This document shows positions 1-64,000 of a stretch of 64,000 bases of DNA, one piece after another. Below the pieces are notes generated by a model that did not search any database, had not been told where the DNA came from, and saw nothing but the letters and a program-made list of their open reading frames with translations. The position numbers were made by a program, and so were the translations under genes. Positions within the stretch are counted from its first letter, which is position 1. Every line of letters begins with the position of its first letter. The DNA is from an uncultured Desulfospira sp. (lineage in GTDB: Bacteria; Desulfobacterota; Desulfobacteria; Desulfobacterales; Desulfobacteraceae): NCBI GenBank assembly GCA_963663165.1, contig OY760175.1:3200001-3264000 (forward strand), written 5' to 3'.

Positions 1-671
1 ATATGTCCTACCCTAACTACGGGTTACTCTATGAAGCTAACCCGGATCTGGACCCGGAAACAAGCAAAACCTACGAAGCCGGTGTTGAATATGAGACATC
101 CTTTATCCGTGCCGGCCTTACCGCATTTTATACCGATTATAAGGACAAAATAGAGACGCTATATGTGGGTTATGCTGCAGGAAGAACCACCTATACCTAT
201 TACAATGTGGATGAAGCCACCATCTCCGGTGTAGAAGGAGAGCTATCCGTTGATCTGGGCGGGCTGCTGAACTGGGGAATGGAAGTCCGGCCTTTTGTCA
301 ATTTTGTCTATCTGGACCAGTATGAAGACGGCGAAACCGGAGACGATCTGCTCTTTGTCTCTGACAGGACCCTTTCGGCAGGCATCCGGGCATCAAGCCC
401 GGATCATTTTAATGTCAGTTTAACCGTGGCCTATACCGGTGATCAGGATATCAATGTATATGATGCATATTTTAACAAAGTACGGGCTACCAAGGGCGAT
501 TTCACGGTAACCAACCTGGCCGGGAATTACAAAGTCTTTCAGCAGTCCAATGGGAACGCGGTCTGGCTCCACGGAGAAGTCAACAACCTGTTTGACAAGG
601 ATTACGAATATGTGAACGGGTATCCCATGCCCGGCCGAAATTTTTTTGCATCGGTAAAATATACGTTTTAG
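1..671 (+). CDS. TonB-dependent receptor, C-terminal part (5' end outside window)
   Basis: NPDLDPETSKTYEAG motif, GEVNNLFDKDY...PGRNFFASVKYTF C-terminal signature with terminal Phe. Confidence 0.9.
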   Translation, partial: MSYPNYGLLYEANPDLDPETSKTYEAGVEYETSFIRAGLTAFYTDYKDKIETLYVGYAAGRTTYTYYNVDEATISGVEGELSVDLGGLLNWGMEVRPFVNFVYLDQYEDGETGDDLLFVSDRTLSAGIRASSPDHFNVSLTVAYTGDQDINVYDAYFNKVRATKGDFTVTNLAGNYKVFQQSNGNAVWLHGEVNNLFDKDYEYVNGYPMPGRNFFASVKYTF

Positions 672-734
672 ATAAAGGGACACCGGGAAAACAGCAGACC
701 GGGGACCGGATGCGCAGGCCTTAAGGAGATGACC

Positions 735-2630
735 ATGAACAAAAAGACGGCGGTGGGGCAGTGGCTGGCCATTGGATTGATTATTGCGGCTGCGGTCCTT
801 TGGGCCTCTGTTTTGCCGATAACAGCCCATGAACACAAGCCGTTGTCTGAAGCAAAGGCCCAGGATATGGGCGAAATGGTCGTTATGGGTGACAAGGCGG
901 CAGATTTTGCCCGGCAGAACCCCGCCCAGGTGGTTACCATGGATGCGGCTCAGATTGAGCAGCGCAATTTCCTGCAGGTCCAGGAAGCCTTAAGTGCCAT
1001 GCCCGGTGTGGATGTCAAGGAGAGTTCCGGTGGTATGGGGGCCAGAATCGCCATTCGCGGCGGGGGCGGTTCCGGATCGGTCCTGGTCCTTATTGACGGA
1101 CGCCCGGCCGCCGCCATGCAGTACGGCGGTGTTGACTTAAGCGGCATTCCTATTGATCTGGTCAAACGAATTATCGTGTTCAAACCGCCGGTGCCGGTCT
1201 GGCTTGGAGCGGACAGTGCCGCCGGTGCCATCTATATTGAAACCAAACAAAAAAAGACCGCCGTTACGGCCGGGAAAAAAGGCAAAATCAGGGCCACGGG
1301 CGGCTCTTACGGCCTGGCCGCGCTGACGGCCACAGCCCAGATCGACAAGGATGAGCGCCAGTATGTGGTTTCCGGCGGGGCTTCCCACAAGGATGGAAAG
1401 CGGCCCAACAGCCAGAAGGACCAAGGCCACCTGAATCTTGGCTATGACTGGAAAAAAGAGGGGCGGCAGGTGCAGGTGAATGCCAAGGCCTATGTTTCGG
1501 ATCATGGTGTGGCAGGCCCCACCTATAACCCGACCCCGGATGCGGCCCAGCGGTATGAAAAGGCAAGTTTTGATGTAAAGTACAAAGGATTTACAGACCG
1601 TTCCGATTACACCCTAAAGGCCTGGACCGATGCTAAAACCCTGGATGAAACCGCCCAGAACGGGGATAAATCAACCCTGGATACCTTAACCGGGGGGCTT
1701 GCATCGGATTTTTTCTTTGCCCCGGGGGATGAGGATGATGAACTCAAGCTCGGGTTCCAGTTTGAGCACAACCGGGTGGACCATACCCTGACCGGAAAGC
1801 ACAACCGGTCCCGGTTCGGGGGCCACACGGAATACCATATCCGGACAGACCCCTTTGTCTATACCCTGGGTGCCAGGGCCGATTACACCAATGATTTTTA
1901 TCTTTGCCCCGGTGCCCATGCCGGCATGGTTTACACCCTGTCCGATCAGACGCAGATTCGCCTTAATGCCGGTTACAGCGAACATGTCCCCACTTTCAGC
2001 CAGCTCTACCAGCCCAGCCACGGCTCCATTGACCAGGTGCGGGGCAACCCGGATCTGGACAAAGAAAAAATGGTCAGCTTAAGTCTAGGCCTTGACCGGC
2101 AGATAAGGCAAAACCAGAAACTGGGGGTCTCATTATTTCGAACCGACTCCCGGGACCTGATCAAATACCAGCGCAACGGCCAGGATATCAGCATCCCGGA
2201 AAATATTGACCAGGCCTACAAGCAGGGGATTGAAATCAGTTATAAGTTCTCTTTTTCCAAGGACACCGATCTTGAGATCAACTACATCCTCCAGGATACA
2301 AAAAACAGGGACAATGACTGCGATTTAAGTTATGCCCCGACCCATTCGGGCAAACTTATCTTTAAAACCCAATTGAATGCCAAAACCCGTTTTGAATGGA
2401 TTACAAGGGGATATTCCACACAATACTCCGACAATGAGAATACTGAAGAAGAGCGTCTTGATGCCTATTTAACAACGGACCTGAAGCTGAGCCGGCCCAT
2501 GACAATCCTTAAGAAAAAAGGCCTGGTCTTTGTCAATGTCAGCAACCTTTTTGACAGGGATTATGAGGGCCATTACGGCTATCCCGATGACGGGATCCGG
2601 TTTGAGGCCGGCATGAGCATTAATTTTTAG
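735..2630 (+). CDS. TonB-dependent receptor (BtuB/HmuR-like)
   Basis: Signal peptide, plug domain (ALSAMPGVDV, VLVLIDGRP), GNPDLDKE, NLFDRDY, terminal Phe; RBS aaggag at 723-728. Confidence 0.9.
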   Translation: MNKKTAVGQWLAIGLIIAAAVLWASVLPITAHEHKPLSEAKAQDMGEMVVMGDKAADFARQNPAQVVTMDAAQIEQRNFLQVQEALSAMPGVDVKESSGGMGARIAIRGGGGSGSVLVLIDGRPAAAMQYGGVDLSGIPIDLVKRIIVFKPPVPVWLGADSAAGAIYIETKQKKTAVTAGKKGKIRATGGSYGLAALTATAQIDKDERQYVVSGGASHKDGKRPNSQKDQGHLNLGYDWKKEGRQVQVNAKAYVSDHGVAGPTYNPTPDAAQRYEKASFDVKYKGFTDRSDYTLKAWTDAKTLDETAQNGDKSTLDTLTGGLASDFFFAPGDEDDELKLGFQFEHNRVDHTLTGKHNRSRFGGHTEYHIRTDPFVYTLGARADYTNDFYLCPGAHAGMVYTLSDQTQIRLNAGYSEHVPTFSQLYQPSHGSIDQVRGNPDLDKEKMVSLSLGLDRQIRQNQKLGVSLFRTDSRDLIKYQRNGQDISIPENIDQAYKQGIEISYKFSFSKDTDLEINYILQDTKNRDNDCDLSYAPTHSGKLIFKTQLNAKTRFEWITRGYSTQYSDNENTEEERLDAYLTTDLKLSRPMTILKKKGLVFVNVSNLFDRDYEGHYGYPDDGIRFEAGMSINF

Positions 2631-2636
2631 GTATTT

Positions 2637-2719
2637 AGACTGAAGGGGGGTAGGCTGAAGGGCTGCGAGTCACTTTGTTATGCACAAACTTCAGTCTATT
2701 CTCCTTCAGTCTTCAGCCT
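2637..2719. repeat. Intergenic imperfect inverted repeat built from (a)ggctgaag / cttcagcct units
   Basis: agactgaag..taggctgaag ... cttcagtct..cttcagtcttcagcct; similar elements at 23014-23102 and 30550-30608. Confidence 0.6.
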
Positions 2720-2738
2720 GTTTTAGGCGGGATTTCCA

Positions 2739-3491
2739 ATGGAACTTAAAACCCTGATACTGGGATTGTTTGTCTCGTTTGCCGCCTTTGCCCTCAAGGC
2801 CGGGGGCGGGCTCTCCTATGTGTTTGCCACCCGGCCTTCAGCAAGGCACCGGGCCGCGGCTGCCGCCGGTTTTGCAGCCGTCTACGCCCTGGTCTTTTCA
2901 TTGGCGGGGCTTATCCTGTCCAGGGTAGACCTGACCGGGCACATGGACCATCTCCAGGCCTTTTTCAAAAGCGGGATGTTTCTTCACTTTCTGCTGGCGA
3001 TGCTGATGGCCCTGTGGGGAAGACACCTGATATCCGAACACAAAACCGCCAAAGGATCGGGAAAAGGCACCACCAGAGGGTGGATTCCCCTGGTGGTGCC
3101 CTGCCCGGTATGTTTTACGGTGATCCTCCTGTCCATTGGCTTTTTGCGCGTTCTCTATCCCGGGCACCCGGAACTGTTGTGGGCCTTGTACCTGTTTTTT
3201 GTTCTGGTCAGCCTTGCCGTGGCCTTTCCCTTGTCCGTTGCCATGGGCAGGCGTTCCCCCGAGCCTTTTCTGGGCGGCCTCATGCTTTATCTGTCCGCCT
3301 ATTTCCTGCTCACGGTGTTTATGGTGCCGGCCTTTTCCGATCTGGACAAAATTTACACAATCGCATCGCCGGATACCCCGTTTACCCCTTCTGTGCCCGG
3401 CCTGCTTTTGGGTTCAGGCGCCATTGCTGCCGTGGCCATAGGATTTTTCCGTCCGTTAAGACATACCCCAAAGGAAAACAAAACCCCATGA
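2739..3491 (+). CDS. DUF2162-like multi-pass membrane protein (HmuT-like)
   Basis: FALKAGGGL start, PCPVC motif, several hydrophobic segments, position in the cobN-like cluster. Confidence 0.75.
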   Translation: MELKTLILGLFVSFAAFALKAGGGLSYVFATRPSARHRAAAAAGFAAVYALVFSLAGLILSRVDLTGHMDHLQAFFKSGMFLHFLLAMLMALWGRHLISEHKTAKGSGKGTTRGWIPLVVPCPVCFTVILLSIGFLRVLYPGHPELLWALYLFFVLVSLAVAFPLSVAMGRRSPEPFLGGLMLYLSAYFLLTVFMVPAFSDLDKIYTIASPDTPFTPSVPGLLLGSGAIAAVAIGFFRPLRHTPKENKTP

Positions 3492-4099
3492 CCGCTTTAT
3501 TAAAAACCCTGATTTACATGATCTCCTCATCCCTGTTTTTACCGGTGCTGCTGCTGCTTTCATGCCTCTCTTTGTGGATGCTGGTTTATCTTGGCCGGTT
3601 TTTACGCTCCGGCCTTGAAAGACGACAGATCCGGGCCGGGCAGGCCCAAACGGCTGTCCCGCTGCCGGACCAGGTCCTGGCCCGGCAGTTTGACGGCCTG
3701 TTTCCTGCCCGTGTGGCAAAGGCCGTCCACGCACTTGAGGCCCTGGACAGCCGGCACCACCATGTGCGCATTGTCAGCCTGCTCCAGGAAGAGGAGCATC
3801 AGATGTGGAAATCCTTGGACCCCCTTAAGATGATCATCCGGGTCGGGCCCGGCCTAGGCCTGATCGGCACCCTGATCCCCATGGGCACAGGCCTTGCCTC
3901 CCTGGGCCAGGGAGATTTAAACCAGCTGTCCCAGGATCTGGTGGTGGCCTTTACCACCACGGTGGTGGGCATGGCCTTAGGGTTGATCGCCTACTGTCTT
4001 TTTACGGTGCAGCGACGGTGGGTGGAGACCGATGTCAAATCCCTGGAACTTTGTGCAGAACTGCTCACCCAAAAGGCAGGGGACCATGAGATATCTTAA
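3488..4099 (+). CDS. MotA/TolQ/ExbB proton channel family protein
   Basis: RVGPGLGLIGTLIPMG...LVVAFTTTVVG motif; ATG at 3488 overlaps the upstream stop (ATGA). Confidence 0.85.
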   Translation: MTALLKTLIYMISSSLFLPVLLLLSCLSLWMLVYLGRFLRSGLERRQIRAGQAQTAVPLPDQVLARQFDGLFPARVAKAVHALEALDSRHHHVRIVSLLQEEEHQMWKSLDPLKMIIRVGPGLGLIGTLIPMGTGLASLGQGDLNQLSQDLVVAFTTTVVGMALGLIAYCLFTVQRRWVETDVKSLELCAELLTQKAGDHEIS

Positions 4100-4421
4100 A
4101 ACGGGCCAGAACCGGGGAACCGGTTTCTCGGACAATGATCCCATGGCCGGGGTGGCCAATCTTTTTGACCTTGGCCTTGTCTTTATTGTGGGGCTGCTCA
4201 TTGCTATTTTCGGGGCCTTTCATTTGGAGGACCTCCTGACACAGGACAGTTCCCTGACCCTCATGAAAAAATCAGACAGCGGGGAAATCGAGATTATTGA
4301 AAAAAAAGGCCAGAAAATCTCTGCCATGAAGGTGACCAAATCCAAGGCCAAAGGCAAAGGCCAGCGCCTGGGCACCGCCTATAAGCTGGAAGACGGGTCC
4401 ATGATTTACATCCCGGACTGA
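4086..4421 (+). CDS. DUF2149-like protein (HmuV-like)
   Basis: DPMAGVANLFDLGLVF and G.RLGTAYKL.DGSMIYIP motifs. Confidence 0.85.
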   Translation: MRYLKTGQNRGTGFSDNDPMAGVANLFDLGLVFIVGLLIAIFGAFHLEDLLTQDSSLTLMKKSDSGEIEIIEKKGQKISAMKVTKSKAKGKGQRLGTAYKLEDGSMIYIPD

Positions 4422-4455
4422 TCAAGAAACAAGAAACAGGATACAAGAAACAAGA
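4422..4455 (+). repeat. Short heptamer tandem repeat (caagaaa-like, about 5 units)
   Basis: tcaagaaacaagaaacaggatacaagaaacaaga. Confidence 0.6.
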
Positions 4456-4469
4456 GGGCGGAAATCACG

Positions 4470-7400
4470 TTGCCTGATAAGACGGTGGGTATAAGCAAAC
4501 AACCAGCATGGCTTTGCCTGTTGACATGGGTGGGCCTGATAGTGCTTTGGGGTATGGGGCCAAAGATTTTGGCCGCAAAGCCGGTGGATATTGTGTTTAT
4601 GGTGCTGGACCATAACTCCTATATGGCCGATCTTGCCGTAAAAGAACTGCCCGCAGCCCTTAATGTGGAAGTCATCTCGGTGGGCCAGACCCAGGAGCAG
4701 CCTCAACGGGCAAAAGAGCTGATTGGCCGGGCCCGGGTGATTGTGGCCGATGTCATGGGAAAGGAGGTGATCACCTTCCTGGCCGCCTGCAAAGGCCTTA
4801 ACGGCGAAAAACCGGTCTATGCCCTGCGCGGCTCCCTGGATGATGCCGCCTTAAAACGGGAGGGGTACCGGTTTGACGAGACCGTGGCCGGGTATTACCG
4901 CCACGTCTGTGTAAAGAATATTCAAAACATGCTCTGTCTTGTGGCCCACCGCCATATTGATGCCGGCATTGCCTATGATCCGGTTCAGGAACTGCCTGTC
5001 ATGGGGATGTACCACCCCAATGCCGAAGCGCCTTTTTCACAGGTTAAAGACTACCTGGCCTGGCAGGCGGAGCGGCCCGGGTTTGACCCCGAAAAAACAC
5101 CCATCGGCCTTCTCTTCTATGGATCCTACCTCACCCCGGGGCAAAAAGAGTGCCTGGACCAGATTATCCTTGGATTTGAGGCGGCCGGATTTAATGTGCT
5201 GCCCTGTTTCGGCAAAGAGGAAACCGTGATCCCGGCCTATTTCCTTAACGAAAAAAAACAGGCCCGCATCCACATGCTGGTCTCCTTTTCCCTTAAGTTC
5301 AACAACGCGTTAACGCCCCATCTTTCAATGCAGGTGTCAGCCCTGGATGTGCCCATATTCAATGCGGTAAACCTCTATTCCAACACCCTGGACCAATGGG
5401 AAAAAAGCCCGGAAGGCATTGACAGCCTCCAGGTGGCCTGGACCATGGCCGTGCCTGAAATTTCCGGGCTGGTGGAACCCACCGTGCTGAGCGGCAAACA
5501 AAAAGTCACCAATGAAGAGACGGGGAAATCCTATTATTTAAGCACGGTTTCCCGGGACAACCTGGACCATCTGATCAAAAGAATCAAGGGGTGGAAAAGA
5601 CTTCAGGCCGCCTCAAATAAAGAAAAAAAGATCGCGGTCATGTTTTACAACCACCACCAGGGAAAGCAGAACATCGGGGCCTCCTATCTGAACGTGTTCA
5701 AAAGCATTGCCCAAATTCAAAAGGCCCTGGCCCAAGAGGGGTACCGGACCGGAGAATCCCTGTCCCCGGATGAGATCAGGGAACTTTTGCTCACCTGTGC
5801 CCGGAATGTGGGGTCCTGGGCACCGGGAGAACTGTCCCGGCTGACCGGCTCAGGCAAGGTGATCCGGGTGCCGGTAGGGGAATACAAGGCCTGGTTTGAT
5901 GCCCTGCCCAAGGATTTCAAGGCAAACGTGATCAAACAGTGGGGCCCTGTGGAAGCCGCGGATATCATGGTTCAGGACAATGCCTTTATCATTCCCGGCG
6001 CCCGGACCGGCAACCTGATCCTTTTACCGGAACCGGCCAGGGGATGGGGGGATGATCCCATGAAGCTTTACCATGATCCCACCTTATACCCCCACCACCA
6101 GTACCTGGCCGTCTATCTGTGGCTTCAAAAAAATTTCAAGGCCCATGCCGTGATCCACTTAGGCACCCATGCCACCTATGAGTGGACCCCGGGCAAACAG
6201 GCCGGGCTGTCAACTTCCTGCTCCCCTGAGGTGCTTGGCACGGATATCCCCAACCTCTACCCTTACATCGTGGATGACGTGGGCGAAGGCATCCAGGCCA
6301 AACGGCGGGGCCGGGGCGTCATGATCTCCCATCTGACCCCGGTGCTGAAAGCAGCGGATATCCATGAAGAGTACGCCAGGATGGCCGATCTGGCAGGCCA
6401 GATTGAACGGTCTGAGAGCATTGGCAGCCAGACAACAGCAGAGAAGAAAGCCGAACTCTTTGCCCTGGCCCAAAAAACCGGTATTTTCAAGGATCTTCCC
6501 CACCCGCCGGAAACCGATGATGAAAAGGTTCACGCCCTGGGCCATTATTTAGAAGAGATCAAGGAGAGCCTGGTGCCCTTTGGCATGCATACCTTCGGAG
6601 TTTCTCCCGCCCCGGAAGCGGTGAGGGAAATGGTTGACGCCATAGGGCAGTGGCACTCAGAAGACACAGGGGAAAAGGGTAAAAAAGCCTTTAAAACCGC
6701 CATCACCGCAAGCGGGCCGTTAGAGATGGCATCCCTGATCCGGGGCCTGGAAGGACGGTATGTGCCCCCCGGTGAAGGCAATGACCCGGTGCGGAACCCG
6801 GCAGCCCTGCCCACGGGAAGAAATTTCTACGGGTTTAACCCGGGCAAAATGCCAAGCCCGGCAGCCTGGGCCCTGGGCCAAAAAGCCGGGGACGATATCA
6901 TTGCCAACCACTTGAAAAATCACGGCACCTTCCCCCAAAAGGTGGCCGTGGTCCTCTGGGCCGTTGAGTCCCTGCGCAACGAGGGCATGAACGAGTGTAC
7001 CATCCTTTACCTGATCGGGGTAAAGCCGAAATGGAACAAGGCCGGGCGGGTTCTGGGCCTTGAGCTGATCAAAGGGGCAGAACTCAAGCGCCCCCGGATT
7101 GATGTAATGATCAACGCCTCAGGCCTTTACCGGGACCTTTTTCCGGACAAAATGCTCTTCCTGGATGAAGCCGTGCGCATGGCCGCCCGGCAGACCGATG
7201 TGGAAAATCTCATTGCCCGGCACAACCGGGAAATTAAAACCCGGCTTATTCAAGAGGGCATGGACCCGGACCAGGCCGAGGACCTGTCACGGTTCCGGGT
7301 GTTCAGCGAGCCGCCCGGGGCATACGGCAACGGGGTCAGTGAAATGGCCTCGGGCTCTTCTCTCTGGGATGATCCCGACCGGGTGGCCCAGGTGTGGGAA

Positions 7401-8453
7401 AACCGGACAGGGTACGCATTCGGAAAAACCGGCACCGGCAAAACCTGGGGCATGCCGGCCCATAAGGCCCTCAAGGCCCAGCTCTCCCAGGTGGATGCGG
7501 CGGTTCATTCCAAATCCTCCAACGTTTACGGTCTCATGGACAACGACGACATGTTCCAGTACCTGGGCGGCCTTGCCATGGCCGTCAAAAAGGAGGCCGG
7601 GAAATCCCCGGAAACCCTGATCACCAAACAAACCGGCGGCAGTGCGGTCCGGGTGGAGGACCTGGGCAAAAGCATTGGCATGGAGCTGCGGGCAAGGTAT
7701 CTCAACCCCAAGTGGATAAACGGCATGAAAGCCGAAGGATATGCCGGGGCCAAAGCCATGGCCGATTTTGTGGAGTACCTCTGGGGATGGCACCTGACCA
7801 CCCCGGAAAAGGTGGATGAATCCAAATGGAATGAAGTCTACGATGTCTACGTGGAAGACAAATACGGCCTTGACATGGATCAGTTCTTTGCCAAGGCTTC
7901 ACCCTGGGCCTTTCAGTCCATTACGGCCAGGATGCTGGAGACCCATCGAAAGGGATACTGGAAAGCCAATGAAAAACAGCTGGAGACCCTGGCGGCCGAT
8001 TATGCCAAAAGTATTGTGGCCAAAGGTATTGCCTGCTGCGAGCATACCTGCAATAATCCTATGCTCAACCAGATGGTGGTCTCCATTGTCTCCATCCCGG
8101 GGGTCCTGAGCCCGGAAATTGCCGAAGCCTTTAAAATGGCGGTGGAAAAGATGGCGGGAAAATCCCTGGAAGACCAGGTCAAGGCCCGGCAGGAGCTGCT
8201 GGAAACCTTAACCGCCCCGGGGTCCCGGACAGACATGGGACAGCCGTCCAAATCAGACGGCCCCGGGGCCGGCGCGGAAGATATGGTGGAAGGCTTTAAA
8301 ATGGAAGAGATCAAACGGATGAAAGACAAAACCACTGAACTGAGCACATCGGGCATGGAGTGGGTGGGGCTGTTGGCCGTGCTGGCCGTACTGGCCCTGG
8401 TGTCGGCGGGCTTTTTTTCAAATTCCAAACGCCGCCGCCCGACCCTCATTTAG
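4470..8453 (+). CDS. cobN: CobN/Mg-chelatase H-like protein, exported and membrane-anchored (HmuS/BtuS-like)
   Basis: HLGTHATYEW.PGK, PNLYPYIVDDVGEGIQAKRRG, LPTGRNFY, RPRIDV..SGLYRD, RYLNPKWI.GM..EGYAGA; hydrophobic N- and C-terminal segments; start codon uncertain. Confidence 0.85.
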   Translation: MPDKTVGISKQPAWLCLLTWVGLIVLWGMGPKILAAKPVDIVFMVLDHNSYMADLAVKELPAALNVEVISVGQTQEQPQRAKELIGRARVIVADVMGKEVITFLAACKGLNGEKPVYALRGSLDDAALKREGYRFDETVAGYYRHVCVKNIQNMLCLVAHRHIDAGIAYDPVQELPVMGMYHPNAEAPFSQVKDYLAWQAERPGFDPEKTPIGLLFYGSYLTPGQKECLDQIILGFEAAGFNVLPCFGKEETVIPAYFLNEKKQARIHMLVSFSLKFNNALTPHLSMQVSALDVPIFNAVNLYSNTLDQWEKSPEGIDSLQVAWTMAVPEISGLVEPTVLSGKQKVTNEETGKSYYLSTVSRDNLDHLIKRIKGWKRLQAASNKEKKIAVMFYNHHQGKQNIGASYLNVFKSIAQIQKALAQEGYRTGESLSPDEIRELLLTCARNVGSWAPGELSRLTGSGKVIRVPVGEYKAWFDALPKDFKANVIKQWGPVEAADIMVQDNAFIIPGARTGNLILLPEPARGWGDDPMKLYHDPTLYPHHQYLAVYLWLQKNFKAHAVIHLGTHATYEWTPGKQAGLSTSCSPEVLGTDIPNLYPYIVDDVGEGIQAKRRGRGVMISHLTPVLKAADIHEEYARMADLAGQIERSESIGSQTTAEKKAELFALAQKTGIFKDLPHPPETDDEKVHALGHYLEEIKESLVPFGMHTFGVSPAPEAVREMVDAIGQWHSEDTGEKGKKAFKTAITASGPLEMASLIRGLEGRYVPPGEGNDPVRNPAALPTGRNFYGFNPGKMPSPAAWALGQKAGDDIIANHLKNHGTFPQKVAVVLWAVESLRNEGMNECTILYLIGVKPKWNKAGRVLGLELIKGAELKRPRIDVMINASGLYRDLFPDKMLFLDEAVRMAARQTDVENLIARHNREIKTRLIQEGMDPDQAEDLSRFRVFSEPPGAYGNGVSEMASGSSLWDDPDRVAQVWENRTGYAFGKTGTGKTWGMPAHKALKAQLSQVDAAVHSKSSNVYGLMDNDDMFQYLGGLAMAVKKEAGKSPETLITKQTGGSAVRVEDLGKSIGMELRARYLNPKWINGMKAEGYAGAKAMADFVEYLWGWHLTTPEKVDESKWNEVYDVYVEDKYGLDMDQFFAKASPWAFQSITARMLETHRKGYWKANEKQLETLAADYAKSIVAKGIACCEHTCNNPMLNQMVVSIVSIPGVLSPEIAEAFKMAVEKMAGKSLEDQVKARQELLETLTAPGSRTDMGQPSKSDGPGAGAEDMVEGFKMEEIKRMKDKTTELSTSGMEWVGLLAVLAVLALVSAGFFSNSKRRRPTLI

Positions 8454-8481
8454 GCATTTAGATTCAACGGATAAGTCCGAC

Positions 8482-9396
8482 ATGCTGATATTAAACACCA
8501 TTTTCCCCTTGTTTTTCCTGCTGGTCCTGGGCAGCCTGTTGAAACGGTTTAACCTGACCAACCCGGTATTTTTAAAGACATCGGACCGGCTGGTCTACTA
8601 TGTGTTCTTCCCTGCCATGCTGTTCTGGAAACTGGGGGCGGGTCCGGCCGGGGGGCAGGTCAATTCAGGGCTTTGCCTGTCCGGCCTCATAGGGGTGGGG
8701 CTGGTTTTTCTGGTGTGCCTCAAAGCCCTTCAGGTCTTTAAGGTGCCGGCCTTTAAAGCCGGATCATTTGTCCAGGCCGGGGTCCGCTTCAACACCTATA
8801 TCGGGATGGCAGTGGTCCTCAACACCCTGGGCGAGGAAGGGGTCCGGCATTTCGGCGTCCTGGTGGGGGGCGTTATCCCCATGCTCAACGTGATGGCCGT
8901 ATCGGTCCTGATCTGGCACTCTGATCAGGATTTAACCCGTGCCCAGAAGCGGCTGTTTTTCATCAAAGCACTGGTGTCCAATCCCCTGATCATTGCCTGC
9001 GTCCTGGGCTTAGGGTACGCCAGAACCGGTCTTGGATTTCCTGTTTTTATGCATAACACCTTTGCCCTGATGACCAGCGTCACCCTGCCCCTGGCCCTGA
9101 TTTCCATTGGCGCAAGCCTTTCCTTTGCCGGCCTTGAACACCATGCCCGGCTGTCCTGCATTGCCGCGCTGCTCAAACTTATGGTTCTGCCCTTGACCGG
9201 CTTTGCCCTGCTGACCCTCTTTCAAGTCACGGGCATTGCCTTTAAAACCGGCATGATCTTTTTTTGTCTGCCCACCTCAACCTCCATCTATGTGCTGTCA
9301 GGCCAGCTGAACTCGGACACTAACCTTGCCTCGTCGGCCATCATGGTCTCCACCCTGTTCTCCTTTGTCTCCCTGTCCGTGGCCCTGGCCCTGTGA
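8482..9396 (+). CDS. AEC (auxin efflux carrier/malate permease) family transporter
   Basis: LVYYVFFPAMLF, RFNTYIG, NPLIIA, PLALISIGASL motifs. Confidence 0.85.
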   Translation: MLILNTIFPLFFLLVLGSLLKRFNLTNPVFLKTSDRLVYYVFFPAMLFWKLGAGPAGGQVNSGLCLSGLIGVGLVFLVCLKALQVFKVPAFKAGSFVQAGVRFNTYIGMAVVLNTLGEEGVRHFGVLVGGVIPMLNVMAVSVLIWHSDQDLTRAQKRLFFIKALVSNPLIIACVLGLGYARTGLGFPVFMHNTFALMTSVTLPLALISIGASLSFAGLEHHARLSCIAALLKLMVLPLTGFALLTLFQVTGIAFKTGMIFFCLPTSTSIYVLSGQLNSDTNLASSAIMVSTLFSFVSLSVALAL

Positions 9397-9489
9397 ACAG
9401 GGCACCATCGGCGTCTGACATGAGCACATGGGATTCAAGTGCCGTCCCCCCAAGGTGGTCTTGTGCCTGACTGAAAATTTATTCAAACA

Positions 9490-10254
9490 CTATCTTGTAA
9501 ACACCCAGTCATTGTCTTGGGAAAGCTCCGGATTGAACCGGTATCCGCCACGGGTGAAGATTTTGAGCGTTTTTGTTTCATTGATGCCGTTTTTGATAAT
9601 AAAATCGGCCATCACCCCCCGGGCCCGCTTGGCGTGGATGCCGATGACCTTGAAGGTGTCTTTCTTTTTTTCCTTGAAATGGATATTGAGCCGTTCAACT
9701 TTTAATTTGCTGTTATCCACGGCCTTGACATATTCGTTGGAGGCCAGGTTGACCAGAACCGGGTCTCCCCCGCTGTCAGCGACATCTTGTACGATGCGGT
9801 CCGTTATCCGGTCTGCCCAGAAGTCGACCAAATTTTCCCCCCAGGGGCCGGCAAACCGGATTCCCATTTCAAGGCGGTATGGCTGGATCAGATCCAAGGG
9901 ACGCAGCAGACCGTAAAGGCCGGACAGAATTCTCAGATGGGCCTGGGCAAAATCAAAATCTTGACTGCTGTAATGTTCCGTATCCATCCCCTGGTAAACA
10001 TCGCCTTTAAACGCAAGCAGTGCCGGGGTGGCGTTCTGTGAGGTAAACGGCATGGAGAAGTCCTGGTATCGCTGATGGTTCAGCCGGGCAAGTTGGGGAC
10101 TGATTTTCATCAGCTGTTCAAGGTCTTCAGGGCCCAGGGTCTTCATATGGCTGACCAGAACCCTGGTCTTTTCGGAAAAGAAAGGGGTTGTGGCTTCCGG
10201 ATGGGCCTTTTTTCCCATATCCAGTGTCTTAGACGGCGCAATAATGCTGATCAT
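9490..10254 (-). CDS. yaaA: Peroxide stress protein YaaA (UPF0246)
   Basis: IIAPSKTLD, AFKGDVYQG, RILSGLYGLLRPLDLIQPYRLEMG, NLASNEY, AKRARG. Confidence 0.92.
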   Translation of the reverse strand: MISIIAPSKTLDMGKKAHPEATTPFFSEKTRVLVSHMKTLGPEDLEQLMKISPQLARLNHQRYQDFSMPFTSQNATPALLAFKGDVYQGMDTEHYSSQDFDFAQAHLRILSGLYGLLRPLDLIQPYRLEMGIRFAGPWGENLVDFWADRITDRIVQDVADSGGDPVLVNLASNEYVKAVDNSKLKVERLNIHFKEKKKDTFKVIGIHAKRARGVMADFIIKNGINETKTLKIFTRGGYRFNPELSQDNDWVFTR

Positions 10255-10307
10255 ATAATATTCCTCCTGATCTTAGCGGCATTGTCCGCCATTGTACCAG
10301 ACGGCTT

Positions 10308-11006
10308 CTATTTCCGATACATTGATTTGGGCCAATCCATAGAAGAACCGACCTTTATAATGAGAAGCCACTCTCTCAAATCGCAGCTTTGATTTAAATG
10401 GAGACGGGAAACCGGAACGAATAAACCCGGGGGAACCGCGATTTCGTCGGCAAACGCCTGGGTAACCGGGGAGCCGCCCACCATGATTTTAACCCCTTCC
10501 ACGCCACTGGATTTTATTTGCTGAACCGTGTTTTTCAAGGCCGGCATGGTTGTGGACAAAAGACCGGAACAGGCCACAAGGGTGACATTTTCATTGGACT
10601 TTACGGCCTCAATGAACTTTTCAGGCGAAATGTCCACCCCCAGGTCCACCATGTTGAATCCCACACTCTCCACCATCATGGCCACAAGGTTCTTGCCGAT
10701 ATCGTGCAGGTCCCCCTGGACCGTTCCGATAACGCATGTCCCAAGGGATGGCCCGGCATCATCCCCGGACATATGGGGTTTGAGCACATCAACCCCCTTG
10801 GCCATGGCCTTGGCGGCAATCAGCATTTCGGGCACAAAAATGGTTCCTGCGGAAAATTTATCGCCCACCACCCCCATGGCGTCCACCATGGCCTGAAGGA
10901 TGGCCGAGGCCGGATGGCCTTCATCAATGGCCTCCTGGACCAACCCGGCGATCAGCTTGGTTTTACCTTTTTCAACAAGTGCTTTTGCTTCTTCAATCTT
11001 TGACAT
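10308..11006 (-). pseudogene. Methyltransferase-cognate corrinoid protein (MtaC/MttC-like) with aberrant C-terminus
   Basis: IFVPEMLIAA cap, GDLHDIGKNLV B12-binding motif, GGSPVTQAFADEI; sequence after ~10440 no longer resembles the family. Confidence 0.75.
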
Positions 11007-11161
11007 GCGTTATATCCTTATTTCTCCAGCGCTTTAACGCCCATGATCTTTATCCGGATCGGGCCTTTCACGAATAATGACGTTACAAGGCCCGGTTTCT
11101 TTTAAATATTTAACGGCACACTGATTCCGGTTCCAAGGTGCCGGCAGACATGAATTTGAAT

Positions 11162-13088
11162 TTATGAAGCCCCAAGCAGCTGCGGCAAAAAGAGCGTAAT
11201 CTCCGGAATTAAAATCAGCAAAATGACTTGTATAATATCCGCAATCAGAAATGGAAGGATGCCCTTAAATATGGTGTGCATAGGGACATCATTTTTCACC
11301 ACCCCTTTGATGATGAATACGTTTATTCCGATTGGCGGTGTGATCATGCCGATTTCCACAATCCTTACCATAATGATTCCAAACCAGATCGGATTAAACC
11401 CCAGGGCCTGAACCAGCGGAAAAAATATCGGAACGGTCAGCAATACGATGGACAGAGAATCCATGACACACCCGAGTATCATATAGGCAACCAGGATGAG
11501 AATCAGGATTACATAGCGGTTTAACGGCAAGGCGGCAACAAACTCTGAAAGCTCGTACGGGATTTGGGATATGGTTAAAAAATAGCCCAGGAACATGGCG
11601 CCTAAAAAAACCGTCAAACACATTGAAGCGGTTTTGACCGAATCAAATAAACTGTCATAAAATTTCCGGATGGACAGTTTACCGCGGATAGCAATGAATA
11701 CCAAAACCCCGAATGCACCGATTCCACCGGCTTCCGTTGGTGTGAACGCCCCGGCATAAAGGCCGCCGATAACCAGAAAGAAAAGAACCAGAACCCCCCA
11801 GGTTTCCTTAACGGATACCATCCTGTCTTTAAAATTGGAGCGTTTGCCCGGAGGCCCTAATTCCGGCCTCATTTTGCACATGATCAAGATGGTAATAATA
11901 TAAAACAAGGCTTCCATGACACCCGGAATAAATCCGGCAATAAACAGTTCCGTGATGGGCTGGTTTGTCAATACACCGTATAAAATCAGAACAACACTTG
12001 GGGGGATTAAGATGCCAAGGCTTCCGCCCGCGGCAATACAGCCGGTTGAGAGCGCCGGGTCATACTTGTACCGTTTCATTTCAGGCAGCGCAACCATGCC
12101 CATGGTCGCAGCGGTTGCAAGGCTTGACCCGCTGATGGCGGCAAAACAGCCGCAAGCCCCGACAGTGGCAATGGCAAGTCCCCCGGGCAGATGGCCAAGA
12201 AACCGGTACACCAGCACGTATAAGTCTTTGCTCAAACCGGCCTTGAATGCAAATGCCCCCATCAGAATAAAGAGCGGCACCACCGTCATGGAATAGTTTG
12301 TCGTTGAATTAAACGGTACGGGTTGAAGAAGGGAAAAACCGGCTGCAGAACCCGCCAGATACATCATGCCGGCCGCACCGACCAATATCATGCAAAAACC
12401 AATGGGGACCCCCATGAATAAAAAGCATACCATGATAAGCATGCCCACAATCCCGCTGATAACCGGGGATGAAGATCCGCCGCCGGCCAGATGAAATGCG
12501 AGCAAGGCAATGACCACGGACAGAAAAACCCCACACGATATTAAAATATGACGCGATTCCCAGGAAGCCGTAACACATCGGTGGGCCGATTTTAAAGTGT
12601 CGCGTAAAAAGGTTATGGACAATACGCCGCATCCCGGGGCGAGTATCAGTATAAACGGCCATAACGGCAATTCCAGCAAAGAGGTTGTAAGCCCCCGGCC
12701 ATAAACTGTTGCGGTATGGTTAAATGCTTTCCAGGTGATTATGCCTGAGACCATAAGGCAAAGTCCGCCAGAGACTGCCTCGAAAAGAAGCCTTATATTT
12801 TCGGGTAAATACATCAGCAACAGCTCCACCCTGACATGTTCTTTTTCCAGGGCCGTATAGGCAATCCCCAGAAACGTAATCAGCATCAGGCCAAGTTCAG
12901 AGAGCTCTTGGGTTCCCTTTAATCGGTGAGTTGAAAAGGTAACGGCCGGCAACATCGGCCGCAGTCAGAAACATCAATAAGGCGAGAACACAAATACCCG
13001 CAATATAGAACCATTTTGCAATTTCATCGATATTGAATACTTTTTTAAAACTTGTACGAAAATTTTTAAAATCCAGTGGCATGTCCAT
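11162..13088 (-). pseudogene. TRAP transporter fused DctQ-DctM, one frameshift near 12915
   Basis: ADVAGRYLFNSPIKG continues as GTQELSE in another frame; DctM motifs SGSSLATAATMG, GGSLGILIPPS, FTPTEAG. Confidence 0.85.
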
Positions 13089-13383
13089 GCTGTCGCGCGT
13101 CCTAAAGTATATCCATCAAAATATTGGGTGTTTGAACGGCGCCATAGAGGGGCCTTCAGCTCACAAAGCCGCCCATCTGCCGGTTTGCAGGAAAAGCGGC
13201 CATCCCCACAGCCTCAAGGCTGCTTTGGCGGCCGGGTTTCCTGCACCTTGCATCCGGGCAACGTTTCGTCCAAACACGGGGGTTTCGTTCAGACACAGAT
13301 TGAAATCAATTATTCCGAATATTCGGCAATCATTTTCAAAAGGTCATCATAAACTACTTTGGCGGGCAGCCCTTTTTTTTCTA

Positions 13384-14099
13384 ATGAGTTTAAATAGGTT
13401 AAAGGCGGAAACCTATGTTTTTGTTTGCGGCGATTTTCCCATTCTGTCTGAGAAATTGCCGAACGGAACCATAGGGGGGATTGGCATTGAAATTGTCCAT
13501 ATTATCTGCGATCGCCTTGGCCATACCCCGTCCATTGGTTTTTATCCCTGGGCAAGGGCTCAGGAAATGGTCAAAAAGGGAAAGGCGGATGTTCTCATTG
13601 CGCCGTACATGACCCCGGAACGGAAAAAATGGCTGGATTTTTCAATCATTCCCTTTTATGAAGATGAGTCTGTTTTTTTGTGCGCCCCGACAGTGATATC
13701 ACATGGAACGGGGATCTGCTCTCCATTAAATTATACCGGATCGGCATGGTTCCAAAATGGAGTGTGGGAATTGATTTTGAGAAGGCAGCGCCTCATTTAT
13801 TGATTGACTACGCCCCTGGTCTTGACCTTTGTTTTCAAAAATTGATGATCGGCCGTGTGGATCTGGTTCCCACCTCGATCCGGGAGGCAAACGCTGTTTT
13901 TAAGCAGCTGGGCCTCAGTGCCCGGGAGCGGCCGGTTGCCATTGAACCGGTTCTGGCAACGCACTATAATTATTTTGGCTTTTCAAAATTGAATCGCAAT
14001 AAGCTCAAGGCATTTAAAACAGAATTTGAGACCATCTTACAACAGATGTACCGGGCCGGTGAAATCGAAAAGATACGGAAGGATATCCGTCTTCGTTAA
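13384..14099 (+). pseudogene. Family-3-type solute-binding protein, frameshift near 13675
   Basis: GIGIEIV, YPWARAQEMVKKGKAD, TPERKKWLDFS in one frame; LMIGRVDL, YFGFSK, GEIEKI in another; shift at a T run; start uncertain. Confidence 0.7.
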
Positions 14100-14130
14100 G
14101 AGATGCCTGTAAGGTGTAAAAGGATCATAC

Positions 14131-16368
14131 ATGCGCAAAAAAACAGACCAGGCAGCCCTTTTAAACCATATCGTAAAAAAACGCTCTATCTCAAACGCAC
14201 TGACGCGGCTGTTGATTTTAACGGTTATGGTGGTCTCGTTTACAACCGCCGGGATCATGTACTATTTTCTGTCCCAAAGAGAATATTCCCAGCTGGAGGA
14301 AAAGGCCCAAAGTTTTATCACCTCCATTGACGGCGTATTGGGAATTCCCCTGTGGAATCTTGACCGCAAGGCCATCATAAAAATCGGCCGGGCCTACGCC
14401 CATGATGAACTGTTCGAACAGCTTAAAATTGTGGACAACATGGGGACGGTCTGCTACGACTTTGAAAGGGACCGGAAAGCGCCGGTTATCCGAAAAAAGG
14501 CAGACATCTATCATAAAGGGCAGATTGTCGGGCATGTGCCATGGCCTATACCACTGAAAAGCTGGCCCATCGGAACCCGAATATCCTGATCTTCGGCCTG
14601 GCCATTCTCGGGTTGGTCATTTTTTCGCTGGCCTTTGTCACCGGCCTGTTTTTTAAACGCATTCTCAAAAAACTGTTCCTCCGGTTGAATGTGATCTCTG
14701 ACGCATATGCCACAGGGACTGAACTTGCGGTGGGGGAAGAACTGCCGTACCTGGAATTCCAGCCGTTGATCCGGATTCTAAAGGATATGCGTGACAAATT
14801 AAATGCCCAGTTCCGTGATACCCAGGCCGCAGAGAAAAAATACCGGAGCATTTTCGAAAATGCGGTGGAAGGGATCTACCGTTCCACACCGGACGGCAGT
14901 ACAATTGAAGTCAACCCGGCCCTGGCCCGGATTCTCGGCTATGATTCACCCCGGGACCTGATGCAGTCCGTCTCCAATATCGGCGAGCAATTTTATGTTG
15001 ATCCGGAAATCAGAAATGAATATATCCGGCTTACGCAAAAAAGCGGCATTGTTTCCAACTTTGAAGTCCAGCTCCGGGCAAAGGACGGCAGCACCGGCTG
15101 GCTGATCCTCAACTCCCGGCCGATTTTTAATAAAAAAGGAGAACTGGTACTCATCGAAGGCATGGCCAAAGACATCACACAGCAGAAAATGGCCGAGGAT
15201 GAAAGAAAGGACCTGGAAAAGCAGCTTTACCATTCCCAGAAACTTGAATCCGTGGGAAGGCTTGCCGGCGGCGTGGCCCATGATTTTAACAACATGTTAA
15301 GCATCATCCTTGGTTTTACGGAAATCAGCCTGGACGACCTGCCCCAGGACCTTCCGGTGTATGATAACCTCCTTGAGATCAAGTCGGCCGCCCAACGATC
15401 CGCCGATCTTACCCGGCAACTCCTCGCCTTTGCCAGTAAGCAGACCGCTTCACCCAAAATTTTGAATTTAAACGAAATCGTATCCGGTATGCTCAAGATG
15501 CTCAAACGCCTGCTCGGAGAAGACATCAGCCTTGATTTTTTCCCGGGGACTCACCTTGGAACGGTGAACATGGACCCGTCTCAGATAGACCAGATACTGG
15601 CAAACCTGTGCATCAACGCCCGGGACGCCATCACCGGTACCGGCCGGGCCCGGTGCCATATCCATTAAAACCGAATCCATCTTTCTTGACGAGGCATACT
15701 GCCGGCATCATCCCAAAATTGCCCCGGGTCCTTACGTCATGCTGTCCGTCACCGACAATGGGTGCGGTATGGATGAATCCGTCAAAAAAGATATATTTGA
15801 GCCTTTTTTTACAACCAAGGAAAGAAAAAAAGGAACCGGCCTTGGGCTTTCAACGGTTTACGGTATCGTCAGGCAATACAAAGGAAACATTGAAGTTGAC
15901 AGTGAACCGGGCCATGGAACAACCTTCAGGCTCTATTTTCCCGTCTACCAGGGATCAGCGCCGGAAAAATCCGACCATACCGCAGAGAACTTAACCGTCC
16001 AGGCCAAAGAAACGATCCTTCTCGTGGAAGATGAACATCCGTTGCTGGCCATGGCCCAGCAAATGCTTAAGCGTTTGGGCTACCATGTGTTAACGGCGGA
16101 TTCTCCCAAAAAAGCCATTGATATTTCAAGGAATCATCCGGAAAAGATCCATCTTTTGATGACGGATGTGATCATGCCGGGAATGACCGGCCGGGATCTG
16201 GCCGACCGGTTGTCCGGGGAGCGGCCGGGCATCCGCTGCCTCTATGTTTCCGGCTATACCAGCGACGTTATCGCCCCCCAGGGGGTTTTGGAAAATGATG
16301 TCCACTTTATGCAAAAGCCCTTTACCATAAAGGTGCTGGCAACAAAGCTTCGCGAAGTTCTGTCATAA
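14131..16368 (+). pseudogene. Membrane PAS hybrid sensor histidine kinase/receiver, split over three frames
   Basis: KYRSIFENAVEGIY PAS, LAGGVAHDFNN H-box, NLCINARDA, DNGCGM, GTGLGLS, receiver LMTDVIMP; breaks near 14540 and 15645. Confidence 0.85.
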
Positions 16369-16461
16369 CAGAATGTGGCAAATTTCGAATTTTGCCCAGT
16401 CGGTACTGATTTAAAAAGCTTACGGCCGCTGAAAGCAGTATCTTGCCGATACGTTACCCGT

Positions 16462-17208
16462 TTAAATCCCGATGGGATCTCCGGCCGCGAACCGGGGCTC
16501 ATGCAGGGGGATCAGGATGTCGGCCTCATCCTTGATCTCTTTCATGATGTCATAGGCCGAATAGACATCCACATGGGTGCCCGGCGGAATCAGCTCCATT
16601 TCCATGCCCCTGATTTCCGCCGGGGGGTTGTAGTTTTCTTCAATAATGCAGAATCCCGTGATGGCGGCCCGGCCTTTGGGGGTGTCAATGAACACGGTCA
16701 ACCCGCCTCTGGTATGGACCGGGGTATGTTTGACATGGATGCCCTCAACAATGGGGCCGTCCATGCTGACCACCCGGATCTGGCCGTTTTCTTCAACATC
16801 TTCGATGTAATCTTCTAAGTACCGGTAATCCAGAGGATGGGGGTTGTGAATGGATTCAAGCTCCTGCTCATGAATGTAAAACAGGGCGTTTTCACATTTA
16901 TAATCGTTTTCACAATGGTCATTGTGCAGATGGGTATGAATGACGATGTCAATATCTTCCGGGGCGAGCCCGTGTTGTTCAAGGCCCTGCTCAAAGGTGT
17001 AGATTTTTCCCCCGATGGCCTTTTCCCGCTCCGGGGACTGGATGGGGTTCATTTCTCCTGTATCCACTAAAATGTTCTTTTCCCCGCCTTTGATCACCCA
17101 GGTGAAAATAGGGATGGTATAGGTCTGCCCCTGGCCGTACTGGTAGGTCATCATACTCTTGTCAAATACTTTGGTTCCCATGGCAACGGGATGGATGGTG
17201 TAGTTCAT
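16462..17208 (-). CDS. N-acyl homoserine lactonase-like metallo-beta-lactamase fold hydrolase
   Basis: LVDTG, THLHNDH, TPVHTRG, IPLHE motifs. Confidence 0.8.
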   Translation of the reverse strand: MNYTIHPVAMGTKVFDKSMMTYQYGQGQTYTIPIFTWVIKGGEKNILVDTGEMNPIQSPEREKAIGGKIYTFEQGLEQHGLAPEDIDIVIHTHLHNDHCENDYKCENALFYIHEQELESIHNPHPLDYRYLEDYIEDVEENGQIRVVSMDGPIVEGIHVKHTPVHTRGGLTVFIDTPKGRAAITGFCIIEENYNPPAEIRGMEMELIPPGTHVDVYSAYDIMKEIKDEADILIPLHEPRFAAGDPIGI

Positions 17209-17220
17209 GATTTTCCTTGA

Positions 17221-17766
17221 TTATATGTCAGTTGTGCACATGGACGTCAGTTTGGCCTTAAGGTCTTCCGGCACAGTGGTGAACCCCTCTAAAACAGACC
17301 AGAGGATTTCCCGGACAATGGCGGTTTTGGGCCGGCCGGAAAGCATCTGCACATCCAGGGTTTTAAGGTCGATAACGATATTTTCAAAATTGGAATATGG
17401 CAGGTCCGCCTTTGGCAGCGCCTCCCGGATCTCCTGGACAACACTTTCCAGAACAGTCTTATCAGAATCGTTTAGCACCGGGCCCGGGCCAAGGGCGGCC
17501 GGGGGCTGATCCGGCTGATATCCGGGGGCCGGTTTCACGTCAAGAACCCTTAAGCCCTGATCCGTAATGCCGATGCCGCCGGCAAGGGTTTTAAGCTCGG
17601 CATATTCCTGAAGGAAAAGGGACTGGGCGGTCATGTCAATCTGGTCCTTTTCCATGCCAAGGGCTTGACCAACCTCATACATGGACACCTGGACAGTGGG
17701 ATCTGATTCCGCCTGAGTGCAGAGTTCAGTCAAAAAAACTTTTTCTTCCGGTGATTGGAATGCCAT
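17221..17766 (-). CDS. Hypothetical protein (possible winged-helix N-terminus)
   Basis: 181-codon ORF from MAFQSPEE, collinear with its neighbours. Confidence 0.6.
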   Translation of the reverse strand: MAFQSPEEKVFLTELCTQAESDPTVQVSMYEVGQALGMEKDQIDMTAQSLFLQEYAELKTLAGGIGITDQGLRVLDVKPAPGYQPDQPPAALGPGPVLNDSDKTVLESVVQEIREALPKADLPYSNFENIVIDLKTLDVQMLSGRPKTAIVREILWSVLEGFTTVPEDLKAKLTSMCTTDI

Positions 17767-17798
17767 AGGATATATCCTTTTTTTTAAGCTTTTTAAAT

Positions 17799-18140
17799 TC
17801 AATTCCCGCAATAAAGATCCATATAATTAAAAAAGCTGTCTTCATACCCTCTTTTGAACCCATTGACGTATGATGGCGACTTGTCCGGCCCCATGACCTG
17901 AAGATGCCGGTCCCGGTTTCTCATCATTTCAAGTTGGTAGCCGGCATGGCCTGCGCCAAGGCTCCGAACGCTGATACAGATAGTGTTCATGGCATCCTGT
18001 TTGGCCAGTTCGTCGGCATAATCGCTGCCGGATCGGTATTCTTCAGGATCCATCCCGGCACTTGAGTAGATGCACCCTGGGGCTGTTATCATAAACCACA
18101 GGGCAAAAAAAACCGATAAGGTCTTTAAAGACATTTTCAT
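17799..18140 (-). CDS. Hypothetical putative lipoprotein
   Basis: Signal peptide ending APG-C; RBS upstream. Confidence 0.6.
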   Translation of the reverse strand: MKMSLKTLSVFFALWFMITAPGCIYSSAGMDPEEYRSGSDYADELAKQDAMNTICISVRSLGAGHAGYQLEMMRNRDRHLQVMGPDKSPSYVNGFKRGYEDSFFNYMDLYCGN

Positions 18141-18232
18141 TTCCGGATCTCCTTTACTGTTTGGGCTGCCGTTATTGGGGCATGCTTTTTAGGATAACCA
18201 TTTTTCTTTAAATGACAAACTCCGGTTAAAAT

Positions 18233-18268
18233 AAAAAAGGGGGCCGAAAATCAACATCGGCCCCCTTT
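18233..18268 (-). terminator. Rho-independent terminator after the ABC operon
   Basis: aaaggggg ccga ... tcggcccccttt stem with an A/T tail. Confidence 0.6.
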
Positions 18269-18297
18269 GGGGAAACACGCCGTCCCCAACAAAATTT

Positions 18298-18328
18298 GTA
18301 ACTATTCAAGCTAATGCTGAACAGTTAC
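18298..18328. repeat. Minimal GTAACT..AGTTAC inverted-repeat element
   Basis: gtaactattcaagctaatgctgaacagttac; near-identical partial copy at 39831-39857. Confidence 0.6.
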
Positions 18329-18335
18329 CCCAATT

Positions 18336-19067
18336 TTACAGAATCTGCTTGAGAAAAAGCTTGGTCCGGGCATGGCTCGGGGCGGTAAAGAAATGCTCCG
18401 GGGTCCCTTCCTCAATAATCTGGCCCTGGTCCATGAAAATCACCCGGTCGGCCACCTCCCGGGCAAATCCCATTTCATGGGTCACGCAGACCATGGTCAT
18501 TCCCTCTTTGGCCAGGGTTTTCATCACATCGAGAACCTCGCCGATCATCTCGGGGTCCAGGGCCGATGTGGGCTCGTCAAAGAGCATGATCTTGGGATCC
18601 ATGGCCAGGGCCCTGGCAATGGCCACCCGCTGCTGCTGTCCCCCGGACAGATTGGCGGGCCAGGCATGGGCCTTGTTGGCAATGCCGACTTTTTCCAGCA
18701 GGGTCATGGCTTTTTCCTCACGCTCCTTTTTCCCCCTTTTTCTGACCAGTTTCTGGGCCAGGGTGACATTGCCCAGGATGGTCTGATGGGGAAACAGGTT
18801 AAAGGACTGAAATACCATGCCCATTTCCCTGCGCAGTTTGTTGATATTGGTTTTGGGGTCAAACAGGTCCACTCCGTCCACCAGGATCTGTCCGCGGTCC
18901 GCGGTTTCCAGGCGGTTGAGGCAGCGCAGAAAGGTTGATTTTCCGGAGCCGGACGGCCCGATCACCACAACGACTTCCCCTGCGTCAATAAAGTTGGAGA
19001 CATTATCCAGGGCCTTGACCTCATGGGGAACAAAAAAAGTTTTATAAAGATTTTTGATTTCAATCAT
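18336..19067 (-). CDS. Polar amino acid ABC transporter ATP-binding protein (GlnQ-like)
   Basis: [37 protein letters not shown]. Confidence 0.95.
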
Positions 19068-20080
19068 TTTGAGGCGGTCCTCCTTTCCAGGTACTGTACA
19101 AACATGGACAGGGTAAATGTCATGCTCAAATAAAGCACCGCACACAAAAACCAGAGTTCAAAGGTTTGAAGACTGGTGGTGATCCCTTCACGGGTGGCTT
19201 TGGTCAGTTCGGTTACCGATATCATGCCCAGAAGGGATGAGTCCTTGATCAGATTGATAAACTGGCCGGCAAGGGGGGGCAGGATGGTTTTCAAGGCCTG
19301 GGGCAGGATAATGTGAAACATGGTCTGAAAATAGGTCATCCCCTGGGAGCGCGCGGCCTCAATCTGCCCGGGATGGATGGCTTCAATGCCGGCCCGAACG
19401 ATCTCGATCACATAGGCCCCGGTAAATACGGACAAGGCCATGATGCCATACCATTCCGGCGGAATGATGGGCAGCCCGTGCATGCCTAGAATTCCGTTGA
19501 TGGTGGTGCCCAGAACAAAGTAAAAAATCATGATCTGAACCAGCAGGGGCGATCCCCTGATAATTTCCACATAGGTAATGGCAGACCACTTGAGGACCGG
19601 GGTGTCCGATACCCGGGCCACCCCGCCGATGATGCCGAGCAGCACCCCGAAGATGGTGGACATAAAAGAGATCTTGAGGGTAATCCACAGCCCCTTGAGC
19701 AGAATGCCCGGCTTCCAGCCCCCCTTGTATTCGGCAATAATATCGCCAGGAGAGACCATGTCCCCTTCAACCCAGTCAAAAGAGCCCTTGGGAACGGTGT
19801 AAGTGGTGGTATCCCCGTCCACTTCCACAGCAAGGGCGACTTGATCCCCCTTTTCGGTGATGGATGCAATTTCACCGTCTCCTTCGGCGTAAATGGTGAC
19901 CATGGGATGGTATATGAAATACCGGGGCACCATGAACCAGCGCCATTTGTATTCCACGGCCGCCGTTGCGCCGTATATGGCACCGATGACAAGCCCCATC
20001 ACAATCAAAAACCCGACAATGGAGACCGTGTACGCTGCGGGATTGCTCAGTCGTTTAATATTGGATACATTCTTTTCCAT
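19064..20080 (-). CDS. Polar amino acid ABC transporter permease
   Basis: [38 protein letters not shown]. Confidence 0.93.
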
Positions 20081-20142
20081 ACAAAAATAACCTTTAAAAA
20101 AAGCCGGCAGTCTTCTGACTGCCAGCTTTATTCTCTATCGTG

Positions 20143-20263
20143 TTTGGACAAAAAGTTATCCAGATGCAAGGCCCGGAAAAAACGGCAACCGGAGCAACCT
20201 TCAGGGGTGTGAGAATTGCCGTTTTTTTCTAAAACGCAGCAGATGGACGGCTTTTCGTTCAAA
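20143..20263. repeat. Intergenic MITE/REP-like palindromic element
   Basis: tttggacaaaaag...cagatgcaagg...aaaacggcaa/ttgccgtttt...gcagcagatgg...cttttcgttcaaa, nested inverted repeats. Confidence 0.55.
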
Positions 20264-20269
20264 TGCTAT

Positions 20270-21091
20270 TTACTTTGCCAGCTCTTTCTGCCAGTCGTTG
20301 GACTTAATCCATTTGTCATAAGATTTCTGCCATCTGCCGTCGTTCTTGTACTGGCGGATGAAGTTGTTCAAAAAGTTGACAAAATCCGGGTCCCCTTTTT
20401 TCAGGCCAATGGCCAGAGGCTCAAAGGTAAAGGGTTGGTTTAAGGCATAGGTTTTGCCTTCGCCGTGGGCGGCCTGGAAGAACTCAACCAGGGGAAGGTC
20501 ATAGACAAAGGCATCAGCATTGCCCTGAATCACCTCCATGGCCCCTTCGGATTCCACCTCAAATGACTTGTAGGTGGCCTTTGGGATGTATTTTTTGACC
20601 GCCTGCTCACCGGTGGTGCCCAGTTTTGAACAGACCACATATTTGGGATCATTCAGGTCCTTATAAGAGTTGATGCTCCCCTTGTGTTTGTTGTTCACGA
20701 TAATGGCCTGACCTACAATTATATAGGGATCTGAAAAGCAGATTTTAAGGTTTCTCTCCTGGGTAACGGTCATGCCGCCGATGATGACATCAATTTTATC
20801 GGTGACCAGAGAGGGGATAATGCCGTCCCATGCAGTGTTTACCGGTTCAAACTCAACGCCCATGGCCTTGGCAAGGTGCTTGGCCATGTCAATGTCGAAT
20901 CCCATGTAGTTGCCTTTGGTGTTGGTCATTTCAAAGGGCAGGTAACCGGATTCAAACCCCACCCGAATTTTTCCGGCTTTAAGGATGGATTCAATGTGGG
21001 ATTTATTGGCCAGTTCAATATCGGCACAGAACCCGGGGGCGGATACCAGCACAAAGGCCAGTACAAATAAGGATACAGCAATCTTTTTCAT
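20270..21091 (-). CDS. Polar amino acid ABC transporter substrate-binding protein
   Basis: Signal peptide, YLPFEM, GFDIDMA, WDGIIPSL, GMTVTQER. Confidence 0.93.
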   Translation of the reverse strand: MKKIAVSLFVLAFVLVSAPGFCADIELANKSHIESILKAGKIRVGFESGYLPFEMTNTKGNYMGFDIDMAKHLAKAMGVEFEPVNTAWDGIIPSLVTDKIDVIIGGMTVTQERNLKICFSDPYIIVGQAIIVNNKHKGSINSYKDLNDPKYVVCSKLGTTGEQAVKKYIPKATYKSFEVESEGAMEVIQGNADAFVYDLPLVEFFQAAHGEGKTYALNQPFTFEPLAIGLKKGDPDFVNFLNNFIRQYKNDGRWQKSYDKWIKSNDWQKELAK

Positions 21092-21216
21092 CTCTTTTCC
21101 TCCTATGAAATTTTTTATGTCTGAACAAAAACCGTTCATGAGTAGGTTTAATACTTAGCATAATATTTTTAAATGGCAAGGAATATTTTCCAGCCATGTA
21201 AGGCCTTGCCGTGGGC

Positions 21217-21246
21217 TTGACTTGCCTTAAATTTCCGTCGTATGAT
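21217..21246 (+). promoter_or_regulatory. Putative sigma70 promoter
   Basis: TTGACT-N18-TATGAT upstream of the metallophosphoesterase. Confidence 0.5.
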
Positions 21247-21289
21247 TTAATTTTTTCAAACCGCTTAAAAAAATAAAGGCCCCATAAGG

Positions 21290-21928
21290 TTGATAAAGCG
21301 CCTTTCCCCCAAAAAACGCAGCCATTCCAAATTGAAGATTCTGGCCGTTTCCGACTGGGAAGACACTGATCTTGCCCGGCAGGTGACGGACAAAACCCTG
21401 GGACCGGTGGACCTGATCATCTCCTGCGGGGACCTGCCCCCGGAATACCTTTCGTTTTTAAGGGACCGCCTGGACGCCCCGCTGTTCTATGTCAAGGGGA
21501 ACCATGACCTAAGGTACACCCGCACCAACCCTTTGGGCTGCCGGAATATTCATGCCCGGGTGGTGACCGTCAACCGGTTGAATATCCTGGGACTTGAAGG
21601 GTCCATGTGGTATAACGGCGGGGCCAATCAGTACACGGAAACCATGATGAGGCGGACCATCTCCCGGCTGTGGTTCAACATCCTGATAAAGGGCCGCATT
21701 CATATGGTGGTCACCCATGCCCCTCCGCGGCACATCCATGACCGGGAAGATCCCTGTCATATGGGGTTTGAATGCTTTAACACCCTTATCCTGAAACAAC
21801 GGCCCCTCTATTTTTTTCACGGCCATGTTCACCAGGCGTTTGAGACCATGGAAGACCGGATCACCCGGGTGAGCGGCACCCGGGTGATCAATACCTGCGG
21901 ATTTACCATTATGGAAATTAAGCCATGA
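21290..21928 (+). CDS. Calcineurin-like metallophosphoesterase
   Basis: AVSD, SCGDL, KGNHD, THAPP, HGHVH motifs. Confidence 0.88.
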   Translation: MIKRLSPKKRSHSKLKILAVSDWEDTDLARQVTDKTLGPVDLIISCGDLPPEYLSFLRDRLDAPLFYVKGNHDLRYTRTNPLGCRNIHARVVTVNRLNILGLEGSMWYNGGANQYTETMMRRTISRLWFNILIKGRIHMVVTHAPPRHIHDREDPCHMGFECFNTLILKQRPLYFFHGHVHQAFETMEDRITRVSGTRVINTCGFTIMEIKP

Positions 21929-23010
21929 AACATATTTTTCAGTCCTTGTTTTCCCCCAAAAAACATTCAGAGGAAAGTGGCCTTTCCGCGTTCAACCGGC
22001 AGCGGGTTGAAACCGAAGATGTCCAGTTTATTGACCATGGCATCACCACCATGCCATTGGAGGATATCATCGGCAGCGTAGGCAAATACGATGATTTCGA
22101 CTCTCAGTTCAGGCCAAGAAAGCATGTTGACAGCAACCGGTTTAACAGCATCAAACAGGCCATGAGGGAGGGAAAGCCCATCCCCCCGGTTAAATTGTAC
22201 CAGATCCGGAACGAGTATTATGTGGTGGATGGAAACCACCGGGTCGCGGCCGCAAAAGAGCTTGGCTGGACGGAAATCTCAGCCAAAGTCGTGGAGCTGC
22301 TGTCCAGTGAAAACACCATGGAAAACATGCTCTACCTGGAAAGGAAAAAATTTTACATCGCCACAGGCCTGCCCGAAGAGATCCAGCTGACCGAAGTGGG
22401 AAAATACAACTATCTCGAGTCCCAGATCAAAAAGCACCAGGTCTTCCTGGCCGGACAGTCCGGCAGGGACTGTGACCGGCAAAAAGCCGCCCGGGACTGG
22501 TACAATACCATCTACACCCCCCTTGCCACCATTATCGGCAACAGCGGGCTCCTCAAGTACTTCCCCAACCGGACCGTGGGGGACCTGTACACCTATATTG
22601 CCTACCACCACTGGGAAAGAAGCTCCAACCGGCGGTTCGGCATCGGCATTGACCAGCTCATTCCCAAAAGCATGGAAGGGTTCCGGAAAGCCATGCTGGA
22701 GAAAAAAACCCCGGATTACCCGGAAATGAAACGGAGCATCACCGCCTTTGTGCTGGTGAATACAGACCCCAAATTAGAGTATCAGATCGTTGACCTGTTG
22801 TTTGACATTGAAGAGATCAAGGAGGTCCATGCGGTTCACGGCCCGGTGGATCTCCTGGTCAAAGCGGTGATCAAACGGGACCTTCTGGCTTCCGATGCCG
22901 AGGTCATCGCTGAATTTGTAGAGATGCAAATCCGCCAGCTGGACGGGATCACCCGGACCCAGACCATGATCCCGGGACTGTCCAAGGTAAAAGAAGGCAT
23001 CATCTGTTAA
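21925..23010 (+). CDS. ParB/Srx-like domain protein with a C-terminal Lrp/AsnC ligand-binding-like domain
   Basis: IIGSVGKYDDFD..F.P, PPVKLYQ..YYVVDGNHRVAAA; C-terminal AFVLVN..EVHAVHGPVDLLVK..TRTQTMI. Confidence 0.75.
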   Translation: MKHIFQSLFSPKKHSEESGLSAFNRQRVETEDVQFIDHGITTMPLEDIIGSVGKYDDFDSQFRPRKHVDSNRFNSIKQAMREGKPIPPVKLYQIRNEYYVVDGNHRVAAAKELGWTEISAKVVELLSSENTMENMLYLERKKFYIATGLPEEIQLTEVGKYNYLESQIKKHQVFLAGQSGRDCDRQKAARDWYNTIYTPLATIIGNSGLLKYFPNRTVGDLYTYIAYHHWERSSNRRFGIGIDQLIPKSMEGFRKAMLEKKTPDYPEMKRSITAFVLVNTDPKLEYQIVDLLFDIEEIKEVHAVHGPVDLLVKAVIKRDLLASDAEVIAEFVEMQIRQLDGITRTQTMIPGLSKVKEGIIC

Positions 23011-23013
23011 TAT

Positions 23014-23102
23014 GGGGGCTTAGGCTGAAGGGAAGCCTGCCGAAACCATCTTTACCTTCGGTATGAGCCCCTTCAGCCCTCAGCCTATCCACCTTAAGCC
23101 CC
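23014..23102. repeat. Intergenic ggctgaag/cttcagcc inverted-repeat element
   Basis: ggggcttaggctgaaggg ... cccttcagccctcagcctatccaccttaagcccc. Confidence 0.6.
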
Positions 23103-23139
23103 ATTGTAACTGTCTGAAAAAAATAAAATAATTAAATCG

Positions 23140-23168
23140 TTGACAGCTTTTTATTTTAGCTCTAAGTT
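23140..23168 (+). promoter_or_regulatory. Putative sigma70 promoter of the glutamate synthase operon
   Basis: TTGACA-N17-TAAGTT. Confidence 0.55.
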
Positions 23169-23221
23169 TAAGGCTTTGGAAAAATATATATTCTTTTGTA
23201 CAGTAACAAGGAGAGTTTTAC

Positions 23222-24352
23222 ATGTGTCGTCTGTTTGCACTTACCAGCAGTGATCCGGTTTCCCCCATGCTGGCCATCAAGGCACTGGATGTCATGAAAG
23301 AAGGACATGACGGATCAGGCGTAGGCCTGCTGCTTCAGGATCTTGGCGGACCCTTTGAAGAAATCAAGGACTGCCCTATTTTATCCGGCATCTTTACGGA
23401 AGAAGGGCTTCGCCGCCTGGACCTTTTCATGATGGATATGGGGTTTTTGACCAAATATAAAATCTCCTTGAAAGTTCCCAAAAAATGCGTGGAAGGCACC
23501 CCGAGAAGGGGGGTCTACCTGATCCGGGCCTATGAACTTCCCGAGCACTGGGACCAGTATACCCAGGAAGAAATTGAAAGACGGTTTCTGGAAATCCGGG
23601 TGAAACTCAAGGAAATGGGTGAAGAAAAACAGGACATGATTGTCTTTTCTTTCTGGCCCGACGCCATCATGATCAAGGAAATCGGTGATCCCATGCAGCT
23701 GGCCGAATACTTAGGCCTGGACAGAAAGGAACTCAGGGCCCGGGTGATCATGGCCCAGGGGCGGCAGAACACCAACTATGCCATCAACCTTTATGCCTGC
23801 CATCCGTTTTTTATCAGCGGGTACTGCACCATGACCAACGGTGAGAACACGGCGTTTATCCCCATTAAAGATTTTCTGATGTCCAGGGGGATTCCAGGGT
23901 ATACCGGCTACCAGTCCGACTCCGAAGTCTTTGCCCATATTCTGCATTTTTCCATGATGGAACTTGGTTTAGGGATTGAAGGGTACAAACATGTGATTAC
24001 CCCCCTTCAAAGGGAAGCCCTTGAAATTCATCCCAATGCAGACTTCTTATTTCACCTGAAACGGACCTGCCGGCCCCTGATCATTGACGGGCCCAACTGC
24101 GTTATCGGCACCCTGCCGGACCATTCCCTGTTCATGGTTCAGGACAGAAAAAAACTGCGCCCCGGCGTTGTGGGCGGCAACCCCGGCATGTTTGGATTTT
24201 CATCGGAAATCTGCGGCCTGGATGCCGTGATCCCCGACCGGGACACCTCAAAAGATATTCAACCCATGCACCTTGACACCGCTATTGTTGGCCCTGAACG
24301 CCAGGAGGTAAATATATGTCGTCAAACAGAAGCCTTGAGCCTTCCTCTTTAA
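23222..24352 (+). CDS. Glutamate synthase, glutamine amidotransferase (class II) subunit
   Basis: N-terminal M-C nucleophile, GRQNTN, CHPFF, NGENT, SDSEV, DRKKLRP. Confidence 0.85.
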   Translation: MCRLFALTSSDPVSPMLAIKALDVMKEGHDGSGVGLLLQDLGGPFEEIKDCPILSGIFTEEGLRRLDLFMMDMGFLTKYKISLKVPKKCVEGTPRRGVYLIRAYELPEHWDQYTQEEIERRFLEIRVKLKEMGEEKQDMIVFSFWPDAIMIKEIGDPMQLAEYLGLDRKELRARVIMAQGRQNTNYAINLYACHPFFISGYCTMTNGENTAFIPIKDFLMSRGIPGYTGYQSDSEVFAHILHFSMMELGLGIEGYKHVITPLQREALEIHPNADFLFHLKRTCRPLIIDGPNCVIGTLPDHSLFMVQDRKKLRPGVVGGNPGMFGFSSEICGLDAVIPDRDTSKDIQPMHLDTAIVGPERQEVNICRQTEALSLPL

Positions 24353-25950
24353 GCTTAAACGATCTGCCCTGGCAGATTCAGTACAATAATGACCGCTGCA
24401 CCCTTTGCGGCCAATGCACGGCGGTTTGTCCGGTAAAGGCCATTGAGCTGACGGTTTTCAGAAAAAGAAACCTGAGGACCTCGGTGAACCAGCCCCACAG
24501 CCATTCCAACGAGTACACCACCTTTTACGGCATCAGCCAGAAGACCCGGGTGGAAAATGCCTGTATCGGCTGTGCCATGTGTACCATGGTCTGTCCCAAT
24601 GACGCCATCCGGCCCGTCAAAAATCAAGGCCTTGACCGCTTAAAATTCCATATCAACCAAAAGGGGATCCCCAGACGGCGCGGGGGCCGCAGAAATTCAT
24701 CTTTTTCCGTGCTGGACCGGATTAAGTTCACCCGGATCTCCATGCTCACAGACCCGGCCCTGGATGCGGGCCGTCACGAATTTGAAATGCGGACCCTCCT
24801 GGGACGGGTGCTGCCCCCCAGAGAAAACATGAAGCGCCTTCAGGAAAAGGGCTGGGTCCCGCCGGTCCGGGAAATCTATCCGTTGATCATCGGAGGCATG
24901 TCCTTTGGCGCCCTGTCTCCCACCATGTGGGAAGGGCTTCAGATGGGGGTGGCCTACTTAAATGAAGAAATGAACATGCCCGTGCGCATGTGCACCGGAG
25001 AAGGGGGCTGTCCCCCCCGGCTGCTGAGATCCCGCTTTCTAAAATATGTGATTCTCCAGATTGCCTCAGGGTATTTTGGATGGGATGAAATCATCCACGC
25101 CATTCCCCATATGAAAGAAGACCCCTGCGCCGTTGAAATCAAATACGGCCAGGGCGCCAAGCCCGGGGACGGCGGCCTTTTAATGTGGCACAAGGTCAAC
25201 AAACTTATTGCCGCCATCCGGGGGGTTCCCCAGGGCGTGAGCCTGCCCTCTCCCCCCACCCACCAAACCCAGTACTCCATTGAGGAGTCCGTGGCCAAGA
25301 TGATTTTGTCCATGTCCATGGCCTGGGGATTCAGGGTGCCGGTTTACCCGAAAATTTCGGCGTCCTCCACCTCCCTTGCCGTCATGAACAACTTGACCCG
25401 GAACGAGTATGCCGGGGGCCTGGCCATTGACGGAGAAGACGGGGGAACCGGCGCGGCCTATTCCGTATCCATGGACCACATGGGCCACCCCATTGCCAGC
25501 TGTATCCGGGACAACTACCTGAACCTCACCAAGCTGGGCAAACAAAACGAGATTCCCATCTTTGCCGGCGGCGGCATCGGAAAGAACGGCAACCTGGCCG
25601 CCAATGCCGCCGCCCTGATTATGCTGGGCGCCTCGGGTGTCCAGATCGGCAAGTATGTCATGCAGGCGGCGGCCGGATGTGTGGGAACCGAAGAAGACCG
25701 GTGCAACGTTTGCAACGTAGGGGTATGCCCCAAGGGAATCACCTCCCAGGACCCCAGGCTTTACCGGCGCCTGGACCCCGAAGACGTGGCCCAGCGGCTG
25801 GTGGATCTGTTTGTCTCCTTTGATACGGAACTCAAAAAAATCGTGGCCCCCCTGGGACGGTCCACATCTTTGCCCATCGGAATGTCCGATGCCCTTGGAA
25901 TTGACGACCATGCTGTTGCTCAACGCCTCAGTATCAAGTACGTGGTTTAA
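24316..25950 (+). CDS. Glutamate synthase FMN-binding subunit with N-terminal ferredoxin domains
   Basis: CTLCGQCTAVCP, MSFGALS, TGEGG, EIKYGQGAKPGDGGLL, CNVGVCPKGITSQDP. Confidence 0.9.
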   Translation: MSSNRSLEPSSLSLNDLPWQIQYNNDRCTLCGQCTAVCPVKAIELTVFRKRNLRTSVNQPHSHSNEYTTFYGISQKTRVENACIGCAMCTMVCPNDAIRPVKNQGLDRLKFHINQKGIPRRRGGRRNSSFSVLDRIKFTRISMLTDPALDAGRHEFEMRTLLGRVLPPRENMKRLQEKGWVPPVREIYPLIIGGMSFGALSPTMWEGLQMGVAYLNEEMNMPVRMCTGEGGCPPRLLRSRFLKYVILQIASGYFGWDEIIHAIPHMKEDPCAVEIKYGQGAKPGDGGLLMWHKVNKLIAAIRGVPQGVSLPSPPTHQTQYSIEESVAKMILSMSMAWGFRVPVYPKISASSTSLAVMNNLTRNEYAGGLAIDGEDGGTGAAYSVSMDHMGHPIASCIRDNYLNLTKLGKQNEIPIFAGGGIGKNGNLAANAAALIMLGASGVQIGKYVMQAAAGCVGTEEDRCNVCNVGVCPKGITSQDPRLYRRLDPEDVAQRLVDLFVSFDTELKKIVAPLGRSTSLPIGMSDALGIDDHAVAQRLSIKYVV

Positions 25951-25962
25951 AAGGAGGCTGCC

Positions 25963-28293
25963 ATGAAATCCAGCGACTATATTTTTGTACCCGGCAAAAG
26001 AGAAGAAAAAAGAATTCCCTCCAGGGTATTAGAAGAGACCATCCACCAGCACATCAGGGGTGGACAACGAAAACTTGAAGTTGAGGCATTCGGCCAGCAC
26101 GGTATTGGCGGAAGGCTCTGGGATGCCGGACAGGACCCCACCCATATCCGGGTCATCGGCCATCCGGGCCAGCGGGCCGGTTCTTTGGGAACACCCAACA
26201 CCACCATTGAAATCATGGGACCGGCGTCGGATGACGTGGGCTGGCTGAACGCCGGGGCACAGATCATTATCCACGGCAGCGCCTCTAACGGGATCATGAA
26301 CGGGGCGGCCCAGGGAAAGGTTTATGTGGGCGGCTCTATCGGGGCCCGGGGCATGACCATGACCAAACACAACCCCCGGTTTGAGCCCCCGGAACTCTGG
26401 GTTCTAGGGGCTGCAGGAGATTATTTCGGCGAGTTCATGGCCGGCGGCATTGCCGTGATCTGCGGCCATGGATTCGGCACCGACAACTCCATCATGGGGT
26501 ACCGCCCCCTGGTGGGCATGGTGGGCGGCAAGGTCTTTGTCCGGGGAAGCGTGGACGGGTTCAGTAAAAAAGATGCCCGAATTGCCCCCCTGTCCGACCA
26601 GGACTGGAGCTGGTTGTTGGCCAACCTGAAAACCTTTCTGGAAAACATCGACAAGGCCGACCTGTTCAATTCCCTGTCCCACCGGCCGGACTGGCAGCTT
26701 CTGACTTCCAAATCCCCTCAGGATAAAGCCGCCAGCGGGCAGCAGCTTTCCATGGCCGCATTCAGGGCCGAAGTCTGGGACCGGGAACTGGGCCGGGGCG
26801 GATTGATCGGAGACCTTCAGGAAACTGAACAGGGAACGGTTCCGTTAATTACCAAAGCAGAGTTCCGGCGGTATGTTCCGGTATGGGAACAGGGCAGGTA
26901 CCAGTCTCCCTGCCAGGCCGCATGCCCCACGGGCATTCCGGTCCAGGACCGGTGGGCCATGGTCCGTGCCGACAACATTGACGAAGCCATTTCCATGGGC
27001 CTGGAATATACCCCCTTCCCGGCCACGGTCTGCGGCTATCTTTGCCCAAGCCCCTGTATGGCCTCCTGTACCCGGAATATGGAAAACATGAACCCCATTG
27101 ATGTCAGGCTTCTAGGCCGTGCCGGGGAAAAGGTAACGCCCCCGGCACCAGCGCCCAAAACCAACAAACGGGTGGCCGTCATCGGGGCCGGCCCCGGCGG
27201 TATTGCCGCGGCATGGCACCTGACCCTCAGGGGCCACACAGCCGTGATCTTTGACGGCGGGGACAAACTTGGCGGAAAGATTTCCTCGGTCATCCCGGAA
27301 TCCCGGATACCTAGGGAAACCCTGGAATCCGAACTGAACCGAATCAAAGAGCTGGTCCCCGATATCCGCCTAAAGCAGCCCATTGATGACAAGGAGTTTT
27401 CCAGAATCAAGTCTGACTACGAGTTCGTTGTTGTGGCGGCGGGGGCCAGTAAACCAAGGACACTGCCTGTCCCCGGCATAGAGCATGCCGTGTTTGCCAA
27501 TGATTTTCTTGAAAATGCCAAACGTGTCAATTTCAAGCCGGGCAAACGGATCGTGATTATCGGGGCCGGAAACGTAGGCTGCGATGTGGCCACCGAAGCC
27601 CACCGGTTAGGGGCAAAAGACATTACCCTGATCGATGTCCAGAAACCGGCAGCATTTGGCAAGGAAAAAGAGGATGCTGAAAAATGCGGCGCCAAATTCA
27701 AATGGCCCCTGTTTACAAAGGAAATCTCAAAAAGAGGGGTTACCCTCAAGGATGATACCCTTCTGCCGGCCGATACCGTGGTCATTTCCATTGGGGATGT
27801 TCCGGATCTTACCTTTCTTGGCAAGCAGGTTGAGCTGAACAACGGCCTTGTGGGCGTGGATGAATTTAACCGGACCTCAGACCCCAAAGTGTTTGCCATC
27901 GGCGACATTGTGGCGCCCGGGCTGATCACTGATGCCATTGGCATGGGAAAACGGGCCGCCCTCAATATTGACCGGCTCCTTGCAGGGGAAAAACCGGATC
28001 AGGTCAAAGAGGGCACCATGATTGCCAAAGACCGGGTCAAACTCGAATACTATGATCCCAAAAAAGATGCCATGAACATGGCAGAGTGCGGGGCGGACTG
28101 CGCTTCCTGCGGCAACTGCCGGGACTGCGGCATTTGTGTGGCCGTCTGCCCGGAAGGGGCCATTGAACGGGTCGCCCTTGAAGATAACGGATTTGAATAT
28201 ACCGTGGATGAAACCAAGTGCATTGGGTGCGGATTCTGCGCCGGTGCCTGCCCTTGCGGGATATGGGCCATTGTTCCCAATACCCCATTGTAG
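25963..28293 (+). CDS. Glutamate synthase GXGXG domain fused to a GltD-like FAD/NAD(P) Fe-S oxidoreductase
   Basis: GXGXG repeats, GDYFGEFMAGG, CQAACP, GAGPGG, GAGNVGCD, C-terminal 2x[4Fe-4S] motifs. Confidence 0.88.
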   Translation: MKSSDYIFVPGKREEKRIPSRVLEETIHQHIRGGQRKLEVEAFGQHGIGGRLWDAGQDPTHIRVIGHPGQRAGSLGTPNTTIEIMGPASDDVGWLNAGAQIIIHGSASNGIMNGAAQGKVYVGGSIGARGMTMTKHNPRFEPPELWVLGAAGDYFGEFMAGGIAVICGHGFGTDNSIMGYRPLVGMVGGKVFVRGSVDGFSKKDARIAPLSDQDWSWLLANLKTFLENIDKADLFNSLSHRPDWQLLTSKSPQDKAASGQQLSMAAFRAEVWDRELGRGGLIGDLQETEQGTVPLITKAEFRRYVPVWEQGRYQSPCQAACPTGIPVQDRWAMVRADNIDEAISMGLEYTPFPATVCGYLCPSPCMASCTRNMENMNPIDVRLLGRAGEKVTPPAPAPKTNKRVAVIGAGPGGIAAAWHLTLRGHTAVIFDGGDKLGGKISSVIPESRIPRETLESELNRIKELVPDIRLKQPIDDKEFSRIKSDYEFVVVAAGASKPRTLPVPGIEHAVFANDFLENAKRVNFKPGKRIVIIGAGNVGCDVATEAHRLGAKDITLIDVQKPAAFGKEKEDAEKCGAKFKWPLFTKEISKRGVTLKDDTLLPADTVVISIGDVPDLTFLGKQVELNNGLVGVDEFNRTSDPKVFAIGDIVAPGLITDAIGMGKRAALNIDRLLAGEKPDQVKEGTMIAKDRVKLEYYDPKKDAMNMAECGADCASCGNCRDCGICVAVCPEGAIERVALEDNGFEYTVDETKCIGCGFCAGACPCGIWAIVPNTPL

Positions 28294-28310
28294 CCCATTC
28301 GGGCAGCATT

Positions 28311-28390
28311 TAGCTTTTAGCTGTTAGCGCCTGTAGCCGCCGATTTCAAAAGGTGCTAGCTAACAGCTAATTGCTAACAGCTAACGGCTT
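28311..28390. repeat. Heptamer-based inverted repeat (tagctgt / acagcta)
   Basis: tagcttttagctgttagc ... gctagctaacagctaattgctaacagctaacggct. Confidence 0.6.
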
Positions 28391-28471
28391 AATAAAAACC
28401 AGAACAAACGATCTGATCATTTATATATGGATAAATCCAAAGGAATTTGATTCCACTGATTTTCTTTGAGG

Positions 28472-28990
28472 CTACCGGGAGACGTCCCCATCTGCGTTGG
28501 GATCCTTGAAATCCCAGTATTTTGTTATCGTACCGACCGACCCGCCCATGTCATCCATCCCGTTATATTCCCATTCAATACGGCTGTAGTTAAGCGAGAT
28601 CTCTTCAACCGGGCGCCCCCCCTGGCCGAATGAATCTGAAATATTGATACTGGTGATGATGACTTCCCAAAGCTTAATTTGATACAACGGATGCAGCGTG
28701 CCGGACATGGTGGTGGTGATGACTTTGAGTTCTGCAGTTTCAATATCCCTCCTGTGGCAGCACAGATCCATGAGGGGAAGGCTGGATGAGTCAATAACCT
28801 TTGAGATCCTCAAATCGCCATGCTGGACCGCACCGATTCTCCGGCTATCGCCGCTGCCCATCATACTGGACCGGTCCACACTGGTTGCGACATTGTGGGA
28901 AAACCCTTCAATTCGGATCCACCCCGCGTGTGCCATGTCTTGGCTTTCCCCCTCTATGCCCTCAATTTTCATAAAAATGGCATTGGACAT
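28472..28990 (-). CDS. hcp: Type VI secretion tube protein Hcp (orphan)
   Basis: IFMKIEGIEGESQD..H.GWI, ISKVIDSSS, EEISLNYSRIEWEY. Confidence 0.88.
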   Translation of the reverse strand: MSNAIFMKIEGIEGESQDMAHAGWIRIEGFSHNVATSVDRSSMMGSGDSRRIGAVQHGDLRISKVIDSSSLPLMDLCCHRRDIETAELKVITTTMSGTLHPLYQIKLWEVIITSINISDSFGQGGRPVEEISLNYSRIEWEYNGMDDMGGSVGTITKYWDFKDPNADGDVSR

Positions 28991-29251
28991 GTTGCTTCTC
29001 CTTTTGTGATAGCCTTTAGCATGCTGATAAAGCTATTTATATGAAAGAATCTGCAAGCTGCTGTAATTCTTTCATGCTTTGTTGTGGGCTGAACCGGATT
29101 AACAATCCAATCGGCCCGTGGCCGTTAGTTCGTATTTTCTCTTAAATCCGCAGATTCCAGTTTATTCAATGCGCTTACGACAGCATGCTTATCATATATT
29201 ATATTTCTATACAGACAACATCTTTTTATATCCAGCAGTGGACGAATAAAT

Positions 29252-29680
29252 TCAATCAGCCGCATACCCCATTAAAATCTCCATATGCCCCGTGTGGTCA
29301 TCCACTTTTTCTTTGATGATTTCAAACCCGCATGTTTGATAGAATGCCATACTTTTGGGATTTTCTTTATATACTGCAAGTTCGAGCCTGTTCCTTAGGG
29401 ATGTTGCTTTATCCATTAACTTTCGCCCAATACCCTTTCCCTGAAATACGGGGGCCACAAACATGGCCGCCAGCACATCGCCGTGAAGGCAGAAAAATCC
29501 CTTTACGGTTTGATTTTCTATAAAAATATAGGTGTCGGAACGGGGAATATAAATGTCGCGCATGGCATCCATGTTTGATTCCCAAAAGGCCTTATCCATA
29601 AACCCATGGGCCTGTATGGAAGCGTTTAGCCAGATATCCAGCACAGCATGGATGTCTTGGGGCCCACACTTTCGTATCAT
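29252..29680 (-). CDS. GNAT N-acetyltransferase (YiaC-like)
   Basis: IWLNASIQAHGF, FVAPVFQGKGIGRKLM, VYKEN..FY. Confidence 0.88.
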   Translation of the reverse strand: MIRKCGPQDIHAVLDIWLNASIQAHGFMDKAFWESNMDAMRDIYIPRSDTYIFIENQTVKGFFCLHGDVLAAMFVAPVFQGKGIGRKLMDKATSLRNRLELAVYKENPKSMAFYQTCGFEIIKEKVDDHTGHMEILMGYAAD

Positions 29681-30501
29681 TTCCCCCCTCCTTCAGCCTT
29701 TTTTGACGGAAACAGGGCATTGGTTTTTCCGGTGATATAATAGGCCGCAAGCCCGGTCCATTCCCTTGCCGCCATGGCCAGAATGCGCAGATTTCCGGAA
29801 AAATTCAACCCGGGCTCTATTTCCCGGTCCGGCGGGGTAAAATGATCCACGGGGTATGGAATCACCGGCCAGCCCAGCTGATTAAACACCCCCACCGAAC
29901 GGGGCATGTGGGCGGCCGACGTTACCAGGACCCAGACCTGCCCAGGTTCCGGATGGGCCAAGTTCTTTGAGAACAACCCGTTTTCATAGGTATTTCTCGA
30001 TTTTTCCTCAAACAGGAAAGAGGCGGTATCCAAACCCAGGGCCTCAAAAACCGGCCGGGCCGTGTCCGTACATTTCCATTCCTGGCCTGTGGGGTCCCCT
30101 GATCCGCCCGTAAACAGATGGACCGCATCGGGGTAGGCCCTGACCAGGCGGATAAACCCCACATACCGGTCCGCTGAAGCATTCAATTCCGGCTGATGCC
30201 ACAGCCGGCTTAACTTGCTGATTTCCGCACCGCCCAGCATGATCACCCCATCCACCTTTTCGGGAAGTTCCGGATTGGCGGGAAAGCGCTGTTCCAGGGG
30301 GGCCAGCAGCATCATGCCCAGGGGAAAAACCGTGATCACCGACATGGCCAGAACCACGCCGGACAGTATCCACCTGGCCCGTTTCACTTTACCGGCAAAC
30401 CAGAACAGCATCCCGGCCAGGGCAGAAAACACCAACAAAAAATCAGGCGAGATCACCAGCCAGATCAGCTTGGACAACCAGAAAAACACCGTATCCATCA
30501 T
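29677..30501 (-). CDS. YdcF/ElyC (DUF218) family protein
   Basis: MLGGAE, FTGGSG, EEKSRNTYEN, LVTSAAHMPRS, PYPVD. Confidence 0.9.
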   Translation of the reverse strand: MMDTVFFWLSKLIWLVISPDFLLVFSALAGMLFWFAGKVKRARWILSGVVLAMSVITVFPLGMMLLAPLEQRFPANPELPEKVDGVIMLGGAEISKLSRLWHQPELNASADRYVGFIRLVRAYPDAVHLFTGGSGDPTGQEWKCTDTARPVFEALGLDTASFLFEEKSRNTYENGLFSKNLAHPEPGQVWVLVTSAAHMPRSVGVFNQLGWPVIPYPVDHFTPPDREIEPGLNFSGNLRILAMAAREWTGLAAYYITGKTNALFPSKKAEGGGK

Positions 30502-30604
30502 GGGGCCTGTCTCCTGAGAAATAGACGTGACTTATTAATCGTTATCCCTTTAGGCAAAGGCAGGATACCTTCTTCCTTCAGTCTAACCCCCTTCAGCCTT
30601 CAGC

Positions 30605-31324
30605 CTAATTCCCTGCCCTGGGAAACAGCAAAGACCGGATCCAGCCCCAGAGGGTATTGCCTTCAAGAATTTTTTTTTCATTTTCAGCCAGGACCCGGTT
30701 CATCTCTTCCGTATCGCCATACCGGTCTTTTCGGGTAATGATCGGCCGGTCCGGGTCCAGGGTCTTGATCACCCGGGCCGGATTGCCCCCGGCAATGACA
30801 TTGGTCGGAATGTCACAGGTCACCACGGCACCGGCACCGATAATGGAATTCCTGCCAATGGTCACCCCTTTGCAGACAATGGCCGAATCTCCGATCCAGA
30901 CATTTTCTTCCAGTACCACCCGGCTGGTCTCCTGTGGCGGCAGGGACCGGTCATAGATGCCGTGCCAGTCTGAATCCGTGATATAGGCGTTGCTGGCCAG
31001 CATGGACGAGTCTTTGATCACAATGGAATTGGCCGCGCTGATCCTTACCCCCGGGGAGATCAGGACATGGTCACCGATGACGATACCGTCAATATCTTTG
31101 CTTTCAGACCAGACCGTCAGCCTTGTCTTTTTATCTGAACAGCCCAGAAGGGTGATGTTGTTTCCGATACGGACCGGGCCGCCGAACACCTCAATATGCC
31201 AGGGTTTGACAATAAAGGGATTATCCCCCAGGGACGTCAGTTTCGGCGACAGGTAACGGCGGACATAGAAATTGAGAAAACGGTACCAGGCCTTTTTAAG
31301 ATAATAGGGCCGATAGTCTTTCAT
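30605..31324 (-). CDS. Hexapeptide-repeat acyltransferase
   Basis: ITDSDWH, NVWIG, GVTIGRNSIIGAGAVV, GGNPARVIK. Confidence 0.88.
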   Translation of the reverse strand: MKDYRPYYLKKAWYRFLNFYVRRYLSPKLTSLGDNPFIVKPWHIEVFGGPVRIGNNITLLGCSDKKTRLTVWSESKDIDGIVIGDHVLISPGVRISAANSIVIKDSSMLASNAYITDSDWHGIYDRSLPPQETSRVVLEENVWIGDSAIVCKGVTIGRNSIIGAGAVVTCDIPTNVIAGGNPARVIKTLDPDRPIITRKDRYGDTEEMNRVLAENEKKILEGNTLWGWIRSLLFPRAGN

Positions 31325-32373
31325 CAGTTGGCGGTTTCCGTAAACACAGCCCCTTTCCAGGCCGAATGGCAAAACAGGCGGCTGGCCGGGGTCAGGCCGT
31401 AAATGGCGTCGGCGGCCATGACCACCACCGCATTGGTCCAGGAAATCTTTTCTTCGGGCCAGATGACCATATCCGGATAGGTATACCCGCACCAGAAGGT
31501 TTTATCCCGGTAGACCCGGTCCATGATCCAGGAAAAGACAATCCCGGCTTTTTTCCGGTCTCCCATGGCATTGAGGGCCAGGACCAGTTCACTGGTTTCA
31601 GCAATGGTTACCCAGGGCTGGTCTGACACGCACCGGCAGCCCTGGCCTTCGATGACATACTTGCTCCAGTGGCGGTCGATCCGGGCTCGGGCCTTTTCTC
31701 CCCGGAGGGCGCCGCAGAGGATGGGATAGAACCAGTACATGGAGTACCGGGCTTTGGAAACGTTATATTTGTGAGGATTTTCCTGAATGGACCGTTCCAG
31801 AAGCCCAAAGGCGTTTTGCCATTCCGGCCGGTTTTTACCCAGAATACCGGCAACGGCAAGGGCGGCTTTAAGGCTCATGAAGATTGAACTGGAGCCGGCC
31901 AGAAGCGACATGGGATCAGCCTTGCCTTCCGGGCTTTTAGCCCAGAAGATTTCCCCGGTCCGGGTCTGAAGTTCCAGGGCAAATTCAATGCCCTTTTCCA
32001 TAACAGGCCAGAAGGATTTCAGCCACTGGATATCCCGGGTAATAAGAAAAGCATGGAAAAGGCCCACCGCCGGATAGCAGGCCATGTGGGTTTCACAGGT
32101 CCGGTCTTCGGGCTGGCCGTCCATATAGGAGGAATACCAGGAACCGTCGCCATTCTGATTGGCCCCGAGCCATTCATAGGCCTTCCAGGCCGCTTGGAAA
32201 TCCCCCCCGATATTCAAGCCCATGGCGGATTCCACCAGGTCCCAGGGGTCTGTTTTGCCGTTCTCATGCCAGGGGATATCCCCTGACGGGCGTTGAAGAC
32301 CGGCGATCATGCCGACAACTGAGTCAATGTTCAGATCTGAAAGCGGTTTGATTATTTGCCTGCTGCAAGGCAT
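31324..32373 (-). CDS. Prenyltransferase/squalene-cyclase-like alpha-alpha barrel protein of unknown function
   Basis: KTDPWDLVESAMGL, QNGDGSW, YSMYWFYP, WVTIAETSELVLAL. Confidence 0.65.
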   Translation of the reverse strand: MPCSRQIIKPLSDLNIDSVVGMIAGLQRPSGDIPWHENGKTDPWDLVESAMGLNIGGDFQAAWKAYEWLGANQNGDGSWYSSYMDGQPEDRTCETHMACYPAVGLFHAFLITRDIQWLKSFWPVMEKGIEFALELQTRTGEIFWAKSPEGKADPMSLLAGSSSIFMSLKAALAVAGILGKNRPEWQNAFGLLERSIQENPHKYNVSKARYSMYWFYPILCGALRGEKARARIDRHWSKYVIEGQGCRCVSDQPWVTIAETSELVLALNAMGDRKKAGIVFSWIMDRVYRDKTFWCGYTYPDMVIWPEEKISWTNAVVVMAADAIYGLTPASRLFCHSAWKGAVFTETAN

Positions 32374-32476
32374 GGCCTGGTCTCCAAGTTCATAATATCC
32401 TCTCATTCTTTTGACAAAAGCGCTTTAACCTACCAAATCCCTCTGTTTTTTACAAGAAGTCCCGCATTTTTTATTC

Positions 32477-32492
32477 ATGAATATATATTCAT
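32477..32492. promoter_or_regulatory. Palindromic operator candidate
   Basis: Perfect 16-bp palindrome ATGAATATATATTCAT. Confidence 0.5.
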
Positions 32493-32652
32493 AAAGATCC
32501 GCCCCGGGACAACTGCCGGATTCAGGATTCCCAATGCCCAAGCTAATTTACCTATAACTTTCTGATATATAAAATTTTTCTAACTCTAATTTAATGGATT
32601 TCAATAAAAATTTTTTCCTTGACAACCCGGGCTATCATCTGGTACTCAAAAC

Positions 32653-32666
32653 TGAATGCTCATTCA
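32653..32666. promoter_or_regulatory. Palindromic operator candidate (TetR/FadR-type) upstream of the beta-oxidation genes
   Basis: TGAATG-CT-CATTCA, downstream of TTGACA at 32619-32624. Confidence 0.55.
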
Positions 32667-32704
32667 TAACCGCATGAATTAAATGTTCAACTTAGGAGGT
32701 AATC

Positions 32705-35113
32705 ATGGTAAGAAAAGTCAGAAAGGCGGCAGTCATTGGCTCTGGAATCATGGGAGGGGGGATCGCGGCCCTTCTTGCCGGCGCCGGCGTCAAAGTCCTG
32801 CTCCTGGATATTGTTCCTTTTGATTTGAAAGATGAGGAAAAAAACGACCCCCAGGCCAGAAACCGACTTGTACAGGCAGGACTGGATGCAGCCCTGGCGT
32901 CAAGTCCCTCTTTGTTTTTCAATAAAAAGGACGCCGGCCTGATTTCCATCGGCAACCTGGATGACGACATTGAAAAACTGTCTGAGTGCGACTGGATCAT
33001 CGAGGTTGTGGTCGAAAATCTTAACATCAAAAGAGACCTGTTCACCAAGGTGGACAAAGTCAGAAAACCCGGGGCCATTGTTACCACCAACACATCGGGC
33101 ATCCCTCTCAAAGACATCAGCGAAGGCTTTTCCAAAGAATTCAAAGAGCACTTCATGGGGACCCATTTTTTCAACCCGGTCCGTTACATGCACCTGCTGG
33201 AGCTGATCCCCGGTGAAGAAACCCTTCCTGAAATCCTGGAATTCATCGCCGGATTCGGCGAGAAAAACCTGGGCAAAGGCATTGTCTGGGCCAAAGACAC
33301 CCCGAACTTTGTGGGCAACCGGATCGGAGTCCAGGGCATTGGCGCGGTCATGAATTTTATGGCCGATGCCGGCATGTCCATTGCCGAAGTGGACGCCGTG
33401 TTCGGACCGGCCTTAGGCCGTCCCAAAACCGCTATCTTCAAGACCTGCGATCTGGTCGGCCTGGACACCATGATTCATGTGTGCAAAAACTCCTATGACC
33501 TGTGCCCGGATGACGAACAGCGGAACACCCTGATCCTGCCGGATTTTGTTGGACAGATGATGGAAATGAAGCTGCTGGGCAACAAAACCCGGGCGGGTTT
33601 CTACAAAACCGACCTGACCCCGGAGTGGAAAAAAATCAGAAAAGTCCTCAATCCGGCCACCATGGAATATGAAGATCTGACAAGACCGAGCTTCCCCTGC
33701 CTGGATGAAGCCAAAAAGAAAGCCACCCTGGCGGAAAAGGTAAAAACCGTTCTGACCGGAGACGACAAAGGCGCCAAATTTGCCTGGACCATCGCGGCCA
33801 ACAACTTCCAGTACGCCGCCTGCCGGGTGCCGGAGATCGCCGATACCGTGATTGAAATCGACAACTCCATGAAGTGGGGCTACAACTTTGAAATGGGCCC
33901 CTTTGAACTCTGGGACACCTACGGGGTGGCCCAGGCCGTGGAAAGAATGGAAGCCGAAGGCCTTGACGTTCCCGCCAATGTGAAAGACATGCTGGCCGCC
34001 GGAGCAACCTCCTTTTACAAACTGGAAAACGGCGTCAAGTACTTTTATGATTTTTCTTCAAAAGACTATAAGGCGGTGCCCGTGGGCAAAAACATGGTCT
34101 CCATCGCCGCGGCCAAGGGCAACAACAAAACCGTTATCGACAATGCCTCGGCCAGCCTGGTGGACATCGGCGACGGCGTGTTCTGCCTGGAATACCACAC
34201 CAAGATGAACGCCATCAATGAAGAGATTGTGGATACCATTGGCGCGGCCCTGGAATATGTGGACGAGAACGGCGTGGGCCTGGTCATCGGAAACGAAGCC
34301 GGCGGCATGCCCGGTGCATTTTCAGCCGGTGCGGACCTGGCCTATGTGTCCAAACTCTGCCATGACAAAAACTACGCTGAAATTGAGCATTTCCTGAAAA
34401 AAGCCCAGACCGGGGTCCAGGCCGCCAAATACGCGCCATTCCCGGTGGTGGCCGCCCCCTACGGCATGGTCCTTGGCGGAGGGTGTGAAACCTGCCTGGG
34501 GGCTGACCGCATCGTGGCCCATTCCGAACTTTACATGGGCCTGGTGGAAATCGGCGTTGGCCTGCTGCCTGCCGGCGGCGGCACCATGAACCTGTGGAAA
34601 AAATATGTCAATGCCCTGCCCGGCAAGACCGTAAAGGAAGTGGACCTGGCCAAACTCTTTGTACCGGCCTTCATGAAAATCGGCATGGCCGCGGTTTCCA
34701 TGTCCGCTGCCCAGGCCCAGGGCAACGGGTATCTTGGCCTTGCCGACCGGATCGTTTTCAACCGGGACAACCTCATCGGCGAAGCCAAAAAAGAAGTGTT
34801 GAAAATGGTGGATGACGGATATGCCCCGCCGAAAAAACAACCCCTCAAGGTTATGGGGAACGCCGGCCAGGGCATGGTCAATGCCGAGATTTTCAATATG
34901 GTGAACGGCAAGTTCATGAGCGAACACGATGCCTTCCTGGCCAAACGGATCGCATATGTCATGAGCGGCGGCGATGTCAATGTCGGCAGTGAAGTGGCCG
35001 AAGAGACCATCCTGAAGCTGGAAAGGGAAGCCTTTGTGGATTTCTGCAAAGAAGAAAAAACCATTGCCAGAATCGACCACATGCTCAAAACCGGCAAACC
35101 CCTGAGAAACTAA
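32705..35113 (+). CDS. 3-hydroxyacyl-CoA dehydrogenase/enoyl-CoA hydratase (FadN-like)
   Basis: GSGIMGGGIAA, TNTSG, HFFNPVRYM, GGGCE, VEIGVGLLPAGGG, GKPLRN end. Confidence 0.93.
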   Translation: MVRKVRKAAVIGSGIMGGGIAALLAGAGVKVLLLDIVPFDLKDEEKNDPQARNRLVQAGLDAALASSPSLFFNKKDAGLISIGNLDDDIEKLSECDWIIEVVVENLNIKRDLFTKVDKVRKPGAIVTTNTSGIPLKDISEGFSKEFKEHFMGTHFFNPVRYMHLLELIPGEETLPEILEFIAGFGEKNLGKGIVWAKDTPNFVGNRIGVQGIGAVMNFMADAGMSIAEVDAVFGPALGRPKTAIFKTCDLVGLDTMIHVCKNSYDLCPDDEQRNTLILPDFVGQMMEMKLLGNKTRAGFYKTDLTPEWKKIRKVLNPATMEYEDLTRPSFPCLDEAKKKATLAEKVKTVLTGDDKGAKFAWTIAANNFQYAACRVPEIADTVIEIDNSMKWGYNFEMGPFELWDTYGVAQAVERMEAEGLDVPANVKDMLAAGATSFYKLENGVKYFYDFSSKDYKAVPVGKNMVSIAAAKGNNKTVIDNASASLVDIGDGVFCLEYHTKMNAINEEIVDTIGAALEYVDENGVGLVIGNEAGGMPGAFSAGADLAYVSKLCHDKNYAEIEHFLKKAQTGVQAAKYAPFPVVAAPYGMVLGGGCETCLGADRIVAHSELYMGLVEIGVGLLPAGGGTMNLWKKYVNALPGKTVKEVDLAKLFVPAFMKIGMAAVSMSAAQAQGNGYLGLADRIVFNRDNLIGEAKKEVLKMVDDGYAPPKKQPLKVMGNAGQGMVNAEIFNMVNGKFMSEHDAFLAKRIAYVMSGGDVNVGSEVAEETILKLEREAFVDFCKEEKTIARIDHMLKTGKPLRN

Positions 35114-35126
35114 GGAGGATATAAAA

Positions 35127-36308
35127 ATGAGAGACGCATATATTGTACAATCCATCCGGACTCCGGGCTGCAAAAACAGAAGGGGGCAGTTCAAACAGAC
35201 CCGGCCTGAAGAACTTTTATCCTTTATCATGAGGGAAGCCGTCGCCCGGACCCCGAACCTTGAACCCGAACATATTGAAGATGTCATGATCGGGTGTGCC
35301 TTCCCCGAAGCTGAACAGGGGCTCAACATCGGCCGGATCGCCGCCAAAATGGCGGGTTTCCCGGATTCGGTATCCGGCGCCACGGTCAACCGGTTCTGCG
35401 CATCAGGCCTTGAAGCCATTGTCCTGGCCGCTGCCCGGGTGCAGTTAGGCTGGTCAGACATCACCATGGGCGGCGGTGTGGAGTCCATGACCTTTGTCCC
35501 CATGGGCGGCAACATTCCCCGGCCCCATCCTGAATACTCCGTAGAAGACCCGGCCATGTACGTGTCCATGGGCATCACGGCGGAGAATGTGGCCAACCGG
35601 TACAACATTTCCAGGGAAGACCAGGACAAGTTTGCCGCCGCATCCCAGGCCAAAGCGGCCCGGGCAAGGGACAACGGGCTGTTCACGGAAATCGTCCCCA
35701 CCCCGGCTTATAAATATGTGGAGCAGGAAGACGGCACCTGGAAAAAAACCGAGTTTATTGTCAAGCATGATGACGGGATCAGAGAATCCTCCCCGGAAAG
35801 CTTAGGCAAGCTTCGGGCCGTATTTGCCGCTGGCGGTTCCGTCACCGCAGGCAACTCCTCACAGACCACGGACGGCGCGGCTGCCACCATCCTGGCGTCC
35901 AAGGAAAAATGCGATGAACTCGGCCTGACCCCTATAGCCAGACTGGTTGCCTATACCACCATCGGATGCCGGTCCGATGAAATGGGCGTGGGGCCCAGAT
36001 ATGCCATCCCCAAGGTTCTTGAACAGGCCGGCATGACCATTGATGACATTGACATTTATGAAATCAACGAGGCTTTTGCCTCCCAGGCCCTGTACTCCAT
36101 CCGGGAAATCGGCATTGAAAAATATATGGACAGCCGGATCAACATCCACGGCGGTGCCATTGCGTTAGGCCATCCTTTGGGATGCACCGGCGCCAAACTG
36201 ACCGCCACCTGCCTTGCCAACCTCAAGGAAGTCAACGGCAAATACGGTATTGTTTCCATGTGTATCGGCGGCGGCATGGGGGCTGCGGCCATATTTGAAA
36301 GGCTCTAA
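35127..36308 (+). CDS. Acetyl-CoA C-acyltransferase (thiolase)
   Basis: NRFCASG, NEAFA, GHPLG, SMCIGGGMG. Confidence 0.95.
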   Translation: MRDAYIVQSIRTPGCKNRRGQFKQTRPEELLSFIMREAVARTPNLEPEHIEDVMIGCAFPEAEQGLNIGRIAAKMAGFPDSVSGATVNRFCASGLEAIVLAAARVQLGWSDITMGGGVESMTFVPMGGNIPRPHPEYSVEDPAMYVSMGITAENVANRYNISREDQDKFAAASQAKAARARDNGLFTEIVPTPAYKYVEQEDGTWKKTEFIVKHDDGIRESSPESLGKLRAVFAAGGSVTAGNSSQTTDGAAATILASKEKCDELGLTPIARLVAYTTIGCRSDEMGVGPRYAIPKVLEQAGMTIDDIDIYEINEAFASQALYSIREIGIEKYMDSRINIHGGAIALGHPLGCTGAKLTATCLANLKEVNGKYGIVSMCIGGGMGAAAIFERL

Positions 36309-36345
36309 TCCCTTTCCCCTGAATTTTTAAAATTAACTGCCATGC

Positions 36346-36385
36346 AAACGGCTTCCCCTTTTTGGGGGGGGGCCGTTTGTTTTTT
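36346..36385 (+). terminator. Rho-independent terminator
   Basis: aaacggcttcccc / ggggggggccgttt stem followed by a T run. Confidence 0.65.
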
Positions 36386-36717
36386 CTCCCGCCCTGTAAA
36401 TCCAAGCACGAGGCTGAGGAGCACCTGTTGGGGTTAATACGCCTGACATTTCAGGCCGAAACAAGCCCCAAAAGGCCCTTGTTAAATCTTGTTGAAATCC
36501 ACAAATTCCTATGTTACCTTAGGGGATCAGATTGCGCCAGGGTAGGTTTTGGTACCTTACCGAAATTTTCCTAAAATTAAAGATGTGTTATGCCGGCATC
36601 GCGGGCCTCAGGCATTGCCGAAGGGTTCCTTTACGACAGACAAGGGAAAGAGCCCTGTGAAGCAACTGGACCCCATATTGTATGTTTTAACCGAAAGGAA
36701 CTGTACGACTGACGCCG

Positions 36718-37215
36718 ATGGAAGATGAAAATAAATCAAAGCAGGAATTAATTGCTGAATTAGTGGAACTTCGCCGGGAGAACGCCCGTTTAAAAGAAAA
36801 ACTTGAGAACAGCTTGCCAGGGGGAAATGACATCCCCCCCAAAACCATTCTTGTAGTTGACGATAACCAGGAATTGTGCAGCCTTCTGGATGGCATGCTC
36901 AGGAGTTTGGGGCATATCTGCCTGGAGGCCAGGAGTACCGGCGAGGCCCTTGACGTGTTTACAGCCAATAAAGACCGCATCGACCTGGTTCTCTCAGATG
37001 TGGTCATGCCGGACGGTTCCGGCCATGAATTGACCGAAGAACTTCGCAAACTCGCCCCGGATATAAAAATCCTTTTTATGAGCGGGTACACTGAGGATGA
37101 TATTGTCCCGGACGTTATCTTTAAAATTCGTAAAGCTGACGCCGGGCTGCTTCAAAAACCCTTCACCCGCAGGGAATTAAAAGAACACATTCAACAGGTA
37201 TTTGACAAAAAATAA
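36718..37215 (+). CDS. Stand-alone response regulator receiver
   Basis: ILVVDD, LSDVVMP, FMSGY, LQKPF. Confidence 0.88.
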   Translation: MEDENKSKQELIAELVELRRENARLKEKLENSLPGGNDIPPKTILVVDDNQELCSLLDGMLRSLGHICLEARSTGEALDVFTANKDRIDLVLSDVVMPDGSGHELTEELRKLAPDIKILFMSGYTEDDIVPDVIFKIRKADAGLLQKPFTRRELKEHIQQVFDKK

Positions 37216-37232
37216 TTTTTTCAGGCTAACCC

Positions 37233-38285
37233 ATGATAAATAATGCATACTCTGAATCCGTTGAGGAGTCGGGAACCTTCCTGAGGATCGCATTACAGCA
37301 GATATCCAGGCATAAGCTCCCTTATAATCCCATCACCTACTCCGTCTGGTATGAATTCGCAACCGGGAACAACCCGGAACTGACCGATAAAATTCATAAC
37401 CTGGAAAAAGAGCACCAAACCATTCCTTTGGACATCATTCATAAGCTGTTCAAGCAGTATATCGCCGACAACCATTTCCTGCTGGCGGAAAAAAAGATCA
37501 CTGAATTTCAAACCATCCTAAGTGAACTGACCACTTCCATGGCAAGTTCCGGCAGCGACCTGAACAGCCATGGCGGCTCCCTGGTCACCTACGCCAAAAA
37601 GCTGGGCCGGGCCACCAGCCTGGATGAAATCCCTCCCCTGTCCAAAAATATCATTTCAGCAACCAAAAATATGGTTGCTTCAGGGCAGTCCATCGCCAAG
37701 CAGATGAATGATACGGCCTCAGAAATTGAGCTGTTGAGAAAAGAGCTGGAAGGGACCAAGCAAAAGGCCAAAACAGACCCCCTGACCGGCCTTCTCAACC
37801 GGGCGGGGTTTGACGATATGATGTCCCAGGCCATGGATCAGACCAAAAGCGACGGCACCCCCCTGTGCCTGGTCATGGCGGATATCGACCATTTTAAGAA
37901 AATCAATGATACCCACGGCCACCTGATTGGGGACAATGTCTTGAAGATGCTTGCCCGTCTCATCAAGGACAATATTGACCCCACAGATACGGCCGCCCGT
38001 TTTGGCGGCGAAGAATTCATCCTGGTTCTTCCGGGAAAAACCCTGGAAGATGCCTTTAACACGGCTGAAAAAATACGCAAAAGCCTTAAAACCATGCGAT
38101 GGGTGGCCAAAGAATCCAAAAAACCCATTGGCATTGTAACCATCTCCATGGGTGCGGCCCAGTATACTGCTCAGGATTCCGTCCAGGGCCTGATCCACAG
38201 AGCCGACCAGGCCCTGTATGCGGCCAAGGAAAGCGGCCGGGACAAAACCCTTACCGAAAACGATATTGAGGCCGAAGAAGCTTAA
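37233..38285 (+). CDS. Diguanylate cyclase (GGDEF)
   Basis: DPLTGLLNR, DIDHFKKINDTHGH, RFGGEEF. Confidence 0.92.
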   Translation: MINNAYSESVEESGTFLRIALQQISRHKLPYNPITYSVWYEFATGNNPELTDKIHNLEKEHQTIPLDIIHKLFKQYIADNHFLLAEKKITEFQTILSELTTSMASSGSDLNSHGGSLVTYAKKLGRATSLDEIPPLSKNIISATKNMVASGQSIAKQMNDTASEIELLRKELEGTKQKAKTDPLTGLLNRAGFDDMMSQAMDQTKSDGTPLCLVMADIDHFKKINDTHGHLIGDNVLKMLARLIKDNIDPTDTAARFGGEEFILVLPGKTLEDAFNTAEKIRKSLKTMRWVAKESKKPIGIVTISMGAAQYTAQDSVQGLIHRADQALYAAKESGRDKTLTENDIEAEEA

Positions 38286-38503
38286 AGCAGAAGAACCGTC
38301 TTGTGTCCCCGGCCCTGAACATCCGTGTCAGACATAATCCCCAGTGTCCGCCCCCCGGGAAACTTTTCCCGGGGGGCCGGGCTGATCAGAAGGGGTCATC
38401 TTTTCCTGCCCCCCCAATAGCTAAGAATCTCAATGGATTGAAGAAAGTCCTTCAGGATTGAGCGGCAGGGTAACCGCATTTATGAAAATACACTTCAATA
38501 AAA

Positions 38504-38570
38504 TGGACTTGGGATATGGGACTTGGGACTTGGGGATTGCAGCATCCGTGGCCTCCCCAAGTCCCAATTC
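38504..38570. repeat. Heptamer (gggactt) tandem/inverted repeat
   Basis: ggacttgggatatgggacttgggacttgggg ... ccccaagtccca. Confidence 0.55.
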
Positions 38571-38731
38571 TATACATTATTAAAGCTGCTAACGCCCTCC
38601 ATATCATGCCGGATTACAAATGCGGTGCCCCTTGCATTGAGCGGATGTTAAGGTTGTCACCTTTATTCCAAACTGTTAAGAATAATAAAGGCAGCATCTT
38701 CAAAAAAACGCGGGGGAGGGGCAACATTGTT

Positions 38732-39859
38732 ATGAAAAGTCCATTGTGGCAACGTGTATTCAAACCGGCCCCGGTTGATGCAGGCACTTTAGAAGGCAGC
38801 GAAATCCTGAGAAAACAGGTCATGCTGTATATCCTTTCCCTGCTTGGCATCTTCTTTCTTCTGGTCATGAGCACCTGGCTGTATTCAGAAAAATCGTATT
38901 TTTATGTTTTTCTGGACCTGGCTTTCGCCTGTTTTCTACTGGTTCTCTTTTTTCTTGTCAGAACCGGGAAGAATTTACAATTATACAGCAAAATAAGTAT
39001 TCTGGCGCTTCAGCTGTTTTTCATGTTTATATTCCATACCGGGGCCGGCAACCAGATGGCGTTCGTATGGTATTATCTATTTCCCCTGGTGGCGCTCTTT
39101 CTTCTGGGTATCCGTCTGGGGTCCATCCTTTCCTTATCCATGATTGGAATTTCAGCTCTGCTGAATGCCGCGTCTGATTTTCTTCCGGGCATTGTCCCTT
39201 TTTCGTCTCAAATGTTTGTTCGGATTCTCTTCAGTTACATGGGGGTGTTCCTTTTTGCATTTGCTTTTGAAAAAACCAGGCAAACGGTTCAGGAAAAACT
39301 GTCAAAAATGATGGAACAGCTCAATGAACTGGCCATCCGGGACAAGCTCACCGGACTTTATAACCGTCGGTATATGGATGAAATTATTTTTCAGATTCTT
39401 AATCAATGCAGCCGTTCAGGACTGACCGTTGCGTTTATCATGGCGGACCTTGATTATTTCAAAAAATATAACGATACTTACGGTCACCAGCAGGGGGACA
39501 AACTGCTTGAGGCATTCTCAAACCTGCTGCTTTCTCTTGTCCGGCGGCAGACCGATTTTGCATTCCGTTACGGCGGGGAGGAGTTCGGCATATTTCTTTC
39601 GGCGACTTCATTAAACACAGCTGAGAATTTAGCCGAAAGCATTGTCAAGGAAACGCCGAATCTGCCGTTTATCCATGCAAAGAATCCATCCGGGAAAGTG
39701 ACGGTCTCAGTGGGGATGGTTTGTGTGGAATCTCCCGATAAAATAACGATTCAAGAGTTAATTCATCAGGCAGATCAGGCCCTTTACCAGGCAAAGGAAT
39801 CGGGCAGAAACCGGTTTGTAAGCAAATTTTGTAACTATTCAGCTAATGCTGAAAACTAA
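38732..39859 (+). CDS. Membrane-bound diguanylate cyclase (GGDEF)
   Basis: About 6 TM segments, DKLTGLYNRR, RQTD I-site, RYGGEEF. Confidence 0.9.
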   Translation: MKSPLWQRVFKPAPVDAGTLEGSEILRKQVMLYILSLLGIFFLLVMSTWLYSEKSYFYVFLDLAFACFLLVLFFLVRTGKNLQLYSKISILALQLFFMFIFHTGAGNQMAFVWYYLFPLVALFLLGIRLGSILSLSMIGISALLNAASDFLPGIVPFSSQMFVRILFSYMGVFLFAFAFEKTRQTVQEKLSKMMEQLNELAIRDKLTGLYNRRYMDEIIFQILNQCSRSGLTVAFIMADLDYFKKYNDTYGHQQGDKLLEAFSNLLLSLVRRQTDFAFRYGGEEFGIFLSATSLNTAENLAESIVKETPNLPFIHAKNPSGKVTVSVGMVCVESPDKITIQELIHQADQALYQAKESGRNRFVSKFCNYSANAEN

Positions 39860-39874
39860 GCAAAACAAGGGTCC

Positions 39875-39982
39875 GTAACTGTTCATCAGTGCTTCATATT
39901 TGTTTAGTCAGGCCTTCGTAGCATACTGTTGCTATGTGAGAAGGCCTGAATGAGCGAAGATGGGGCACTGCTGAACAGTTAC
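39875..39982. mobile_element. 108-bp MITE-like element
   Basis: Terminal IRs gtaactgttcatcagtgc / gcactgctgaacagttac; internal tcaggccttc/gaaggcctga stem. Confidence 0.65.
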
Positions 39983-40022
39983 CAAATTTTTATCCGATGG
40001 GGTAGAACAATAGCTTAAGACA

Positions 40023-41540
40023 CTATCCCCCCGCCATATGATCTGCAATCCGTTTTGACACCTCCATATTGGGGACAATCCCATTGGTGAAAAGCTGTAC
40101 CCCCCTGGTTATTTCACCGACGGCATAAAGCCCCGGGGTGCTTCTCCCCTTGCCGTTCCGGACTTCACTTGACTGGAAGTCGGCATGAATCCCCCCGTTG
40201 GGATGGGGCTCAATCAGGCCCTTGTGCAGCAGTCGTTTTATTAACGGACTCTTAAACTTAGTAACGTCCAGTCCCTGGCCAATGGCATTAATGATATAAG
40301 GTGTCTTTATGGTATAGGTCAGACCGAACCGGGTGCTGATATCTATTTCAAAATTTTTTTCACCGCATGCCCTGACACACCGGCATCCGGACAGGATATC
40401 CAGCTGTCCCGATTCCAGAGCCTTTAAAATCTTTTGGGCATTGCCCAGGGGCATGGGATGCCGGTATACGGTCCACAATGTTTTAAATTCCCGGTCAAAC
40501 CGCATTTTGTCATCACTGGACATGCTGTTCCATAAAATGCCGGTTACCTGGGCTGACGCCGTCAGGGCCGCCTGGTAGGCAATAACGCCGGACCGGGCTT
40601 TTGAAATATCTTTTTCAAGGATTTGGGCCGGCGATCCGGTGGGGTTTAAGATATCGAGCCAATGATCCCTTATATTTTCGGCCTCCTCCAGCTCTCTGAA
40701 AAACAACCCCTTTACCTGATCAAAGGAGAGTCTGCCGCCGGGGGCTTTAGACAGAATCCGGCGGACATGGTCTTTATTCAGATATTTCAAGTCATAATCC
40801 GAAGGCGCTCCCTGGACCTTGGGCAGAAACCCCCGCCGTGATACAAAGTTAATCTTCCCCCTGTGATCGTTTGCCGTTAAGGTAAAAAGGGTGTCAATGG
40901 CACTTAAGCCCGAGCCGAGGATGCATACCGGCACATCTTTGGGAATGGAATCAACAATCCGGGAAACAGGCCATGGATAGGGGATATACCCTTTTATACG
41001 GTTTAATTCTTCAAAAAATGATGTGGGAAAATTCCCGGGGGCAAGGACCACCTTGTCCGCATCAATGACCTTTCCATCGGCGGTTCTGACCTGAAAGGAC
41101 GAGCCCTGGTGATCAAGGTCCACCACCTCTGCCCGGACCAGATGAAGGGCACCGGAAACAGAGGCCGCCCGTTTGATTGTGAAATCCAGGATGTGCCGGA
41201 TATAGGTGCCGTAGACATGCCTTGAGGGATAGTTCACACGGTCCCCTTCAGGGTCCATTGGACCCAAAAGAGCCGGGTCCTGCCGTTCAAGCCATTTGGG
41301 GAAATCCATGGGGTCGCCGCCATTCATGACGCCGAGCGTATCGGCCCTCATATTCAATATATGGGAGGGCAGCGGGGTGCTGTAGGCAAGTCCCGGCCCG
41401 AAATCGTCTCCTTTTTCAATCAGATAAACGGTGAATGCCGGCCCGGAGCCATCATGGGCATTTTCGATGATCTGGTGGGCCAATATGGTTCCGCTGGCAC
41501 CGGAACCGATTATCGCAACAGTTTTCTTTCCTGAGTTCAT
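40023..41540 (-). CDS. FAD/NAD(P)-binding protein (YdhS-like)
   Basis: IIGSGASG, FGPGLAYST, HILN, GSGLSAID, SRRG.LP. Confidence 0.8.
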   Translation of the reverse strand: MNSGKKTVAIIGSGASGTILAHQIIENAHDGSGPAFTVYLIEKGDDFGPGLAYSTPLPSHILNMRADTLGVMNGGDPMDFPKWLERQDPALLGPMDPEGDRVNYPSRHVYGTYIRHILDFTIKRAASVSGALHLVRAEVVDLDHQGSSFQVRTADGKVIDADKVVLAPGNFPTSFFEELNRIKGYIPYPWPVSRIVDSIPKDVPVCILGSGLSAIDTLFTLTANDHRGKINFVSRRGFLPKVQGAPSDYDLKYLNKDHVRRILSKAPGGRLSFDQVKGLFFRELEEAENIRDHWLDILNPTGSPAQILEKDISKARSGVIAYQAALTASAQVTGILWNSMSSDDKMRFDREFKTLWTVYRHPMPLGNAQKILKALESGQLDILSGCRCVRACGEKNFEIDISTRFGLTYTIKTPYIINAIGQGLDVTKFKSPLIKRLLHKGLIEPHPNGGIHADFQSSEVRNGKGRSTPGLYAVGEITRGVQLFTNGIVPNMEVSKRIADHMAGG

Positions 41541-41854
41541 ATACAGTCCCCCATCCATTGAAATGGACCTGATTCAACCATTCTTTTTTTGCCAAACCAC
41601 CGCACACCGGCAAGAAGGACAAAATCAGACATCAAAACTTAAATCAATTGCTGCAACAGGAAAAATTGCTACGATGTAGTACTTTTCAAGGTTAAAATGA
41701 AAAATTTATATGAAAGTCTCACTAACATCCTGAGAAGACTTTCGTTTTTTGTTGTGGACGGTTCTTGGTTGGATAACCAAGGCCGCCCGTGGCCGTTATT
41801 TAGAATCACACCATATCTCTTAATCACTAATCAAGGTTTGACCCCGCCCGTGAC

Positions 41855-44776
41855 CTATAGCATCTGTTTTAAATATGCTCCGGTATGGCTTTCCGGCTCC
41901 CGGGCCACTTTTTCCGGGGGGCCCTGGGCAACGATTTCACCGCCTTTTGCCCCCCCTTCAGGGCCGATATCCAGAATCCAGTCTGCGGTTTTGATGACAT
42001 CCAGGTTATGTTCAATAATGATGATGGTGTTGCCGGCATCCCGCAGCCGTTTTAACACCGACAGCAGCATTCTGACATCCTGGAAATGAAGCCCTGTGGT
42101 GGGTTCGTCCAGGATGTACAGGGTGTCTCCTGTGGCCTGCCGGGCCAGTTCCCGGGCCAGCTTGATCCGCTGGGCCTCTCCCCCGGACAGGGTGGTGGCG
42201 GCCTGGCCGAGCTTGATATAGGAGAGCCCCACATCCATGAGGGTGTCCAGAATCCTGAGGATTTTGGGATGATTTTCAAACAGGTCCCGGGCCTGGTGTA
42301 CGGACAGGTCCAGCACATCGGCAATGGAGTGGTCTTTATAGGTAATTTCCAGGGTAGAGCTGTTAAACCGTTTGCCTTGGCAGACCTCACAGGGGACAAA
42401 CACGTCGGCCAGGAAATGCATCTCCACCTTGATATAGCCGTCTCCCTGGCAGGCCTCGCACCGTCCGCCCTTTACATTAAAGGAGTACCGTCCCTTTTTA
42501 TACCCCCGGGCCTTGGATTCCGGCAGCATGGCAAACAGGTCCCGGATCGGATCAAACACCTTGGTATAGGTGGCCGGATTGCTTCTCGGGGTCCGGCCGA
42601 TGGGCTTCTGGTCGATATTGATCACCTTGTTTAAATGGGACAGGCCGGTGATGGTGCCGTGTTTTCCCACACTCATCTGGGAGTTGTGCAGGCGTACGGC
42701 CAGGGCCGGATAGAGGATCTGGTTGATCAGGGTGGATTTACCGGCCCCGGACACCCCGGTCACCGCCGTGATCAGGCCCAGGGGAATTTTTGCGGTAATG
42801 TTCTTTAAATTATTCTCCCTGGCCCCTTTAAGCGCAATCCAGCGCCCCTTTTCCGGTTTCTTCCGTTGTTCAGGCACCTTAATGGTTTCCCGGCCGGTCA
42901 GGAATTTCCCCGTGATGGATGCCGGGTTTTTCCGGATCTGATCCGGCGTGCCCTGGGCCACGATCTGTCCGCCCAGGTGGCCGGCCCCGGGACCCATGTC
43001 AATGATCCAGTCCGACTCTTCCATGGTTTCCTGGTCATGCTCCACCACGATCAGGGTATTGCCGATGTCCCGCAAATGCTGAAGGGTCCGCAGCAGCTTG
43101 ATGTTGTCCCTCTGGTGAAGGCCGATGGAGGGCTCGTCCAGGATATAAAGAACCCCGGTCAACTCGCTGCCCACCTGGGAGGCCAGCCGGATCCGCTGGG
43201 ACTCCCCGCCGGACAGGGTGGGGCCGCTCCGTTCCAGGGAGAGGTAATCCAGGCCCACGTTAACCAGAAACCCCAGGCGGTCGGATATTTCCTTAAGCAG
43301 CTCGGCCGCAATCAGCTTTTTGCTCCCCTCAAGGTCCAGGCCAATGATAAATTCATGGGCCTGGCGGATGGTCATGGCCGTGACATCAATGATGGATTTC
43401 CCGTTAATCAGCACATGAAGGATCTCCTCCCTGAGCCGCTTCCCCTGGCAGGCCTTGCAGGTGGAGGCGCTCATGAAAGCGGCATAAAATTTCTTCTGGG
43501 ACTCGGACTGGGTGGACTGGTACCGCCGCATCAGGGTGTGGATCAGCCCCTCATGGGTCCGGGTGAACTCACCGTTAACCCCCTTGGAGTTCCATCTCAC
43601 GGTCATGGCCCGGGAGCCGGACCCGTAAAGAATCAGGTCCCGGTGCTTTTGGGGCAGATCCTTCCACGGCTTGTCAAAATCAATTCCCCATTGCTCTTCC
43701 ATGGCCCGAAGCTGGCTTTTGCCCCAGGACTGATCACTGTGAGGGAACCGGGAGTTCTTTAAAAAATAATTTTTCCAGGGCACCACTGCCCCCTGCCGGA
43801 TGGCCAAGGCCGGGTCCGGCACAATTTTATCCGGGTCCATGGCCAGCAGGGTGCCGATGCCGTTGCAGTCCGGACACATGCCCAGGGGAGAGTTGAATGA
43901 AAAAATCTGGGGGATCAGTTCCGGGTAGGCAACGCCGCAGCAGGACCGGGCCTCGCTCATCTTCCGGTCTTCCCGGCCCAGGATGTGGACAATGATCTGG
44001 CCTTTCCCAAGCCTTAAGGCCGTCTCCACGGAATCCGTGAGCCGGGCCTGGAAATCCGTGTCTTTTTTAATGACCAGGCGGTCCACCACCACCTCGATAT
44101 TATGCTTTTTGTTCCGGGCCAGGGCCTGGACCGCCTCAAGTTCCTGGACCACCCCGTCCACCCGGACCCGGCCGTATCCCTCTTTTTGTAACTCTACCAG
44201 CCGTTCCCGGTGCTCCCCTTTCCGGTTTTCCACAATGGGGGCCAAGACCAATATTTTTGATTTTTCCGGCAGTTCCATGATCTGGGAGACCATGCCCTGG
44301 GCATGGCCCCGGCCCACCTGTTGTCCGCATTTGCAGCAGTGCTGGGTCCCCACCCGGGCAAACAGCACCCTTAAATAATCATAAATCTCGGTAATGGTGC
44401 CCACGGTAGACCGGGGATTTTTGGACGCCGCTTTCTGCTCAATGGCAATGGTGGGGGAAAGCCCCCGGATGGTCTCGTACTTTGGTTTTTCCATCTGCCC
44501 GATAAACTGCCGGGCATAGGAGGACAACGACTCCACATACCGTCTCTGCCCCTCGGCAAATATGGTGTCAAAGGCCAGGCTGGACTTGCCCGATCCGGAC
44601 ACCCCCGTGACCACCACCAGCTTTTTTTTGGGAATTTCCACATCAATGTTCTTGAGGTTATGCTCTCTGGCCCCTTTGACAATGATGGTGTTCAACTCTT
44701 TGGACGCCTGTGGCAAAACCGGATCAACTTCTGCCGGAACAACCGGGCCGGCACAGGCACAACTGCCGTCTTTCAT
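41855..44776 (-). CDS. uvrA: Excinuclease ABC subunit A
   Basis: [37 protein letters not shown], two ABC domains, zinc fingers. Confidence 0.97.
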
Positions 44777-45201
44777 ATATATTGTCTCACCTGTTTATCA
44801 AATTGTATTTCATGGCTCACAGCGGATTGCTGACAGCTAGAAAAAACCATAAGCACGACAGAAAAAAAGTAAACTAAAAATTGAGGAAGACCGCATAACG
44901 GAAGCCGCTTCAGGAACCGATACGGCATCTTGCCCTTGATCATGGACCAGGGGGGGGCAACCCCCTGAATTCCCCGGTTGGACAAAGGCCGATTGGCAAC
45001 TTGACAGCATCCGAATGCTGCCATTTGGTCTGTCAAAATTAATTTTTAATCTTTTTTTAACACGTTCCTTGACAAAAACTAACCTTACATCTTATATCAT
45101 TGCTAAAAAAGATAATTAGCCAAATAAAATATTTGTTATCTTATAAAAACAATTTGACAAGCTTGTTTGCTGTTAAATCGCTGCATATCAGGAGGCCTAA
45201 A

Positions 45202-45531
45202 TTGATTGGAAAACCGTTCCGGAAATTCTTACTGCCCCTGGCGATTTCATTCTTATTTTCCGCTTCTTCCATCGCCGAAACCATAACCTGTGAATACGAC
45301 CATCATAACCGGATTGTTAAAATGGAAAAATCCGATGATTACGTCATTGAGTATTTTTACGATGATGCAGGAAACCGCACACAAACCATAACCCAGGTTC
45401 AAAGCCCTGCATTTGACCATGATTCAGACGCAGACATTGACGGGGCTGACCTGCAGCATTTTATTTTGAATTTCAGCGGCTCCACCGGGGATCTTTTTGA
45501 TTTCTCGCAGATTTTCGGCACTCAAAACTGA
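45202..45531 (+). CDS. Small secreted YD-repeat protein with a dockerin/EF-hand-like tail
   Basis: GGAGG RBS and TTG start, signal peptide, YDHHNR..YFYDDAGNRT, DHDSDADIDGADL. Confidence 0.7.
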   Translation: MIGKPFRKFLLPLAISFLFSASSIAETITCEYDHHNRIVKMEKSDDYVIEYFYDDAGNRTQTITQVQSPAFDHDSDADIDGADLQHFILNFSGSTGDLFDFSQIFGTQN

Positions 45532-45551
45532 TTTTTCAAAAGGAGAGACCC

Positions 45552-48500
45552 ATGCTTTCGTTTTTTGAGAAAAAAGATATTCCCCGAAAAAATAAAGCCC
45601 CTTCGGGGGGAACCAGACGGTCCGCATTTTGTGTTCCCTTGTTATGGCTTTTGTGTTTGATTAATCTTTGTGTTTTCACAGCGCCCCTGGTTCATGCCGG
45701 TGTATCCGGACCCGGATGGGCCAATGTCCGGGGCCAGGGGGTCACGCCTGAACAGGCAAAGGCATATTATGCACAAAAAAAAGCGCTATCCCTGGAAGCC
45801 ATGTCATTGCTTTCGGAAGAAGGATTGGCAACAGAGGCCACATCAGAAATTGTCGAATTGGCCCGGGGCCTGAACTACGAGCCCAAACTGATTTATGAGT
45901 ATGTGAAAAATCATGTGGACTATGTTCCCTATTTCGGATCGCTCAAAGGGGCCACCCTGACTTACCTTGACGGCTCCGGAAACGACTTTGACCAGGCATC
46001 GCTGATGATCTCTCTATTAAGGGCCAGCGGATATGAAGCCCAATATATTTACGGCACCATGGCCATCCCGGCCTGGGGGGCTGCCGGCCAAAAAGACATG
46101 CAGCACTGGCTGGGCGTCACTGCCGATAATATAGTCGCCGTTATCAATGTGGTCAATTCAATGCTGATAAACGGCGGCATTCCCGGAACCCCCGGCACAA
46201 CCTTTGAGATGGACCGGGTATGGGTCAGCGCCGTGATAGACGGGACCACTTATGTGTTTGATCCGGCGTTTAAGGTATATGAAACCGTTTCCGGAATAGA
46301 TCTTACAGACGCCATGGGATACGACCAGGCAGCGCTGCTTTCGGCTGCCGGCGGCACCCGGGGAACGGACTATATCCGGAATTTAAACGAATCCGCCTTA
46401 CGGACAAAACTGAACACTTACTCCGCCAGCTTATTCAACACCATCCGGGACAACACCCCCAACGCGCACATGGAGGAAGTCGTCGGCGGCAGGCAGATTG
46501 TTCCCGAGTATTCGGACGATCTTCCCACAAGTCTCGAGTTTACAGTCATAACTCAGGAAGATCCCTGGGATGAAATCCCGGATGAATACAGCCATACCAT
46601 CACTATCCGGCACGGTGGCATCGACATAACAAAAGATATAGCAAGCCTTGGGGGCAAACGGCTGTCTTTGACCTATCAGGATGCAGAAGGCAGCACAATG
46701 ACTGCTCTTTCAACAGATTCCCTTTTGTTCTTAACAAAAGCAGATACCGGGCTGTCGGCCGTCTCTATAGAGGGGCCGTCTTCGGTAGAAATGGGGCAGC
46801 CGGCCGACTCAACCCTGTCGCCGGATATACAGGTGACGGCTCCGGATATTGAGGGCGGCGGCATGATAAGCACCAAAGGGACGTCCAGCCAGAGTTTCGG
46901 GCGGATCTACCCGTCTTCTGTGGGATCAAGCTCGAGCTCGGTAACATGGGGGCCATCTGCTCCCAGCACCAATACGGTGACCATTCAACTTGTCGTAAGC
47001 CTGACAAGCAACCCCCAGAGTGCTTATACCATCACCGCCGGGTCGGGAACCCATAACCTGGCACCGGGAAAGGGTGTGAACGTTACGGTTAAATTTTCCA
47101 ACAGCGGACAGTCAGCGGGCACCAAAACCGGCCAACTGAGGTTTCAGTGGAAACATGGCGGGGCCGTTTTTCAAACCGACTATATCAACCTGACCGGCGT
47201 TGTGGCCAATGCGCCGGACATTTCCCTTGGAGGCATCAATTTCGGGCAGGCCATTTTGAACGATCCGCGCACGGCTACGGCCACACTGACGAACAACGGC
47301 TTAAAATATTTATCCCTGACAAGCAACATTGTATTATCAACAGGAAATACCGGCAGATTCCAGATCACATCCAATTACAGAACCGGAAACCTTGCCGCAG
47401 GCGCCACAAGAAATATGGGGGTTACGTATAAAGCAGATGTCCGGGGCTCACACGCTACAGGCATGGCACTCGCCTTCACCTACGACGAGTTGCCTTATAC
47501 CTGGACCTATTCCAATGTTCTGGCAGGAAGCACCCATTACGAACCTGACCTGACAGGGTCCTACAATCCGCCCTCCTGGCAGACATATATGGGGAACAGC
47601 AAATCCGGCAACTGCATTCTCAAAAATTCAGGAAGTTTAAACCTGTCTGTTACAAGCCTTGAAATTACCGGCACGGACGCAGCCCGGTTTGAACTTACAG
47701 GCAATACATCGGCTGGCACTCTCTCTTCCGGGCAGGAACGGGAAATTGAGGTTGAATACAAGGGAGACAGCGTGGGAAGCCATACGGCTTCCGTGCGGGT
47801 CTATTTTTCATATGACGGACGGGCAAGCTATGTTGACTTTTCCTTATCCGGCGAGACCCTTGCAACGCCATTGGCCCGGCTCTGGCTGGATGACACCCTG
47901 ATCGCAGAAGAGACCGCTCCGGTATCCGGGGACGACCTGGATACCATGTTCCTTACCATTACGCATCCTTATCCCGGAGAAGACGGGGATTTTGCCGATC
48001 AGGAAGACATTGAATACCCCATGAAGCGGGGCTCGAATTATTATACCATTATCTATGATTTTGGCGGCAGCCGGGATGGAAGGGTTCTTGAAAAACGCCA
48101 ACGGCAATTAAATACTTACCGCCAGTCCGGGTATGGGGATGGCTCCCGGGAGGTGATCACTGAAGCCCTTAATGTGATGGGCATGACCTGGATGCGGGAC
48201 ACCACGCTAAATGCAACACTGCTGGGAGAAATATCCGGTGTTTTGGGCACCTGGCACCACCGGTTCGGGGTGGTGGCCCAGGAGAGCGGGTATTATATTG
48301 ATGTCAAGGCCCAATCATGTTCCAGCACGTCAAGACACGGAGACGCCGGGGCTGAACAGGCGCATTTCAAGGCCATGAGCCATTTGGCCAGCGCCATGGA
48401 ACATGGGGTCCTGGAACAGATGCAGGTGGACAGCCCGGCGGTCTCGACCGTCAAGCTCTTTGCCCTCAGCAATGAAGCCGGAGATAAGATCTTTGAAGTC

Positions 48501-51500
48501 ACTTCCGATAACTATTCGGACATCGAATCTGAGCTTTCCAACTACAGCGACAAAGACCTGGCCACACTTCAGGCACTGGCAGCCGGCGGCAGCACCCTGA
48601 TCCTTCCGGCCAACGGCCGGATCGGCCTGGAAGCATGGGCCGGCAAAGCCTATATCGAATATGAAATTGAAGGTGACGGGGCCATGCACTGCGGCATGAT
48701 CATCGGCGGTGATTATTACGGCGGCTACAGCGTTTTAAAAGACCGGGCCGTTAACGCATATCAAACCGCAACAGCGGCCATTGCCCAAATATGGTCCTCA
48801 ATCACCGACTTTAAAATAGCCTCCACAGACCCGGTGGACATGGTCACCGGCACTTTTATGGCCAGCAATACCGATCTTGCCCTGGCCGGGGGCGCGGGCG
48901 GCCTGGCCTTTAAACGAAGCTATTTTGGGGCCAACCACCAGATGGACAGCATCCTTGGCTACGGCTGGTCTCACAACTGCGATCTGTATGCCCAGGTGCA
49001 TTCCAGCTCGCCCATGGGGCTTGGCACCCGCCTGCCCGCGGATGCAGCGGCCCTGATCACGGCATCGGTGGTGATCCTGGATCTCATGGCCGGTGATACG
49101 GATCTTGCGGACTGGATGGCCTGTGCCCTGACCGGCCAATGGGCCATGGACAACCTGACCGACAATGCCGTGAGCATCCACCTGGAATCCGATGTACTCA
49201 CCTATATCAGGCAGCCTGACGGCTCCTTTGGCCTGCCCCCGGGGGTGAATGCAAGGCTTTCCCTTGATTCGGGGGGGTACCGCCTGGATGACCGGTTCGA
49301 TAAAACCATCCTGTTCAATGGGGACAACAAAGTCAGCACCATCACCGATGCCGACGGCAACGCCGTCACATTCGCCTATTCCGGGGATAACCTTGCTTCG
49401 GTATCCGATGATTTCGGGCACAGCCTCACCTTTGCCTATTCCGGCGAAAAGCTCTCTTCGGTAACCGACTCCGCGGGAAGAAGTGTTTCCTTTAACTATA
49501 CCGGGGATAACCTGGCCACTTACACCGACCCGGAAAACAAGGCCTGGGTCTACGGGTATGACTCAGACCACCGGATCACCACCCTGGCCAACCCGGAAGG
49601 CATTACCACGGTCACCAATGCTTACGACAGCCTGGGCCGGGTCATGACCCAGACCGTGCCAAGGCAGTCCGGCACGGCAGGTTACAACCTTTACTTTACC
49701 GGATACCGGAACATTGAAGAAGACAGTGACGGCAACCAAACCATATACCACTACGACCGCCGCCAAAGGCTGATCGCCCTGGAAGACGCCCTGGGCAGCA
49801 AGACAAGCCATTCTTATGACGGCCAGAACCATGTCATCCAAACCACCGACCCCCGGGGCAACACCACCCTGTACGAATATGACGGCAGCAACAACCTTGT
49901 CATGTCAACCGACGCCCTGGGCTATGAGACCACCAATGTTTATGACGTGGATTTTCACTTAACGGATGTAACCGATCCCCTGGGCAATCTGGTCCACTAT
50001 AAGTTTGATGAAGAACACCACCTGGTCAACACCGCAGTATACCCGGAGTCCGGCCAGAGCATCGAAACATCTGCCACGTTTTACGCCAACGGCCTGCCCC
50101 ATATTTCAACCGACGCAAGGGGCATTGCCACCACCCTGACCTATGACGCTTACGGCAACCCTGCCGCCAGCCAGACCGCATCCGCCCCGGCCGTCACCTA
50201 CACTTATGACGGAACCGGGCTGATGACGTCCCTGACGGACCAGAAAAGCCAGACCACGGCATTTGCCTATGACAACCGGGGCCTATTAGAGACCCGGACC
50301 GATCCCCTGAGCAAATCCATGGTCCTGGCCTATACCGGTGACGGAAAAATCAGCACCATCACGGACAGGAACAACGATACGGTGACTTATGCTTATACGG
50401 ATTCAGGCAAGATCGGCACGGTCTCCTTCCCGGCCGGGACTCCCATCACATACACCTATGATAACCGGGACAACCTGGTTGCCATGGCGGACAGCACAGG
50501 CACCACCGCCTTTGCCTATGATGCGGTCAACCGGCTGGTTGCCCGGACCGACGCCAGAGGGTTCACCGCAGCATACACATACGATGAAGCCGGAAACCCG
50601 GCCACCCTGAGCTACCCGGACGGCAACACCGTCACCTACACCTATGATGAGCTCAACCGCCTTGCAACGGTCACAGACTGGCTGGGCCGGACCGCAGTAT
50701 ATGATTATGACGCTGCCGGCCGGCTCACCACGCTCACCCAGTTCAACGGAACCCGGGCCGATTACACCTATGACAACGCCAACCGGCTCACCGGCCTTTC
50801 CAACCTGGCCGAAACCGGCGGTGACGTCATTGCCTCCTATTCCTTTACCCTGGACGGCAACGGCAACCGGACCGGCGTCACCCAGGAGACTCCCTTAACG
50901 CTGAACCTGACCGCCGCCACCGTGGATTACACCGTGGGCAGCGCCAACCGCCTGGAAAGCGCCGGCACCGGCAGCTTTGCCTATGACGATGAAGGGCAGC
51001 TCATCTCCGCTTACGGCAGCACCCTCACCTTTGACTATGAACACCGGCTGACCGGCATTGCCGGTGAAACAACAAGCCAGTTCAAATACGACGGGGCCGG
51101 CAACCGCCTGGAAGCCGACCGCAACGGGACTGTTACCCGGTACATCTACGACGATTCGGGCAACCTCCTGGCCGAGGCGGACAGCAGCAACCAGATTACC
51201 CGGTACTACATTTACGGGGCAGGCCTCCTGGCCATGGTGGACACTGCCAACACCATGTACTGCTACCACTTTGACGCCACCGGCCACACCATTGCCATGA
51301 CAGACAATGCCAAAGCCATTGTCAACGCCTATGCCTATACCCCCTTCGGCATCCTCGCCAATCAAACCCAAACCATTGAACAGCCGTTCAAGTTCGTGGG
51401 CCAATACGGGGTCATGGCCGAAGACAACGGCTGGTATTATATGCGGGCCAGATATTATGACCCGGAAACCGGCCGGTTCATCTCGGAAGACCCGCTCGGA

Positions 51501-51950
51501 TTTGACGGCGGAGATGTTAACCTGTATGTTTATGCCTCAAATAATCCTGTTATGTTCATTGATCCGTTGGGATTGTGTACGGAATATAATTCAGGAACAC
51601 TTTTCCGTACGCTAGTTCCTGGGCAAATTGCATGGGATAATGCTATGACTTCATTTAACCAAGGAGATTATACTTCTGCTGGTCTATCTACAGTTGAAAT
51701 GCTTGGAGAGCAAGTGTTGACAGTATTAACATTAGGTGAAAGCCAGGCAATTGCTCAATCAAGCAAACAAGCTACAGATGCTGCATTTAAGTATGCTTTT
51801 GGGAAAGGGGGTCTTCTTAACAGTAACAGATACCTTCGATTAGGTGTCGGTCGAAAAGGAGGGGAAAAAGTATTTCGTGCTAGTGGGCAGTGGATAAATA
51901 AAATTTCAAAATCAGGCCACATTGATCTTTTTAAAATGGGGAAATTATAG
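45552..51950 (+). CDS. Rhs/YD-repeat polymorphic toxin with signal peptide, transglutaminase-like and Ig-like N-terminal domains
   Basis: Hydrophobic leader ending VHA; GSGNDFDQASL.LLRASG; DPVDMVTG; YD repeats; RARYYDPETGRFISEDP...NNPVMFIDPLG; AT-rich C-terminal tip. Confidence 0.92.
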   Translation: MLSFFEKKDIPRKNKAPSGGTRRSAFCVPLLWLLCLINLCVFTAPLVHAGVSGPGWANVRGQGVTPEQAKAYYAQKKALSLEAMSLLSEEGLATEATSEIVELARGLNYEPKLIYEYVKNHVDYVPYFGSLKGATLTYLDGSGNDFDQASLMISLLRASGYEAQYIYGTMAIPAWGAAGQKDMQHWLGVTADNIVAVINVVNSMLINGGIPGTPGTTFEMDRVWVSAVIDGTTYVFDPAFKVYETVSGIDLTDAMGYDQAALLSAAGGTRGTDYIRNLNESALRTKLNTYSASLFNTIRDNTPNAHMEEVVGGRQIVPEYSDDLPTSLEFTVITQEDPWDEIPDEYSHTITIRHGGIDITKDIASLGGKRLSLTYQDAEGSTMTALSTDSLLFLTKADTGLSAVSIEGPSSVEMGQPADSTLSPDIQVTAPDIEGGGMISTKGTSSQSFGRIYPSSVGSSSSSVTWGPSAPSTNTVTIQLVVSLTSNPQSAYTITAGSGTHNLAPGKGVNVTVKFSNSGQSAGTKTGQLRFQWKHGGAVFQTDYINLTGVVANAPDISLGGINFGQAILNDPRTATATLTNNGLKYLSLTSNIVLSTGNTGRFQITSNYRTGNLAAGATRNMGVTYKADVRGSHATGMALAFTYDELPYTWTYSNVLAGSTHYEPDLTGSYNPPSWQTYMGNSKSGNCILKNSGSLNLSVTSLEITGTDAARFELTGNTSAGTLSSGQEREIEVEYKGDSVGSHTASVRVYFSYDGRASYVDFSLSGETLATPLARLWLDDTLIAEETAPVSGDDLDTMFLTITHPYPGEDGDFADQEDIEYPMKRGSNYYTIIYDFGGSRDGRVLEKRQRQLNTYRQSGYGDGSREVITEALNVMGMTWMRDTTLNATLLGEISGVLGTWHHRFGVVAQESGYYIDVKAQSCSSTSRHGDAGAEQAHFKAMSHLASAMEHGVLEQMQVDSPAVSTVKLFALSNEAGDKIFEVTSDNYSDIESELSNYSDKDLATLQALAAGGSTLILPANGRIGLEAWAGKAYIEYEIEGDGAMHCGMIIGGDYYGGYSVLKDRAVNAYQTATAAIAQIWSSITDFKIASTDPVDMVTGTFMASNTDLALAGGAGGLAFKRSYFGANHQMDSILGYGWSHNCDLYAQVHSSSPMGLGTRLPADAAALITASVVILDLMAGDTDLADWMACALTGQWAMDNLTDNAVSIHLESDVLTYIRQPDGSFGLPPGVNARLSLDSGGYRLDDRFDKTILFNGDNKVSTITDADGNAVTFAYSGDNLASVSDDFGHSLTFAYSGEKLSSVTDSAGRSVSFNYTGDNLATYTDPENKAWVYGYDSDHRITTLANPEGITTVTNAYDSLGRVMTQTVPRQSGTAGYNLYFTGYRNIEEDSDGNQTIYHYDRRQRLIALEDALGSKTSHSYDGQNHVIQTTDPRGNTTLYEYDGSNNLVMSTDALGYETTNVYDVDFHLTDVTDPLGNLVHYKFDEEHHLVNTAVYPESGQSIETSATFYANGLPHISTDARGIATTLTYDAYGNPAASQTASAPAVTYTYDGTGLMTSLTDQKSQTTAFAYDNRGLLETRTDPLSKSMVLAYTGDGKISTITDRNNDTVTYAYTDSGKIGTVSFPAGTPITYTYDNRDNLVAMADSTGTTAFAYDAVNRLVARTDARGFTAAYTYDEAGNPATLSYPDGNTVTYTYDELNRLATVTDWLGRTAVYDYDAAGRLTTLTQFNGTRADYTYDNANRLTGLSNLAETGGDVIASYSFTLDGNGNRTGVTQETPLTLNLTAATVDYTVGSANRLESAGTGSFAYDDEGQLISAYGSTLTFDYEHRLTGIAGETTSQFKYDGAGNRLEADRNGTVTRYIYDDSGNLLAEADSSNQITRYYIYGAGLLAMVDTANTMYCYHFDATGHTIAMTDNAKAIVNAYAYTPFGILANQTQTIEQPFKFVGQYGVMAEDNGWYYMRARYYDPETGRFISEDPLGFDGGDVNLYVYASNNPVMFIDPLGLCTEYNSGTLFRTLVPGQIAWDNAMTSFNQGDYTSAGLSTVEMLGEQVLTVLTLGESQAIAQSSKQATDAAFKYAFGKGGLLNSNRYLRLGVGRKGGEKVFRASGQWINKISKSGHIDLFKMGKL

Positions 51951-51970
51951 ATTGTCTATGTAGAATTATC

Positions 51971-52249
51971 ATGAAAAAACTTACAACCTTTCAAATAAAA
52001 TGCGAAGATAAGGCGATGGAACTCTTATCCCGACATGGTATAGTTCTTCAAAACAGAAATTTAGGTGGAGAAAGCGAAATTTATATCCATGCTCGATTAA
52101 AGGATACGGAAATTTGGATTTATGAAGATGAAGCAATGATTTACGGGAATGGAAAAGACATCCGTTTTGAGTCCCCAGACTATGATACGGAGGATCAATT
52201 GATTGAAGCCTTTATTTCTGGTTTAAAATCTGTGCTTAACAGTGATTAA
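51971..52249 (+). CDS. Putative immunity protein for Rhs toxin 1
   Basis: Small acidic AT-rich ORF directly after the Rhs tip. Confidence 0.65.
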   Translation: MKKLTTFQIKCEDKAMELLSRHGIVLQNRNLGGESEIYIHARLKDTEIWIYEDEAMIYGNGKDIRFESPDYDTEDQLIEAFISGLKSVLNSD

Positions 52250-52327
52250 GGAAAATACTTATAAATTTCACCCCGATTCAGGAACCTGGCAAAAGGCCAT
52301 GGGGCCAGGTTTGACATTCTGACATAC

Positions 52328-52366
52328 TAACACCGGGTCTTGATCGCTGATCAAGACCCGGTGTTA
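52328..52366. repeat. Perfect 18-bp-stem hairpin
   Basis: taacaccgggtcttgatc-gct-gatcaagacccggtgtta; truncated copy at 57482-57513. Confidence 0.8.
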
Positions 52367-52650
52367 TTTTTAACTGCCTTAAAAGTCCCTTGAAGGGCAC
52401 CATGTTGAGCGAGGCGAATAAATCACCGTTGAGCAGAGCGAATAAGGCAGGACGCAAAGTAGACCCCTTTGAAAAAGTGGGCCTACTTTGCATGTCCTGT
52501 CACCCTAACGCTCTATCTTTTTATGGCTTAATCTGATTTTTTATATTTGATATGTGGCGGGGTCGGGCCGAGCTAATAGAGTGAAATATATGAAAATACC
52601 ATTAAAAGATATCCTTAAAACAGGCTTAAGTTGACGTTTTTGGGTGCAAA

Positions 52651-54804
52651 ATGAACGTTATAAGAAAGTGGCCGGAACCATGTGATCAAACCACCGCCCC
52701 CCGGGGCAACACCACCTTGTACGAATATGACGGCAGCAACAACCTTGTCATGTCAACCGACGCCCTGGGCTATGAGACCACCAATGTTTATGACGTGGAT
52801 TTTCACTTAACGGATGTAACCGATCCCCTGGGCAATCTGGTCCACTATAAGTTTGATGAAGAACACCACCTGGTCAACACCGCAGTATACCCGGAGTCCG
52901 GCCAGAGCATCGAAACATCTGCCACGTTTTACGCCAACGGCCTGCCCCATATTTCAACCGACGGCAGGGGCATTGCCACCACCCTGACCTATGACGCTTA
53001 CGGCAACCCTGCCGCCAGCCAGACCGCATCCGCCCCGGCCGTCACCTACACTTATGACGGAACCGGGCTGATGACGTCCCTGACGGACCAGAAAAGCCAG
53101 ACCACGGCATTTGCCTATGACAACCGGGGCCTATTAGAGACCCGGACCGATCCCCTGAGCAAATCCATGGTCCTGGCCTATACCGGTGACGGAAAAATCA
53201 GCACCATCACGGACAGGAACAACGATACGGTGACTTATGCCTATACGGATTCAGGCAAGATCGGCACGGTCTCCTTCCCGGCCGGGACTCCCATCACATA
53301 CACCTATGATAACCGGGACAACCTGGTTGCCATGGCGGACAGCACAGGCACCACCGCCTTTGCCTATGATGCGGTCAACCGGCTGGTTGCCCGGACCGAC
53401 GCCAGAGGGTTCACCGCAGCATACACATACGATGAAGCCGGAAACCCGGCCACCCTGACCTACCCGGACGGCAACACCGTCACCTACACCTATGATGAGC
53501 TCAACCGCCTTGCAACGGTCACAGACTGGCTGGGCCGGACCGCAGTATATGATTATGACGCTGCCGGCCGGCTAACCACGCTCACCCAGTTCAACGGAAC
53601 CCGGGCCGATTACACCTATGACAACGCCAACCGGCTCACCGGCCTTTCCAACCTGGCCGAAACCGGCGGTGACGTCATTGCCTCCTATTCCTTTACCCTG
53701 GACGGCAACGGCAACCGGACCGGCGTCACCCAGGAGACTCCCTTAACGCGGAACCTGACCGCCGCCACCGTGGATTACACCGTGGGCAGCGCCAACCGCC
53801 TGGAAAGCGCCGGCACCGACAGCTTTGCCTATGACGATGAAGGGCAGCTCATCTCCGCTTACGGCAGCACCCTCACCTTTGACTATGAACACCGGCTGAC
53901 CGGCATTGCCGGTGAAACAACAAGCCAGTTCAAATACGACGGGGCCGGCAACCGCATAGAGGCCGACCGCAACGGCGTGATTACCCGGTATATCTACGAT
54001 GCTTCGGGCAACCTCCTGGCCGAGGCTGACTCCGAAAACCAGATTACCCGGTACTACATTTACGGGGCAGGCCTCCTGGCCATGGTGGACACTGCCAACA
54101 CCATGTACTGCTACCACTTTGACGCCACCGGCCACACCATTGCCATGACAGACAATGCCAAAGCCATTGTCAACGCCTATGCCTATACCCCCTTCGGCAT
54201 CCTCGCCAATCAAACCCAAACTATTGAACAGCCGTTCAAGTTCGTGGGCCAATACGGGGTCATGGCCGAATACAACGGCTGGTATTATATGCGGGCCAGA
54301 TATTATGACCCGGAAACCGGCCGGTTCATCTCGGAAGACCCCTTGGGATTTGACGGTGGGGATATCAACCTGTATGCGTACGCCTCAGGGAATCCACTGA
54401 CCTTCATTGACCCCAATGGGCTGTGTATTAAAGCTGCATGGGATACGACAACGAATACTATTTTACCGGGAGCAGGGAAAGCCTTTAGTGAGGCAGGAAA
54501 AACTTTATGGTCGGAAAAAGAAAAAATTGTAGCCGGTGTGGGCAAAGGACTGTATGAAGGAGAAAAAGCTATCCCTACAATATGGAATGATGGTGGTCCA
54601 CTTGCGAAAGGTGTCTTATCTTTTGCTGGATTAACAGTAATCTTACCAGCAAGCTATGTCATGCCTGCTTCAGTGGCCGAATTTGCAGGTGGATATTTAG
54701 AATATCATTCATTGCCAGCAGCTACAGGTCCTGGCATTGGAGGTTTTGTTACAGGTAATATTGTACCGTATATAGACTCTCGATTAGACCCCAAAACATG
54801 GTGA
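52651..54804 (+). CDS. Orphan Rhs module: duplicated core plus a different C-terminal toxin
   Basis: 52687-~54341 nearly identical to 49839-~51493; new tip after DPNG; no leader, so the start is probably not genuine. Confidence 0.88.
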   Translation: MNVIRKWPEPCDQTTAPRGNTTLYEYDGSNNLVMSTDALGYETTNVYDVDFHLTDVTDPLGNLVHYKFDEEHHLVNTAVYPESGQSIETSATFYANGLPHISTDGRGIATTLTYDAYGNPAASQTASAPAVTYTYDGTGLMTSLTDQKSQTTAFAYDNRGLLETRTDPLSKSMVLAYTGDGKISTITDRNNDTVTYAYTDSGKIGTVSFPAGTPITYTYDNRDNLVAMADSTGTTAFAYDAVNRLVARTDARGFTAAYTYDEAGNPATLTYPDGNTVTYTYDELNRLATVTDWLGRTAVYDYDAAGRLTTLTQFNGTRADYTYDNANRLTGLSNLAETGGDVIASYSFTLDGNGNRTGVTQETPLTRNLTAATVDYTVGSANRLESAGTDSFAYDDEGQLISAYGSTLTFDYEHRLTGIAGETTSQFKYDGAGNRIEADRNGVITRYIYDASGNLLAEADSENQITRYYIYGAGLLAMVDTANTMYCYHFDATGHTIAMTDNAKAIVNAYAYTPFGILANQTQTIEQPFKFVGQYGVMAEYNGWYYMRARYYDPETGRFISEDPLGFDGGDINLYAYASGNPLTFIDPNGLCIKAAWDTTTNTILPGAGKAFSEAGKTLWSEKEKIVAGVGKGLYEGEKAIPTIWNDGGPLAKGVLSFAGLTVILPASYVMPASVAEFAGGYLEYHSLPAATGPGIGGFVTGNIVPYIDSRLDPKTW

Positions 54805-54811
54805 AAAAATA

Positions 54812-55132
54812 ATGAACTTTTGGCGTGTATACATAGGGCTTGGTTTTATAATTTGGGGTATTTTTGTTAATAGAACTGGATACATTGCTAAATATGGATA
54901 CCAGGTTCCTCCAGAGGTTGGAATTTTTATTATTTTTTGTGGTTTAATATTTTTATTTATAGGTTTTTTACCAACAAAGAAGATTAAAAAACATAAAAAA
55001 TCTTTATTCTGTCCACACTGTAAAAAAAAATATCCTAAAATACATATTCAAATCCCAGTTTGTCCGATATGTAATGGCAAATTAATTGAGTATAGAAATT
55101 TGAAAGACAATGATGCCGGCAGGCAAAAGTAA
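54812..55132 (+). CDS. Putative immunity protein (2 TM + Zn ribbon)
   Basis: AT-rich, two hydrophobic segments, CPHC...CPIC. Confidence 0.65.
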   Translation: MNFWRVYIGLGFIIWGIFVNRTGYIAKYGYQVPPEVGIFIIFCGLIFLFIGFLPTKKIKKHKKSLFCPHCKKKYPKIHIQIPVCPICNGKLIEYRNLKDNDAGRQK

Positions 55133-55180
55133 TGGGAAAAAGTGGGACGCCCTTAACTTTTGATTCCTGTGAAGCAACTA

Positions 55181-55246
55181 GATAAATGGATAAATGGGGT
55201 CAGAGTAAAATTATTTTTATGACGTTCGATTTTACCCTGATCCCAA
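55181..55246. repeat. GGGGTCAGAG element, short/degenerate copy
   Basis: gataaatg-gataaatggggtcagagtaaaattatttt...gattttaccctgatccca. Confidence 0.8.
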
Positions 55247-55275
55247 ATCCGGTTTGACCGAGTGTTCCAGTTCAC

Positions 55276-55375
55276 CTACCCCCAAACCGTCACCGACGGC
55301 AGGGGTATTGTTACAACCTTTACCTATGACAATTACGGTAACCCGGACACCACCCAGACAGCCAATGCCCCGGCC
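55276..55375 (+). pseudogene. Diverged Rhs core fragment
   Basis: Encodes LPQTVTDGRGIVTTFTYDNYGNPDTTQTANAPA versus LPHISTDGRGIATTLTYDAYGNPAASQTASAPA in the orphan Rhs. Confidence 0.8.
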
Positions 55376-55392
55376 ATTGACAATGGACAATG

Positions 55393-55468
55393 AATGGGGT
55401 CAGAGTAAAATTATTTTAAAATTCCCAATTTTTGGGCTACGTTTAATTTTACTCTGACCCCAAAATTC
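55393..55468. repeat. GGGGTCAGAG palindromic element (near-complete)
   Basis: 18-bp IR, 30-bp spacer, AAAATTC end. Confidence 0.9.
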
Positions 55469-55500
55469 GACTCCGCGGGAAGAGGCGTTTCCTTTAACTA

Positions 55501-57377
55501 GTGCCTGACCGGAAATTGGAACCATCATATTTTCCAGGGGTATCTGGGCTGAAATTCGTTTGAAGTTTCTGTTGTGATATGAATTACTTGTTGCTTTTTA
55601 CTAATCACTATGTTAATCTAACCCTATAAAATTATATAGGATTTATGTTTTGTGAGACAAGCCAATAGTAATTCAAACTTCAACATTCCATCAGAACTTC
55701 GAGGTCGTTTTGCGTAAAATTTTTGAACTACAGATGACATTCGGGCAGACCCCTATCGATCAAATTAAAATTGATATGAGAGCCAGGGATGAAATCCCCA
55801 AACTTCTTTTGGGACTCCAACATATCTATTGCGACCAGAGTCTTCGACAAAAAGTTTTTGATATCCTCACGGACATGATCCCAGAAAGTACCGATTCTAA
55901 AAATGGACGTCCCGGTATGGACCTGTGGAAGATCCTTGTAATGGGCGTCATTCGGCTCAATTGCAATTGGGATTATGATAAACTCCAGGAAATGGTGAAC
56001 AACCACAAAACAATAAGGCAGATGCTGGGGCATGGCATGATGGACAATGATATCGCCTACCCCCTTCAGACCCTGAAAGATAATGTCAGGCTTATGACCC
56101 CAGATATTCTTGAAAAATCAACACTCTGGTTGTGCAAGAAGGCCATAAACTTCTGATGAAAAAAAACTTCGGACGATGGAGCCTTGATTGGGCGGTGTGA
56201 TTCATTCGTTGTAGAAACCAATGTTCATTATCCCACAGATATCAACCTGCTTTTTGATGCAGTCCGAAAAATGATTCAAATTGCCGCTTATTATCAGCCA
56301 GGACATTGGAACGAGTATGTGGCGGCAATCAGCGTATAATATTAAAGCATTTAAAAAGCTTTATCGAATAGTCCAGCGTTTGAAACATTCCACATCAAAG
56401 GATGAAAAGAAAAAGGCCAAAAGAGTCCAGCAAATTATGGATGCCCATACAGCATATATCAAGCTTGCTGAAAAATATATTCAAAAGGCGCGATTGACCG
56501 TGGAAATGATACCGGCATCCGATATTATATGTGCAGCCCGAGCTGAAGAATTACAAACATATATCAACTACGCACTTTGGCAAATTGATTTGATCAAACG
56601 CCGGGTGTTACAGGATGAAAAGATCCCCCATGAAGACAAGATTTTTTCGATTTTCGAACCCCACACGGAGTGGATTTCAAAAGGCAAGGCCGGTGTTCCC
56701 CAGGAATTGGGCTTGCGGGTATGTATCCTGGAGGACCAATATGGCTTTATCCTGCACCACCGGGTGATGGAGAAAGAAACCGATGATAAAGTCGCCGTTG
56801 CGATGGTAACATTGGCACAAAGCAAATTTTCTGATCTCAAAGGATGCAGTTTTGATAAAGGGTTTTACTCTCCAGGCAACAAAAAGGACCTGAAGGGCAG
56901 ATTGGATATTTTGGTGCTTCCGAAAAAAGGCAGATGCAACAAGGCGGAATATGAAGAAGAAACAGCGGAAGATTTCATTCGTTTTAAAAGAAAACATTCA
57001 GCGGTGGAATCTGCCATAAACGGACTGGAAAATCATGGTCTTGACAGATGCCCGGATCATGGCATTCAAGGGTTTAAGAGGTATGTGAGCCTGTCGGTTT
57101 TGGCAAGAAATCTCCAGATCATCGGGCATCACATACAACAAAAGGGATTAAAAAAGCTGCAAGGGTCTGAACAGCGCAAAGCAGCTTAAAACAGGCCATT
57201 GCTTAAAAAAAACACGGCAAACACTACAGTTGCGTCCGGAAAAGGAGAAAGTTGCCGAAAACCGGCAGAGATGGAAGCATTTCTCCCGGTTTGTGATGAC
57301 AGGAACAACAAAGATTTAAGGTTTTGTCAAACATCGACCCCCTGAAAATTTCAAAATCGGGGTTTCCGGTCAGGCAC
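55501..57377 (+). mobile_element. Insertion sequence (ISNCY/IS5-like DDE), 1877 bp
   Basis: 15-bp perfect IR gtgcctgaccggaaa / tttccggtcaggcac; 6-bp duplication TAACTA (55495-55500, 57378-57383) inside an Rhs fragment. Confidence 0.9.
55710..57189 (+). pseudogene. DDE transposase, frameshifted
   Basis: GRPGMDLWKIL, DSFVVETNVHYPTD, KIFSIFEPHT..I.KGK, FDKGFYS, HSAVESAIN spread over different frames. Confidence 0.85.
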
Positions 57378-57440
57378 TAACTATACCGGAGACAACCTGG
57401 CCACTTACACAGACCCGGAAAACAAGGTCTGGACCTATGG
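57378..57440 (+). pseudogene. Rhs core fragment (continues 55469-55500 across the IS)
   Basis: Matches rhs ~49468-49556 (DSAGR.VSFNYTGDNLATYTDPENK.W.YG). Confidence 0.85.
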
Positions 57441-57512
57441 CCATGGGGTCAGGCTTGACATTTTGACATTTAGGTAAAAGCAACACCGGGTCTTGATCGC
57501 TGATCAAGACCC

Positions 57513-57659
57513 GATAAATGATAAATGGGGTCAGAGTAAAATTATTTCGGATAAATGGGGTCAGAGTAAAATTATTTCGGATAAATGGGGTCAGAGTAAA
57601 ATTATTTTAAAATTCCCAATTTTTGGGCTACGTTTAATTTTACTCTGACCCCAAAATTC
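57513..57659. repeat. GGGGTCAGAG element with tandem 30-bp left-end copies
   Basis: gataaat + 2x gataaatggggtcagagtaaaattatttcg + full 80-bp unit at 57580-57659. Confidence 0.92.
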
Positions 57660-57660
57660 G

Positions 57661-57822
57661 GGATTAGTTGTTGGTCCCGGGGATAATATTTTTGGTTTTA
57701 ATGTTGGAATAGTTGTTGGAGCCAGCGTTGGCCTTCCTATAGAGACTTCAATCTCAAAGAATACGACTTGGGCTACAGGTGCCTCTAATACTACAAGCGG
57801 TTCTACTGCCTGCTTGAAGTGA
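57661..57822 (+). pseudogene. Probable truncated Rhs C-terminal toxin tip
   Basis: Open frame GLVVGPGDNIFGFNVGIVVGASVGLPIE...STACLK* with no start, followed by an immunity-like gene. Confidence 0.55.
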
Positions 57823-57868
57823 TATTGTATTTTTAAAAATTTAATGATCTAATTTTTAACGTGCCATT

Positions 57869-58183
57869 ATGGAAAACACTACCAACAAAGCGAAAAACGA
57901 ACTTCGTATTGCTTTTAAAAAACGTCGAATAGGCTTTCTGATAATATTGTCTTTTATTCCTATAGGATCACTAATTGTTGAGGTTGGCAAATCTTCTATT
58001 TGGGTAGGAATATTTATTTTTACATATCTACTTTTTATTGGTTATTTTCTTTCCAGAGTTTTATTGTACAGGTGTCCTCGTTGCAAAAATATCTTTCTTG
58101 GGCCTTCTTCAAGAATTAAATTTGTAACAAATAGATGCTATTATTGCGGTCTTAGTTTAGAAGAAGATAATCCGAAAAAATGA
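57869..58183 (+). CDS. Putative orphan immunity protein (2 TM + Zn ribbon)
   Basis: AT-rich, two TM segments, CPRC...CYYC. Confidence 0.6.
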   Translation: MENTTNKAKNELRIAFKKRRIGFLIILSFIPIGSLIVEVGKSSIWVGIFIFTYLLFIGYFLSRVLLYRCPRCKNIFLGPSSRIKFVTNRCYYCGLSLEEDNPKK

Positions 58184-58228
58184 ATACCACCAGTAAACTG
58201 GTGGTTTCATGAGGCCCCCCTAAAGGTG

Positions 58229-58322
58229 GATAAATGGGGTCGGATAAATGGGGTCAGAGTAAAATTATTTTAAAATTCCCAATTTTTGGGCTACGTTTAA
58301 TTTTACTCTGACCCCAAAACTC
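58229..58322. repeat. GGGGTCAGAG element with one partial left-end copy
   Basis: gataaatggggtc-g + 80-bp unit at 58243-58322 (end AAAACTC). Confidence 0.9.
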
Positions 58323-59072
58323 AGAAGAAGGTCGCCAAAGCCAAGGTAAAAAAAAATTCCTGAAACAGACATCATTTTTGAATATGTGCATAGGACAAAC
58401 CAACTAGCCGATGAAACAGATGGCGTTTTACGTATCTCAATGGACGCAAAAGCCACTATTAAAATAGGGCCTTATTCCCGAGGCGGATATAGTCGTTGCA
58501 ATCTTAAAGCGGCGGACCATGATTTTAAACCCGATTCCCTTTTGAAACTTTTCGGTATCAACATACCTGCTCTGGATGAAAATTATATGTACTTCACTGA
58601 AAGCAACATCACCTCTGATTTCATGATTGATGCGCTGGAATCACTCTGGCCTTCTTTGAACGCAAGATTCGCCCCACATACACTGGTGATCAATCTTGAT
58701 AATGGGCCGGAAAATAGTAGCCGAAGGAGCCAATTCATTAGTCGCCTCGTGGACTTTGCCAAATCAGCATTTGTAAATATTAGTTTGGTGTACTATCCCC
58801 CGTACCACAGTAAATACAACCCAATAGAGCGAGTTTGGGGTGTTTTGGAAAATCATTGGAAAGGCGAATTGCTGAACAAAATTGAAAAGGTTCTCGGTCT
58901 ATGTCGAACAATGACATGGAAAGGAGAAAATCCTGTCGTCAAATTAATCAAAGGTGTTTACCCGACAGGGGTACGTTTGGTCAAGTCCGCCGTGAATAAT
59001 ATAGAAAACAAAATTATTCGGATTCCAGGGATTGAAAAATGGGCTGTTGATATTCCATGCTATGAGGAATGA
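58323..59072 (+). pseudogene. ISAzo13-like transposase, 5'-truncated
   Basis: IPETDIIF, ISMDAKA, ADHDF, LDNGPENSSRRSQF, YYPPYHSKYNPIER. Confidence 0.85.
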
Positions 59073-59155
59073 ATTGTGGGTTTTAATTTTACCACATCCC
59101 TTATTGTCTTAACGCTGTCTTGTATCCTAACCGGTATTTTATAAGAGTAAAAGAA

Positions 59156-59370
59156 GATAAATGAGATAAATGGATAAATGGGGTCAGAGTAAAATTATTT
59201 TAGATAAATGGCGATAAATGGGGTCAGAGTAAAATTATTTTAGATAAATGGGGTCAGAGTAAAATTATTTTAAAATTCCCAATTTTTGGGCTACGTTTAA
59301 TTTTACTCTGACCCCAAAATTCTAAAATTCCAGACCCCAAAATTCCAATTTTACTCTGACCCCAAAATTC
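59156..59370. repeat. GGGGTCAGAG element with multiple partial copies of both ends
   Basis: Full unit at 59243-59322, five left-end partials and three right-end partials. Confidence 0.92.
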
Positions 59371-59868
59371 CGTGGTGCCGATGACCATGAAAAACATGCC
59401 ACAGGCCTTTTTTGATAAAAAACCATGTACTTGAGCTGCTCTCCAACTGGATGGCAATATCCCAGATAATGATGGTGCTCGATCAGGCTATTGAACAATG
59501 CCTCATTGGGGGTATTTTTAACCAGTTCAATATCAAGGGGTGTGAGCTCATTAAGACCGGCCGTCACCCGGGTTTGATCTATCTGTATTTTTGCCGATTT
59601 TTTACGGTTCAAAAATGGATTATTGGGAGTCTGTTTTCTGGCTGGAAGGGGTGATATGCCCCTGCCTGTGAAGTGCCAGCATGTATCCTCTGGCAATCAT
59701 GTCACGAAGATTACCGTTGAGCTGAACCCAGTTCCATTCCTCGCACAGCATTTTTGACAATGCCAAACGGCTGTCTTGGGGGTTATCCTTTATTAACCGG
59801 TTTATGAAGGCAATATCATCCCGGGTTGCCGTCCTGCCTCTATATGTAAGTACGATGTCATCTGTCAT
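59371..59868 (-). pseudogene. DUF4338 (IS-associated) protein, frameshifted and truncated
   Basis: SRLALSKMLCEEWNW.Q.NG, HHYLGY...GEQLKY. Confidence 0.75.
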
Positions 59869-59913
59869 GGCAACGTCTTATAATAGATTTTGGGTTCGAA
59901 CGTACGAAAAAAA

Positions 59914-60267
59914 TTATGCAGACAGCTTTTTCCATGCCGGGGCTGCCCTGGTATTAAACGGATCACCGTTCCATAGCAGCATTTGAAGTTCATGCGCATC
60001 AAGGGTTTTGCATCCGGTTGCGTTTACCGGCCACCATTTAAAACGGCCTTGGGATAACCGCTTCTGGCATAACCAGAAACCTTGAGAGTCATAGCATAAT
60101 ACCTTTATGGCTGTTCGTCTCCGGTTGATAAATACAAACAGGTATCCGGAAAAAGGATCGGAATGGAGTATCTTCCGGCATAACCCGGCCAGGCCGTCAA
60201 TGCCTTTCCTGAAATCTACCGGATCAACAGCCAGTAAGATCTTCATATGAGGTGTGATCTGGATCAT
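59914..60267 (-). CDS. tnpB: IS66 family accessory protein TnpB
   Basis: PVDFRKGIDGL, LFVFINRRR, YDSQGFWLCQKRL..GRF.WWP. Confidence 0.9.
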   Translation of the reverse strand: MIQITPHMKILLAVDPVDFRKGIDGLAGLCRKILHSDPFSGYLFVFINRRRTAIKVLCYDSQGFWLCQKRLSQGRFKWWPVNATGCKTLDAHELQMLLWNGDPFNTRAAPAWKKLSA

Positions 60268-60677
60268 GGCAGTCCCTCAAGAAAATATCTGCCAAGATCA
60301 ATGGCCGCGGGATCTGCCCGCCCCCGGAAGCACATGCGCAGCTTTACTCCGGATGGTTTTTCCATCTCTATGATGCAATCCGTGGCGGCAAATGGCGGTT
60401 CCAGTTCAACAAATGTGGCTGGCTCATCCTCAATGGGTTGTATGGCAACCGGCGGGCTTGCTGTGATGTGTAATTTCAGGTCTGTATAATTGAGCCTTAA
60501 AGTCCGGGCAATCTTGTTTATACTCAGGTTATAAGAATAAAAAAGATTTACAGCCGCAGACCATAATGAATCCGGAATACATCCGATTTTTGTCCGCGTT
60601 TCTCTCCAGGCTGCAAACTGTTGTGCCACTTTTTCAAGTGCTGAATACTGTTTGCCTGTCAGCTTTGTTTTATTCAT
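60264..60677 (-). CDS. IS66-type TnpA-like HTH protein
   Basis: F.AWR...IPDSLW.AAV.L, FVEL motif; overlaps the tnpB start. Confidence 0.75.
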   Translation of the reverse strand: MNKTKLTGKQYSALEKVAQQFAAWRETRTKIGCIPDSLWSAAVNLFYSYNLSINKIARTLRLNYTDLKLHITASPPVAIQPIEDEPATFVELEPPFAATDCIIEMEKPSGVKLRMCFRGRADPAAIDLGRYFLEGLP

Positions 60678-60815
60678 GGGTCCCTCCTTAAAATGTTGAT
60701 GGGACCGTTATATCAGCTGCGAAAACTTAATTCATACAGGCTTACCGAAGGGACACAATGGAACTAGAGTGATACAGGTGCATAAGCACACTCTTTCAAT
60801 GAAAATATGTTCCAT

Positions 60816-61652
60816 TCAAGGAAACGTAACCTGGGTCCCGGCATTGTTAAGGAAAAAACGGTCCCCAAAGGATTGCGCCAGAAATGATGTGGCCCGGAAC
60901 CCGGTACAATGGGACACGCCTATTTTTTTCAGGCCGATATTTTTGAGCTCGGCCGCGGTGTGTTTGAGCCTTTCGTCTGTGGCCGGGGCCAGATGAGTTC
61001 CGCCCACCACCCCGTATACACGAGATTCACCGGTTAACTTCTGGGCATGGCGTATGGTATTGATAATGCCGCGGTGGGCACACCCTGAAACAATGACCAG
61101 CCCCTGGGCGGTTCTTACAATCAGCGACAGATCATCTGGCACGGTGTCAGGAATCATAGTCCCCTGGTCTTTGACCTGAAGGTTCGGCTCAATCTGTTCA
61201 TAGGGGATATTCATTGTGACCACGCCGGTGGTCATGATTTCTTCTGAAAATTTCACCGGTGCTTCGCTATAGGTAAAAGAGGCCCCATAACCGATGAGCT
61301 CTTGGCGGGTAAAAGGGATACCAATATAGGTGATCTTATTCTCATTGGGGAACCGGGTGTACTTGAGGTCCCAAATGGCCGGATGGGCAACAACCTCTTT
61401 TTCCCTGGTTCTTTTAAGCACTTCTCTAAGGCCGCCGGTATGATCCCCATGCCCATGGCTTAAAACGATTTTATCAATCGTTGAAAGGTCAATACCCAGT
61501 TTATCGGCGTTCCTTACTGCCGCATCTTCGGCACCCGTATCGAACAATATTTTATGGTGTTCGGTTTCCACCAGAATGCTCAATCCCCATTCGGCCATGA
61601 AGCCTGGCTTGGCAGCGGTATTTTCGCTAAGCGTGGTCAATCTGAGTGCCAT
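60816..61652 (-). CDS. MBL-fold metallo-hydrolase (MJ0301-like)
   Basis: EWGLSIL, LFDTG, LSHGHGDHTGGL, SGCAHRG, GGTHL, SHCTG. Confidence 0.85.
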   Translation of the reverse strand: MALRLTTLSENTAAKPGFMAEWGLSILVETEHHKILFDTGAEDAAVRNADKLGIDLSTIDKIVLSHGHGDHTGGLREVLKRTREKEVVAHPAIWDLKYTRFPNENKITYIGIPFTRQELIGYGASFTYSEAPVKFSEEIMTTGVVTMNIPYEQIEPNLQVKDQGTMIPDTVPDDLSLIVRTAQGLVIVSGCAHRGIINTIRHAQKLTGESRVYGVVGGTHLAPATDERLKHTAAELKNIGLKKIGVSHCTGFRATSFLAQSFGDRFFLNNAGTQVTFP

Positions 61653-61789
61653 GCTTTTATCTTCCTTTTAAAAATATTATTTTCAGGCATAAAAAAACAT
61701 GCCGTCCCAAAAAGATGGCATAGCATAAACCGGACCGGCTCTGCAATTTGTTTAAAGTGCAATTCACTCAAGAAAGGAGGGGGAAATAG

Positions 61790-61819
61790 AAGGAGGGGAT
61801 CAAGGCTTGACCCCCTCCT
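61790..61819 (-). terminator. Putative terminator after fdh
   Basis: aggaggggatcaag-g-cttgacccccctcct-like stem immediately after the stop. Confidence 0.45.
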
Positions 61820-61825
61820 GAGGTT

Positions 61826-64000
61826 CTAAGATGCTATTTTTTCAATGTTCACGGCGCAGGCTTTGAACTCTGCGGTCTTGGAAACCGGGTCAAAGGCGGA
61901 GTTGGTCAGGAAATTGGCGCATCCCTCCCGGAAGTGAAAGGCCATCCAGACAAGGCCTTCAGGCACCTGGGGGGTGATTTTGGCCGTGACCTCCACCGAT
62001 CCCCTCCGGGAATAAACCCGGATTTTCTCACCCTGTTCAATGCCCAGGCGCCGGGCATCCGCAGCGCTGATATCGGCGGTCTCCTCTCCCAGCAGCTCGT
62101 TGAGGCCGCTGCACCGGCCGGTCTGGGTCCGGGTATGGTAATGGTAAAGGCGGCGGCCCGTACTCAGCACAAAGGGATATTCTTTATCCGCCACTTCCGC
62201 CGGCGGGGTCCATTCAATGGCTTTCAGGTTGCCCTTGCCGCAGGTAAAGGCCCCGTCCGGGTGCATGACCCGGGTGCCCGGATGATCCAGGGAAGGACAG
62301 GGCCACTGCAACCCGTCTTTCTCAATGCGGGAAAACCGTATGCCGTGAAAAAGGGGGCAAAGCTGCGCCAACTCATTGTCCCAGATTTCCTGGCCGCTGG
62401 CTGACGCCCATTCCCGGCCCATGCGCCGGGCGATTTCTTTGAACACCCACCAGTTGGGCCGGGATTCACCCGGGGGAGAAACCGCCTTTCTGACCCGGCT
62501 GACCCGTCGTTCACTGTTGGTGAAGGTGCCGTCATCTTCACTCCAGGCCGTGGCCGGAAAGACCACATGGGCGAACCGGGTGGTCTCCGTGGGGAAAATA
62601 TCGTTGCAGACCAGGAATTCGGCGGCCTCCAGGCATTTTTCCACATGATTGATATCCGGCTCGGTATTGGCAATGTTTTCCCCGAACACATAAAGGGCCT
62701 TAACCTTTCCCGAGGCCAGGCCGTCGATCATGTCCGGGATCATCAGGCCCGGCTGGCCGGAAAGTTCCGCCCCCCAGGCGTTGGCAAATTTTTCCCGGGA
62801 CGCCGCGTCCGTCACCTTCTGGTAACCCGGAAAATCCCCGGGCAGGGCCCCCATGTCGCAGGCCCCCTGGACATTGTTCTGCCCCCTTAAGGGGTTGACC
62901 CCGCCCGTGGCATAGCCCACGTTGCCCAGCAGCATCTGAAGGTTGGCGCAGGACATGACATTGTTGACCCCGCAGGTATGCTCGGTAATCCCTAAGGTGT
63001 ACATCAGGGCGGCCGGCTTGACCGAGGCCATTTTCCACGCTACTTTCCGAATGGTATCGGCTTCAACCCCGCAGATGTCCTGAGCCCTTTCCGGTGGCCA
63101 TGACAGGGCCATCTTCTTGAGGTCCTCAAATCCGGTGGTATGCGCTTCCACATAGGCCTTGTCATAAAGGTCTTCGGTGATCAGGACATTCATCATGGCG
63201 TTGATCAGGGCCACATCCGATCCCACCTTGATCTGCATATAGGTGTGGGCATGGGCGGCAATGCCGTTGAACCTGGGATCGGCCACAATCAGGTGGGCCC
63301 CGTTGCGGACCGCCTGTTTGATCCAGGTGGCGGCTACGGGATGGGCCTCGGTCATGTTGGACCCAATGACAAAGAACAGCTTGCCGTTCTGGAATTCCTC
63401 AAAGGAATTGGTCATGGCACCGGACCCGAAGGACTGGGCCAGACCGGCCACGGTGGGGGCATGGCAGGTCCGGGCACAGTGGTCGATGTTGTTGGTGCCG
63501 ATGGTCGCCCGGAACAGTTTCTGCATGTTATAGGAGTCTTCATTGATGCTCCGGGCGCAGGAGATCCCGGCCAGGGCATCAGGGCCATGGTCGTTGATAA
63601 TCCGGGTGAATGTATCGGCCACAAGGTCCAGGGCCTCGTCCCAGGTGGCCTTTCGGAATTCTTTTCCTTCCCGGATCAGGGGATGGGTGAGCCGCTCATC
63701 CGAGTGAATGAAATCGTATCCGAACCGCCCCTTGACACAGAGACGGCCCATGCTCGGGGCCCCGTCTTCCACCCCGGTCACCTTAACGATCTTGTCATCC
63801 TTGACATGGAGCAGCTGCTGGCACCCCACCCCGCAATAGGGGCAGGTGGTCCGCACGGTCTGGACATCCGTTCCCTGGGCCAGGCCGAATGCTTTTTTCT
63901 CAAACAGTGCGCCCGTGGGGCAAACCTGAACACACTGGCCGCAATGGGTGCAGGCCTCGTAATCCACCACCGGGTACCACCCGTTCAAATGATCGGCCCG
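61826..64000 (-). CDS. fdhF: Formate dehydrogenase alpha subunit (FdhF-like, Cys type), 5' end outside window
   Basis: CPYCGVGC, LCVKGRFG, DHCARTCHAPTVAGL, RGQNNVQG, SKTAEFKACAV. Confidence 0.9.
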   Translation of the reverse strand, partial: RADHLNGWYPVVDYEACTHCGQCVQVCPTGALFEKKAFGLAQGTDVQTVRTTCPYCGVGCQQLLHVKDDKIVKVTGVEDGAPSMGRLCVKGRFGYDFIHSDERLTHPLIREGKEFRKATWDEALDLVADTFTRIINDHGPDALAGISCARSINEDSYNMQKLFRATIGTNNIDHCARTCHAPTVAGLAQSFGSGAMTNSFEEFQNGKLFFVIGSNMTEAHPVAATWIKQAVRNGAHLIVADPRFNGIAAHAHTYMQIKVGSDVALINAMMNVLITEDLYDKAYVEAHTTGFEDLKKMALSWPPERAQDICGVEADTIRKVAWKMASVKPAALMYTLGITEHTCGVNNVMSCANLQMLLGNVGYATGGVNPLRGQNNVQGACDMGALPGDFPGYQKVTDAASREKFANAWGAELSGQPGLMIPDMIDGLASGKVKALYVFGENIANTEPDINHVEKCLEAAEFLVCNDIFPTETTRFAHVVFPATAWSEDDGTFTNSERRVSRVRKAVSPPGESRPNWWVFKEIARRMGREWASASGQEIWDNELAQLCPLFHGIRFSRIEKDGLQWPCPSLDHPGTRVMHPDGAFTCGKGNLKAIEWTPPAEVADKEYPFVLSTGRRLYHYHTRTQTGRCSGLNELLGEETADISAADARRLGIEQGEKIRVYSRRGSVEVTAKITPQVPEGLVWMAFHFREGCANFLTNSAFDPVSKTAEFKACAVNIEKIAS

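Follow-up and report, generated by a model that had tools for sequence, protein, structure and literature searches.

Genes and repeats of the Rhs locus

The window, a 64,000-nucleotide stretch of the genome under study (G000, 6.74 Mb; an uncultured Desulfospira sp.), contains an Rhs locus whose main gene is followed by an alternative tip module, probable immunity genes, truncated insertion sequences (IS), and copies of an 80-bp repeat unit bounded by terminal inverted repeats (TIRs). Short partial copies of unit ends, hereafter stutter copies, accompany some of these units. The features are as follows:

45552–51950, + strand: main Rhs/YD-repeat protein, 2132 aa, with C-terminal tip (open reading frame; Pfam RHS_repeat and DUF6531; TIGR03696 core)
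51971–52249, + strand: probable immunity gene 1, a 92-aa open reading frame right behind the tip (assigned by position; without family match)
52295–52550, + strand: second repeat element, longer copy, combining a perfect hairpin with a GGGG-type end that belongs to a different TIR family (F)
52651–54804, + strand: orphan Rhs, 717 aa, with a different tip; core a 97% duplicate of the main Rhs (open reading frame, sequence comparison)
54812–55132, + strand: probable immunity gene 2, putative membrane protein with zinc ribbon
55181–55253, + strand: one stutter copy (8 nt) and a degenerate unit with a different spacer
55253–55385, + strand: fragment of Rhs YD repeats lying between two units (78% to Rhs over 84 nt)
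55389–55468, + strand: 80-bp unit, copy 1 (78/80 identical)
55469–57437, + strand: Rhs core fragment starting from the unit right end, split by an ISNCY-like IS (55499–57379) and ending at an F-type end
57438–57512, + strand: F-type element with hairpin, truncated by the leftmost stutter copy
57513–57579, + strand: stutter array of partial left ends, each beginning at the G at −7
57580–57659, + strand: 80-bp unit, copy 2
57661–57822, + strand: remnant of an Rhs toxin tip, headless, with 53 C-terminal residues out of about 136 (89% to P0001)
57869–58183, + strand: orphan probable immunity gene 3
58229–58322, + strand: one stutter copy and 80-bp unit copy 3 (58243–58322, 79/80 identical)
58324–59101, + strand: ISAzo13 remnant, 3' part only (99.6% to intact copies), the 5' part having been lost at the unit end
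59104–59152, + strand: probable immunity gene, 3' end only (96% to L153:5662-5716, where the gene is whole, in G001)
59157–59370, no strand assigned: 80-bp unit copy 4 (59243–59322), preceded by a left stutter array and followed by its mirrored right counterpart, which ends at 59370
59372–60677, − strand: IS66-like element, with a DUF4338/DruA gene cut at the last right end

The first-pass annotation had placed truncated sequence against repeat ends at five positions, and comparison with references bore out all of them. An Rhs fragment 94% identical to the main Rhs begins at the unit end (55468/9), the headless frame at 57661 is the remnant of an Rhs tip, ISAzo13 is cut at 58323 (as judged from about 20 intact copies), the DUF4338/DruA gene is cut at 59371 (as judged from an intact copy), and the hairpin is cut at 57513 relative to its longer copy at 52295–52550. 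The 53-aa frame gave no significant match in a direct comparison with two tips of the sister species (G001) and was later identified by database search, its 136-aa reference (P0001) opening with MFSDPLGL, i.e., with the DPLG core end. These cuts land inside a tip, the Rhs core, ISAzo13, and DUF4338, and thus do not respect gene or cassette limits. The second repeat element is also found three times at Rhs tails of G001. No recognizable TIR end was seen at the start of the orphan Rhs, and an Rfam search of positions 51900–60000 returned no match.

Structure and distribution of the 80-bp unit

Each unit consists of two TIR arms, a 28-nt spacer, and 7-nt tails. Four complete units and one degenerate unit (55189 to about 55253) are present, as initially described, although the first unit, whose right end had been placed correctly at 55468, starts at 55389 and not 4 nt further in, at 55393. 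The 66-bp core is identical across the four units and has no other site in the 6.74-Mb genome, even allowing 8 mismatches. The earlier statement that the repeat occurs nowhere outside the Rhs tail therefore stands for the 80-bp unit; it fails for the arm, with 24 exact copies genome-wide and 35 at ≤2 mismatches. The 17-mer arm starts GGGGTCAG and conforms to the TIR consensus GGGG[AT][CG]A[CG]. In the window it has 14 exact matches and one with 3 mismatches, all between 55196 and 59363, against a mean of 0.19 matches in shuffled sequence. Free TIRs are present as singles, dimers, and clusters. The flanks of the window units are all different, and no target-site duplication was seen there. The 80-bp unit folds into a hairpin whose stem spans 19 bp (z = −6.8), while single arms fold at shuffle level (z = 0.0 and −0.7).

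A Y1 transposase gene with the same terminal inverted repeats

The unit arms are the TIRs of a TIRYT / group-1 RAYT HUH transposase gene located elsewhere in G000, where inward-facing arms flank the Y1 gene at 3023527–3024298 and again at 4947520–4950175. This agrees with the earlier view of a non-autonomous element served by a HUH/RAYT-type enzyme not encoded in the window, and it answers the suggestion to look for a Y1 transposase flanked by the same motif. Both cognate copies in G000 are frameshifted and no intact cognate gene was found in this genome, which does have other, intact TIRYT genes as well as miniature elements of hybrid A/E type. Intact, arm-flanked TIRYT genes of 231–235 aa are present in G004, G019, and a Desulfobacter locus; loci with an intact gene include L165, L166, and L067. 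In G001, no gene was nearer than 36% to the cognate TIRYT query. The TIRYT protein matches Pfam Y1_Tnp above cut-off and NF047646 at 78 bits (cut-off 80), its best PDB match is E. coli TnpA-REP (4er8), and the HVH and YIELNP motifs are invariant in all seven aligned proteins. A length of 233 aa without a long C-terminal extension suggests subclass 2.1.1. The same frameshift is found in both G000 copies, at separate loci, in keeping with movement in trans. A programmed frameshift was considered and dismissed, with no in-frame slippery site seen by eye and intact relatives lacking the shift; an assembly error was rejected because contigs of runs X11 and X12 show no indel there.

A REP/REPIN identity was rejected, as the arms are TIRs of a TIRYT gene and carry neither a GTAG-type REP nor the combination of a GTAG/GTGG foot and a short palindrome. 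Nor was the high genome-wide copy number of REPs/REPINs observed, with 24 exact arms and an 80-bp unit found four times within 4 kb. DDE elements typically show TIR architecture and adjacent deletions, both of which are seen here, so that a DDE transposase acting on MITE-like ends could be the enzyme responsible, as could a reverse transcriptase jumping onto a fixed template end and adding untemplated bases; one arm (L074) is indeed adjoined by a reverse transcriptase gene. We consider such another enzyme very improbable, since every gene seen between a pair of arms is of the Y1 type and these TIRs are not shared with a DDE transposon, the conserved repeat ends 7 nt inside the break, and the window units have differing flanks free of visible target duplication.

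A fixed boundary at −7 and variable partner sites

Stuttered upstream partial copies, 13 to 39 nt long, match the unit end at position −7 in 25 of 26 cases, falling to 12/26 at −8 and 6/26 at −9, and their joints contain 0–1 extra bases in 26/36. Stutter was also detected at 26 of 187 ends from other genomes, compared with 3 of 658 control positions, and at 12/50 ends of other TIRYT genes. Measured against intact references, eight of 14 junctions lie 0–1 nt from −7, three more lie within about 4 nt, and three are uninformative. The earlier prediction that breakpoints would fall 7 nt outside GGGG was thus borne out. No partner motif shared by the junctions compared with intact references was seen, and microhomology does not exceed 1 nt at the eight clear junctions. 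Target mimicry was not adopted because six of the eight clear partner sites are unlike an end (somewhat end-like site in only 2/8). A fixed −7 boundary of TIRYT ends was not found described in the literature searched.

These patterns bear on two explanations in which a transposase plays no part. Junctions formed by misassembly at a repeated hairpin would be one; short-read contigs break at repeats, hence not every junction is bridged, and the window ISNCY copy has 3 indels relative to read contigs. Runs X1–X10, with small shares only, did not enter the read evidence. Run X11 gave continuous cover without a high-depth alternative joint (one was seen at depth 7.6, with a 22-nt side), and a run X16 contig crosses the 57659 junction with zero differences over 57579–58207. 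G001, assembled independently, also carries the unit at its orthologous locus, and stutter recurs across many unrelated genomes, leaving an artefact extremely improbable. The other is a passive fragile site, at which the hairpin would stall forks or be cut by a host nuclease, followed by slippage or end repair. The stability of the hairpin, the lack of an intact cognate enzyme in G000, and the extra bases at stutter joints, compatible with host repair, would all suit it. However, breaks lie at a constant offset beyond the stem, little-structured lone ends stutter and break likewise, microhomology is minimal at the clear junctions, and stutter is polar, always beginning at −7, making a fragile site quite unlikely.

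Our preferred reading, which we hold with some confidence, is that the 80-bp unit is a miniature, enzyme-less TIRtron whose ends are probably nicked at −7 and joined to an available 3' end. The sequence itself shows what the repeats are, that their boundary is fixed and their partner sites vary, and that stutter arrays and truncated neighbors accompany them; nick and strand transfer are deduced from the scars, because no TIRYT biochemistry was found in the literature searched. From sequence, TIRYT likely nicks one strand 7 bases outside GGGG, and the enzyme would remain bound to the 5' end and then join that end to any free 3' end. If the 3' end of the nick primes short strand-displacement synthesis and then rejoins, a partial end copy (stutter) would result, whereas a 3' end located elsewhere would yield an adjacent deletion, duplication, or inversion; through such events, copies would multiply locally and chop up their surroundings. 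Nicking, 3'-OH priming, and attack on the Tyr-5'P bond are the steps of the model proposed for BIME amplification (Ton-Hoang 2012, PMC3333891, in the text available). Several observations go against this mechanism: G000 has no intact cognate gene, yet one junction postdates a recent ISAzo13 insertion; one of the sites compared between species is stable in both; and 12 of 21 internal Rhs fragment boundaries show no recognizable end (see below). With the cognate gene broken, a since-lost intact copy or a related TIRYT probably acted in trans in the most recent events. From the scars, cleavage of the GGGG strand is predicted between −8 and −7, with the resulting end joined to any 3' end.

Comparison with a sister species

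G001 carries the same unit at its orthologous Rhs locus with other junctions, one of which starts an orphan toxin-immunity module, and the Rhs tips differ between the two species. None of the six G001 sites compared with G000 was a clean insertion, and one of them stands where G000 has 12.3 kb of Rhs gene. For another TIR family, synteny is broken at three of four G000 sites, in one case by an inversion, although the species differ by 5–15% in DNA and some of these breaks may thus have nothing to do with the ends; one of the four tested sites is shared and stable in both species. Among the 10 sites compared between species, there was no clean filled/empty pair. The proposed deletion or shuffling of toxin-immunity cassettes is in agreement with this comparison, in which Rhs modules of this genus are cut, duplicated, or replaced.

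Association with Rhs loci

The first-pass annotation also raised the possibility of a dedicated diversification system for Rhs loci, either built or domesticated for that role, in which ends would be kept at or aimed at polymorphic-toxin tails to generate orphan modules and discard toxins. Several counts go in that direction. In G000, 22 of 89 TIR sites fall in Rhs tail zones (2.5% of the genome), compared with 9/110 multicopy IS-like segments, these sites not being independent of one another, and 9 of the 21 internal Rhs fragment boundaries sit at ends (the other 12 show no recognizable end). Four of the eight G001 sites of the unit's arm are Rhs-related, an orphan module begins at a TIR in locus L298, and TIRYT genes were present in 4/77 metagenome Rhs loci and 2/20 Rhs arrays, compared with 0/20 control regions.

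In other genomes, the arm is mostly found beside ordinary genes, and it is abundant in genomes without Rhs; it also cuts IS and other genes. Eight of 18 arm sites in G000 are outside Rhs tail zones. Our scan of the genome collection detected the arm at no fewer than 139 loci, 80 of them with flanks; of the latter, 77 have no Rhs core and the remaining three are on 2 contigs. G019 and G031 carry 40 and 23 arm copies without any Rhs core match, none of 29 TIRYT loci has an Rhs core within 1.5 kb, and TIR family C has 0/17 sites in Rhs tails. Across the order, we compared the best 150 each of 379 Rhs, 429 TIRYT, and 163 IS110 matches by eye, leaving out the G000 rows (6 TIRYT, 4 IS110); IS110 served as control because ISAzo13 was too rare. 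Among the matches listed, 4/144 TIRYT were near an Rhs core, similar to 2/146 for IS110, and the enrichment anticipated at rhs loci was thus not seen. A generic detector of stutter/inverted-repeat ends likewise gave no excess for other genomes (two hits over 252 kb of Rhs arrays versus one over 380 kb of control regions), most orphan arrays of other genomes do not start at such ends, and the window products are mostly broken. Taken together, a dedicated Rhs diversification system is not supported, and we judge it unlikely. A related but separate idea, that TIRYT are one-ended DNA joiners selectively kept at polymorphic-toxin loci for orphan modules and toxin stripping, appears rather doubtful; if true, selected one-ended joining would let Rhs loci diversify without homology, by a route not described before. 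In Rhs tails, the debris is probably retained as something tolerated or of use, e.g., as orphan immunity genes and tip modules, and not through targeting.

Relation to known systems and broader significance

Orphan Rhs-CT/immunity arrays are renewed by homologous recombination. The window resembles such arrays in its order of parts, with core fragments, alternative tips, and immunity genes lying behind the main Rhs, but many of its module edges are set by transposon ends and not by homology, and most of its products are headless. The unit is also reminiscent of bacterial MITEs, as a short TIR-bounded non-autonomous element, and of one-ended IS91/ISCR rolling-circle transposition, in which one fixed end is joined to variable sites. 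Unlike in either, the enzyme is a short Y1 RAYT-type protein and both ends act as fixed 5' ends, on opposite strands; nor was a target duplication visible.

TIRtrons, TIRYT, and TIR repeat families have been described by Di Nocera et al. (2013, PMC3733652), and TIRYT corresponds to TnpA-Y1 subclass 2.1 (Quentin et al. 2018, PMC6006769) and RAYT group 1 (Bertels et al. 2017, PMC5581495). The term itself is confined to two works in the literature searched. As in the TIRtron, a Y1/HUH gene is flanked by TIRs fitting GGGGWSAS, free TIRs are single, dimeric, or clustered, and one genome hosts several TIR-specific families (PMC3733652, available text). The available text of these three reports mentions neither a cut site nor a 7-nt tail, stutter arrays, adjacent rearrangements, or an Rhs link, the word "rhs" having 0 occurrences in that of PMC3733652. 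E. coli TnpA-REP/BIME shares the HUH enzyme, with a Tyr-5'P link resolved there by an outside 3'-OH (PMC3333891; Corneloup et al. 2021, PMC8266576), as well as a proposed rolling-circle-like local amplification with copies at one locus alike (PMC3333891). According to the accessible parts of these two papers, a REP is a GTAG-tagged hairpin, with cleavage at CT or CA over many distances, whereas the end here is a non-palindromic TIR with a single −7 boundary and no conserved dinucleotide seen, and partial rather than whole units are added. In the literature, we found neither the unit motif string nor a link of RAYT/Y1/TIR repeats or HUH transposases to Rhs or polymorphic-toxin cassettes, nor a demonstration of the role of subclass 2.1 Y1 proteins.

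In this genus, TIR ends are a main breaker of Rhs loci, and as such can supply raw material for toxin/immunity turnover without being dedicated to it. Overall, our results suggest that TIRYT-type elements are likely general genome rearrangers and not a toxin-specific machine, and these elements may commonly, though so far overlooked, give rise to deletions, duplications, and inversions. About 15% of strains encode subclass 2.1 Y1 proteins (PMC6006769, available text), and TIRYT matches were detected in 102 of the 151 genomes of this order.

An 80-bp unit at breakpoints of the Rhs tail

In the window, the terminal inverted repeat (TIR), or arm, GGGGTCAGAGTAAAATT matches 15 times (14 exactly, 0.19 expected), all within 55196-59363, and the 6.74-Mb source genome (G000) contains 24 exact matches. 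Two arms and a spacer form an 80-bp unit present in four copies (starts 55389, 57580, 58243, and 59243), all in the same orientation and with an identical 66-bp core; a genome-wide search yielded no further occurrence of the unit. It folds into a hairpin: the stem is 19 bp long, the loop region spans 28 nt, and the 6-7-nt tails remain unpaired. Partial end copies surround the units, always starting at the G seven bases before GGGG (position -7) and stopping at variable points, and this "stutter" is mirrored at the right end (59323-59370). The first-pass annotation had proposed that a palindromic element marks the breakpoints of the Rhs toxin/immunity tail. This was borne out. The arms were traced to a known transposase-associated class (TIRYT), and the breakpoints are all real:

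Breakpoints in the Rhs tail (window positions)
55469, start of an Rhs fragment, interrupted by an ISNCY-like insertion sequence (IS)
57513, hairpin element, cut
57661, headless frame equal to the final 53 residues of an Rhs tip; a 136-aa relative begins with the DPLG core end
58323, ISAzo13, cut
59371, DUF4338 gene, cut

The junctions were checked against reads for misassembly. Tail coverage was continuous in sequencing run X11 with no alternative joint at high depth, a contig from run X16 crosses the 57659 junction without change, and the same unit is present in the independently assembled sister species (G001); read contigs break at repeats, and the junctions were bridged only in part. Three indels in the ISNCY-like IS (55499-57379) relative to read contigs represent copy-specific damage or assembly error. 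An IS66-like element (59322-60677) carries a DUF4338/DruA gene. The main Rhs (45552-51950) includes a transglutaminase-like domain and Ig-like domains in its N-terminal part, and is preceded by a short ORF (45100-45531) that contains a single RHS repeat.

Arms of the TIRtron/TIRYT class

A RAYT/Y1 transposase gene flanked by the same motif, a type of enzyme already envisaged in the first-pass annotation, was found at two G000 loci, where inward-facing arm pairs surround a Y1/HUH gene (3023527-3024298 and 4947520-4950175). The second pair is interrupted by the same ISNCY-like IS as the window Rhs fragment (at ~4947.8 kb, in the TIRYT gene), and at position 1242220 a third left end, together with the opening codons of the Y1 gene, runs directly into an Rhs core fragment. 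HVH and YIELNP motifs are invariant in all seven aligned Y1 proteins. In the original description of the TIRtron/TIRYT class, TIRs follow the consensus GGGGWSAS and also occur as free dimers (Di Nocera 2013, PMC3733652), and TIRYT was equated with subclass 2.1 and RAYT group 1 (Quentin 2018, PMC6006769). The arms of the 80-bp unit belong to this class, which is known but barely studied. In the open-access text searched, we found no fixed cut site, stutter arrays, or rearrangements.

Both G000 copies of the cognate gene carry an identical frameshift near the start, confirmed in short-read contigs, and intact genes with the same arms are present in G004, G019, and other genomes. A single frameshift common to two copies at different loci points to action in trans. 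As the cognate gene is broken in G000, the latest events were probably driven by a lost intact copy or a related TIRYT. Several additional TIRYT genes are encoded in G000; every one has a GGGG-type end specific to it as well as miniature copies, and stutter is common among the latter.

A miniature element of hybrid make-up, combining an end from this arm family with an end from another, has multiplied in G000 (C1:912997, 1225564, 1245890, and 1246392; three of four copies within one Rhs locus), which suggests cross-family end recognition. An IS200 copy lies inside another TIRYT gene (G000:C1:804960). In G091 (C1:3856000-3894000; loci L387 and L388), ~10 TIRYT copies of another TIR family form an array interspersed with IS66 pieces and small genes resembling, by eye in the ORF list, toxin-antitoxin pairs.

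A fixed boundary seven bases outside the arm

Across 187 distinct ends from other genomes (among the loci listed), the 7-nt stretch flanking GGGG on its outer side is rich in A and T, and sequence information drops past -7. A partial copy lies directly upstream of 26 of these ends, compared to 3 of 658 control positions. For stuttered ends of this arm family (n = 26), position -7 agrees with the upstream copy in 25 cases, -8 in 12, and -9 in 6; for stuttered ends of other TIR families (n = 17), the corresponding counts are 13, 10, and 7. Stutter copies measured 13-39 nt, as the anchor misses shorter ones. At 26 of 36 joints, 0 or 1 extra base was present. The expectation that breakpoints fall 7 nt outside GGGG held for 8 of 14 junctions compared with intact references (within 0-1 nt of -7), while 3 more were within ~4 nt and 3 were unreadable. 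No common motif was visible at the partner sites of these junctions. Since junctions stop at or near -7 and partner sites lack a common motif, each joint is fixed on one side and free on the other.

Rearrangements relative to the sister species

The orthologous G001 Rhs is 94-96% identical to that of G000, with different tips, and its tail contains the 80-bp unit twice, at junctions differing from those in G000. One copy retains 70 identical bases with the right arm cut. The other is whole (93-95% identical) and directly followed by the end of an Rhs core (268 bp), which leads into a new tip and then a probable immunity gene; its end is the start of an orphan toxin-immunity module. Compared with G000, none of six other G001 arm sites represents a clean insertion. 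One of them occupies the place of 12.3 kb of another G000 Rhs gene, and another connects a cut gene with fragments of a third Rhs locus. The G000 TIRYT gene at 3023.5 kb is preceded by a 460-bp Rhs remnant, and the same Rhs continues in G001 and in runs X13 and X16. For another TIR family, four G000 sites were compared: one was shared and stable and three were at synteny breaks, including one inversion and one where the match stops ~280 bp before the element. The G001 Rhs tail is followed by a RAYT from a different group, itself flanked by REP-like sequence (L153:14887-15429).

HUH enzymes make a single-strand nick and keep hold of the 5' end, and for RAYTs an outside 3'-OH can resolve this link (PMC8266576). 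BIME amplification has been proposed to involve a nick, 3'-OH priming, and attack on the bound end (Ton-Hoang 2012, PMC3333891). By analogy, TIRYT ends likely follow the same chemistry, the nick always falling at -7. If a short stretch were synthesized from there before rejoining, a partial end copy would be added, while joining of the end to a distant 3' end would delete, duplicate, or invert the neighbor. Such a model would account for the stutter polarity, free partner sites, and extra bases, and would explain why target duplications are absent and why copies with one spacer variant cluster locally.

Association with Rhs loci within and beyond the genus

Within the genus, the TIR-Rhs link is strong. 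Rhs tail zones, 2.5% of G000, contain 22 of 89 TIR sites, compared to 9 of 110 multicopy IS-like segments (5 of 41 TIR loci after merging to 20 kb; 0 of 17 sites for TIR family C). TIR ends mark 9 of the 21 internal boundaries in Rhs duplicates, including orphan starts at 1227431 and 4418156. A fragment patch of the 1.21-1.27-Mb Rhs locus lies 300 kb from it (G000:C1:911582-913116), and its borders consist of TIR ends from several families.

The predicted enrichment at Rhs loci held within the genus; beyond it the link is weak, and the first-pass proposal of a dedicated Rhs diversification system is probably wrong. Rhs core was detected at 3 of 80 flanked arm loci (among those listed), on two contigs; nearest ORFs at 67 of these 80 were mostly ordinary genes, e.g., uvrB, tyrS, gidA, radA, and mutS. 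Two relatives with 40 and 23 arm copies had no Rhs core match, and none of 29 TIRYT loci had Rhs core within 1.5 kb. TIRYT genes occurred in 4 of 77 metagenome Rhs loci, 2 of 20 Rhs arrays, and 0 of 20 control regions, and a generic end detector indicated no excess in Rhs arrays (2 sites in 252 kb vs 1 in 380 kb of controls). Order-wide, 4 of 144 TIRYT and 2 of 146 IS110 matches were within 5 kb of a listed Rhs core, among the matches listed (best 150 of 429 TIRYT, 150 of 163 IS110, and 150 of 379 Rhs, G000 excluded). Rhs tails gather mobile DNA in general.

At two G157 Rhs tails (C4:45404-47127 and C1:2044389-2045924), IS110 adjoins a TIRYT gene; these pairs may represent a duplicated segment, or TIRs targeted by IS110. 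On a Desulfobacula contig (L074:2686-3603), an arm lies between an RT fragment and a gene for a ParE toxin.
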